Shown here: in pieces, positions 1-64,000 of the stretch
Layout of the letters: each line of letters starts with the position of its first letter
How positions within the stretch are numbered: position 1 is the stretch's first letter
NCBI GenBank assembly: GCA_951406725.2
Contig: OX597832.1
Location: forward strand, 33,790,001 to 33,854,000
DNA length: 64,000 nucleotides
Reading direction: 5' to 3'
Origin: Octopus vulgaris
Lineage: Eukaryota
Translations under genes and position numbers: made by a program
Notes under the pieces: generated by a model
Told to the model about the DNA's origin: nothing
Seen by the model: the letters and a program-made list of their open reading frames with translations, nothing else
The model's database searches: none

Positions 1-268
1 TTTACTGAAAGAAAACAACTCGAAAGCAAAGAAGGCCAACCAGAGGTTTTCGCTAAACCCCAAAGAATCTGTGTATAGGGAATGCGGCAATAGTTCTTTG
101 AATAGTATTTGACTTTAATATAAGATGATGTAATCAAATTTTGTTAATCGTGCGAGGTTCATTTTGCCAAGACACACTGGTTGTATTTCACGTCTTTGCT
201 ATTTACTTTGCCAATTATCTTTTCGATTGTTTGTCTAGTTGTACAGTCATTCAATCAATCATGCCATA

Positions 269-348
269 TTTGTAAAAGTCCTTTCGTTGCCATTCGCAAC
301 CTTATCAATGATAGGCTTTGAATGTGAGGACGAAAGGACTTTGACAAA
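269..348. repeat. ~80-nt imperfect inverted repeat (hairpin), probably inside an unclassified repeat
   Basis: tttgt(a)aaagtcctttcgt (269-287) pairs with acgaaaggacttt(g)acaaa (330-348); the inner cattc/gaatg and tatca/tgata segments also pair. Confidence 0.6.
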
Positions 349-546
349 CCCAGATGGGTGATTCAATAACGGAACTACTCGTGAAACAATCAATTAGTTG
401 AAGATGTGGAACAGAACCATTGAGTGGTTATTGTTGGTGTAAGGATTCACCCGAGGTACAACGCAATCTACTTCAACGCACGAGTTCACATCAACAAAGG
501 TAAATACAAATGGAAAACAAGACATCTATCAAAATTTTGATTAATT

Positions 547-966
547 AGGCACAGGTGTGACTGTATGGTTAAGAACCTTACGCCTCAAACACCTGGTCGT
601 GGGTTCAGTCCTAGTGAGTAGCACCTTGGGCAAGTGTTTTCTGATATTACCTCGGCCTGACCAAAACCTTGTGAGTAGATTTGATAGATGGAAATCGAAA
701 GAAACCTGTGTATACGTATATATACGTGTGTTTGTTGTTGTTTTGTCTTCTTGTTGTTGGTGGTGGAGTTTTGTGTTTTTGATGTGATTATCCTGCACCA
801 CCCCTTGACAGCTGGGGTTGATTTGGTCATGTACCTGTAACTTTGCGCTTCGATAAAAGAGATCGAATAATTTAGAGGCTTTAAAAACAAGTGCTGGCTG
901 ACTAAAGCCCATCAACATTGTGATCCAGCATGGTCGCAGTCCAGTGACTGAAACAAAGAAAAGAGA
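547..966 (+). mobile_element. tRNA-derived SINE, family A (octopus OK-like), diverged full-length copy
   Basis: A/B-box-like head (tggttaaga...gggttcagtcc), ccttgggcaagtg core, internal simple repeat and ccagcatggtcgcagt...gactgaaac tail; homologous to 44571-45028 and 61818-62262. Confidence 0.8.
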
Positions 967-2328
967 AAAACATAAAATACAAAGCAAACGCGGCCTAAAC
1001 AATACGGGAAATATAATAAATCTTGTGAGAAATTTGGACAGAGATGGAATGAAAACGAAAGAGTTCGTTGAGAAAATAATTCGCAATCATCGGAAGTCAT
1101 ATGAGCCAAGAGTAATGTAGAGGCTGCAAAACAGAAATAATTGGACATCAGTTGGAAAAATCTAAAATCAAACACGTCTGGATGAATTATTTAACAAGCC
1201 ACCATAAATTGCTAGCAAATGTACTTAATGATATAGTGAAATAGGAACTGGGGAGAGTGCAACGTAGATAAATGAACGAGATATTTATGAAGGAATATGA
1301 AAGTAGCATTAGATTAATACTTGAAACAAATTTCAATGTAAATCGTATGTTAATAGCCATTAATACTGAAGCCATTCTGGTCACAATTAATGCTCAAGTT
1401 TTCTCAACTGGAAAACGAGTGAATTAGTAAGTCGAGATAGAAAGACCAGAAAAATAATGACTGTATTTATAAAAGGCAACTGTGATTTGAAACATAGAAA
1501 CGTATTTACAAGAATTTATTTAACGTGTATAAACGTGAGCTAGTTGTTAGGGTAGCTGGATGATAATTGTTTCATTGTGCGTTCGAATCCCGGACAGGCA
1601 GCGTGGTCTGTCTGTCTTCCCTCCCTCCAGCCGCTGGAGCAACTGCGAGAGGAACAAGAACGTGTCAATATCTCGTCTCAGTAATATAAGCGCCCGAAAA
1701 TAATTAGCAAAGAATGGTGTATGCTAGCAGATCACACTAGCTTTTGAGTGATGCCTGTGGTTCTCATGTCTTTGTTAAAACAAAAACATATTTAAATAGT
1801 TAGAACACATTAGCTAACAAATATATCTACGTTTAATGAATCCAGAGGCTGAGATAACATACAGCCTTGAGCAGAATAGATAAACTACTACAGAAATTAC
1901 CAACTAAAAACTAAGCTGGAAGGATTACATAAAGGTTTGAAAAGACGATAGCAAGGAAATTGCTTGTCTGATGTCCATACTTGACAAAATAGAACCAAAT
2001 ACACGTGGATACGAAGAAAAAACAGCGACTATGAGGAAGAATCGCTGGAGCCAAACCGAAGAGAAGAATATCGACTGCTGATTAAAGTCCTCAGATACAC
2101 CCAAATATATTAAAGCAGAAACAATGTTGTTCACTCGCAGGGTATTCACTAAAACACCATCCTCTTCCTCAGTAGAATATCGGTTCTCCGGAATTGCTCC
2201 ACCATGCATAATTATGCAACAGCGGTTCACTTGTGACACCAAAAGAGGGTCGAAACCCGTAACGATTTCGCGGGCCCAGCGAAGGCCGGAGGTTCGTTTT
2301 CGTCCTTGAGAAGATTCTTATATATAAA

Positions 2329-2709
2329 CTAGCAGTATCGCCCGGCGTTGCTCAGGTTTGTAAGGGAAATAACTATAAAGCATTTTTAGAGAGTTATAGC
2401 CAAAAAATAGCCAAAAGATGGAAAAAATGATGGTAAATTTTTTTTTAGTTAAAAAAGGTGGAGTTGCGTCCCCTAGACAGTTTGCGGTTTGTGTTTCGTT
2501 TTCTCGACCCCATGTCGAATTTATCGATTTTTTTCAGAACTGGGGGAACTTTTCAAAATTTTCGCTGCGTTAGTTTTGAATTATGACATTGGGCTATGTG
2601 TGTGTCAAGTTTCATCAGAATCGGTTGAAAGCTGTGGTCAGGGTGAGGGTACAAGAAAACAGACACACAGAAACACGCACAGACAAACTGCCGTTTATAT
2701 AGAGAGAGA
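2329..2709 (-). mobile_element. Non-autonomous Helitron-like element
   Basis: On the minus strand it starts A|TC (2709) and ends CTAG|T (2329), with a GC-rich subterminal hairpin (cctgagcaacgccggg) ~10 nt before CTAG; no TSD; internal aagtttcatcagaatcggtt motif and acagac repeats resemble Lep1-like Helitrons. Confidence 0.75.
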
Positions 2710-2833
2710 TATAAAACAATATAATTTGCCTTCTCTTAAAACTATTACTGCTTCTCTCTCTTTCTCCCTTCTCTCTTTCTTTCACTCTCTCTTTCTCTCT
2801 CCCTCTATGACAATAAATATATGTGTAAGTGTG

Positions 2834-2864
<31 letters not shown>

Positions 2865-2950
2865 ATTTGTGTATGTGTGTAGATATCTATAATTGTATAC
2901 ATATATAAATTATTTATCCACACATGCAGCGTTGAGCACTCATTGCAACG

Positions 2951-3285
2951 TTCTACTCTTTTACTCTTTTGTTTCAGTCATTTGACTGCGGCCATGCTGG
3001 AGCACCGCCTTTAGTCGCGCAAATCGACCCCAGGACTTATTCTTTGTAAGCCTAGTACTTATTCTATCGGTCTCTTTTGCCGAACCACTAAGTTACTGGG
3101 ACGTAAACACTCCAGCATCGGTTGTCAAGCGATGTTGGGGGGACAAACACAACCACACAGACATATATATATACATATATACCACGGGCTTCTTTCAGTT
3201 TCCGTCTATCAAATCCACTCACAAGGCTTTGGTCGGCTCGAGGCTATAGTAGAAGATCCTTGCCCAAGGTGCCAAGCGGTGGGAC
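2951..3285 (-). mobile_element. SINE family A copy lacking the 5' part of the tRNA head
   Basis: Closely matches the reverse complement of 44571-45028; (tactcttt)n tail at 2951-2970. Confidence 0.85.
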
Positions 3286-3292
3286 ATCTCAA

Positions 3293-3365
3293 TGTGTGTG
3301 TATATATATATATATCTATATATATATAGATAGATAGATATATAGATAGATAGATAGATAGATAC

Positions 3366-3438
<73 letters not shown>

Positions 3439-3456
3439 CAGAGAGATAGATAGATA
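3293..3456. repeat. Compound (TA)n/(GATA)n microsatellite
   Basis: Directly visible. Confidence 0.95.
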
Positions 3457-3893
3457 CGCATATCATTCGTTCATACATGCACGCGTAGATTCATGAATAA
3501 TAGAGTTGAACCTTTCATCGTACTGTGAAACTTGTGCATTAGATACTGACGAATAAGAAATAGCACACACACACACACATACAACTACTACTACTACTAC
3601 TACTAAATATTAAGGAGAACGACAAACTCTCAATAATCTCTTGTCAATCCTGAAAGCAGGAAAACGAAGGTATATCAACGACGTATTCTTAAGCAAGTCC
3701 CAATAGAAAATTGTCGCCGCCCACGTCGTGTATATATTTTAATAGAGGATGATATATGTTAAAAGTGAATATAGAATCCTTTGTGTATGTCTTTCACTAT
3801 GAATAATCAGAATGGGAAACAGAAACGAACGGTTATAAAGATACAGTAATTATCCGCATGCCTGGACACACACACACGCACACACACACACAC

Positions 3894-3931
<38 letters not shown>

Positions 3932-4249
3932 ATATTTAAAAAGAGTACAATAAACATTGAGGTGGGGAAACGGCTCTGTTCAAAGACACGTCGCTGCGTG
4001 TGGTTATGTATCCAAACAGGAAATAAAAATAATATTGTAGAAAAAATTTGTCGCTGATTTGGAGCAAAGGCGAATAATTCTGAGAGAAGGATGTTACTCA
4101 ATATTATTCCCCCGATATTGGTCTGCTATTTTATATTATCCCCCTCCCTTCATCTTGGGTGTTTGAACAGCAACGTCGTTTGTGGTTGGAATAGCAACCA
4201 GATCTTACAAAACTGGAGGAAATATGGCGCTCTAACGACTTTGTCAGCG

Positions 4250-4440
4250 CAAAACGCCAACAGTTTTGAAGGGAGAGGAAAGCAATTATATCGACGCAGC
4301 GCCGAACTGGGACTTATTTTATCGAAGCCGAAAAAAAATGAAAACCAAAGTTGATCTCGACGAGATTTGAGGTCTGAATCTGAAGAGCTTGGAAAAATAC
4401 TGCAAAGAATCTTGCCCGTTCCTCCGGCAACTTTTGGTAG
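4250..4440 (-). mobile_element. Degenerate SINE family B copy
   Basis: acttattttatcgaagccgaaa...aaagttgatctcgacgagatttga is a decayed reverse complement of 12771-12905. Confidence 0.55.
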
Positions 4441-5964
4441 TAAGCCCCCCCCCTCGCCCCAAATAATGATCATGATTTCTCATTTCTGATTTTGTCCAGT
4501 GACGCAACAACACGGAAAGAATATGTTAGTGGTTTCCAGCAGCGCAGTATCTAATGTGTACTATATTTCTTATAACTCGAAAGGATATCAAGAATGATAA
4601 CCCAAACAGGATCTGAACTATAGAAATGATAAGCCGGAATAAATAGAGAAGAACGTTTCGACAATTCTACTATGATTTTTCACATTCACAACTCATTGGT
4701 TTTAATTTAGAAAGAGTCCAACAGCATTGACGGGTAAAAATGTATCGATACCATCGATACCATCGATACCATCGACCCCAGGACTTACATTTTGTTGAAC
4801 TCGGAATGATAAAAGTGAAAGTTGATCTCGGTTGGATATGAAATCAGAGTGAAGAGAATCAAAATAATGTTAGCAGGTATTCCAACCATTCTAGTTCTTA
4901 CAACCTTGCACATTCACCCCCTTCAAAGAACAAAATATTTGAGAGATTCATATGATCATTATAATCTACACGGTATTTTAATGTCATCTTTACTTTATCA
5001 GATATCTTTATCGGGAAAAATAGAGATATATCTAGGAGGGAATAAAATTCCAAACTTAAATTTATCTCAATATATGCGGCAATATATTTCGTCTTCCGTT
5101 CTAACAGTTAAATATTTCTAAATAATCCATTTTAATTGTTTGCACATCAATATTTCCAGCAACGTCATGAGAAAAGAGAAGATTACGGACGGCCGACATT
5201 TCTGGGAATAAGAACGAGCAACAGTTCAGACACTGCTACAAACATACAGTACACAGGGGTGGGGATAGTTGTGTTAATCCGGGGTACAGATACGTATATG
5301 CTACCAACCTGAGACAGTATAGTTTCTTCCGGCGGAATTGCCCCTGAAGGGAATTAAACTGAAGCATCCGTGGTCCACTAAGTGTACTGTAAAAAATAGT
5401 AGCCGAAAACATTGCCCAAGGGTATCTAACCCAAGCCTACGTAGTTTCGACATAAACGTCAGAACCACTTAGTTCTCGTTGAGCACAGCAGAGCAGATGC
5501 AGCAAATAATTTCGTTGACATGAATTTCGTTGTTACGAAGAATGCAAATCTCTAATAGAATTCAAAACAAATGTAAAATTGTTTAATTTTCTTATAATTC
5601 AGTTTTAAGGTCATTATTATATTATTTTTCACATCCTCACCGTTGAAAAATTATTTTGTCTTATAAAATTACAATGAATAAATAATTAACACCGGAAATA
5701 ATTTCATATATTTATTTATTTATAATTAATATTGTTATCGACAGTCGTACAGTAATTATCCTCATCATCACCATGATCATTATTATTACAATTATTATTA
5801 TAACAATAAATATTATTATTGTTATTATTAGTATTACTATTATTGCTGTTGTTGTCATTGCTGTAGTTGCTACGGATGATAATGCTTGTTTTCCTGTAGA
5901 AATGTAGGGAAAAAATGAGAATAAAAATTATATTTCCTCCGTTTTCTCGTTGATTTATAATGGC

Positions 5965-5998
5965 GATGATAACAATGATAATAATACCAACGACAGTG

Positions 5999-6044
<46 letters not shown>

Positions 6045-6062
6045 TAATAATGATAATAATAA

Positions 6063-6093
<31 letters not shown>

Positions 6094-6127
6094 AAGAAGA
6101 AGAAGAAGAAGAAAAAGAAGAAGAAGT
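5965..6127. repeat. Compound (AAT)n-(AAG)n microsatellite
   Basis: Directly visible. Confidence 0.95.
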
Positions 6128-6564
6128 GTATAATAGTAACATTTAATATTGTGATCACCATCATCATTATCATCATCATAACCATTATTGTTGTTTTTGT
6201 TGTTGTTGTTGCTGATGTTGTGAAATCCATAGAGCTAGAGAAAGAAATGAAAGCAAAATATAAATCGAGCAGAAAGGATTTATATTCTTTATGCTAAGAT
6301 TGTTCCAGATTCTTTTTGTCTTTTTCTTGTTTAGTTCATTTTTTTTATTCTTCTCCTTTGTGTTTCCTTTTCCGCTAGTTTTTCATCTTCTTCTGAATGT
6401 TGGAAATCTCGAAACATGGCACGGAGAAAATCCCTAATAAGAAAAAAAAAAAACAAAACATCAAATATATTTAGGATTGGATTTGAAATCTGAAATGCGA
6501 AGTATATGAAAAGAAAACAAACAAAAAATAAACAAACAGAACTACAAGATCCCACATTTCTGCA

Positions 6565-6630
6565 GCCATATATATGAATGTATATGTATGTATACATATA
6601 TATACAAGCATATATATTTGTATACATATA

Positions 6631-6686
<56 letters not shown>

Positions 6687-6826
6687 TGTATGTATGTATA
6701 TATATCATATATATATATATATACACATATACATATATATATATATGTATACACACATATACATATATATATACGCATATATATATATATATACTTACAT
6801 ACCCATATATATATACATACACACAC

Positions 6827-6869
<43 letters not shown>

Positions 6870-6895
6870 TATAAATGCATATATATATATATATA

Positions 6896-6940
<45 letters not shown>
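6565..6940. repeat. Interrupted (TA)n/(TACA)n tract
   Basis: Directly visible. Confidence 0.95.
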
Positions 6941-6942
<2 letters not shown>

Positions 6943-7559
6943 GATACGTACACATGTGATTATCATTATTAATACCATAGCAGGAATAACATTGGAAATA
7001 ACCTTATTATTATTGTTGTTGTTGCCGTCGTTTGTTGATGATGTTGTTGTTGTTGTGGTGACGTTGGTCCTTGTTGTATTTGTTGTAATTATATATGTTA
7101 TTACCTCCATCATCGTCGCCATGGTGATACTCAGTGTTACAGAGTGCGCACGAGTGGGAATCTAATAATTTGCGAAGGATTTAAAAGTTTTTGGACTCGG
7201 CAAACATCATTTGAATACATGAATATAAATGAGGAGAGTTTAAAGCCGGGGAAATGACGTTGCATAAAATGTGGATGAAGGAAAAAATATACAATAGCGT
7301 GATTCCAATATATAACCTACATATACTCGCACATATATAAATATAAATATAAACGAAATAAACTTACACATATATGTAAGTCAATATAAGTTTTCTTTCC
7401 TTTCCTGTTCTAGTTTCAGCTCGAAAGTTGCAACCATGGTGGAGCACCGCCGTTTCGTTTCCTACACTTTCTCTAAACTCTATCTAATGTGTGGGGTTTG
7501 ATAAATGAGAAAGTTTGATGCTTCTGCCTCCATTTAAGATTCTTGCCGCAAGACAAGTT

Positions 7560-8000
7560 CATTCTGAACTCTTCAAAGGAGGAGATGCACTTTTGCTTTA
7601 TAGACGCCTATATCTGCCCCATATAGGCCTCTCTTGTGGGATAATAGTGAAGAGCTGTGAAACCTTGAAGCTCAATCTGTTGCAGGTTCTACTCCTAACT
7701 GACAATACGAAACTTTGGTGCAAGTGCTTCTAGGATTTTCCACATGTATGTTACTGCGTATCCTACCCGCTTTCGTTCTAAGGAATAGCGTCTTCACTTT
7801 TTCATTCCCTCGCAGCAACTGACATGTTGCATTGAGAAGATCTTCTTTGTGTAGCGTCACTGGATTGCATTGAGTTCTGCCGTTAATTTTACACTCTGTG
7901 GAGAACACGGTTAGGAGCAGTAATCCAAGTAACTGAAAGTGAATGTCATCCAAAGGAGTATCATAGTTTCCTCTTATCTTGTTCAGAAAATTCGAAGAAT
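7560..8000 (-). pseudogene. CR1/L2-type LINE reverse transcriptase C-terminal relic
   Basis: Minus-strand translation LDYCS*PCSPQSVKLTAELNAIQ*RYTKKIFSMQHVSCCEGMKK*RRYSLERKRVGYAVTYMWKILEALAP matches the CR1-type LEYCS..WSP..LE.VQRR.TK..SY.ERL..L.L.SLE.RR pattern; in-frame stops. Confidence 0.75.
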
Positions 8001-8131
8001 CCATCCTGCCAACCGTCTGCATTTTATTGTCAAATTAGTAATATGCACCTGTTTGTGTGTGTGTGTATTAAATATATTGATATAGAGAGACAGACAGACA
8101 GATAGACAGACAGACAGACAGATAGATAGAT

Positions 8132-8189
<58 letters not shown>

Positions 8190-8323
8190 GAATAGATAGA
8201 TGGATAGATATATGTGGATTATATATTCATATATGTGTATGTGTGTGTGTGTGTGTGCATGTATATATATATAAGTCCCTATATCTATATATATATGTGT
8301 ATATATATATACACAGACACAGA

Positions 8324-8364
<41 letters not shown>

Positions 8365-8390
8365 CTCATACATATATACATACATATATA

Positions 8391-8620
8391 TGAAGTGGTG
8401 GTACGTTGTCAACTTAATGTGACCGTCCCATGACGGAATAATACTATTGCTATTTGGGCCTGGACACGGGAAATGTGTCAAGGCCGACAGGAAGCGCTGC
8501 TTCCCAGAGCTAAACAGCAGTAGTATTATTCCCTTTCATGGGACGATTACATTAAGTTGACAACATGCCATCACTTTATCGTACTGCTAGTGTATAAGAG
8601 ATTTAGAAATGTATTTTATA
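8391..8620. mobile_element. Fold-back module (~65-bp inverted arms plus ~45-bp tail) inserted in (TA)n; probable PLE terminus with a heavily decayed hammerhead
   Basis: Arm ~8392-8455 pairs with ~8511-8576; flanked by TA runs; taaacagcagta resembles the GAAACAGCTGTA hammerhead end. Confidence 0.55.
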
Positions 8621-8625
8621 TATGA

Positions 8626-8678
<53 letters not shown>

Positions 8679-8739
8679 GCAATTTTCTATCACTATATCA
8701 CTTTTCTGTTTATATCAGCCGACGTATTCACACATTACA

Positions 8740-9111
8740 ATGAGAGAATGGTGTTTTGGAAAGTGGTTTTTTTGCCAGAGAAGGGAGGAAATACTCCTGA
8801 GAACAAAAATTATGTATGAAGGAATTCGGAGAAAATTTGTCAGGATTCCGAGAAGGAATGGACCATACGGTGATTCTTATTATTATGATAATTGGTGTCT
8901 GAGGAGAACTTGCAATGAAATACATCGGGGAGCCCAGGGACTTTCCTTTCATTTTAACAATAGACAGAAAATAATATTAGTAGACACTGTACAGAAGACA
9001 TAAAACAGCATTTTTGAAAACAATATAATATATAAAAGCAGAGAATAGCATTCTATACAGAACTTCGCTTGGCAGTGTAGTTGATATTACGCAATAAAAA
9101 CATGTCCACGA

Positions 9112-9185
<74 letters not shown>

Positions 9186-9210
9186 TGATGATGATGATGA
9201 TGATGATGAT
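8740..9210 (+). pseudogene. Possible 3' end of an R4/Dong-like (RLE-type) non-LTR element followed by an (AAT)n tract
   Basis: Decayed IIIGV*G and RQKIILVDTVQK resemble the terminal IPIIIGALG...IQKIALLGTAHIL motif; (AAT)n at 9112-9183. Confidence 0.4.
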
Positions 9211-10174
9211 AGCAATAATAGCAATAAACATTAGGAGTGGTTGTAATAATTCGAAGAACAATCGTATAAACATTGTGTGTACGGGTGTGGGTGGGTGTGT
9301 TTGTATGCGTGTGCGCGCGCGAATATATAATGTGTGTATATAAATAATGCAGTTATGTATAGACAATATATACACAGATATTCATACGTACACACTCGCA
9401 TACAATTTACTTAGTGTCTTGTACGTCTGAAAAATATTTATAATCTTAATAACCTCGGGATGGCTTTCAATAAAATATATTTCGGTCTAAGAAATCTATT
9501 TTTACGATGTTTTAACTCGGAGGTGCGTTTGTTGAGCAATATCGCAAGATTTACTTATAAACTTCATCACAATGAATTTCATACCGTAGAAAGCAATGAT
9601 TTTTTTTCTCTGATCTTGACACAGCTTTCAAGGACGTAATCTATTTACTCTCCTCTTTAACTCTCGTCAAATTATTTATCGCTGTCTAGGCCGCTTATTA
9701 TGATCGTCTATGCATTTTCTTGTTGAGTATTATGTTTCACCATCCATTCCTCTCATATATTTTTCTATTTTTCTGTCTGTACACCATTCTTCCAATCTGT
9801 CTTGTTTTCTTTATGCATATGATATCAATAGCACCTTGAAGATGGTGCCTCTTTTCCATTCAACAAATGAAGTTCTACCAAAGAGAAGCAGATATGATCA
9901 GACGGCATTCAAAGATCAACCGGTGTTTTGTCCGTGAACCGAAACACTGTCCCATTGCTGGGTCAGAAGAAGAGGCGAAATCCCTGTTCATCATCTCCTG
10001 GCTCCAAGCTTAACTCTGCCCTCTTGCTCGATAACTAGCAAGAGGCACTTCCTGCTGCCTCTTCCATCCTGCGCACAGTCACCCTTCGCTCTTTTCTTCA
10101 TATTCCAAAACCTCTAATTCATTTCTCACACGTATTTATACATACGGATAATCTATTGATCATATGTATATATA

Positions 10175-10346
10175 TCCTTTTATTCTTTTACATGGAGCAC
10201 CGCCTTAAAGTGTTTTAGTCGAAGAAATCGAACCTATTCTTTCGCGTTCCCTCTTGCCTAAACCCTACATATAGGTGTCATTAATACACCGGCATTGGTT
10301 GTCAAGCAATGGTGGGGGAATACAGACACAAAGACATACACATAAA

Positions 10347-10416
<70 letters not shown>

Positions 10417-10620
10417 AAGAGAGGGAGAGAGAAAGATAAAGAGAGAGAGAGCAAATGAATGAGAGAGAGAGAGGGGTGAGATTATGGACTTTTTTAAGTT
10501 TCCGTCTATCAAAACTACTCACAAGTTTGGTTGGACCAAGACTATAATAGAAGACAGTTGCCCAAGGTGTCGAGCAGTGGTACTGAACACGGAAGCATGC
10601 AATTGATAAGTAAGCTTCTC
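10175..10620 (-). mobile_element. Degenerate SINE family A with an expanded internal (TA)n(GA)n tract
   Basis: ggagcaccgcctt, ggttgtcaagc, gtttccgtctatcaaa and ttgcccaaggtg motifs occur in the family order. Confidence 0.7.
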
Positions 10621-10621
10621 A

Positions 10622-10664
<43 letters not shown>

Positions 10665-11203
10665 CATATAAGGGTAAGATTCAAGGATCCAAATGTAGTA
10701 AGTTAGTAAGCTTCAAGCAGTCAGTCCGTGGCAAGTATGGAAACGAAAAAAATGGACCGAGCAGATTCAGCGACAATAACAATTTATTGGACACGAGGGT
10801 TATATAACTTTACCCATATCAAAGTCACGAGTAAATTCCATAAGCTGGTGAGTTATATATATAGATCACAGATGGCCACTAGAATTGCTATGAACGCAAA
10901 TAAAAATTGAAATTGAGGGAGTGGTACAGGTAAAATTCCAGGCTACCTAGGTTTTCCTGGCTAGCAGAACATCTGAAGCAATAATCAAATAATTACGCAA
11001 CGATGGGTAGTCAGCTATTCATCAAACAGAGGTTACCGTAAATATATGAAGGTTATATCGTCATTTGCCAATCTCTTGTTCCACTCCCTCTATTTCGATA
11101 TACATGCATACAAGACTTTTTCTATTCCTGGGCGTTATACTAATACATCTGTTTGTTTTGTACAACCCCTGTCTTCGTTTTTTTTTTTTCGTAAACTCTC
11201 CCC

Positions 11204-11265
<62 letters not shown>

Positions 11266-11349
11266 TTATTTATTCATTTATTTATGTAACTAGTACAGAA
11301 ACAAAAGACAGAGAAAATGAGGGAACCACAACCAGGTCTACCCAATTTT

Positions 11350-12087
11350 TGTGACAGCTTTTTTCTGTGAGACAAATTTGTCCGTTAGGATTCTGGAAGC
11401 TATGATTGCCAGTTTAGTTTATGCACATTGTGTTTTGTGTTAGGCTTTTATGGATTTATTTTATGCCCTAGGAATTTACCAGAACTTTTGTCGGATTTAA
11501 AATACTTTCTGTGTCACATCTGGGTGAGTACAAAAAATCTTTTACGTTATAATATTTATGTGAATTTTGAATCCTGCATTTTTTACAGGTTGTGTAGTAA
11601 TTACTAACTGTAAATTTTGTCTAAAGGTTACTCAGCTTGTATGAAGCAGTTTTGTGTGAATTTAAGCAAACTAGCCTCTGGTTTGACAATTTAATTTTTT
11701 AACTATAATTATTGATGTAGTCTGGCAGCCGTTTTGTGTCATGAAATTTTAGTTTAAATGGTTGTTTTGACATTAGATTTAATTATGTTTAAGTCCAAGG
11801 TTCGAAACTCAAGGTTGAACACCGAATTGATAAAAGACAGATTTTATGACATTCCTAGGTTCGAAATCCACTGTTCGCATTCCATTGTTCGACAACCACT
11901 GTACAAAATCGGTGGTTCGAAAACAGAATTTGTACTAAAATGGAAAATCAGATTTTATGAAATCCAAATTTTTGGAAGGCATATTTTTGAAAAAACAAAT
12001 TTGTGAGGCCAGATTTTGTGTAAGGCCAATTTTGTTGAAACCAAAAACCAGGATTCGGAGTTCGAATTCTGAACTGTATATATAAAC

Positions 12088-12124
<37 letters not shown>

Positions 12125-12326
12125 CGCATATTCCCTTGGTAAATATTTTGTACATCTGGTGTAGCATTTGCTTTTTGTTCGTGTATATATTTCTTTTGTA
12201 TGTAAGCTGTTGTTTATGCTGACTATTGTTAATATTTTAGAAAAAATTTCTTGGTATGTTGTTGTTTTGGGTTCACCATATCCTCGTTGATTCTGTAGAT
12301 TCGGGTTATGGCCACGGGGTCGTAAC

Positions 12327-12327
<1 letters not shown>
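11350..12327 (-). mobile_element. Possible LTR fragment
   Basis: Minus strand begins TGTTACGAC (12327) and could end GTCACA (11350), followed by aaaatTGGgtag (PBS-like); no TSD found. Confidence 0.3.
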
Positions 12328-12379
<52 letters not shown>

Positions 12380-12770
12380 TTACATACATATGAACATATG
12401 TATGCATGTGCGCTTGTGTCTGTGTGTACGACAGATTTCTACGCCAGTTCCGTCTACCAATTTTACTTATTTGGGGCATATATTCGAATATACTTGCCCG
12501 ATTTGCAGGACAGTGGAACTGAAAAACCGCATTGACGAGCTTTTCACTAAATAATCTTGCTTGCGCCTGTGGTTTGGAGTCTTAGCATGGTAACACTAGT
12601 GATCTTGCATTAACGACCGATTGTGTCTACAGCTGCAATTTTAGATCTGTTATCATCAATCCTGTTGTCGTTTAAATAGCGAAGTCCAAAAGTAGATTTT
12701 GCAACATCCTGAAGTATAATTTGGGTGATATTCTGGTACCAGTTATTAAACAGGTGTTAGCCATACAAAA

Positions 12771-13005
12771 GGCGGCGAGATGGCAGAAACGTTAGCATGC
12801 CGGGCGAAATGCGTAGGCGTATTTCGTCTGCCGTTACGTTCTGAGTTCAAATTCCACCGAGGTCGACTTTGCCTTTCATCCTTTCGGGGTCGATTAAATA
12901 AGTACCAGTTACGCAGTGGGGTCGATATAATCGACTTACTGCGTTTGTCTGTCCTTGTTCGTCTCCTCTGTGTTTAGCCCCTTGTGGGTAGTAAAGAAGT
13001 AGGTA
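12771..13005 (+). mobile_element. tRNA-derived SINE family B (Meta-domain-like), full length with 11-bp TSD
   Basis: tggcagaaacgttag A-box, gagttcaaattcc B-box and gcctttcatcctttcggggtcgat-aagtacc domain; TSD tagccatacaa at 12758-12768 and 13007-13017. Confidence 0.9.
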
Positions 13006-13119
13006 ATAGCCATACAACTTATTTAATTATTTCAGAAAATCCAGTTAAAAATGTAACACGATTTTTTGGTAGCAGCTGTTATTTCCGATTTGATTTCGTC
13101 TAAAAAGTATGAAAAATGG

Positions 13120-13320
13120 TTAATATTTCCTTCAAACTTTTCCTTTGTAACGACATTTATTAAAACTTCAAAGCATCAACACATGGCTGTGATGCTCCCG
13201 CACCACTCCTGCTCATGATTAGAGATGCACATATTGTTAGCCATTGGGAGACATGCTCAAACAGTTAAGGTCAAGTAAATGACAAGCAAATATGTGGCAG
13301 TGAGCAGAATATTTGCTATA
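13120..13320. repeat. Unclassified dispersed repeat (second copy ~61035-61290)
   Basis: caacacatggct.tgatgctccc...agagatgcacatat...gacaagcaaat.tgtgg...gagcagaatatttgct occurs at both loci. Confidence 0.7.
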
Positions 13321-13389
13321 AAATTATTTCTGAAATGTATCCATTCCCATTGGGAAAATTGGCGAATGTGAACATTCATGTTCACGCGA

Positions 13390-13800
13390 AAGAGGGTCAA
13401 ACTGACACGATTCAAAAGTAGCATTTATTTATTCTAGGATTCCATAAGAGAGACCAAAAAAATTTAGAAGTAGTTTTTCGCGATTTACGTTTATACTGTA
13501 AATTACTTGCACGAATCAGCCACCATTGTATATCGAGTGTTCGTTATACAACCCTTGGTAGCGGCGTTCAAGATCCAGTGTATCTTAGTGGATGCGCTTG
13601 CTTTGTACCTCTGAGTACACCCCTCCCTGTTCTTCTTGAAGGCATCAAGATGAACATCAACGATATAAAGTTTGAGGGACATCCTGCGGCCCATTTTCCT
13701 ACACTTCTTCACCAGGGTCTCAACATGCTCTACATGGTTTCCGGCTTCGTGATTCCTTAGGAGGCACCGAACCACAGAAACAAAGCTGTTCCACGTGGCT
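13390..13800 (-). pseudogene. Chapaev-type (CMC) DNA transposase C-terminal relic
   Basis: LLRNHEAGNHVEHVETLVKKCRKMGRRMSLKLYIVDVHLDAFKKN, then frameshifted SEVQSKRIH*DTLDLERRYQG, matches the FLGN..A.NY...MSLK.H.L..HLD.F..N.GA.SDEQGERFHQDI..RYQG pattern. Confidence 0.7.
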
Positions 13801-14368
13801 TCCTCCGACCAAGCGAGCTTCTTTGAGAATTTCTTGCAATCTACGATTTTTAATTGGAGTAAGAATTATAAAAGATAAAAATACACGCACCCATATTCTC
13901 ACATTACATACACATAAAAACCTCCTGCTTTCATAACGTCTACATGCGTACACACTCACACAAACATGTATGTATATATATATATACCCATACACACAAA
14001 AAACATATATGTGCATTTACGTACTCATACACATATCCACATACACACACGCGCAGACACACACACACAATTAAAAATGAAAAAAATGAAAATACATACA
14101 AAACAAATGGAAGACTTGTACAGGAACATAGTAGAAATGCAGATTCTATCCGTGATCTTGTGGGGACCCAAAACTGTAACAGGCATTTTGTCATATGTGG
14201 ACAAAAAGTTAATTTCTTTAATTCAGACATGTAGCGGGGTCCAAGGAACTTTTCTAGATGAGCCGCTCTTTGCTCCGGCATTTGAAACTCTGAGTCCTAA
14301 TATGACAACTTACAGATTATCCTTAACTAATATATATATATATACATATAGTGAAATACTACAGGCAG

Positions 14369-14605
14369 TGAAGACGCGTGGCTCAGTGGTTAGAGCGTCG
14401 AGCTTACGATTGTAAGTTTGTGAGTTCGATTTCCGGACCTAGTTGCGTGTTGTCTGGATAACATCTGTAACATGACAAGGGGAGGCTGGTATGCATGGCC
14501 AAATGCTGGTCTTCCATAAATAAACTTTCCCGGACTTTTGTCTCGGAGGATAACTTTCTAGGTGCAATCTCATGGTCATTCATGACCGAAGTAGGGTTAC
14601 CCCTT
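14369..14605 (+). mobile_element. tRNA-derived SINE family C
   Basis: tggctcagtggttagagcg A-box and gagttcgatttcc B-box; catggtcattcatgaccgaa tail. Confidence 0.7.
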
Positions 14606-16156
14606 TTACTACTGGAGCAAAATACATGGGAACAACATGCAAGTGTATTAGTTTAACGCTCGGAAAAACTGAAAAGTCTTTGACAAATATCCAGTGTAGC
14701 CGCTGTCCAATTACTTGAATAATCAATGGATAAAATTTATGTATATTATCAATGAGATTTAGAGATATTCGGTATAGAAAACATTTACTAGCGCTCAATT
14801 GATTCGAAATTAAACACACACACAGATATATACATATTTGTAAACGAACCAGAAGGCTTTGTAATTTACAGAGAAAAGCAACTACGGAAGTTTATTAGAA
14901 CAATTATAACTATGCAGTAATAATAATATATATATATTCCAATTTAAAGCGACATTTATATATAAACAATTGACTGAAAAATGATCACCTAATCCAAGCC
15001 TGGATCGAACCATAAGAAGTGGCCATCCACACGATGATCCGATCGGGAAGGTCCGAGGAATAGTCAGAGATGACCTTTTGAGCACGTCTCGTATTAAGTT
15101 GGTGGGCTGTGATTTGAGAAAGAATTCGATATCAAATCTACCATGCGGGACTACTTCGTAGATACTCGTCTCTCTACTTCACTCTGTTGATTGTTGGTGA
15201 TGGTAATGATGGCGAGGGTGTTGGAGATGCTGCTGCCGTTCGCGGTCGTGTTGATTGGAGTATTTTTGCTGCTGTCGCTGTGCCGGTCTTGTTGCTTGTG
15301 ATCAGAGTGATGCTAGTGGTGGTGGTGGTGCTGATGATTTTGGTTGTAGTGGTGGTGCGTTTAGTTGTATGGTGGCGATGATACTGGTGGTGGTGGTGGT
15401 GGTGGTATCAGGGTTGTTGCCGTCGGGGAGGTGGTGGGATGTTCGTGGGTCATAGGTCGAATCTAAGTTAGCACTGATTCGATAAGGAGAGATCGCCCTC
15501 ACCCCCTCTCTCTATTTGAAGAAACATAAGATGAGGTTTAGCAGAGAAAACAAACTGGTGTAGTGAAGATGTTGCATAGGAAAGTCATCAGAGAATGAGG
15601 ATTAGTTCTGACGACTGAGCTATTTACGAAAGAGGCAAACATCTTTAGCAGAATAAACACGTTACATTATGAAGGCATTAAACATGGCGTCCGCTGTGAT
15701 CAACTCGTAAAAACAGGAATGAAACGAAAATAGACAGCCAACGGAAGATGTAACACAAAGTCAAAGAAAATGAAAGGAAATTAGGAGAGGAGGAAACAAA
15801 GAGGAGTGAAAGTATGTAAGAATAAAAGAAAAAGAAGAGGAGAAAAATCAACCATGTAAGCAGTAAAGAAGGAAAGCAAAAGAAACGTTTAAAAGAAAAG
15901 AATAAATTCAAAAATAGAAAAAGATGCGAGAAAAGAGGGAATGAGATTACGAATGTATGGAAAGTCAGGGGGAAAATGAGGTCGTGTTTTCTTGAAAACT
16001 TCAAAAACTGAACATTGTACGAACAAGTATGAACGAATTCTTCGCTTTTAATGACCAAACACATGTTGCTCTTGTATAAATATTTACACTTAGATATGTG
16101 TCTACCAAAAATATGTTTGTGTTCATCACTGTGTCTGAGTTACGATGTATAAATGT

Positions 16157-16229
<73 letters not shown>

Positions 16230-16240
16230 GAGATAGATAT

Positions 16241-16297
<57 letters not shown>

Positions 16298-16501
16298 GAG
16301 ATAGAGAGATATATAGATAGATAGATAGAGAGATAGATAGATAGAGAGATAGATAGAGGGATATAGATATATTGGTATATACAAATAGATATCAATCTGT
16401 GTATGTGTTTGTGTGTGTGTTTGCATATCAATATGCATTATCAGAATGTATATGCATGTGCACATGTATTTGTGTATGATGCATAGAACATATGAATGCG
16501 A

Positions 16502-16572
<71 letters not shown>

Positions 16573-16758
16573 TACATACCTATAAATATATATGTAGATA
16601 GATCGGTAGATATAGACAGACAGGCAGACAGACAGACAGATAGCTAGATAGATGGATGGATAGCTAGCTAGCTAGCTAGCTAGATAGATAGATGGATGGA
16701 TGGATGGTTGGATGGATGGATGGGTGCGTGGGTATGTGAATGGATGGATGGATGGTTG

Positions 16759-16842
<84 letters not shown>

Positions 16843-16889
16843 TGTTGACTGATAGACAGACAAATATCATACTAAGTAAAGGTAAAAAG

Positions 16890-17090
16890 CTTTTGGTCAT
16901 GAATGGACATGGACATTTGCATCCGAGGCACAAGTCTGTTCAAGGCCACTTATAGAAGACCGATACAGGTTGGCACTTGTGATGTCGCAACTCGTTTCTA
17001 TAGCTGAGTGAAACAGTCCGATCTGAAAGTCGAACTCACTATTTCATGATTGTGAGCTCGATGCTCTAAGCACTGAGCCATGCGCCTCCA
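16890..17090 (-). mobile_element. Internally deleted SINE family C copy
   Basis: gctctaagcactgagccatgcgcctcca is the reverse complement of the tRNA head; ttggtcatgaatg at ~16893 matches the tail of 14369-14605. Confidence 0.6.
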
Positions 17091-17146
17091 GATAAAAGAA
17101 ACGAGATATACGTACTTCTATCTGCATACGTATATGCATGTGTTTG

Positions 17147-17191
<45 letters not shown>

Positions 17192-17688
17192 TGCATGAAG
17201 CATAAATAGGAAGAAAGAAAACTAGCAAGATAATCAGATATACAAAGCAGGCGTTTTAGGTATATATATGTGTACAAGTATAATTATCTTTATATATATG
17301 GGAAGAGAGAAAGAAATAGATGTATATAGACGTATTTGTGGTTCTATGTATATGCACACATATAAGATATATATATATATAAATAATGCCTATATATATG
17401 CATGTAAGTATAGGTATTCATATGTATGTATGCGTCTTTGCATATGTGTGTTTGTGTGCGTTAGAATATGCGTATGTGTTAAGATAGAGTCGTTTTGGGA
17501 ATGTGATATTGTCCTTCTTTGCCATCATCCGATACCAACATTGCTCTAATCACTACAGAATGGAAACAATAATTAGCAATAAGAGAGTGGCGTCAATTAA
17601 CTTGTCTTCAGTTACAACACAACTTTGCTTTTTCACTGACAATATTTACATAAATATATACACACACACACAACCATATGTAGAAAGA

Positions 17689-17722
<34 letters not shown>

Positions 17723-17814
17723 TGTATGTGTATGATTGTGTATTTGCGTCACTTTGTGTGTGTATATTTACATATATAAGCCTGTATGGACCCATGTATG
17801 TATGTTATAGATTT

Positions 17815-17852
<38 letters not shown>

Positions 17853-18599
17853 GCATTGATTAAAAAATATATATAGTGATACCTATCGGCAATGCTTTAT
17901 CTATGCTTATATATCTAAACGTGTCTATAAATGTATAAGTACATTTCTGCACGTACATACATCTTTATACGTGTGTTTGTGTAGGTATGCACATACACAC
18001 ACACACACGCACACACACACACACAAGCGCACTCCCGTCCATTACTAGCGTATGTGTTTGTATGTGTGTGTTCCTGCCAACACATCCATATAGAAGCCAA
18101 TAAATCCATATTGACATTCTTCTTCTCACGCTGAATTCCTCTTTTATAATCTTTATATATTTTGAAGCTTTTCTGATGTGCTCTCTTTATGTACAGCCGA
18201 GTCTTTATACATCCATTATATTGAATACAATTGCCGTATAGTGTCTTTCTCTCTGTAGTGAAAACAGCAATAATCCTTCGCTTCTTCGACGTTAACGTTT
18301 TACAGGCTCTGACAGATATTATGTAAACATGTTTGTCATATGAAGTTATAGAAAAACATTGATTACCAACGAAATTTGTTTGCTGGAGCCAATATCTAAT
18401 ATGAAAAACATTAAAGCATACACTAATAGAGCCGTACAAGCATACATGCATGCGTGAGAAGCGTGTATAAGCACGTGTGTGTGTGTATGTATGCATCTCT
18501 TTCTACCTCCCTTTCTCCTTCCCTCTCTCCTCCATATAATATTTATAGAGATGGATAAATATAGATAGACATATATATAGATATACATGAACTCACAGA

Positions 18600-18671
<72 letters not shown>

Positions 18672-19049
18672 TATATATATGTATATATGTATGTATGTAT
18701 GTCAGTGTGTATAAATATCTGTGTCCTTGCTCGCGAATGGATTGTCCTCACATGTCCTAGTTAACCCATAGCTGAGATACTGGCATGTGCTACAACTGGG
18801 GGACAGGGTATAAATAGGGACTAAGAAATGGTTACCTGTGACAGTGGAGTCAATGAGAGTATTTGTTCCAGCAACGACTGCCCTTCAGAAAATTATGGGT
18901 TATTGACAGGAGATGTTCTCTCTATCTTTCACCATTGATCTCTGGCAAAAACAAAATAACGTAAAAAGCTGCGTCGCAAGTGGCGTGGATAATTATTTGC
19001 CCTGTGAACTAAACATATTTTCTCCAGGTGCCATTCAGCACTTTTAGAA

Positions 19050-19705
19050 TGGCGATACAAGTCTAGACATGATAATGTCGGTAAATTCATTGCTAAATGT
19101 GTGGGATTTGAAATAGTTATGGAACTGCCAGAATGATCGTCACTCGAAAGTATCAGATTTCCAAAGTGAAGTGGTGCCTCAGAAAAACAACAGCAGTGAT
19201 TGACTCGTTCTCTCTATTCAACAAACCTTTGAGTGGGTGATATAAATAAATATGAAGGGTATGTTCATATTTGTAGAAGATGTGGCTTTGACACTGCGCC
19301 GGCAAGTCATGGTTCCTCTAACCAGAAATACAAAAACAAAAATCCAGTGGAAAGTTAAAGAATCGTAAGAACTTAAAATACCAGGACTTGGAAAGAGATG
19401 TTCTTGCTCGCAGGCTAGGAGATGGAATCATTCTGCTGTAAAGTTGGTTGTGTCGGATTTACAAAAGGACAAGCGGAATGTTACTTGCAGGAGATGAATT
19501 TGGAACCCAAACAACCGAAGAATGCTACGAGAGCGGAGGAAAGGTCAGGGGGTACAGCAGGCCCCAGTGCAAGTTACTAACGAACCCTTCTGTAAATGAA
19601 TTGACTTCTAGTTGGCGCATAAGATACAGTGAAAGAAATAAGCATCTTAAATCATTCGAAAGTTTCAATCATCAGCGAAGAAAACGCTTGCCACATGTTT
19701 AAGTA
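19050..19705 (+). pseudogene. Decayed RTE-like LINE RT fragment
   Basis: GMFIFVEDVALTL resembles LLFADDAAL; KHLKSFESFNHQRRKRLPHV resembles RHIKLLERFHQRCLRxIL. Confidence 0.4.
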
Positions 19706-19709
19706 GTTC

Positions 19710-20430
19710 ATGCAGCAACTACATGGAGCGATACGCCTTGGGATCTCCGAAAAAGGAAGCATATGAGATTAATAGACAAACAACATAACAAATGAAACAC
19801 CACGAAGTACCTCAATGGAAGAAATCCCTCAGAGATAGAAAGTTCGCCTTTTGGAAGATGATCCAAAACAAGAACAAAGCGGATATATACAAAAGGTGGC
19901 TGAGTAGGGCACCGTTCATTCTCCCCCGCAAACTCCAGATCAAAGCCATTATAGATGAACCTGAGGCACAAATACGCCTTAGGGGAAAAATATCGCTGGA
20001 AAAAAATGAAGATGGAAGTAGAACTTCTAAAATTGAGGGCTTAGTCGAATGAAAATGAAGAGATCAACGATGGAAAAAAGCGCCACTGGGTTTTCAAACT
20101 ATGAAACTATCTTTCAAAAAGAATACGCTTCCAGCAACATTTTTGCTAATAAGAAGAAAATCAAGGAAGATTCAAACACAGGTTCACACCATAATTTATT
20201 TAGTTTTCTTTGCGTGAAAAACTGTTTCAAAGAAGTCGCGTCTTGTCCTTACCTTCGATGCGCGGAGTAGATAAAACAGGAGACAATTGAAGAATGAGAT
20301 TATTTCTTGTGTTGTATGTCTTATACTCTGTTCTTTCGTTGTTTGAAAAATAATTCGTTTCCATGTTTTTGTATTTATCTTTTCGTTTCTCATTGTGTTC
20401 AATGTTTTTTTGATGTCCTGTACCCATATA
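19710..20430 (+). pseudogene. PLE N-terminal ORF relic joined to a putative 3' terminal repeat (deletion derivative)
   Basis: 20060-20180 is homologous to 40545-40665, which lies directly upstream of a PLE RT; 20250-20430 is homologous to 30315-30485. Confidence 0.6.
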
Positions 20431-20685
20431 TGCATGTATATATATATATACATATAGATGTAGGCATGTACATATATGTATGTATATATGAATATATTTA
20501 TATGTTACTTATATTATATATATATATAGGACGGGATTCTTTCACTTTCCATCGAGGCTGTAGAAAACACTTGCCGAAGGTGTCACGCGGTTGTACTAAT
20601 CCCGGAACCATGTGATTGGGAAGTATTACTGTTACAACATAGTCTCACCTGCACCTATATATATACTTATATATATATATATATA

Positions 20686-20713
<28 letters not shown>

Positions 20714-20720
<7 letters not shown>

Positions 20721-21176
20721 TATATAGAAGGAGCTTCTACAGGACTAGTACTGTTTCATTCAAGAGAAATCTTCAGGAAGCTATTTAACAAGAATTGTAT
20801 TAGCATTTATACATTTAGAGGAGTGGTGGTGGGGGACTTTTTGGGGGTAGGCATAGCGCAAAATATCATACTTGGGGGAGTGGTCAAGGTAATAAAAAAA
20901 TAAAAAAATAAATAAAAAATAAAAAAATAAAAAGATAAAATAAAAGAATAAAAATAAAAAATATAAAAAATATAAAAAATATAAAAAATATAAAAAATAT
21001 AAAAAATATATATAAAAAAATATATAAAAAAATATATATATATAAAATATATATATAAAAAATATATATATAAAAAAAGGGGCGATAGAGTTATAGGTAA
21101 ATAAGGAGATTCTCACTTATACCTATACACACATGTATACGTATCTACACACACATACGCACATACACATATATCT

Positions 21177-21233
<57 letters not shown>

Positions 21234-21354
21234 CATTTCTCTTGAATGAAACAGTACTAGTCCTGTAGAAGCTCCTTCTATATAATAAATTAATTTTACT
21301 CTGCTATGTATTGAGTACCTTACTTACTGTGGTTAACCCCGAATCAACCCGGGA

Positions 21355-21358
<4 letters not shown>
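20714..21358. mobile_element. Inverted pair of hammerhead-bearing PLE termini plus ~70-bp tail, in (TA)n
   Basis: ~20715-20770 is the reverse complement of 21235-21290; minus strand reads CTGAAGA-tttctcttgaat-GAAAC-agtacta-GTC. Confidence 0.7.
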
Positions 21359-21409
<51 letters not shown>

Positions 21410-21431
21410 ATATGTATGTATGTATGTATGA

Positions 21432-21480
<49 letters not shown>

Positions 21481-21640
21481 TAAGTATATAAAAAAAAATA
21501 TCTCTCAGCAATTCTCTCACCTTGAGGAAAATTTCTCCCTCGTTTTCATTTCTTAGCAAATTCTATTTTTCTCTCTGTTTCTTACACTAAAAACAACCAC
21601 AAGGTAACAGCAGCGGTCGTCACCAGTCAAATTTCACACG

Positions 21641-21677
<37 letters not shown>

Positions 21678-22595
21678 TTGTGTGTGGGTGTGTGACAACG
21701 CACGCACACCTACGGACTTACACCCACAGAAGCGCGCACACGCACGTACAGAGTCACACACACGCGCGCGCACGAACACGCACACTCAGACATATACATA
21801 ACGCACAAGCACACACACACACACACATATACGAACGAATAAAATACAGAAACATATACACATGGCGAACACGAAAAAAAGAAAAGAAATGAAAAAACCA
21901 GAAAAGAGAAAGAAATAATGCCAACCGAAACTTAATACGTTGTAACCGCTGATGAATTGTAGACTAACGCCTTCTTTATGAGAAACACTTAGGCGAAAAA
22001 GCAATTTTAAACATTAATCGAATTTTCAATAAAAGTATTGAAGCCCAAACTTATATTTAGAATTATGAGTGTATGAGTGAGTGTGTGTGTGTGTGAGGGT
22101 GTGTATATATATATGTGCGTGTGTGTGTCTAGGGAAACATATTTCAACATTTACTAATAAACATTTCTGAGCCTCTCTAGGAACGTGCGGAAAAAGTTAA
22201 ATTTATTCAAATGTACGCACATAGCGTTATGTCGGTATGAAAGCATGTATTTCTCCGCGTTCACATATGGGTGTGTTTGTATGTGTGCATGTATTTAGCT
22301 ACATATACACACACGCACAAACACATATATATATATATATGGATAATGCATCTCCACATTGTAGGATATGTTATTAGACAGATAGATATACATACATACA
22401 TGCATACATACATACATACATATATAGAAAGACTTATTGATATAAGCATATATGACGTATACATGCTTATGGATATACTTAGAAGTACACACTCACGCAT
22501 GTCTATGCTATAGTGGTGTGTGACTGTATGTTTTTTGTGAGTGCGTGTATGCGTCCAAGCGGATAAATTATGTAATACTGAATCAATAAAGATGC

Positions 22596-22679
<84 letters not shown>

Positions 22680-23171
22680 GTATATGTAAATATATGTATA
22701 TATATGTGTATGTATGTATGTATGTATGTATGTGCACACGCACACACATGTATATATATGTCCGTGCGTATACTCGCACCCGCACACACGCAGGCACTCA
22801 GGTATAAACAAACATACATGTCTTTATACGTAAATACATTTATTACCTGCTTTGCAAAAGAAAAGGAAACTATCTTTTCAATCATCTTTATCAATTAATA
22901 TGAAATATAGTTAACATTCGTCTTCTTCTTCTTCTTTCTAAAATATATTTATCATATATTTAAACTAATATACTTTAAGACGTACACTTTAGATAGTTTT
23001 CTATATTTCAACTCATTGAATTATTTTCAATTCATTTTCTCCGAGTATTCTTTCATATTCGATATTTTTTTGTTATTGTTTATGTTATTCCATTTCCAGT
23101 TTTATATTAACATCATCTGGATTTTCCTAACTCTTCTTCTTCTTCTTCTTCTTCTTCTTCTTCTTCTTCTT

Positions 23172-23269
<98 letters not shown>

Positions 23270-23444
23270 TGGTGTTTTTATTTGTTATTACTATTATTAT
23301 TTTAAAATAACTACAGGCCGTATTCCTATCTAAAACCCACTAACCAGTTTAGTGTTCATGTTGGTGGTTGAACCTGTACGTATAAGTACATACACAGACA
23401 TACACATACACACAAACGCACGAACATATGTATATATTTACGTG

Positions 23445-23476
<32 letters not shown>

Positions 23477-23629
23477 CATACATATATATGCATATATATA
23501 TATGTATATATATATATGTATGTATGTATGTATATACATATATATGAACGTACATGCACATATACACACACACGCACACACACACACGCACACAATCACA
23601 CACGCACATACACACACGCACGCACACAA

Positions 23630-23685
<56 letters not shown>

Positions 23686-23882
23686 CACAGACATGATTAA
23701 TTTCTTTATAAATTACTTGTTTGATGAAACCTTTTATTTTTGTCTTAAAATATCGACTTATTTTATTTACGAAATTTATTAAAATTTTTAAGCCAACGTA
23801 GTTTCATAGCTCATTTGCTTGTCTCCGCCATGTTTTTGCACAATATGTTTAATGAATAACGGATATCGCTACGGGTCTCCAT

Positions 23883-23923
<41 letters not shown>

Positions 23924-24065
23924 TGATTTTGCCGCCGATCGCGCGCGTTTGCGTCCCTGTGTGCATGTGTCTGAACGTATGTGCGAATCTGTATGTGCCT
24001 TTGTTTCCGTATATGTGCATGTGATAGTGCGCATGCGACATGAAACATACACACACACACACACA

Positions 24066-24235
24066 GAGGTAATCCCCCACAAAACGAACAAAAATCAAGA
24101 AAAACAACACCGCGAGCACGTGGTATATGCAAAATATTAGCAGAAGCTCAAGGAAGGAAAGAAAGGTTGCTTTAAGTTTCGTGCAAAGTTCTTCTTCAGA
24201 AACAGGAGAGAGAGGAAAGTCCCAGAGAAAAGACT
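24066..24235 (-). mobile_element. Decayed copy of hammerhead-bearing terminal repeat family H2
   Basis: Homologous to 25046-25260; minus strand CTGAAGA...GAAACTTA. Confidence 0.6.
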
Positions 24236-25003
24236 GACGAAATATTGCTAAGCATTTCGCCCGGCGTGCTAGCGCTTCCGACAGCTTCCTGCCTTATGAT
24301 GTATCCATGTTGAAATACCTGTAAACTTCTTAGTAACAAGAATCAATATCGTTATATTGTAAATCAAGGCATCAGAATGCTACCAAAATATTATTCAGCA
24401 TCCGACATACTACGAGAGACGTTAAAGAATGGCTGGTTCTGCAAATAAAAACCAACTAAAAATTAGCTGTTGCTCCCGCAAAATTCCATTGTCCTTTAAA
24501 TATACGACACAACTTTACATCTACTCCCATTTTCTCTCTCACATTCACTCCAGCATCCCAGCAGAAATGTTTTCCTCGCGTGTATATGTCTACCTATATG
24601 CGAGAATGTGTGTGCGTCTGTATGCGTGTGTGTGTGTGTGTACGTGTGTGTGTGTATGTGTGTGTGTATGTGTGTGTGTGTATGCGTGTAGCTATGTATA
24701 AGAATGTGTGGCGGGGGTAGTGTCTACAAATGCGGTTTTAATTATCTGCGTATATTTCTGGCTGCGTCTCAGTATTTTCCTGTTAGACGAAAACGTCTCC
24801 TATTCGCTGTTCTTGGTCAACCTTTCAACAGCAAAATTACTGAGCTTGCATCATAATGTCAGGTGAAAAAACAACGATCAAATATTAAGGTACCTGAAGA
24901 CACCATTATCAGCCGTTAATTTCTCCGCTCATCAAAGCTATAGCAAGAATGTAATTCTCTAACGACTAGGCTCTCAGACACACGCATGTATAGAGAAATA
25001 TAT

Positions 25004-25045
<42 letters not shown>

Positions 25046-25048
<3 letters not shown>

Positions 25049-25260
25049 TAATCCAAACACGAAAAGAAAAAAACAAAACACAACAACGCGAGCACGTGGA
25101 ACAAGTATAGTGTTATTGGACGATCAGGAAAGGAAAGAAAGAAGGGGGATTTAACGTTTCGAGCGGATCTCATCGTCAGAAACATAGGTAAGGGAAAGAT
25201 CCAAGGAAGGGAAGGCGGAGGAGAAAAACATCGCCAACGATCCACACACGGTCGCATTTT
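25046..25260 (-). mobile_element. Hammerhead-bearing PLE terminal repeat (family H2)
   Basis: Minus strand gttt-CTGACGA-tgagatccgctc-GAAAC-GTT-aaat (25183-25149); abuts (TA)n; further copies at 24066 and 45531. Confidence 0.75.
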
Positions 25261-25269
25261 GAATATATA

Positions 25270-25410
25270 TATATTAGTATATAGCAGAAGTAACACAGTG
25301 ACACAAGATCCGAAAGTTTCGTGCGTTGGCACTAATCAAACTTTGATAAGTGCCAACGCACGAAATCTTGGATCTTGAATCACTGTTACTTCTAATTATT
25401 ATTATAATAT
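25270..25410. mobile_element. Almost spacer-less palindrome of two decayed hammerhead-like arms
   Basis: agaagtaacacagtgacacaagatcc...tttcgtgcgttggcactaatcaa pairs with ttgataagtgccaacgcacgaaa...ggatcttgaatcactgttacttct; core TTGATAA-gtgc-caac-gcac-GAAA. Confidence 0.65.
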
Positions 25411-25777
25411 AAATATATATATACATATACTCATATTTTGAGTCCTATTCTTCTTGTTTGCAATTCTGAGCTATTTTTCATTATTTTTTCTAAAAATACT
25501 CTAGTAAACACGGTTATAGAGCGAGCATACAGATGTAAGCATTGGCAAAAACATACATTTAGTGCATATAAGTAGTCTCTATCATTATATATAAATTAAA
25601 CTTTAATTTCCTTTATATTTAACTTTCACTATTAATATCCCTACTCTTTCTGTTAGCTACTTATGACGTTATATCATATAACGTTTTTTTAAAACAATAT
25701 TAATAGCGTTCTGTCTATCGCTATACAAATCCATCATTTTTTGCTAAAATGTCGTATTGACGAGTTTCGTTTTTTTC

Positions 25778-25863
25778 ACTTTCCCGAAGAGAAGATTGCA
25801 TTGTTTATACAATTTATTCTTTTAAATAGTATCAGTGGAATTTTCGAAACATGTGTCGAAAGT
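25778..25863 (+). ncRNA. Type-I hammerhead ribozyme motif with one core mutation (family H1, diverged member)
   Basis: ACTTTC-CCGAAGA-gaagattgca...tggaattttc-GAAAC-ATGT-GTC-GAAAGT; stem I is perfect; downstream tail to ~26060 is homologous to 47072-47276. Confidence 0.7.
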
Positions 25864-26055
25864 AAAAATACTTGTTTACACCTGCGTTAACTCCATTTTT
25901 TATTCATATTATTCAAAATATTCAACGTAAACACGAAGTTTCAACCTCTATAACAAGGAGTTACAACACCTTTGCTTGAGAGATTTTTGCTGCCCTGGTA
26001 ACTATTTATTTATTTTTCCGTGTTAATTGTTAACAAGGTAAAAATACACTCATCA

Positions 26056-26114
<59 letters not shown>

Positions 26115-26116
<2 letters not shown>

Positions 26117-26637
26117 ATAAAGTGAAGTTGTAAGATACTGCACAGGTGGAAATATATATGAAAGAATATTTGAAAATGCAATTTTAAAGAAACTTGACCG
26201 GTTTCACCTTTTTAGAAAAAGATTGTCAAAAGCAAAATGTAAAGCTTTGTATAAGCTTTGTTGCGTTAAGTACTGGTTGTCCCAAAATATCAAAATACAT
26301 ATATATACATTCTTTGATAATAATAAGAAAATGTTAAAAAACAGTTTACAAGGAAATATCTGAGAAAAAAATATTAAACAAAAAGTATTAGGAGTTCAAT
26401 AAAAATCATGTTTGCTTTGAATTATCTATATATATATACACAGAAAAAGTACTAGGAGTTCAATAAACACGTTTCTTTTATAGTATATACATACACAGAA
26501 GGAGATATACTTAGAAGTTTACAAATAATTTAAGATGAACCAACCTATTTTAGCATTTTTTAACAATCTTTTTCTAAAAAATGTGAAACAGGTCAAGTGA
26601 ATAAACATCTTTAAAATTGCCTTTTCAAACCTTCTTT

Positions 26638-26642
<5 letters not shown>
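26115..26642. mobile_element. Diverged inverted pair of PLE-like termini with decayed hammerhead
   Basis: ~26155-26235 is an approximate reverse complement of ~26550-26645; GAAACCGGTC / GAAACAGGTC ends; flanked by (TA)n. Confidence 0.55.
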
Positions 26643-26689
<47 letters not shown>

Positions 26690-27368
26690 AACTCGATACT
26701 CCATTACTTTTAACAAGAGTACAATTCAAACTCTATCCGGCACCATGTTTAGGAAATCAAAGATCAAGCACTAATCACTTTATCACATCACGGTTTTCCT
26801 TCTATCCGAAATTGCCAATATGAAATATGACATATTACTTGTCGACAATAGAACACTTCCCATGATTCAGCAGACAGGTGACCTCCATAGAATCTTTCAC
26901 TCTCAGAGGGAAATTCTAGAAGAGTAAACACTGAGATGTGATTCTTCCCTCTATCCTTGTGTAGATTTAGAAAGACATTGTGGAGTAATGTTTCCAGAGA
27001 TTTACATTAAAGTAATGTAAACAATGAACCAATTATGGTCAGAAGATTATTTCTATGTCTTCACTTTAAGAAAACCTTAAACGGCAAACGACATTTCAAA
27101 TTACCATCAGACGTAATTACGAAAACAATGGTTAAACGGACATATATGCATGTATCTATGTATACATGTATGTATATATGTATGTAGATGTGCATGTATG
27201 GATGTATACATATATAGGTATGTATATATGTGTGTAGATGTGCATGTATGGATGTAGGTATGTATATATGTGTGTGCCTGTGTGACTTTGTGTATGTGTG
27301 TATGAGTGAGTGTATGTATGTATATGTGTTTGTATTGTATGTATGTATATATATATATATACATATAT

Positions 27369-27399
<31 letters not shown>

Positions 27400-27521
27400 C
27401 GCGCGCCTGTGTGTTGGCAGGAAAGCAAACAGCGGCAAAATGAAGAAGTAGCGATTGTTAACTCGATATTCAAGACATGGATGGATAAAGATAATCTGGT
27501 TATTATTAGATTATATGCATA

Positions 27522-27567
<46 letters not shown>

Positions 27568-27695
27568 TGTTTATACATATATATACACGTATGCATATAT
27601 GTATGTATATATGCATGTATATATATGTATATATATGTATGTACATACATATATGATATCAGTATGTCAGCATATGAATATGCATATATATTCAT

Positions 27696-27738
<43 letters not shown>

Positions 27739-27775
27739 TGTGCACGTACCTATGAGTATATATGTGTCATTTTAG

Positions 27776-27826
<51 letters not shown>

Positions 27827-28399
27827 GTGCGTGTGAATGCGTGTGTGAAACACTAGTTAAGACTTCATATAAATTCAATCAATAAACATGATGGAAATAA
27901 TTTCGCTTTTAAGACAGAGAGCAGGTACATTCCTCGCAACTATGTTTTTCTGAGTTGCTACAACAAGCAGGGGATATATGTTATGAAAGAAAGAAACTCC
28001 ATTTTATTAGTTGCAGCAATCGATCAAATCAGGGGATCAATTCCTCGATCGATCATTTTATCAGTCAAGGGAATTCTATCTTCTTGTCTTCTTTCAAAAC
28101 GATGCAAAGAAGCAGTAGCAGAACATCGAGCAACAAAACTGAATAGGATCCGGTATCCGAAGATGGTAAAAAGAAATGCTCTACTTTGTAATTTGTCCCG
28201 TCTCTGTTCAGCCCTGTGTGGCTAATAAAGAAACATATATGTCTGTCTATTTGTCTGTCTATCTATCTGTCTATCTGCCTGTCTATATGTCTGTCTATCT
28301 ATCTGTTTATCTGTCTATCTATCCTATGAACCAAAAAAGAAAAAAAGAAAAAAAGGAAAGGAAAAAAGAGACCCACTTACTGTAATGTGTTTTCTTTTT

Positions 28400-28636
28400 G
28401 CATGACACTATTGCCCAAGGTTCCCGAGGTCTTTTCCGTAGACTTTTCCATCCACGGACAAACCTAATCTGTTTTCCCTTTTTACTTTGACATTTCTATG
28501 ATACACGATCCCTATTGATCGGCCCCACTTTTGATCGGAATTCCCGCCTCCCTTTTTTCCTTCTTCCCAAAAAGAAAAACTCTACTTTTTATTTTGTCCC
28601 TTCAGTGTTCAGCCCTGCGTGGCCAATAAAGAAATC
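28400..28636 (+). mobile_element. Retroposon 3' end (probable LINE 3'UTR) whose tail is shared with SINE family B; shorter copy at ~28150-28236
   Basis: tttgtccc...tgttcagccctg.gtgg.taataaagaaa occurs twice, each followed by (CTAT/CTGT)n, and resembles the SINE B tail tttgtcccctctatgtttagcccc.tgtgggtagtaaagaaa. Confidence 0.55.
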
Positions 28637-28772
28637 TATCTGTCTATATGTCTGTTTATCTGTATGTCTATCTATCTGTCTATCTATCTGTCTATCTGTC
28701 TGTTTGTCTGTCTATCTACCTATTTGTCTGACTGTCTCACCGCCCGTCCATGCGTCTGCCTGTCTATCTGTT

Positions 28773-28824
<52 letters not shown>

Positions 28825-29598
28825 TACATACATACATACATACATGCACACATACATAGATATGACTAGGTCTACGTGAATATATACTTGTGTGTGCACG
28901 TGAGTGCCGGTGTGTCTTTCTGCGTGTTAGCGTGCATGCGTGTGCATGTGTGTGCATGCTTGTGTGTGTGTGCTTTGAGTGTTTATGTCTGTGTGTGTTT
29001 GTGTGTGTATGTTAAGACCAAAGACTGAGTATTCTGAACTGTCATGTCCCCTAAATTTAGAAAAATGTAATTTATGGATGCGACTGGCACGAGTAGGATT
29101 CAGACCTGAGAGTGAATTTCCAGAATTAACCAAATATCACCTGAACTCGAATTGACAGCGTAATTAATAATACACACACACATACACTCACAAACTCACA
29201 CATATATGTGTGTGGGTGCGCGTATGACTGTGGATAAGTACATGTACAATTTACCTTTAAGTGACGCGATACTGAGAGTGACACAGACAGGTAGAGAACA
29301 TTGTGCATATATATATTTCTAAATATAATATGAAAAAATATGTATTTTTTGTAAGTGTGTGTGTGTGTGTTCGTGCGAGGGCGTGTATGTGTGTGCGAGT
29401 GTGTGTATGTGTGTGCGTGTATGCGTGTGTGTGTGTGTCTCCCTGCCTGCATGTGTGTATGTATTTATAAATGTATGTATATACTTTTCTGCTCTAGACA
29501 CAAGGCCTGAAATTAAATGCGTATATATATATATATATATATATAATATATCTCGGTCTGTACATTTCCTCTTTCATCTGTCTCTCGTTACTTATATA

Positions 29599-29668
<70 letters not shown>

Positions 29669-29684
29669 TGTATGTGTGTGTGTC

Positions 29685-29757
<73 letters not shown>

Positions 29758-30309
29758 GCAGGTATCATATATATATAATGTGAGATGTTTATAGATGTAT
29801 ATCTGTGTGTGTGTGTGTGTGTAGACTGGTGTGCTTAAGTGTGTCTGAAATACTTATTTCCTGAGTAAAATATAATTTCTTACTTAAAAGCGAAAGTATA
29901 AATAAACGGAATACATTGGCAATTTTTTAAAATGTCCTCAAAAACGTCGATAGAGAATTCCTCCTTAAAAACCGTTGAAATTTGAATCATTCGCCAGCCA
30001 TACACACATACATATTTACAGACAAGATTTTAGTTCTCTTCAGAATATTTCTCACAATTTATCAACACGTGATGACATAAATGTAACACTGTTTGAATCA
30101 GAACCACACAGATATGTTTTTATACGTATATTTACATGAATATAAGAATATTCACTCACATACATTTAGACAACATGATATTCTCTCACATACGTACATA
30201 TATATGTTACTATTAATTCGTATAGACACTCACAAGTTCATAGACTCACACACCTACACACGTTCATTCACACACACACACACACACATACACACACACA
30301 CACACACAC

Positions 30310-30483
30310 ACGTTGCGTGCTTCGAAACGCGGAGTATATAACACTGGGGACAATTGATGAAGGAAACCTTCTTTACGTTGCATGTCTCGTCTCTCTGTTT
30401 GTTTGTTTTTCGATGTTGGAAAATAAGTTCGTTTTCTATGTTTTTTGTTTCTTTTATGTTCTCGTTTGTCCTGTACGCGTGTA

Positions 30484-30485
<2 letters not shown>
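30310..30485 (+). repeat. PLE-associated terminal repeat (relatives at 20250-20430 and ~44075-44230)
   Basis: cttcgaaacgcggagta...gacaattgatgaag...T-rich tail ending in (TA)n. Confidence 0.55.
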
Positions 30486-30540
<55 letters not shown>

Positions 30541-30782
30541 ATATGCATATATTTATATATTATTTATATTATTTATATATATATATACATGCATATATGT
30601 ATTTATATACATATAATTTGTACTTATTTGCATATATACATATATATATATTTATATACATATACATGTATACATGTATATGTATATACATATATGTATA
30701 TACGGATATATATATATGTATATATGCATATATATATGTATATATATGCATGTATATATACATATATATATACGGATATATG

Positions 30783-30834
<52 letters not shown>

Positions 30835-31633
30835 TCGCACGCAACAAATTTACGCAACTTAAACCAAAGAAATAAAGAAATGAAAAAATAATCATAACAT
30901 CCCTTATTTTCATTTTTTGTTATAAACATTTCCAGTATATTCTTTAGTACTCTCTCTCTCTCTCCCCTCTCTCTTTTTCTCACTCTCTCACTCATTATTT
31001 CCTTGTTACCCTGAAATTCAACAAGATCTTTGAAGCAAAATTATCTCATAAGTGCCACCAAATAACTGCGTCACACAAATATTCCAAATTTGGCATCACT
31101 CTGATTTCAATATATTTATTCAATCTTCAATCCCCTCTAAGGTTGATGAGAAATAACTGCGAGAGCGAAGCGTCTGATGTTTCAGTGACCAGTTATATCA
31201 GCACTTATGTCTGCGAACTGGTGAAATTGTTTTCTGTAAAGCTAAAAAGCAATAGTAGAGGGATACTCTACAGAGATGATCGTTCCATTATACCGAAATT
31301 CCAAAATTATTTTTTACCTGAATGTGAGAGACAAGTCACACATTCAGTCCTTCAACGTCTTGCGTGATTTGACTTGAGTGAGGTTTTGATTTTATAAATT
31401 ATGCATCAAATGAAAAAACCAGTATCTGAATAAAACGATCACTGAATTTAATCAAAAATGCATAGGCAGTACTTCCACTGGAGAGGAAATATCCGATTGT
31501 CTGGGAAAGATTCCAGCCAGACAGGCATTCGTCAAAACCCTGTGACAAGCAAAACCCTAATTGCTACTGCAAACTGTAACAAATACCTGACCAGAGACAG
31601 AAACGTTGCAGAACGCACCGTCGAGGAAGAATG

Positions 31634-31838
31634 TCATGATGATGGTGATGATGACGACGAGGACGACGATGATGATGACGATGACGGTGATGATGATGAT
31701 GACGATGATGATGATAATGAGGAGGACTGTGATGATGATGATGATGATGATGTTGATGACGATGATGATGATGATGGTGGTGATGATGACGGCGAGGACG
31801 ACGATGATGATAACGATGACGGTGATGATGATGATGGC

Positions 31839-31870
<32 letters not shown>

Positions 31871-32110
31871 CGACGACGAGGACGACGACGATGATGGTAA
31901 TGTTGATGATGATGGTGGTGGTGCTGCTGCTGCTGATCATTGTCGTCGTGATGATGACAACGTTAATTGTGATGTTGATGATAGCACCAGCTACGGCAAC
32001 TACTACGATGACGGTGAGGTCAACGATGACGACAACGACAAAGACGGCGACGAAGATTAACGACAGAAACGATGAGCATAATGAGGAGGAGGAGGAGGAT
32101 ATGATAATGA
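31634..32110. repeat. Long imperfect (GAT/GAC)n trinucleotide tract
   Basis: Directly visible; gives rise to poly-D, poly-M and poly-I ORFs. Confidence 0.9.
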
Positions 32111-33290
32111 TAAAGGGGAGGGAGCGGAAGCGGAGAAGGTTGAGGAGGAGTGGGAGGTGAGTATGACTGTGGTGAAGATGTTGATGATGACTATGATGAT
32201 GTTTATGAAGTAAATTAGAAGAAATACAAATACGATATTGATCATTGGGACGGCTATAGCAATGGTAACCATCAACAGTAGCAGCAGCAGCAGCAGCAAT
32301 TACAGTGGTATCATCTTCATCATCATCATCATTATCATCATCATCGTTATTGCATGCTAAATTCATAAATTATACAAACAGGTCTTTCAGCTGAAAAATG
32401 AAACGAAATATTTGGTAAATATGTACACCGATTCCAGTATTTTAGAGATATTTAGCACCGAAATACCATCTTACATTTGCCTATTGCATTCCTCCTATTG
32501 CTTTCCCGAGAATTGGTTAAGCTGGAAGCAAACCATATCAAGAGATTCACGCTTCATTGATTTAAATAATGTCAAATGCTATGAATAGAAGTGATAAATG
32601 TGATATCAAACCAATGAATTTTTGTGTACAAATTTATATCACATTATATATTATATTGTATTATATTAATTTATCGTTATAAGTGTTGAATTAATCTGAG
32701 TTTTGCTTCAATTTCACTTGTTGAAATGTATTTTCATTAATCAGATTTGATAATCAGTTATTTGAATATGAATGACGCATGAATGCGAAAATGTTTAACA
32801 CATTATACACACACGCACACCTATATGTATATACTTTATATGTGTTGCTGTATGTATAAAGATTTATATACAAGTGTATACATATGTATGTAAATGAAAC
32901 AGAAATATATTTTCATAGATGGATAGATAGATGGATAGATATATAAACAGATACATATATACATACAGAGCATAGCTATCTATCTGTCCGTTTGTATACA
33001 TATACATATAAATATATATATATCACATGTTCCAGTATGGCCGCAGTCGCATGACAGAGACAAGTAAAAGAATAAAAGACTTCCTTTAAAACATATCTCT
33101 CCCTCATGATCTGATCATCGTATGCTTCCTCTCTCTCTCTTTCTCTCTCTGTATACACATTCATGCGTACATACATATATACACTCATATCCTATTATTC
33201 ACACATATACTCCCCATATATATTATGTATATAAACGTGTATATATAATATAAATACACACACGCATACACACACACACACACGCACACA

Positions 33291-33330
<40 letters not shown>

Positions 33331-33620
33331 TATGTGTGTGTGTAGACACACAAACATACATGTATGTATTTATATTATAAGTATGTACGCTGTATGAATC
33401 CCAGATGTGTGAAAGCTATCACATCCATAAACATTTATTATTTTTCACCTAAAATTCCAGACAGCATATAAATTAACCTGCGTGAAAGGTCGTACTCACC
33501 TCAGAAATATATTTACATTATAGAATACTACGCTTAACTTTAATCCCAATCTCTGCGTTCTAAACACTCTCCTGACCAACAATCCCTTCTGATCTAAACC
33601 AGGCTGTGAATGTTACTCAC

Positions 33621-33864
33621 TTTGCCCTTCAAACGATCGTTGTTTTCTTTCAGACAAATAGTTGTGGACATAGAAATTTAATTGTTAATGTGGACAGAAA
33701 TCTTAGTTAGCTCAGAACTCGCTCTGTGCCATTATTGACAAAAATATCAATGTTTCCCACAGATGTCTCTCCTCTTGATTCCGAAATCCAATCGTCATCG
33801 CTCAACTTTACCCTTTCATCCTATCCTCTCTGAACCGCTCTTGACCTCACTCTGTATGCTTCTC
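33621..33864 (-). other. Candidate spliced exon (5'UTR/first coding exon or lncRNA)
   Basis: Minus-strand acceptor ctttcttcgatttgtcttcag| and donor aaa|gtgagt; purine-rich unique sequence; possible ATG at 33671 giving MSTTICLKENNDRLKGK. Confidence 0.3.
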
Positions 33865-34489
33865 CTGAAGACAAATCGAAGAAAGTGTGTAACTCTTAAT
33901 GTTACGTTTCCTCTCATCGATCTTTCTTAACGAGCCGAATTATCTGAGTCATTGAGGTCGCAGAGAAAATGAGTTGTGGTCTATTTTGGTAAGTTATGTC
34001 CTGATTTCGAATCCGGCCGAGGTTAGCTTTCTCTTTAATATTTCTGATAAAATAAAATAAATCATGTTGCTTCATGAATTGACGGAAGGGTTAGAAAAAC
34101 ATTTTTCAATAATTTTTTCGGCTCTGACTTCCCAGAAAAGAACGGTTAACTTGTCCAGATCACAGCAAAATATTCTTTTCTTCAAGAAAAAAGAGAAGAA
34201 CAAATAAAAGGCTGAGAAATATATTATCTTCACGCTTATAGCTATATGTATGCTATTAGCTACCTAGAAATAACAGCATATGCCACTCAAAACACATACA
34301 ATGTTCTTGAATAAACGATGGACACGTTTGTAAAACAATCCCAGAAAACCAGATATTTAGATAGAATCCGGCTCGATCACGGTTCATCATGCAGTGAATA
34401 ATAGCAATACCGACGACTACAGCATCACCCTCATCACCATCAGCCCCATGACACCTTTTCAATAGAAGCAAGAATACATACATATATAT

Positions 34490-34552
<63 letters not shown>

Positions 34553-35407
34553 ATAACAAGATATGAAATTTATTTGAAGGAAATCGGAAGGAGAATCTAC
34601 TTGAGCATCAAACGCAGACCATTTTCGATGCCGCCATATTTATAGAGGTGCTATGACAGGAAGAAAAATGTTTTTCATGTTTAATTTCTTTTGATACAAT
34701 TCCTCACATCTTATCAAAATCACATGATTTAAAGTTGGTTCCCTTTCAATCAGGAATTCGTCTATACACATTCGTATGCAAACACGAACACAAACGCAAA
34801 TTTACATTAGCTGAGTATGTACATACAAACACATACGCATATTCATAGGAATATATATATATACACACACATATGTGTGCGTGTATATATATACCCACAC
34901 ACACACTCATATACCGACACACGTACACGCACATATGCAAGTATAGAGATGTACGTAGATAGGTTTGTACCCATTTAAAAAAAGTTCTGGCAAAGGAATC
35001 GTGATACAATATTTGAAGAAAGACTTTCTTACGTTAAATGGAATTATGTAAATGAAAAAAATCTTTAAATAAACACAACGACAGAACATTTTGGACGGGT
35101 GTTTTCTTACTAGATAGATAGATAGATAGATAGATATATAGATATATAGATAGACAGATAGATAGGTACGTTTGTAAGTGTGTATGTGTATATCTATGTA
35201 TGCGTATGTGTATGCATGCTTGTATGCATGTATATATATATATATTATTTAATTTATATTAAAATTTTATGTATTGATTAAGTCTTTCCTTGTTTGGTTT
35301 TAAAATAGTGGTTTTGTCTCGAATTATATTATATAATATTTTACTATAAAATTGGATTTAACCCTAAATCTGATTTTTCCCTGTAATTTTGGATTCATTC
35401 CCTAATA

Positions 35408-35456
<49 letters not shown>

Positions 35457-35835
35457 GTGTGTGTGTATGTGTGTGTGTGTGTGTTTGTATGCATATACTC
35501 ATGTATGCGTGTATATGCAGGTAAGCATGTTTATTTTTGTGTATACGCTTGGAATATATATTTTAAGTTACGTGTGAGTTATCATTGGGTTCACAGCCCG
35601 GCTCATCAGGCCTTGTTTCCTCTGCGACAGATGCAGATGTATTACAATTACTAGATACATGGATGGGTTTATGTGTGTGTGTCTGTTTGTTTATGTTCGT
35701 TCCTTTTATATCATCGTGATTTGTGCTTAAGAAATAATATTAATAGATTCATTAGGCATTTTCCACGAGTATGGAAGTTAAGGATTTAAAATTCTTTATA
35801 TCCTCAATACTATCTATCTAACTACCTATCTATCG

Positions 35836-35880
<45 letters not shown>

Positions 35881-35915
35881 CCTATATATTTCATTTTTCA
35901 TTTCATTTCATTTAG

Positions 35916-35955
<40 letters not shown>

Positions 35956-36092
35956 GCGTATATATTATATACACAAAATATGATGGGTTGAGTTCACCGG
36001 TCATCTAAGCGACCAGGTACGCTTAATAAGTGCTATAATTTCACGGCTGAGGCTTCCGTATTAAGGATCTGTATTAGATTAACAGGTATGTA

Positions 36093-36229
36093 TTGCCTTT
36101 CATCCTTTTGGGGTCGATTAAATAAGTACCAGTTACGCACCGAGGTCGATATAATCGACTTAATCCGTTTGTCTGTCCTTGTTTGTCCCCTCTATGTTTA
36201 GCCCGTTGTGGGTAGTAAAGAAATAGGTA
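36093..36229 (+). mobile_element. 5'-truncated SINE family B
   Basis: Matches 12869-13005. Confidence 0.85.
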
Positions 36230-36239
36230 TATATTATAT

Positions 36240-36500
36240 TAGAGGGAAAAAGACAACAAAAGCCAAGGCAGGACGAGTATATCAATTCATTTAAAATATT
36301 TCAGAGCAAGGTGAATTTGAAGTATTACAGCTGTTTCTGGGATATCCCAAGTGATAGGCTATCATGTCTGTTTCACTGGGAATTCCGTCATCAGAGACAA
36401 GGTGAGAATGTACGAAAGTTCTAGAAAGGGAAATTCTCTGTTTATAAGGAATAAAATAGAAGAATAAATGTAGATAGAATACAGACAGGAAAATAAAGTT
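36240..36500 (-). mobile_element. PLE-like terminus with a rearranged hammerhead (family H3)
   Basis: Minus strand tct-CTGATGA-cggaattcccagt-GAAAC, followed by a second atccca-GAAACAGCTGTA; related to 46305-46550. Confidence 0.5.
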
Positions 36501-36574
36501 CACAGTTCATCTTTTAGCGGAGAGTATGGAGGTTGATCTGTGCTTCTCTTAGGTATCATCCCAGGTAAATACAA

Positions 36575-37152
36575 GCAGTATTTTGGCAGTGTTTTGAATG
36601 ATGTGTTCATGTTGAAATAATGGATTAAGTGGTTAGCTAGGTTGTAAATGGTCCACATGGCTATATAGAGGGAGAAAGATAGACATCAAGATACCCCCAC
36701 CTTAAGCTTGGCATCTATTTTTAGCTTTCCCTACTGATCACTGAACTAAATATTCTCTCTGTCCACACCTAACCTAGAATTCATCTATTTAATTAAGACA
36801 TAAATACCTCCATCTTCCACTTTACTGAAACCTTAACGCCTGATCTCTCCTCTCGAACCGACACTTACGAAGAATGATACTGGCATCTTATTTTTATTTT
36901 TATTTGTTATTTATTATCATCTAATTTTTTGATTTTTATTTTGTTTTTTTTATCGTACTTTCCTTTCGCTCTCATTCAATCTTTCCCATTCCTTTCCTTT
37001 CTCTCTCTCCCACTTTTCCCCTATTCACTCTCTCACAACATATTCCTGTCTCTCTTCCTCACTCTCTATGCCCACGTGGACCATTTACTTAGTAGCGAAC
37101 CACTTAATCCATTACTTCAACATGAACGCATTATTCAAAACACTGCCAAACT
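36575..37152. repeat. ~90-bp diverged inverted repeats ~390 bp apart, next to a PLE relic
   Basis: ~36582-36670 is an approximate reverse complement of ~37063-37150. Confidence 0.7.
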
Positions 37153-37199
37153 GTGGGATGAGGTGTGGGGGTAGGGATGTTAGTGTGGGGTGGGGTGGC

Positions 37200-38010
37200 G
37201 TGGTGGTGATAGGATGTGTAGTGGGGCGTGTGGGGAAGGTATCAACGAAGAAAGGTGGGTAGGAGTGAAAAGACGAAGCAGGTGTCAAATGAAGAGAGTG
37301 GAGGAGAGGTGGGTAGCAGTGAAGAGAGGAGAGGAGGGGAGTTGAGCCGAAATGGCGCAAAAGGAGCGAAGAGAGAAGAGTAATATTTGTTCACGACGAA
37401 GGCGGGAGTCCGGATGGTCCCTGTGCAAAGACAATCCGAACACACTCAGGTGTTGTATTGAATGACCGGAAATGGTGTGAGACCGGGGTGTCATTGCCGA
37501 GGTTGATATCTCGGAGGTGCACCGCGAGCAGGTCAGCCGTTTGACCGATGTACAGAGAAGGGCAGAAAGTGCAGGAGATGCAGTAAATGACGTTGCTAGA
37601 AGTGCAGGTAAAGGAGTCGGTTGATGGATGCTCGTGAGGATGGTGATGCTGAAAATGAGGGGCAAGTACGGAAGCGTGGGCGGGAGCAGGGGAAGGAGCC
37701 ATGCTGGGAGGTGGGATTAGGGAAGAAACCGTGGACAAGGAGATCACACAGGTTGTGGGCTCGTCTGAAGGAGGGAAAAGGTAGATTGGGGAAGATGTAC
37801 GAGGTGGAGAGGTCGGAGTGGAGTCGCCGGAAGGGTCGGAGGATGGTACGTTGAACGGGCAAGATGGAGGGGTGAGAGGTGACGGAAGGCGGGCAACTGC
37901 GGGGTGGATACGAGGAGAAAGAGAGAGAGCAGGGGTACGGTCCACTGAACGTGCCCTGCCAAGGGCTGTGGAGATAATGGTGAATGATATTCAAGAGCCA
38001 TGTGTTGAGA
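37200..38010 (-). pseudogene. Penelope-like element GIY-YIG endonuclease relic
   Basis: FTCTSSNVIYCISCTFCPSLYIGQT...HLRDINLGNDTPVSHHF, with upstream CSRPRFRTCP and downstream RLRREQILLFSL; frameshifted. Confidence 0.9.
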
Positions 38011-38086
38011 CTGTATATGTATATATATATATATGCAGAGATATACAGATATACACACATACACACGGTTGTGTGTGTGTGTGTGT

Positions 38087-38272
38087 ATGTTATAAATTAG
38101 AACAAAGAGTAAAAAGTTGTCATTAATAGCTGACAAGAGGGTATCGTCGCACATCGCTCCGGCATTCGAAACTCCGAGTAATACAACGACAAACTTTTAC
38201 TCTTTGTTCTAATATATAACACGTATACATAACCCTCTATTTCTCTAATATAGAGGTCTCATTCTTTTGTTG
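38087..38272. mobile_element. Fold-back module with decayed hammerhead and ~50-bp tail
   Basis: tgttataaattagaacaaagagtaaaaagttgtc pairs with gacaaacttttactctttgttctaatatataaca; inner CTGACAA...GAAAC-tccga-GTA. Confidence 0.6.
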
Positions 38273-38275
38273 TTA

Positions 38276-38320
<45 letters not shown>

Positions 38321-38619
38321 CATACATACGTACATTTCATTATATACGCATACATATTTATGCCACCTACACACCTCAAGGCGCACACACGCATACAGAG
38401 CGCACACACACACAAACGCACACACACATACATAGTGATTTTTTAAAAGATTTATAGTCAAGTTGAAATTATCTTTGGGAAACCTTCCAATTATTTAATT
38501 ATTTAAACTTTAAAATCATAAATTTATTATCTAAGATCACATAATCACTAACCCAAATTTTGCCGTCATAAGACATAATTTGCATCGTGGAATAATTCTT
38601 TGAGTGCCATCTGAAATCA

Positions 38620-39330
38620 ATAATCCGTTGAAATCAAGCAAAGTTCAACATATTACGTTTGAAAATATATTCTGAGAGAAGTCTCTATCGGTTTCTTCTT
38701 ATGCAGGAAGCATTTTTCTGATAAAGCGTCATTTTCTTCCTAAAAGAGTGTCAGACTTTTGCGTGGTTGTAATCAGCCTCGTGAGGTTTTGATCAGATGT
38801 CGAAAGACGTGGTACCTACCGAGCAGAAATCTTCTTCACACCAAATTCAATAAGCAAAATATTCTTAACTCTCTCGCGGGATATGGTAACAGAATGAACT
38901 ATTTGATTTCTAGTAACTCGCCTGTCTCCCATCAACATGGGTTGAACACCACCAATGTCTTCCTCGCTGGTGACAGTTGCAAAACGTCCAGACGTCGGGT
39001 CATCTTCACGACTGACCTCCTAAATTCAGCTGCCCACTTCTGCACTGTTGATAAGCCTGAAGCGTTACCCCTGAAGTAGTAACCATGTCAGCTTGAACGG
39101 CAGTAGAGGCTAAACAATTTTCTGCAGCTAATTGATAACACTACGGTGCCAAATTTCGTCCCTTTGCGTGTGAAGTCGGCACTAGTTACTTTTGAAGTCT
39201 TCCCCGAACAGCCACATTTACCTGGAAAGAAATAATACAATTATTCATCAGAAGATTTGAAGTTAAACTATACAAGATTTCACAGCTCTAGCATCATTCC
39301 TCCAAATTCAGCTGATGAATATTTCAGCCC
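38620..39330 (-). pseudogene. Mariner transposase N-terminal relic
   Basis: Minus strand WAAEFR...EDDPTSGR...GDRRVT..QI.....ISRERVKNIL....GVKKISAR*VPRL (HTH region plus WVPRxL motif). Confidence 0.85.
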
Positions 39331-40429
39331 ATTCTTAAAAATGGCAATTTGTTGAGTACAGATTTTCCGCTGGTTGTCCTAAAGGAATGAAAAACAACCT
39401 TATTTTCTCTCGTTCTCCGAATCGTGTTAGATTTCTAAAGAGAGATTCGTCAATTAAATGAAAATGAAATTTAAAGTAATGACTCTAAATATTTCAGCAT
39501 ATATAGAACTTGCTTTCGTCATTTTGCAGATACTTATGACTTTTTCAGTGTTGCTTACTTCAGTAACACCTCTTTGCAGCCATCTTATCCTCTGTTTATT
39601 GACGGAAACAACGATATTGGAACAGGAAAAGATTACATGAGTGGGTGTCTGACTGGGAGACATTTATTTTATGAGTGTTATTACTTCTGCACTTTGTTGT
39701 ATTAATTTTAAGACCATCTTGTAGGGCCAAACTGATATCATGGGCATCTGATGCAAATGATTTCAAATTGTCAATTCTGGCCGACCACCGTGTCTGTGTG
39801 CTTGAAGTAATTTACCATTTTCTTTTACTAGTAACAAATCATTGCAGATGTTATAAAAAAGGCGAGATGGTAGCATGGTTAGCACGCTGGGTAAAGTGTT
39901 TAATTGTATTCCGTCTGTATTTTCGATCTGAGTTCAAATTCCACTGAGGGTGACTTTACATCTTTTCAAGGTCATTAAAATAAGACCAACTGATTATTGG
40001 GGTCGATGCAAGCCTTGTGCCAAAATTTGAAACCTTTCTGACAGATATTGTTAATAATTTCGAAAATGGTAACTGCTACATTAGGGCACTCAGCTGAATT
40101 GATGCCACATAAGTTCTATGAAGTGTAAGTCCGTGAACAGAAAATAGCGAGAGACTTTCTGTGAAGCAACGTCCAACTGTATTTTAACTTGGCTGCCGTA
40201 CAGGTACCACTGTTAATATCTTCTTCCTGAAGTTTTCCCAGTTAAAGCTAATTCAATATTTCTTTTATCGGATTTGCAATCGCATAACCTTATTTTCTAT
40301 AAACACTCTTTGGAAATATAACTCTGCCACGAACTTGAATCTCACATTCCATTCTTTGAAGGTATCTCTAGATAAATGCATGACACGTAGGGAATCGGAT
40401 GCTGCATCACCTATTCTAGACCAACTATT

Positions 40430-41365
40430 ATTTTGTCATTCATCATCTAGAGAATATTTCAATTGCGAGACCGAGACAAAGAGAAATAAATTGATTCTGT
40501 GGTTCAGCAAACAACGTTGGCAGTATTTTGAAAAAGAAAAACTGAAATCCAACGCTGGGAAAAAAGCGCCACTTGGTTTTTAAAGTCTGAAACTGTCTTT
40601 CAAACAAAAACGCTTGCAACAACCCCTTCCTAAAAATAAGAAAATCAAAACAACACTCAAACACGTTCACGCCCATCTAAACTCCAGAACCATCTCCCCT
40701 ACCAAAATCTGATCAACACACTCTCCAAAGGGTTCAAATTTACAACCCCTACCCCAAACGTCGCAACTACAACGAAATGAAAGAATATGTTGCGGAATTC
40801 TGTAGAAAACTACGACTCGCGGACAAATATGACGAGGACGAATTGTTAGCCATAAATAGATGTAACTACACCCCCATCAGAAGGTAAGAACAAAATTCTT
40901 CATCATTTCTCTGAACACTTTAGGAATTACCTACATCAACATATACACAGACAAAAATACAATCCAAACTTCAGCAAGAAAGAATGGGCTGAGCTGAACT
41001 GATTAGAGGATGATAAAACAAAAACAATCAAAGAGGCTGATAAAGGAAGTGTAGTAGTCTTAATGGACACAGTATTCTTTGTAACTCTAGCCTAAAAATT
41101 CTGATAAACCTATACAGAGAAGGGCTCACCGAAAAGGAATACGACGATATGATTAACTTGAAAGATAAAAGCCAGTCAATTTTACGGTATTCCTAAGATA
41201 CACAAAAGTTTAAAAAAGTAGTGCATGCAGGGGAGCCACAGACATAATAGCAAAGGTACCTTCACCTAATGACCTCAGACTAGGACGTATGATAGCAGGC
41301 CCCGCATACGAAACTCACCTCTGCAGCAATTATTAGATACCTTCTTAAAACCATTCCTCAAGCAT
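40430..41365 (+). pseudogene. Penelope-like element reverse transcriptase relic
   Basis: LSKGFKFT...EFCRKLRL, NFSKKEW...TIKEADKGSVVVLMDT, FYGIPKIHKS, IAGPAYETH...LKPFLKH, with stops and frameshifts. Confidence 0.9.
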
Positions 41366-42081
41366 TTTTCTGTATTCTTGTAAAGCTACGACCACAACAG
41401 TTCACTTTCCGGTCATTTCACTATTAAAGAAGATTCCACGAACAATTTAATGTGTCAAAGCACTCCTGTATTTTTCTTTTCTTTCTCCTTCTCCCTCTTC
41501 TTTCCCTACTCTTCCTCTTCCTCTTCCTCTTTCATCTCCTCCTCCAGGACATCATCTGCCAGAACATCCCTTTACTAAAAAGGGATAATAGACTGGATCA
41601 AATCCCCCAAACACACACCATCACAAAGAGCATGTTGTTCGTCTGTCGTATGGGTCCATGCAGCCAAAAGCAACAGGGTATCGCTTCTGCACCCACCTTG
41701 CTCGCCAGATTTAAAGTCTGAATGTATGTATGAGAGCGAGAGAGTAAGAGAAAGCTACATAGAGAAGGGAAGAGGGGTAAGAGAGGGAGGAGACAGAAAC
41801 GGAAAGAGAGAGTTAGCATAAGAGGTGTAATAGAAGGGCACATACTTCCAAAGTCTGCGTTCGAAGACTACTTCCAAAGTTACTCACCATAAAACGAGTA
41901 ATGCCTTAATATACAGCATACGTACAGCACTGTACGCACTGAGTTCAAATTCCGCCGACGTCGATTTTACCTTTCGTCCTTTCGGTATCGATAAAGCAAG
42001 TACCAGGTCAAGTACTGGGGTTGATGTAATCAACTAATCCCTTCTCCCAAAATTTCAAGTCTTATGCCTACGGTAGAAAGG

Positions 42082-42200
<119 letters not shown>

Positions 42201-44261
42201 CAGCAGCAGCAGCAGCAGCTTGTTGTTTGCTAGGATTTTATTTTTTATTCCCTGTGTGAAAAAGTGTACTTTACAATGTTTACATAAATATTTGTATAAC
42301 AAACCCTTTGTTTTAGGCGCCATGTTTCAAAGGCATTTTTAACTCCACGCATTTTATCGTATATTTAGTATTTTGTTCTCTTTTTTTTATTTTCATTATT
42401 CTAATTATATAAATTATATTTATGAAGTTATTTAAGTCTTGTTATTTACTTCACTTTTCCATATTTCTTATTCCGATCTGCAACGAAACTTTCAATTAAT
42501 TGAGATTTAATTAAGAGCAATTTTCGTAAATTTAATTTACATTTAATTAACCTAGTAGCTTTTTAAATTTATTCAATTCAAGTCACAGCTTATTCTCCAT
42601 CCCAATCATACATTTCTACGCAGACACATGTGTTCTTTCATTAACAAGATTCAACATTCTATTCTCTTATACACGCCCGGAAACATTTTTTCATACTAAC
42701 GATGTTCCTTTTTTTCTTTTTCTTTTTTGATACATGTTACAGCTTCGATTTTTAAAAACCTATTGAATTTTAAAATAGAGCAATTTTCAGTAGAAATACC
42801 ATATTTGTGTCAACTAATCAGCGATCGCTCTTCTTTTGTTTAGTTAAACAATTGTATCACTCAACTATTTGAATTTTAAACAATATAACGATCTTTTACA
42901 CATCTTAAGACTCCTCCAAATTCTTCTTCTTCTATTCACAATTGTTGCTCTCCTTATTCCAATATTTTCTCTATTACAGTCTTCCGCATTGATTTTACAT
43001 TTATTCCCAGACATTATTTCTCCTTTCTTTCCTGTTCTACTTAAACCGTCGTCTTCTTTCTCTATTTTCAATACTATCGTCTTTTTGGTTCTGTTTTTGC
43101 TTTTTGCTTTCTTTTTTTGTTGTTGTTTCGTTTATGTTTCTGCTGAGGCGTGGTTATGTTGTTACGAAACTGGACCTGTGAACCACGCGGTTTCTGGTTC
43201 AGTTCCACAGCACGACAACTTTGTTCTCTGGCATTTACAATAGGTTCAATAACGACCAATGCATTGTGAATCAAGTTGTTGAGCGAGAATTCAGTGGCAG
43301 CTGTTCGTGTGTGTGTGTGTATGTGTGTATGTATGTGTGTGTGTGTGTATACACAGATATATATACCTACATATATAAATAAATAGACTGATAGATAGGT
43401 AAATAGATAGAGCTATATATGCATCTATGCATACATAATTAAGGATAAAATCAATTAATGATCTTATCAGTGGCCAGCATGTAAAATACCATGCATACAT
43501 ACATATATTCATATACATATATATATATACATATATATATATACATATGCATTTATATATATACATACATACATATATATATATACATATATATACATAC
43601 ATATATATACATATATATATATATATACATATATATACATACATACATACATACATAGATACATAAATATATGACTCCATATCGTAAAATCGAACGCCCT
43701 TCGGACAATGGTTACCACTACCTAGTCCTTGAATTGCCCTAAACCGAATCATCCTACACATGGATTAAGTTACCTTTTGAATTCCTTAGTTGTACGACGC
43801 TTTTGTACTGTTAATAAGATTTCATGCAGTGACGTAGGTATAAAAAATTAAACAAAAAGTTTAAAATGATGTGTATATTTTTTTCTTTCTTCTCTCTCTC
43901 TTGCTTCTACCTTTTCTCTTTTCGAAGAAAAAATGTTTCTCCCAGCGTTCACTGTTTATTCTCTCTAACGACCCATTCGTGTTTGTCTCCGCTGTCATGT
44001 TTTTGTTCCAACTTTGACCTTCCATAAATCCTGAATTTTATTTTAGAATTTATGGGAGCAACTGTCTTTGAAAACTCATATTGTCGTTGAAACTCGAAAT
44101 GACGAGTAGATAGACAATCCGCAACCGATGAAGGGTTCCTTTTCTGAGTTTACTTGTCTTGTTGTCCAAATGCTTTACGTTTGTTTACGTGTTTCATGTT
44201 ATTTGCACATTTGGTGACGTCCTGTACATATATATGCATGTAGATATATGTATATATATAT

Positions 44262-44551
44262 ATCACCGTGACCAACCAGGCTATCAGATGTTGCTACACA
44301 TCGCTTGTCACAATTCGCTTCGCATTGTTTTAGCCTTCAAATGACGCCACCCCGCTGGCTAAACGAGCAGGCCAACAGAAGAAAGAGTGAGAGAAAGTTG
44401 TGGCGAAAGAGTACAGCAGGTATCACCACCACCCCCTGCCGGAGCTTCGTGGAGCTTTAGGTGTTTTCTCTCAATAAACACTCTCAACGCCTGGTCTAGG
44501 AATCGAAACCGCGAGTCCACTGCTCTAACCAATGGGCCATTGCGCCTCCAC
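44262..44551 (-). mobile_element. tRNA-derived SINE (octopus OR-like)
   Basis: Minus strand tggaggcgcaatggcccattggttagagcagtggactcgcgg...tttcgattcc head. Confidence 0.8.
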
Positions 44552-44570
44552 TTATATATATATATATATA

Positions 44571-44730
44571 AGGAGTGGCTGTGTGGTAAGTAGCTTGCTA
44601 ACCAACCTCATGGTTCCGGGTTCAGTTCCACTGCGTGGCATCTTGGGCAAGTGTCTTCTGCTATAGCCCCGGGCCGACCAATGCCTTGTGAGTAGACTTG
44701 GTAGACGGAAACTGAAAGAAGCCTATCGTA

Positions 44731-44804
<74 letters not shown>

Positions 44805-45028
44805 TGTCTTTGTGTGTCTGTGTTTGTCCCCCTAGCATTGCTTGACAACCGATGCTGGTGTGTTTACGTCCCCGTCACTTATCGGTTCGGCAAAAGAGAC
44901 CGATAGAATAAGTACTGGGCTTACAAAGAATAAGTCCCGGGGTCGATTTGCTCGAATAAAGGTGGTGCTCCAGCATAGCCGCAGTCAAATGACTGATACA
45001 AGTAAAAGAGTAAAAGAGTAAAAGAGTA
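44571..45028 (+). mobile_element. Young, near full-length SINE family A with internal (TA)n(TG)n and (agtaaaag)n tail
   Basis: ggagtggctgtgtggtaag head, gggttcagttcc B-box and a well-preserved body. Confidence 0.9.
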
Positions 45029-45036
45029 TATATGTG

Positions 45037-45086
<50 letters not shown>

Positions 45087-45130
45087 GATAGATATATAGA
45101 TAGTTAGATATAATATATATATATATATAT

Positions 45131-45517
45131 TTGAGTAATTGAATGAATTATCTTATTAACGATAATTCGAAAGATAACCGATACCTGGGAAGCAAATTCA
45201 CATCAGATAGAACACGGTTGAAGCTATGTCGCTAGGGCATAGACTACGTGTCTTCGTGCGGAAATTTGTATGTTTATTTTAAAATTATAAGTATCTGAAA
45301 GAATGGAGTTGAACGACTAGTTAACAAATATCTTTTATTCTCGACATATGTTTCGAAGGCTGCATATTCCTAATTCCGAAGGAATAAGGAGTACATTATG
45401 CAGATTTCTCTTCAAAATGCACAAAAATCTTTTAGCTGACGCTCTCAAGGAGCCCATGGCGATATTTGTTAACTAGTCGTTCAACTCCATTCTTTCAGAT
45501 ACTTAAAATTTTAAAAT
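45131..45517 (-). mobile_element. Family H1 fold-back element (sister of 46728-47276) with decayed hammerhead
   Basis: ~45277-45332 is inverted at 45461-45516; minus strand TTGAAGA-gaaatctgcat...atgcagccttc-GAAACATATGTC; shares the CCATGGGCTC motif and ~145-bp tail. Confidence 0.8.
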
Positions 45518-45530
45518 ATATATATATATA

Positions 45531-45818
45531 AGGTTAATCCAAACGGGAAAACAGAAAAAACAACAACACGTGGAACAATTAAAGTATTATTATTAGGCGC
45601 TCAGGAAAAATGGAAGAAGGAGGGTATGACGTTTCGAGCGGATCTCTTCGTCGGAAACATAAGAGAAGGAAGAAAGAAGAAAGAAAGATCCCGATGTGGG
45701 CGAACAGAGGGAAAAAAACGCGACTGGTGTTTACGAAGTACACATGCTGAAAGGCCAGAAGTTTTGGATAACAAGGGCAAAGTAGGTTTTTAAAGCCAAA
45801 AGAGTGGAGACAGGAAGG

Positions 45819-45820
<2 letters not shown>
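45531..45820 (-). mobile_element. Family H2 hammerhead-bearing terminal repeat
   Basis: Minus strand gttt-CCGACGA-agagatccgctc-GAAAC-GTC-atac; flanked by (TA)n. Confidence 0.7.
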
Positions 45821-45856
<36 letters not shown>

Positions 45857-45864
<8 letters not shown>

Positions 45865-46290
45865 AGATAATTGACAATCCAATAATTTAATATAATATTA
45901 AAGATTTTGACAATCCAATAATTTATTTATATTATAATATTACATGATATACAATGAATATAATATAACATTGCTTAATATTGTATAACATAAACAATTA
46001 TTTAAGCCATAAAAGCCCAACAAATTGTTTCGACTGACATATGTTTACATAATAACAGTTCGCTTAGATGGTTTAATAATTGTTTATGTTATATAATATT
46101 ATATTATATCATATTCATAGTATTTCACGTAATATTATAATATAAATAAATTATTGAATTGTGAATAGTATTTCCTTATTTATCTTTATAATTGCGTTAT
46201 ATGAATATTTATATGGTATTCAACTGACGTATCAGTGAATTGGATGTTTAACACACCCCTTTGGAGGATTTCTTTTCCTCAGTTTGCGTG
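45857..46290. mobile_element. AT-rich fold-back module (family H4) with decayed hammerhead and tail
   Basis: ~45905-46010 is inverted at ~46066-46168; minus strand cagtc-GAAACAATTTGTT-gggc; relative at ~47675-47845. Confidence 0.6.
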
Positions 46291-46370
46291 TGTGTATATA
46301 TATATATTAAAAGAATGAGATAAAAAAATCCAAAGCTGTGAATAGTTTTCAAAACATTTATAACGACAAG

Positions 46371-46419
46371 GTCTTACAGATAATTTCCGGGATATTTTAT
46401 ATATCCCTTCATCAGAGAC
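46371..46419 (-). ncRNA. Type-I hammerhead motif with altered stem III (family H3) inside module 46305-46550
   Basis: GTCT-CTGATGA-a-gggatat..atatccc-g-GAAA-ttatct-GTA-AGAC; stems I and II are intact. Confidence 0.6.
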
Positions 46420-46551
46420 GGTGCGAGAAAATGTTTAAGTAATAGTTATTATAGAGAAGATATGAAATACAGAGTGAAGTGTAGGAATGAAAACAGACGT
46501 GAGAAACGTAAGGATATTGTATCTCCAGTTCCATTATTTAAGCAGAATGGC

Positions 46552-46643
<92 letters not shown>

Positions 46644-46788
46644 TGTACCTTGTGTGTGGCTTCCAAGGATGTATGTATATATATATATGTATATGTATAT
46701 GTATATATACACATATATATATATATATATATATTTAGTGTAGGAAGAAATGGAGCTGAACGAAGACTTAACAAAATTCCTTTTTATT

Positions 46789-46874
46789 ATTTTCTACATA
46801 TGTTTCAAAGGCTGCAAAGTCCCTAATTCGGACTGAATAAGGAGTCCATTTTGCAGCCTTCTCTTCAGGAAAAT
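46789..46874 (-). ncRNA. Second copy of the same hammerhead, on the opposite strand
   Basis: Reverse complement of 46986-47071, with one difference in the stem II loop. Confidence 0.85.
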
Positions 46875-46985
46875 CCAGGAACTTAATTCTCCAACAAAAA
46901 GTACAGCAAGCTTTTTTCCATGGGCTCCTCGTGAGCGTTTGTCGAAAAGCTTGCTGTACATTTTGTTGGAGAATTAAGTTCCTGG

Positions 46986-47071
46986 ATTTTCCTGAAGAGA
47001 AGGCTGCAAAATGGACTCCTTATTCAATCCGAATTAGGGACTTTGCAGCCTTTGAAACATATGTAGAAAAT
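46986..47071 (+). ncRNA. Apparently intact type-I hammerhead ribozyme
   Basis: Stem I ATTTTC/GAAAAT, core CTGAAGA (46992-46998), 12-bp stem II GAAGGCTGCAAA/TTTGCAGCCTTT, GAAA, palindromic stem III ACATATGT, cleavage triplet GUA (cut after 47065). Confidence 0.85.
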
Positions 47072-47341
47072 AATAAAAAGGAATTTTGTTAAGTCTTCGT
47101 TCAGCTCCATTTCTTCCTACACTAAATATATAAAACTTCAAATTTCCGCACTAAGGCACGGATTTTAGACCCCATGGTCGTAACCTCAACCGTGCTTTTT
47201 CTGTTGTGATTTTTGCTACCCAGGTATCGGTTATCATTTGAATAATCCGTAATAAGATAATTCATTTATCTACAAATATATATATATATATGTGTGTGTG
47301 TGTGTATATGTATATATAAATATATGTGTATATATATATTA

Positions 47342-47403
<62 letters not shown>

Positions 47404-47419
47404 TATCATTATTATTATT

Positions 47420-47850
47420 ATACATCATTAAAATGGCCAGTGATTACTTTCGATTTAAATTCATTTAGATTAATATTATCAGAGATATATAAAAACATGT
47501 TTCGACTGTTATAGGTCTTCTTTACTCAATTGTTTTCCCCATTCGGTTCTGTTCTTTTTTTGTACTTAAGTATTTCAATTGTTAATGCTGTCGCTCCTAA
47601 ACACAAGTATTTTGAATCAGTATTATGCAATCTGGCAATCGTTTTCCTTGAAATTTTGTCTGTCTTTTTGAACAAAGGCCCTGAAGAATCTTATATACAT
47701 AGATATGAATTATTTATAAATCAAATATTGTATATAAGTCCAAACAAATTGTTGGGTCTCTTTTTTTTAATTAGTTATCTTATCTTACATTGTATAATAT
47801 ATTATATTATAATGTAATAATTTGTTAGATTGTCAATTGTATTTCTCTAT
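47420..47850. mobile_element. Decayed PLE-like termini with two hammerhead remnants in opposite orientation
   Basis: Minus strand cagtc-GAAACATGTT (~47495); plus strand CTGAAGA-atcttatataca...tgtatataagt-cCAAACAAATTGTTggg (~47681-47757). Confidence 0.5.
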
Positions 47851-47988
47851 GTAATGTATTACACTCTCTCTCTCTCACACACACACACACATATGCTAAA
47901 AAAATTAGCAAAGATAAAGAATATTACTCTACTTCCGGTATTCGAGTACTATCTTTTCCAACTTGTTTCGCATTTATAAGCTTACTCT

Positions 47989-48051
<63 letters not shown>

Positions 48052-48124
48052 ATACATATATATATATAAGAGAACAAGATGTACGTTACGCCGCAATAAT
48101 ATATGTATAAAATATATATATATA

Positions 48125-48520
48125 AAATACTAAATGGGACAAGAACGCAAAACATTCAAATAGACGACACAAAAACAGAAGCCTCTAATCTTCAGTCAAG
48201 AACCGGATCGTCCTCGCAATTTCGGCTGATTAATCTTGAGAACGCTCCGATCTGGCCAGCCCCAAGGAAAAACTAAGCTACGAGCATTAGATTTTTTGGA
48301 AAAAGGATCGAATGTATACGAAACAAGGACAGAAAACGGATGATGCCACACGAATATAAAAACAAAAAACAATAATAATAATAACAGGACAAAAACAGCG
48401 GGTGTCTTACGACTTTTGACAGTTCAACTTAGCTTAGCTAAGTTGACGTGGCGGTGGTCAGAAGCCGAAAGGCTTGTAGACCGGCGGTTACGTGAGAGGG
48501 GAAGAGAGAGAAAGAAGGAA
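48125..48520. repeat. Unclassified repeat module flanked by (TA)n
   Basis: GC-richer island between TA runs, with a caacttagc/gctaagttg hairpin. Confidence 0.4.
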
Positions 48521-49169
48521 TTACATATACATATATAAATATATATATATATATATATCAGAATTTTTTGCGTAATGAGATTTGTTACATATTTTTTAGC
48601 CACGAATAATGTAAATAATAATAAGATATGCTATTTAATCTTCAAAATATTCAATAATTAGTAAATTAACGATGAATTAACAAGGTTTCGTCGTTGGTAT
48701 TTAATATTCAGTATGTAAATATTGCATCTATAAAATATGATTTCTAATAGAAATATGGGAACAGCTAAAATGGTACGTTTAGTCTTGATGGAATCCTCGT
48801 CAAGAACTGTGTAGCTTCTTTAACAATTTACGAACGCCCTGCTTATATGTCCACTATTATTGACTGCTACAGTAAATTAAATCGAGAAATTCGATTATTT
48901 ACAGAATCCTTGGTAACTATACGATGCCACTAAGAATTGCAACGTACAGACAGTTATTCGTTCATTTAGTGTACACGACCATGTTGTATAGACCCAATGC
49001 TTATCTTCATGGTAACACACAGTGATGGCTCTCAAATACATATATAAGATCTATAGTTCATTACAGGTTTGTAATTACTGCCCTTAATTACCCTGCAGAT
49101 GCACTTGTAATATGATGTTTCTACTATTTCTGAAACTAGAACGTCTAATAAAAACTAAAGCCCTATGTA

Positions 49170-50585
49170 TGCTGACATTTATCTTCTGTGATTTTATTCA
49201 CGCTTCAATTATTAAACAAATCTTTTATTCTAAAGAATATTGCTATAGAGCTGTCACATAAAAAGTATAATGGAAGGCAAACGATGGCACAACACAAAAA
49301 CCTTAGACAAACAACAGTAGCAAAGTTTCTATACAGTCTTCAGATGTAAAACAGAATCACAAAATTCAAAAGTGAACATACAATGGACGTAAAACGGAAA
49401 TTGCAAAGTTAAATAATTTAAATGCAACTCTATAATAATCACAGGAACAAATCCAAAATTCTTTAAAGCAAAACGAATGACAACAAAATAAGTTTGTAAA
49501 ACTCTTTCAACATTTCACGTTAAAATGGTTTTAGCATTTTTTACATAAATCTTTTTTCACTAAAAGGGAACTTACATAAATCCAACTTTAAAATTACCTC
49601 ACCAACAACAACAACACCATCCAAAATGGAGCCCACAATTCTACCCCATATGTGATAAAAGTACATGGACACTATGAAATATTGAAATTCCGAATCAACC
49701 ACTCACAAAGTACCTAATAAAATAAAACACAATAAAACACAATAAAAGAAGAGGACACCAAATTTAATAACAGACTGATCGCAGGTCCTTCGTCATCTAT
49801 AAAAAAAAAGAGGCAACCGCATGAATAAAACGCAATAATCATGTGATATAATTTAGAGTTATTTCCTTAAATTAAGCAGTAAAAACACTTACATTGAACA
49901 CTAAACTGATACAACGGAGCTCAGTACCAATTGAACATAAAACGTAAATAAAATAAAAATAAACAAATAAATAAATTCTAAATTAATTCACAAAAATATC
50001 AATAAACAAACACCGACATAATTTACAGTTTTTGGCAAATTGATCACAAATAGAAAAGAAGATTCAACGCCAAATACGAGAAATGTGTAAAGAAAAAGAA
50101 AAACAATATGATTATATAAAATAGACGCTTTAATTTACAGCCCTGTAATTTAAAATAATCTCAATTGAATATCAATAGAACACAAGACTTAAACACCAAC
50201 GCCAAACACCAAACAGCAGAATAAGAATAAGATGTATATAGAAAAAATAAAAAGTAATGAAATATATAAACAACCAATAAAATTTACAAAAAAAATTAAA
50301 TTTGTAAAGCGTCAATAAAATTTTACCTAAAATAAAAATACAACTTACGAAGAAAAAATGCAATTTAAGAAAAAAATAATTAAAAGTAGAGAAATGTAAA
50401 GCAAATAAAAGTTACCAAAAAAGGAATGAAATGATAAAAAATAAAATTTTAAAATCTTACACAAAATTGAAGCATATTATACAAAAGAATATTAATGAAC
50501 AGACACGTACTTTACAATTATCCAAAATTTAACACACCAACAAAAACAATACTACTAATAATAATAACAATGATGATAATAATAC

Positions 50586-50642
<57 letters not shown>

Positions 50643-51343
50643 TGATAATAATACTAATAATAATGATGATAATAATAATAATAAAGAAAATAACTGCGGG
50701 CTCAGAACAGTAAAAAATTAAAACACAATGGTGAATGTGCGTATAATTGAACACCGTAAAGAGAATAATAATGATGATGATGATGATGATGATGGTTGGT
50801 GATGATGATGATGATGATGATGATGGCAAAACCAAGAAGAAGTAGAAGAATGACGATAAAATCCAATTGAATATTCATCTGATTAACAGTTTACCAACTG
50901 GAGTAGCGGCTGAGTTCAATACACAATAAATAAATAAATAAATATTCGTGAATGACAAAAATAACTACAAAAAAAGAAATAAGAATGCAAACGCAACAAA
51001 AACAAACCGCCATTGAAGTCATGCAATTTAACAGTTTATCAAATTTTGCAACTGAATGTTGTTCTCCAACTGTCACTTCTTTCGCTCGATTTTATTGCAC
51101 CGGGGTTTTTTGCGCCTTTTTTTCCAATTCTTTTCCGTTTTTGTTGTTTTTTTCCCTCTCACCAGACTGAAAGGATTTTTCTCAATGTTATTGTCTAGTA
51201 AAATGGGAAATATAATATAAATATTTTGTACAAAGACATTTGTGTCGTTAAAAAAAGTGATTTGGGGGATTTTATTTGGATCGTTGGTATTCATTATTAA
51301 ACATAAAACGTAATCGTTATTGACCTGTTGTTGTAGCTTGACT
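49170..51343 (-). other. Candidate terminal exon: short coding end (possibly SQATTTGQ*) plus ~2.1-kb U-rich 3'UTR
   Basis: Minus-strand acceptor ctttttgtctttttctattcattgcaactgttccag| at 51344; TAA at 51319-51317 in phase 0; strongly strand-biased and TE-free; AATAAA signals at ~49193-49198 and ~49224-49229. Confidence 0.45.
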
Positions 51344-51501
51344 CTGGAACAGTTGCAATGAATAGAAAAAGACAAAAAGATCAAAGATATTCCCAACACG
51401 CCCAGATTATTCTCTTCTCTAGGTATATACATACATGTATATATACATATAAACATATATACATATATATATGTGTGTGTGTGTGTGTATTTACAAATGT
51501 G

Positions 51502-51543
<42 letters not shown>

Positions 51544-51887
51544 CGTATATGTATGTGCGTATATACGTATATATATGTATGAATGAATATGTATGTCTCT
51601 GTATGAATGCTCATATATACATATATATAATTATATATATATATATATATATATGTACGTATGTATGTATGTATGTATGTATGTATGTATTCATGTTTGT
51701 ATGTAAGTATGCGTGTAGTATGCAAACGCAATTGTGTCGATTACATGGAAGGATAAATAATTTCTTTGAATAAAATTCAGAAATTCAATTGAACAGCTGT
51801 GAATACAATTATACGAAAGCTATGGCATCAGATTATTGAATTCTATAATGTATACATACACATGTGCATATATATAAAAAAAGAAAA

Positions 51888-51958
<71 letters not shown>

Positions 51959-52514
51959 TGTATGTATTACACATGGTACGCGACCCCACGCCTTTGAGTG
52001 GAATGACAAAAATCGTCTATACCGGTTTAATATTTTGGCTCAAACCCAACAATTTTATGGAAGAAATAGGTAGGTAGGTAGGTAGGTAGGTAGGTCACAT
52101 TAACTCCCAGTGCCCAACTAGTACTTATTTTATCGATTCCGAAAGGATGAATGCCAAATTTGACCAATGCAGAATTTCAACCCAGAAGGTGTGGCCTTAG
52201 GCCTCATCCAGACATCACCAGTTTTGTTTGTGTCCATCCGCGCGTCAGAAAAATTTTTGTTTTTAAACAAACTGGTGTCGCTAGGCAGCTGATGACATCT
52301 TTCACATTACCATCTCACCTGTCTTGATCAATAGCAGTCTGTCTTCCTTGTCTCTCCCCATTCGGTAGTCTAAAGCTTGAGAGAGACGGGCTTCTGTTAG
52401 AGGCCTGCAAAAGTTTTATTCACATAGAACCGAATCAAACTGTTTTAAATTTTATATATGTATGTGTATATGTATATGTATATATATATAATTAAGGATA
52501 ACCTCTTAATAAGG

Positions 52515-52594
<80 letters not shown>

Positions 52595-52899
52595 ATGTGT
52601 GTGTGTGTGTGTGTGTATGTATATATATATATATATATATTAGCCGGTGTATTAGCCGTTGTTTTCAAAGCGATGAATAGTTTTGCCGAAACCATAGTTC
52701 GCCTTGTTTTCTGCCTTTATCATCACCTTATAATCATTTCATAATAATGACTTTTATGACTCTTATGACTACTTCAGTCCATCTAAATGTATATATTTGT
52801 TACTTGTCATAAAAAGCCTTTTTCTATTTGCAATGTGTATTTTCGTTCATATTTTACCCTTACATTTCCACGTGTATTTCATATTTTCTTTTTGTAACA

Positions 52900-52934
<35 letters not shown>

Positions 52935-55149
52935 GCAAATTCATTATGCATTTACTTATGTACACATAAAGAAGTGCCATATTGTTGATCCGTCAAACCT
53001 TCTTAAGTTACGATGGGGCATTTCTTTTCTGCCGGTTCAGCGACAACTAAATCATCACCTTCATATCAAAATCATCATCATCATCCTCATCATTGTCCGC
53101 ATGCAGCGTTGCCTTTCTGTTGAGTCTTAGTGATTTAGTATTTAGAGAAGTTTTCAGGAAGACTTTACTTCGTGGCCAACGCTGTTCTTAGTCGTCTCTT
53201 TTGGATTTTAGAAGCAGAGGTGAGGCTTTCTTTTGCAGTGTTAGTAATGTTGGCAGTAGTAGTAGTAGTAGTGACGATGGAGACGAAGATAGTAGCACTG
53301 TTAATTGCAATTGCCATGATGACTGAAGCAGTATTAACAACATTAGTAATGGTGCTGGTAGCGATGGCGGTGGTAGCAGCCGTGGTGGTGGTGGTGGTGG
53401 TTACATGGCTGTGGTGATATTGTGATGTTTTCCGTGATTTTTCCTGTTGTTTCACCCAAGGTCGCTTATAACAAAGCCATGCCTGTCGTATCCGTCCTGT
53501 CCCCCCACCTCTGTATCTTGTCTTGAAAAATGTACTGAAGACCGCATCGTAATTGAGTGCATGAAGAGAAAGATCTGGCTGCTATTTCTCGTCAGTCAAA
53601 CAAACACATGAATACAATCTCCCTGCTTGACTTTTGGTATTCTGTACTTGTGTTGGTGGTTGTTGTTGAGGTTGACGACAATGATGTCGACAACGCCGAT
53701 GACAAGGTGGAGGAGGGCGGGGAGTAGGCGAAGGAGGACAGCATTGGTGTCTCTGTGAAAATTGTAGTTTTACTATTGTTGTTGTTGTCGTTGTTGATAT
53801 CACAGTCGTCGTTGTAGTTGTCGTCGTTCCACGTCGTTATGATTTCTGTAAGCTATATGAAATCATACCCCCCCGCCATCCCCCTAAACAACCCCCACCC
53901 ACTTTGCTATCAAGTCACTTTGAACTCTCTTCTCTCTTAAATATGTCGGATGATTTTAATCTCTCTTTGAAATTCTTCATACTGTCTCAGACAGCAGAGA
54001 TGCACCGTTTGATGTTCTTCGTATTTAGACACAGCCCGGCCCTGATTGAGTATACATACGATCAAAAGCGATCAAGCCGTGACCACTCCGACTTTTATTC
54101 CGGCAACTTCTATTTAATACGACGTTATTCAGTGCATTCTTAAGATATCTATTTTAACGTAATACATTAGGAAGCAAGGGAAATTTGGTTCTTATTTCTA
54201 GCAGGCTCGGTCACAATCCAGGTGCGCTCTCGTTCTTGTACATTGTATTCTTTTAGCTGCTATTTTTAGTTTTGGCAAAGTTCTTTAAGTGTCGTAAACA
54301 TCTTTAGTTTAAGTTGTGCATTCAAATTCCACCGCGGTTTCATTTTGCCTGACATCCTTCTCTGGTTGAAGCAAAACACCATCCAAATATTGGAGTCGAT
54401 ATAATTGACTGTCCTCCTAACTTCAGTTTTCAAACCTTTTGCTCTATGTATTGAAGCAGCTTCCTTCAAATAATGCAGGATTAAACACAAAAGTTGAGAT
54501 TAAAATAGCTGTCAATAATTCTTTCTAATGATGGCGCAAGGCCTGCACTTTTGAAGGGAGGTGCAGATGGATTACAATACCTCGAAAATTTAAGTGGTAT
54601 TTGTTTTATAGAACCACAAAAGGATGAAAGATATAAAGTTGTTCTCGGCGGACACTGAAAGTTAGAATATAAAAAAGACGGGAGAAATGCGGCTAAACAT
54701 TTTGCCCGATTTAGTAACGACTCTGCTAGTTCACCTCTTCTTTTATTATTTATAAAATTTTTGACATAAAGCCAGCAATTTCGAGGGAGGGCGTAAATTG
54801 ATCACATCGACCATGGTGTTCAAGTGTTACTTATTTTATCGAGCCCGAAGTCGACCCCAGGAGCATTTGGATCCAGAACGTAAAGTTGGACGAAATATCG
54901 CTAAGCATTTTTCCCGATGGTCTGCTCTTAGCATTGACAACATCGGAGATCCCTGGATGCTGTGTTTATATGTTGGTGTATTTCAGGCATGTCTGGTTTT
55001 TCCTCAACTTATTTGTACCATGGAGTTTAAGTACAGGCTCAAACTATGGCAAAGACTGAAAATCTGTCATTCGAAGCCTTCCAAATCTCTTTCAGGCCAG
55101 GAAATACAGTTGACGATACATCAAAGTTTACACCCTGTAGTGTACTAGC

Positions 55150-55620
55150 GGTGTATTTACCAGAAGACATTCCAAGGGAGTGTCTGGGCGTTGACCAAGT
55201 TTAATTAAACAGCTTCTTCTGGAAGTCTGTTTACAGAAATCTCCAGAGAGCTTAACCTGGCAGTGCTACAGATAAGCACTGTAAGTTGAGTATAATATCT
55301 ACGTGCAAGGAAGAGGGCTGTCCGAGATGCATACATGGAGGCAAACGTTCTGCACGCAATCGGTCAGTGTCCGAGTAATTCTGACGCATTAATTTATGCC
55401 ACATGTTGGTGACCATGTAGTCCATCATGATATATGCACATCACCATCATCTCACTGAGAAGGACTGGATTTTTTTTCTCCGGTGGTTTTTATAAGAGAG
55501 ATTGTAAGATGAACGAGTTGCAAAAACTGAGGACGGAGACATTTTTCTCTGGGCTCGGCCTCACCAATTTCTTTAATTACAAATTTGTGAAGAAAAAAAG
55601 GTTAGAGACAGAGAATTACA
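55150..55620 (+). pseudogene. L1/Tx1-type ORF2 C-terminal (zinc-knuckle) relic
   Basis: SLTWQCYR*AL*V and GCPRC...EANVLHAIGQCP resemble the W.....ALP...CP.C...ET..H....CP pattern. Confidence 0.6.
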
Positions 55621-56878
55621 GATCTTCATTGAATTTACTGCACTGTGAGTTATTGCGCTGCCAATTTGCCTCTTTTCTATATAAACCCCTTGGTCGCAGA
55701 ACACAGAGGATGCTGTAAGTCCTTTATGATCAGTGTCATCTTGGATCTGTGGGAAACCCTGTTTGGTTGCAGCTGTCTTCCTCAACCATTACCGGAATAA
55801 CTCTTTTGCTACATTCTCTATGCATATGTCTTCTATGCTCGATCCTTCTCGCATAATTAATTATATGTAAATTTCCACTATTTTTATATATTGCTGTGAA
55901 TAATTGTCGTCACACACAGAAAAAGCATTTCCCTGACATTTCTCTCACCTAGAATCGATATAACTATCTGACAATTAACAGCATCTGACAGTGTGATAAC
56001 GATGGTTGCAGACAAAGAAGTAATATTCTTCCCTAAGTGCACAGGGATGGCCATGAGAGGAACCAGTTTCAAGGTTTGCGGGGTTTCTTTTCCTCTTTGC
56101 TTGAGAAAAACATCCCAGTCTATTCACCAGTAGATAACCCTTAAGATGGATTTGCTTACCGTTCAAGGGACGTATTGTGATGTTAATCTCTTATACGCCT
56201 TGGAATCTGGGTAACTCTCTTTAAGAGACCAAGGACTCGTGACAGTAATCAAGGATTAATGATGATGATAAAATGTATGGGAACCTAATAAGAGAGTTAA
56301 TTATCGTGCACACATAAATACACAAAGATAGAGAGAATTGATATTACGAAAATGTTTTCCCCCATAATTTCTATAAGATCTGCTTCCCTAAAAATTATTT
56401 ACTCAAGACCAGGTAAACCCAAACATCTGCCTTACTGATTTGGAACGAAACGGGAATCTTATCACTTACCAATTTGTCTTCTTTTTTTAATCTATAATTT
56501 ATATTTATATTTCTTCTGTTTATATTCTTTATTAAATCTTATCGACCGTAGAATAATTAATATCGCAACTAAATTCTCTAAAACACTTTGCACTGAAGTT
56601 GATTGAGGACAAAGAAGCAGCTGCCTACAAAAGCGGAAGATTAAATGCAAAAGCTGAAATTCAATTAATTATTAATAACACTTACAGAATAAGATATATG
56701 AAAATATGTTTGCTTTTCTTTTATTTTAATTAATTTAGTAAGAGAAGGTAAGAAAATATAACAATGACGACATTCCCGTAAGGCTTTTCTCATTTGCAAA
56801 TCAGCCAATAGGTATGACGCTTATATTAAGTGCACGTATATCTGTGTGTGTATGTGTGTGTGTACAAACATATATACA

Positions 56879-56922
<44 letters not shown>

Positions 56923-57006
56923 TATACATATATATATGCAGGGAGAAGGTGATGAATTGATAGTTAGATAGATAGATGAATAAATTATGTATTTATGTAC
57001 ACTTCT

Positions 57007-57063
<57 letters not shown>

Positions 57064-58419
57064 TTATTTCCCATAGAGATTTGAATCAGAAGCACCAGCT
57101 GCAGAAACATTTATCATTTCCACATATAACAACAACAACAACACTAATACAAGTGATTTCCAATTCTCCCTTCACACAAAACAAGAAAACCAATTCTTCA
57201 GATCTCCGTCAAATATTACTCTTCATTTGTCAATTCTCTCACCGTTTAAATTACGCTTTGCTCTGAATCCTCGAGATATGCACGCCTCCCTATAAATACT
57301 TCAACATCATTTACCTACCTAACACTCTCTTTCACTAACACCATTACGTCTCTCCTCTAAAAGTCTCCTCCACCCAACTATTTAAAATAAATATCTTTTT
57401 AATTATAAAACCACAACACAGATATATGACGTCGTCCATTTATTTATAACAACCGATATATATGACTTGCATACACATTTATAATCCTTTTGTCACCGAA
57501 TATAATTTATACCGACTTCCCTATCATTTATACTGCAATTTCCAGACCTTCAACACGTCGGCTCATCATTTATTACAGTCTTTCTCAAGCATTTGAAGCT
57601 ATCATCTCAAATGCTTTTCCTGCACCACCTTGCGACAATCGAACGTCCTTTCTCCATTTTCAGTAATACAAACCGCTCCACCCTACAATAAGCGAATGCA
57701 TAACACATAAATAATGTATATTCGTTAGTTATTCGGAACGGAAGTAATGTTTGTAACATGTGATCATTTGTACATCCAACTGAACAACTTGTAAATGCTG
57801 TGAAAGCGCCATAAGCTGCAGCAATTCTCATAAGAAATTATCCTGTATCGTACTAAGAGTCACAGATTATATCGGAACAGGAATCTCGTCCTCCGTCTCT
57901 ATTACGGACAATGCGAAAAAATGCTGAACTCATGTGATACAATAGTCCCTGTGGAGTGCTGAATACCTTTCTCTGACGATATAATCTGCTCTTTAGCACT
58001 ACACTGCTATACAAGATAATTTCTCGGGGTAATTATTCCATTTTAAGTCATTTTTACAGCCCACCAAATTAAGTTGGAGGTTCAAATTTGTATATATTTC
58101 TTTCTTTCGTTCTTTCTTTCTTTCTTTCATTATTTCATTCTTTCTTTCTTTCTTTCTTTCTTTACATTTCGAAGTTTATTACTTTGTTGATGCTGATATT
58201 GTCGTTGTTATTGTTGACATTATTATTGTAGCAAGCAAGTGGTTCATCGTAAAACAACTGCCAATGTTTTTCATGTTAATATCTCATTAGTAGACAATAA
58301 CTAAAAAAAGTTATGTTAATGCATCTCTTGCTTCTCCTTATCACCCCAGGACACCAATTATCCCGGATGATATTCCATAGGACACCCAACCCGTGTGGCA
58401 GTATCACTCACATTGAGAA

Positions 58420-58745
58420 ATATTATTTTATCAAACCAAATAAACATTTATTATCAAGTAAAGTAAATATTTATCACTCTATCTAAACATTTTATCTCGT
58501 CTGATAAATATTCACAGTGTTATCACAAACAGCTATCGTATCACCAAAATATTTAAGCATAATCCAAATTTTTACCACGCCACGCTCATATATATTACGT
58601 CTCCCAAAGTTTTAACCCCTCACTTGCGATTTTTAACCTGCCATGTAAAATTGTATCATGTTTATTAGGCATCCCAGACATTTTAAAGCTCACTCGTTTA
58701 TGTATCTCAAATCATTTCAAACATTTACTCCATCACCACAGCTAT
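58420..58745. repeat. Highly degenerate ~20-bp tandem repeat
   Basis: Recurring aaacattttatca(c/t)...cc-like units. Confidence 0.45.
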
Positions 58746-60025
58746 CTTGGGATTCCATGCCAATAGACTAACAATATTTCTTTGCAAAAATACAACCGTC
58801 TTTTCCCATTAACTATTGCCGGATTTCTACTTTCCTGAGATAATCCGAGATAAAGCACAGAGCTTAATTCCTACGGTAGAGACAGTGGCAGACCTGTGTA
58901 ACAGATGTCTAGGGGTGAACACTACTTCTGTTGCTCTGTACCTTAGCCACATGTCCAACTTCTGCTATTTTACATACAACAGGGGCTCATGACCAGTCGT
59001 GGCCAGAGCAGACGAGAGATTAATGATGACTAACCATTACCTCCATATTATGCAAATTCCTCCGGTTCCCTGGCAACCTCATCACCGGATGCATTTCAAA
59101 GTCTTACACAGTTGCACAGAACAAACAAAATGCTTGTGATATCAGTTAAATGTCTGTATCATGTAACCTATGCACATCAGCCCATTTCGCATTATTTCAT
59201 ACTAACTTTTATCTTGTCATTTGAACGTGTACAATATGACCGAAGGAAATGCGCAAGCTACAGCTCAAGTAAATATGGACTATACGACTGAAGACACAAA
59301 TAAATAAGTACTATATAAACCTCGTGAATATGTTATATATGACCCAAGTAAGCATGTACTATGGGGCCCAAACATTTGTTAGGTTACGCGAAGATCTACC
59401 ATGTGACCCCAAAGTGTTTCACACTACCCAAACATCAACCACGTTAACCCAAATATAATATTATACTAACAATTATTCTAACATATATGAATCCTAGGAA
59501 TTCGATCTTTCGACTACATTATCTAATGGCGAATCATGCGACATATATTCAGGGCTCACTATGAAAATCTTCAAATGGAACAGCCTGATAGGGTCTCCCA
59601 TATTCGTAGCTACTGGCCCTTCATTACAAACGAGAATGAAAAACGAAAACCAATGTCTGATGTTTGCAGAGATGATGTAACAGCGCCACACGTCAGGATC
59701 ATCAGAACTTTGCGTGTTGAAACTAACCAAGTGCAAACTAAGATAGAAGTTCCCAGTAGTATAATGTGCAAATAATTTAGTGATAAATTGCTTAGCATAT
59801 AAATATTTACAACCAAACTATAGATACATGTATGAATGTGTTTATCTACGTATAGACTTCCTTCATATAAAATACTTGCATATATAGGGACATATATAAA
59901 TACATACGTAAATAAATACATTCGTAAATAGGAGCGTATACACATTATGTTAGTGTCTCATGAACAATACCACTGTATAAAGTTATGTATGGATATCTCT
60001 ATCTATTCATCTCTCTCTTCTCTCC

Positions 60026-60058
<33 letters not shown>

Positions 60059-60161
60059 GTGTGTGTGTATGAGAGAGTGTGAGAGATACATACACACACA
60101 CACACATATATATATATATTTATATTCAATTTAGTATGTGTATATATGTATATATATATAT

Positions 60162-60192
<31 letters not shown>

Positions 60193-60252
60193 AACACATA
60201 TATACATATACTCGTGTGTGTGATTATGTATGCATGTAGGTATATATATGTG

Positions 60253-60285
<33 letters not shown>

Positions 60286-61290
60286 ATGTGTGTGTGAGCA
60301 TGTGCGTGTATTTCATTAATGTCCTTCACTATTTGTGCCTTCCATTAAACATGATCACGAATGACATAACTACTACTAATACTACTACTGTTATAAATGT
60401 CGTCTTACTACTTTTATCATGAAATATAATTATTATTATTTTTTTTTTGTCATTCAAATGTTATTGGAATTAGCAAAGTAAATGCTTTGCTGAGACTCTT
60501 TATGCCGGTAGTTCAAATCCGGCAGATATCATCATAGCATCTTATCCACCGGGAGCCGATAAAATGTAGTAACAATCAAGTAGTCGTATCGGTGGATCTA
60601 ACTAACCAGCCACCCCTTTAATGTTCTTGAATGCTTTGAGATGGCAGAATCTTTAGTGCCAACGTATTTTTAGTTCAAATCTCACCCAGGCCAACTTTCA
60701 TTTCCATCCATTTAGGGTCCATAAAATAAAGTAATAGTGAAGTACTAGGATCGATGTAGCCGACAAACAATCTTCCTTGGAAGTTTTTAGTCTTTTACCA
60801 AAATTTGAAGCAGTTAAACTGTGGCGAGTTTGCAGAAACGCTAGATCACGGAAATAAATGCTTTGCTCGATCACTTCCGGCCGAATTCTGAATTCAAAAT
60901 CCGACTTTGCCATTTATGTCTTTGTGGACGATGAAAAAAGTAATAGCTGAGTAGCTCATCATGCTCAAAGGGTCCCTGAATAAGGGCTATTTAAGTATGT
61001 TCAGCGACACACCCATGCTTCCAATGGTGAAATATTCAAACCCCAAATAATTCCTCTCAACACATGGCTATGATGCTCCCCCACTACTTCTGCTCGTGAT
61101 CAGAGATGCACATATCGTCAGCCACTGAGGAACATGCTCAACTGGTTATGGTCAAACATCTGACAAGCAAATCTGTGGTATTGAGCAGAATATTTGCTGT
61201 AGCCCATCTTTTATACCAAGACAAAACAATATACATGTTAACATTTCCAATCAGTTAAGATCAGAAGCCATGAGCGTCACTTCCTGGTAC

Positions 61291-61650
61291 GGGCGGCGAG
61301 CGTGCAAAATCATAAGCACACCGGGTGAAATGCTTAGCGGTATTCCGTGTGTCGCTACGCTCTGAGTTCAAATTCCGCCGAGGTCGACTTTGCCTTTCAT
61401 CCTTTCGGGGTTGATTAAATAAGTACCAGTTACGAACTGGGGTCGATATAATCGACTTAATCCGTTTGTCTGTCCTTGTTTAGCCCCTTGTGGGTAGTAA
61501 AGAAATAGGTATTTCGTTCGTCGTTACGTTCCGAGTTCAAACTACGCCAAGGACGACTTTGCCTTTCATCCTTTCGCGGTCAATAAATTAAGTACCTAAC
61601 CGACTCATTCCCTACCCCAAAATTGCTGCCCCTGTGGCAACATTTCAAGC
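61291..61650 (+). mobile_element. SINE family B with tandem duplication of the B-box/central domain
   Basis: Full unit 61291-61510, then a second gtatttcg...gagttcaaa...gcctttcatcctttcg...aagtacc unit. Confidence 0.8.
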
Positions 61651-61817
61651 CATTATTAGTAGCAGTAGTAATAGTACTAATATTGTGTGTGTATGTACTA
61701 ATAGTATTAATAGTAATATATTATTAGTAGTAATATTAGTAGCAGCATCAGTAGCTGCTGCTGCTGTTGTTGTTGTTGTTGTCGTTGTAGCTGTCCTCGC
61801 AGCAGCAGTCTCAATGG

Positions 61818-62262
61818 TTACTCTCTCTTCTACACTTTTACTTGTTTCAGTCATTTGACTGCGGCTATGCTTGAGCACCGCCTTTAGTGGAGCAAATCGA
61901 CCCCAGGGCTTATTCTTTGTAAGTCTAGTACTTATTCTATCGGGCACTTTTTCCGAAACGCTAGGTTACGGGGACCCAAAGACACCAGCATCGATTGTCA
62001 AGCGATGTTCGGTGGACAAACACAGACACACATACACGCACACACACACACAGACACACACAAGCACACACACATATATGTATATATACACATATATACG
62101 ACGGGTTTCTTTCAGTTTCCGTCTACCAAATCCACTCACAAGGCTTTGGTCGGCCCGAGGCTATTATAGAAGACACTTGCCCAAGTTGCCACGCAGTGAG
62201 ACTGAACCTGGAAGCATGTGGTTGGTCAGCAAGCTACTTACCACACAGCCACTCCTGCGCCT
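61818..62262 (-). mobile_element. Full-length SINE family A
   Basis: Closely matches the reverse complement of 44571-45028; ends ccactcctgcgcct. Confidence 0.9.
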
Positions 62263-62634
62263 ACCTGGAATAACAAATTCCACGAGAACTAAACATTCAT
62301 TACATTTCTTCGGAGCCATCATGTAGAAAAAAGAAAAAAAAAAGAAAAAACAATGTCCATCAGCACATCCTGTGTCTGCCCAAACTAAGTAGCCATATTC
62401 CCTTCACACGCTATCTCGTCCATTCTGCATCACGATCCTTTTAGATCTTAACCTGCCGGATAAGCGGGACATTTCGGATGACAGGACTGCAGATATCCAT
62501 TAAACTGTCACTACGAATTTGCACCGTTCCATGCTACCAGCGCACTGCATGCATGTATGCACACACACATGCACACTTATATACATGCATATGTGTGTAT
62601 GTACACATACATTAAGATAGGTATACGCTCACAC

Positions 62635-62697
<63 letters not shown>

Positions 62698-62704
62698 AAG
62701 ACAC

Positions 62705-62781
<77 letters not shown>

Positions 62782-63403
62782 AGTATGCGTGTTTTGTACA
62801 TGACTTTCCTATCGAAGTTTTTGCCAGAATATTCGTTGACCTGTCTTCTGTAGCTACATGTATGCGTGGTGGCCGAATTACAGTTGCCGTATTGTATGCA
62901 CAATTATTTTAGTCTAAACACAATCAGGGGTATTTTGGCTATGGTGGTGGCCTATCAAAATGCCTATTATTCTGTAACAGTAAAACTATATTCGTGTCTA
63001 TATTTGTAAATATGTCTATCCACGTATGCATATATGTGTACGCTTGTATGAAGTGAGAAAATATATGAGGAAACAAAAAGTAATAAAATCGAGTTAAAGT
63101 AATTTTAACTATTTAAACCCCTCTCAACTAAGGGTGGGAACGTAGTTCAATAGAACATAGTTAATTAAAGTTCATTGTTACCATTTATTTATTTCAATTG
63201 GATTACGGTTTAAAATATTGATATTCCTTCAAAGCGGTGGTTCTGGCAAAATACAAAGCGGCCTTTTGTCCGTTTTTACGTTCAGAGTTCAATTCAGGTG
63301 AACTTTGATTGATATAACATTAATACTTGTTAAATGCTGGGGTCGATGTCAACGATGTATTCCTTTCTCAGAGTTTGCTGGCCTTGTTCCAAAATCTGAA
63401 ACA

Positions 63404-63807
<404 letters not shown>

Positions 63808-64000
63808 GCATGTATGCAAATGCACACACATATATTTCTCTGTGTTGTTTCTCTTTGTGTTTGCGCGTGCGTGTGCATGCGTGTAGATGTCATTATAATT
63901 TACTGTAAATACATTCAATAGGGCAAGCTGTATATATATATATATAAACGCACGAATGTATCTCTTTATTTAAACTCAAGAATGTGTATCCGTGTGTCCT

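Follow-up and report, generated by a model that had tools for sequence, protein, structure and literature searches.

We begin by considering the Penelope-like elements (PLEs), for which the literature already describes a tail, inverted copies truncated at the 5' end, hammerheads in the pLTR, targeting of (TA)n and two internal starts of the RT (PMC8557442 and PMC4209133, both in part; PMC11167929), where "in part", here and below, marks a source consulted as an excerpt. The origin of the tandem and inverted ends and of the tails of PLEs is called open in PMC8557442 (in part), and the steps after initiation are called unvalidated in PMC11167929. In the Poseidon element PAc of the green anole (Frangieh et al. 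2024, PMC11167929), two internal RT starts bound the tail, as we propose for the element described here; its AT-rich targets, a pLTR that runs into the ORF side and a ribozyme cut that does not define the copy ends are likewise found here. Both strands are cut and extended in that system, a dimer is predicted, the ribozyme is not required, and the RT initiates in vitro on RNA of the pLTR-ORF junction (PMC11167929). The element described here differs in that its two sites lie about 142-154 nt apart and are TA-rich like the target, in that its ORF starts downstream of the tail, and in the kind of evidence, which is biochemical for PAc and genomic here.

Penelope of D. virilis (Schostak et al. 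2008, PMC2377424, in part) has the same partial tandem layout, where one copy's 3' end serves as leader for the copy that follows, and the same inverted, 5'-truncated copy of variable size. Its promoter lies inside the pLTR and its start is mapped, whereas our start is deduced, and it has a 34-bp repeat in place of our tail of about 143 nt. The non-LTR retrozymes (bioRxiv 10.64898/2026.07.22.740005, in part) are, like the copies described here, short, hammerhead-bearing and pLTR-related; they are tandem monomers, however, and one exact gapped pattern finds no such junction here.

The window is a stretch of 64,000 nucleotides (G000:C19:33790001-33854000) within the 2.8-Gb assembly of Octopus vulgaris, and it contains two insertions that each consist of a tailed forward arm and an adjacent inverted arm. 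They belong to two families, B on the plus strand and A on the minus strand, and their features are collected in Table 1. We count family positions backward from the 3' end of the element, where 0 is the end of the tail and is called site 1. On this scale CCATGG starts at -357 in family B (natural copy L033) and at -358 in family A (natural copy L147). The core of the hammerhead begins at -283, with its predicted cut near -209/-211. All junction positions are BLAST ends with an accuracy of about +/-5 nt.

Table 1. Features of the two insertions in the window.
Feature	Position	Strand	Remarks
Family B inverted arm	46728..46915	-	Family -142 to -330, starts at site 2 next to (TA)n; second hammerhead motif at 46872-46791
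Family B forward (tailed) arm	46916..47276	+	pLTR of the autonomous element, 5'-truncated at about -359 and running to the 3' end
CCATGGGCTC...GAGCGT motif, family B	46918..46938	+	The module conserved in both families begins here; hotspot of 5' ends; putatively just inside the transcription start
Type I hammerhead motif	46987..47070	+	Predicted cut after 47065
Site 2	47123..47132	+	Internal TA-rich point where inverted arms begin; putative second RT start
Tail, 144 bp	47133..47276	+	Between site 2 and site 1; runs on into the ORF leader in tandem copies
Family A forward (tailed) arm	45128..45464	-	About -363 to the 3' end; 30 nt missing near 45410, which breaks the hammerhead
Family A inverted arm, 57 bp	45461..45517	+	Family about -143 to -200; joined via 4-nt microhomology
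CCATGGGCTC...GAGCGT motif, family A	45439..45459	-	Differs from the family B 21-mer only in the 5-nt loop

The initial annotation of this DNA had described inverted arms of about 56 and 188 bp, a GCTC/GAGC stem that is kept while its loop differs, and a common internal AT-rich point at which both arms stop, leaving a tail of about 145 bp, and the measurements agree on each count. The inverted arm of the plus copy pairs with 46945-47132 over 188 bp with 2 mismatches, and that of the minus copy pairs with 45276-45332 over 57 bp with 1 mismatch, the pairing extending to 60 bp into the TA repeat. The arms of both copies start at the same aligned TA-rich point, 8 nt ahead of AAATTTCCGCAC, the family A tail is about 142-145 bp long next to the 144 bp of family B, and the sole difference between the two 21-mers is the 5-nt loop. 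The same annotation placed both inversion junctions 1-2 nt from the motif. This holds for the family B copy, where the junction is 2 nt ahead of CCATGG at 46918, but less strictly for the family A copy: the 4 nt before its junction (TATC) match both the inverted arm and the native upstream sequence of the family, so that its forward arm possibly starts up to 5 nt before CCATGG. Copy A also lacks 30 nt between two TGA words, and with them C3 and the 5' strand of stem I of the hammerhead, and this deletion junction is found in only one other place, a 2.2-kb ORF-bearing copy.

The next question is "do the two copies descend from one insertion?" Their flanks have no common non-repeat sequence except one 26-bp AT-rich match, the two copies share about 76% identity here, and either one has a separate set of relatives at 96-99% identity (first-look candidates numbered 1997 for one tail and 1485 for the other, and 40 were scored in each case). 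Because the flanks are unrelated and the families are distinct, the two are independent insertions, as had been supposed from the letters, and an origin from one duplicated insertion is ruled out. Elsewhere in the window, 44570-45030 and about 43180-43280 hold two partial copies of a common interspersed repeat (families D11 and D19) with a tRNA-like head by eye, which is frequent in the flanks of the examined loci.

Both window insertions are truncated 3' ends, that is pLTRs, of two related protein-coding Penelope-like families. Many relatives continue upstream of CCATGG through a 3' UTR of about 500 nt into an ORF, and the parent element is about 3.6 kb long. In copy L033 this is an open ORF of 900 aa (L033:6274-8973) with an RT and a GIY-YIG-like C-terminus; it contains the FDI and YRDD motifs of a PLE-type RT and has 41 homologues at E<=0.001. 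In the alignment with these homologues its C-terminus presents AIY...YIG and aligned R, H, E and N residues, which we take to be a GIY-YIG endonuclease. This reading is also supported by PMC8557442 (in part); a Pfam search of the ORF gave no significant match. Family A has ORF-bearing copies of its own, with ORF DNA 77% identical to that of family B. The 3' UTRs of the two families are unalignable, and similarity resumes exactly at CCATGG.

The 3' ends of the tabulated tail set run into TA repeats, which points to a (TA)n target, a repeat that masks any target-site duplication. In partial tandems the tail reads directly into the ORF leader, and the tail motif lies at most 120 nt upstream of 22 of 29 ORF starts (seven in one array on C20; L229 has no direct join), a join that corresponds to the partial-tandem pLTR layout known for PLEs (PMC2377424, PMC8557442, both in part). 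The C20 array (L233-L236, G000:C20:23330747-23354589) comprises seven ORF starts of a third subfamily at spacings of about 3.2 and 3.7 kb, one of them inverted, and none of its seven ORFs is full length. At L212:1490-1630 (minus strand) the tail and the ORF leader base-pair with each other over 11 bp, and the resulting stem encloses site 1 (z -2.3, with 4 of 200 shuffles as good); the same segment could also be a GT-AG intron of about 68 nt, whose AG some copies lack. The stem is impossible in a solo copy that is followed by (TA)n. Contigs of six presumed-RNA runs cover both the pLTR and the ORF; contigs cannot show starts, among the pieces listed none spans the tail-ORF join by 31 letters on each side, and no joint in these contigs matches the possible leader intron.

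With the Hydra clade of C-terminal EN+ PLEs (Craig et al. 2021, PMC8557442, in part; for example Hydra-1_Obim), the element has in common a GIY-YIG-like C-terminus without CCHH, a (TA)n target and a hammerhead near the 3' end. The DKT motif of the clade is found at 122, its RWK motif corresponds to RWL at 37 (the RW part being counted as present), and its CxxC and CxH beside the conserved E and N correspond to CALC at 860 and CTH at 888. By eye, the RT motifs in the available part of the Hydra-1_Obim protein (supplement, in part) resemble those of L033. On the other hand, the CxCX5C linker motif of the clade, which is present in the aligned homologues, is absent here and a 163-aa stretch rich in Asn and Ser stands in its place; Hydra elements are generally shorter than 3 kb, against about 3.6 kb for the unit here; the Hydra-type tail is 30-40 bp, against 142-154 nt; and the hammerhead listed for Hydra-1_Obim differs from ours (all PMC8557442, in part). 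Since the linker motif is absent, we call the element Hydra-like and do not assign it as a member of the clade, the placement being made by motifs and not by an RT tree. The RT-EN linker of L033 (23% Asn, no Cys) recurs in family A, and Asn-rich inserts in the Penelope ORFs of rotifers are a parallel to it (PMC3846280, in part). Identity with the Naiads was considered and rejected, as these carry an N-terminal endonuclease and the element here a C-terminal one.

We turn our attention to the ribozyme. The pLTR carries a type I hammerhead motif with a 5-bp stem I, a CUGAAGA core, a long stem II, GAAA, and a 2-bp stem III with a palindromic loop, for which self-cleavage is predicted; type I hammerheads with a short palindromic helix III are described in PMC4209133 (in part). 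The core is nearly invariant in 11 copies from several subfamilies, and 87% of the stem cells in these copies are paired, compared with 34-50% when the partners are slid. Covariation among the 11 copies is weak and not clearly above shuffles, and an Rfam search for a hammerhead returned none at the gathering or E-value thresholds. The cut was tried as the 5' end of the copies and set aside: the interval -215..-205 holds the ends of 6 of 98 tailed and 7 of 52 inverted arms, which is at best a weak, uncorrected excess. The hammerhead would not be needed to set the 5' end. Similar motifs occur elsewhere in the window. Beyond the TA repeat of copy A, 45518-45760 (minus strand) is the end of another repeat with a minimal hammerhead-like motif at about 45625-45655 (by eye), and probably belongs to another PLE family that uses the same microsatellite. 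Between TA repeats, 46300-46545 (minus strand) has a hammerhead-like core near 46419-46385 with a stem II of 7-8 bp, a third PLE-like end within 2 kb, and 25780-25861 (plus strand) has a hammerhead motif that resembles the more distant subfamily of the C20 array.

Where, then, do the copies end? An exact 25-nt tail pattern has at least 917 matches in the genome, of which the first 100 along the genome were mapped, covering C1 and most of C2. After removal of two double counts (L161, L199) there are 98 forward arms, and since the segmental duplicates L128/L129 and L036/L037 share junctions and flanks, L129 and L037 were dropped to leave 96 insertions. Pattern matches in genome order are used for the counts because score-ranked searches with a 361-nt query favour copies that reach CCATGG. 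The 98 forward arms end anywhere from -57 to full length: 67 before -341, 14 within -341..-385 and 17 beyond -385, with only 3 at CCATGG proper (-364..-356). Given this spread, the 5' end is not fixed. The rate of truncation per 100 nt, however, is 0.3-0.6 before the interval -341..-385, 1.3 inside it and 0.1-0.2 after it; 14 of the 30 tailed arms at risk end in this hotspot, and a peak as strong in any 45-nt window was given by 19 of 1500 constant-rate simulations. In a second sample, the first 30 of 130 family B inverted-arm starts, which has a few insertions in common with the first, 11 of 19 at-risk site-2 arms end at -354..-378, and none of 1500 simulations is as strong.

At base level many ends lie 0-12 nt before CCATGG, and the position 7 nt before it recurs in 4 arms of family A and 3 of family B, in a set that includes score-ranked loci. 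Among the family A CCATGG cores on C1-C4, taken in genome order, the exact 29 nt upstream are kept in 19 of 57 (hand count), against 9 of 14 arms known to continue. Solo arms, which have no partner, end at the hotspot as well. The coincidence with CCATGG is beyond chance, but the hotspot is about 25-45 nt wide and no fixed end exists; ends range from -343 to -382, some of them up to about 24 nt upstream of the start that we propose. At L030 and L243, additional A/T runs or slipped repeats separate the two arms of hotspot junctions, which is what an RT that reaches the end of its template would be expected to leave. Words resembling TATA, Inr and DPE are seen near CCATGG by eye; their spacing differs between the families and they are not counted as evidence.

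A peak followed by a lasting drop in truncation points to two classes of template, one of them bounded near -365, and the pile-up likely marks the start of an mRNA driven by the pLTR. We consider this the simplest reading because the pLTR of D. virilis Penelope carries a promoter (PMC2377424, in part), although the breadth of the hotspot speaks against it. The initial annotation had supposed an RNA with a fixed 5' end upstream of the ribozyme and not at its cut site. A preferred boundary near CCATGG, away from the cut, is indeed present, but it is not fixed, as the 3 ends among 98 at CCATGG itself make plain.

The inverted arms begin at far more uniform positions. In family B 21 of 25 start at -142; in family A (n=37) they start at a few TA-rich positions between about -143 and -157, with 13 at -154, 8 at about -143 (reported as -137, since BLAST runs into the TA repeat), 4 at -148 and a few others. 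All these start positions are TA-rich, as is site 1, and the fixed internal priming site suggested for the two window copies is thus recovered across both families. An adjacent inverted arm accompanies 61 of the 96 tailed insertions: 51 from site 2, 1 from site 1, and 9 others that are cut by the edge of the locus or start further in, so that the statistics of site-2 pairing below omit 10 of the 61 two-arm insertions. Conversely, of 30 arms selected for site 2, 21 are paired with a tailed arm, 8 are solo and 1 is paired with another site-2 arm. The pairing of a site-1 arm with a site-2 arm is near-obligate; an independent choice would give many like-with-like pairs, which are rare here.

The ends of the paired arms are matched as well. 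They lie at most 25 nt apart in 19 of 51 insertions (permutation mean 7.6; none of 20000 permutations as high), and this match holds when the CCATGG cluster is left out (13/22, p 0.0007). The inverted arm reaches more than 25 nt beyond the tailed arm in 27 of 51 and therefore holds sequence that is absent from the tailed arm and was not copied from it; the arms overlap in 35 and do not overlap at all in 16. Only 5 of 51 insertions have a tailed arm that is clearly ahead (permutation mean 12.6, p 1e-4), and both window copies belong to this minority class.

In L1 twin priming, the second strand of the target primes internally on the same RNA and a 5' inversion results. The insertions described here differ in that the internal site is fixed and in that most pairs of cDNAs overlap to give inverted repeats. 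Site pairing, matched ends and the order of the arms are together compatible with two enzymes on one RNA, a leader at site 2 and a trailer at site 1. An autonomous, Hydra-clade-like Penelope element with a (TA)n target is, in our preferred explanation, the parent of both window insertions; each is the 5'-truncated 3' end of one of its two families, probably made by twin priming. On a single RNA, each of the two cut target strands would prime RT at its own TA-rich site, the two sites being separated by about 142-154 nt. Transcription of the mRNA would begin within the upstream pLTR, some 7 nt ahead of CCATGG and with scatter; an RT that initiates on the leader copy of the pLTR could extend at most about 360-380 nt before it runs off at the RNA 5' end, while long copies would come from initiation on the downstream pLTR. 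With the leading RT at site 2 and the trailing RT at site 1, the latter would either stop behind the former, leaving a non-overlapping inversion, or presumably displace the leading cDNA to form an overlapping inverted repeat. Repair would presumably join the two cDNA ends, often by microhomology, and the tail would be the distance between the two RT starts.

Against twin priming it counts that both window copies are in the class with the tailed arm ahead, and that Frangieh et al. find initiation at sites that are not homologous to the cut DNA (PMC11167929), whereas both sites here are TA-rich like the target. A more specific form of the model is offered tentatively, with a chance that we put somewhat below even: on the pLTR leader of a single mRNA, an RT dimer would prime from both cut strands at two sites separated by about 143 nt, the trailer would displace the leading cDNA, both would run off at the cap, and a stem between the tail and the ORF leader, impossible in solo copies, would license the priming.

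The initial annotation had preferred a defined SINE-like PLE parasite of about 330-360 nt, and this is supported neither by the counts given above, by which most copies are shorter or longer than such a unit, nor by the extension of copies through the 3' UTR into a 900-aa RT-endonuclease ORF. Its broader form, a non-autonomous SINE- or retrozyme-like RNA of about 350 nt that solo pLTR copies would supply and the PLE protein would mobilise in trans, is in our judgement quite unlikely. It would suit the hotspot near CCATGG, which is real in both families, and the module conserved between A and B that starts there, and non-autonomous elements derived from pLTRs do exist (PMC8557442, MRC1; bioRxiv 10.64898/2026.07.22.740005; both in part). 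The same scatter of lengths argues against it, however, and on trees of the last 345 nt (33 rows for A and 43 for B, copies reaching -335) the short and long copies do not cluster, with 11 changes against a shuffled mean of 10.9 in A and 15 against 14.4 in B. These trees are star-like and of low resolution, and a small private lineage of short copies is compatible with them. A head-to-tail monomer junction from tail to CCATGG has 0 matches in the genome for the one exact gapped pattern, the direct run of the tail into the ORF leader in partial tandems likewise speaks against a separate short element, and the only other copy with the deletion of copy A is long and ORF-bearing. An RT that initiates on the leader pLTR of an autonomous mRNA would explain the short class without a SINE.

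The pile-up could also reflect a stall of the RT or a repair hotspot on full-length RNA, caused by the GCUC hairpin, the CCATGG palindrome or CCAT/ATGG microhomology, an explanation that we hold to be unlikely. Several junctions do use the palindrome or CCAT microhomology, the hotspot is broad, and the small stem is kept in both families, but partnerless solo arms end at the same hotspot, the local fold is weak (z -1.5), and a stall does not predict that truncation is 3-5 times lower past -385. Self-priming of one cDNA by fold-back, proposed in PMC3846280 (in part), or synthesis on an antisense template could produce the inverted arms if an endonuclease trimmed the hairpin at site 2 and left the tail, a kind of EN-mediated resolution proposed in PMC8557442 (in part). 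The nearly symmetric junctions (19 of 51) agree with this, and taken alone that class also fits fold-back, which may account for part of it. Yet the inverted arms that exceed their partner by more than 25 nt, those without overlap and the 8 of 30 site-2 arms without any partner need separate priming at site 2, and we find fold-back very unlikely as the source of the inverted arms. Twin priming on one RNA remains the reading that we prefer.

What appears to be new here is genomic support for a twin-priming mechanism in PLEs; the element class, the tail, the inversion and the ribozyme were already known. In the full-text literature covered, which is mostly non-subscription and without the older papers on Penelope structure, we found no account of PLE copies in which the pairing of sites is obligate, the arm ends match, run-off peaks where the pLTR starts or the tail is about 143 nt long. 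The family is young, its ORF is open, its tail of about 143 nt resolves the two starts, and its hundreds of countable junctions allow quantitative predictions, for which we offer site pairing, leader-trailer order and the run-off point. If the RT dimer and run-off at the cap are correct, most copies would be promoter-length by-products of the 5' end of an autonomous mRNA. The case is also a warning not to take short copies for a SINE simply because they bear a hammerhead and have a preferred 5' end.
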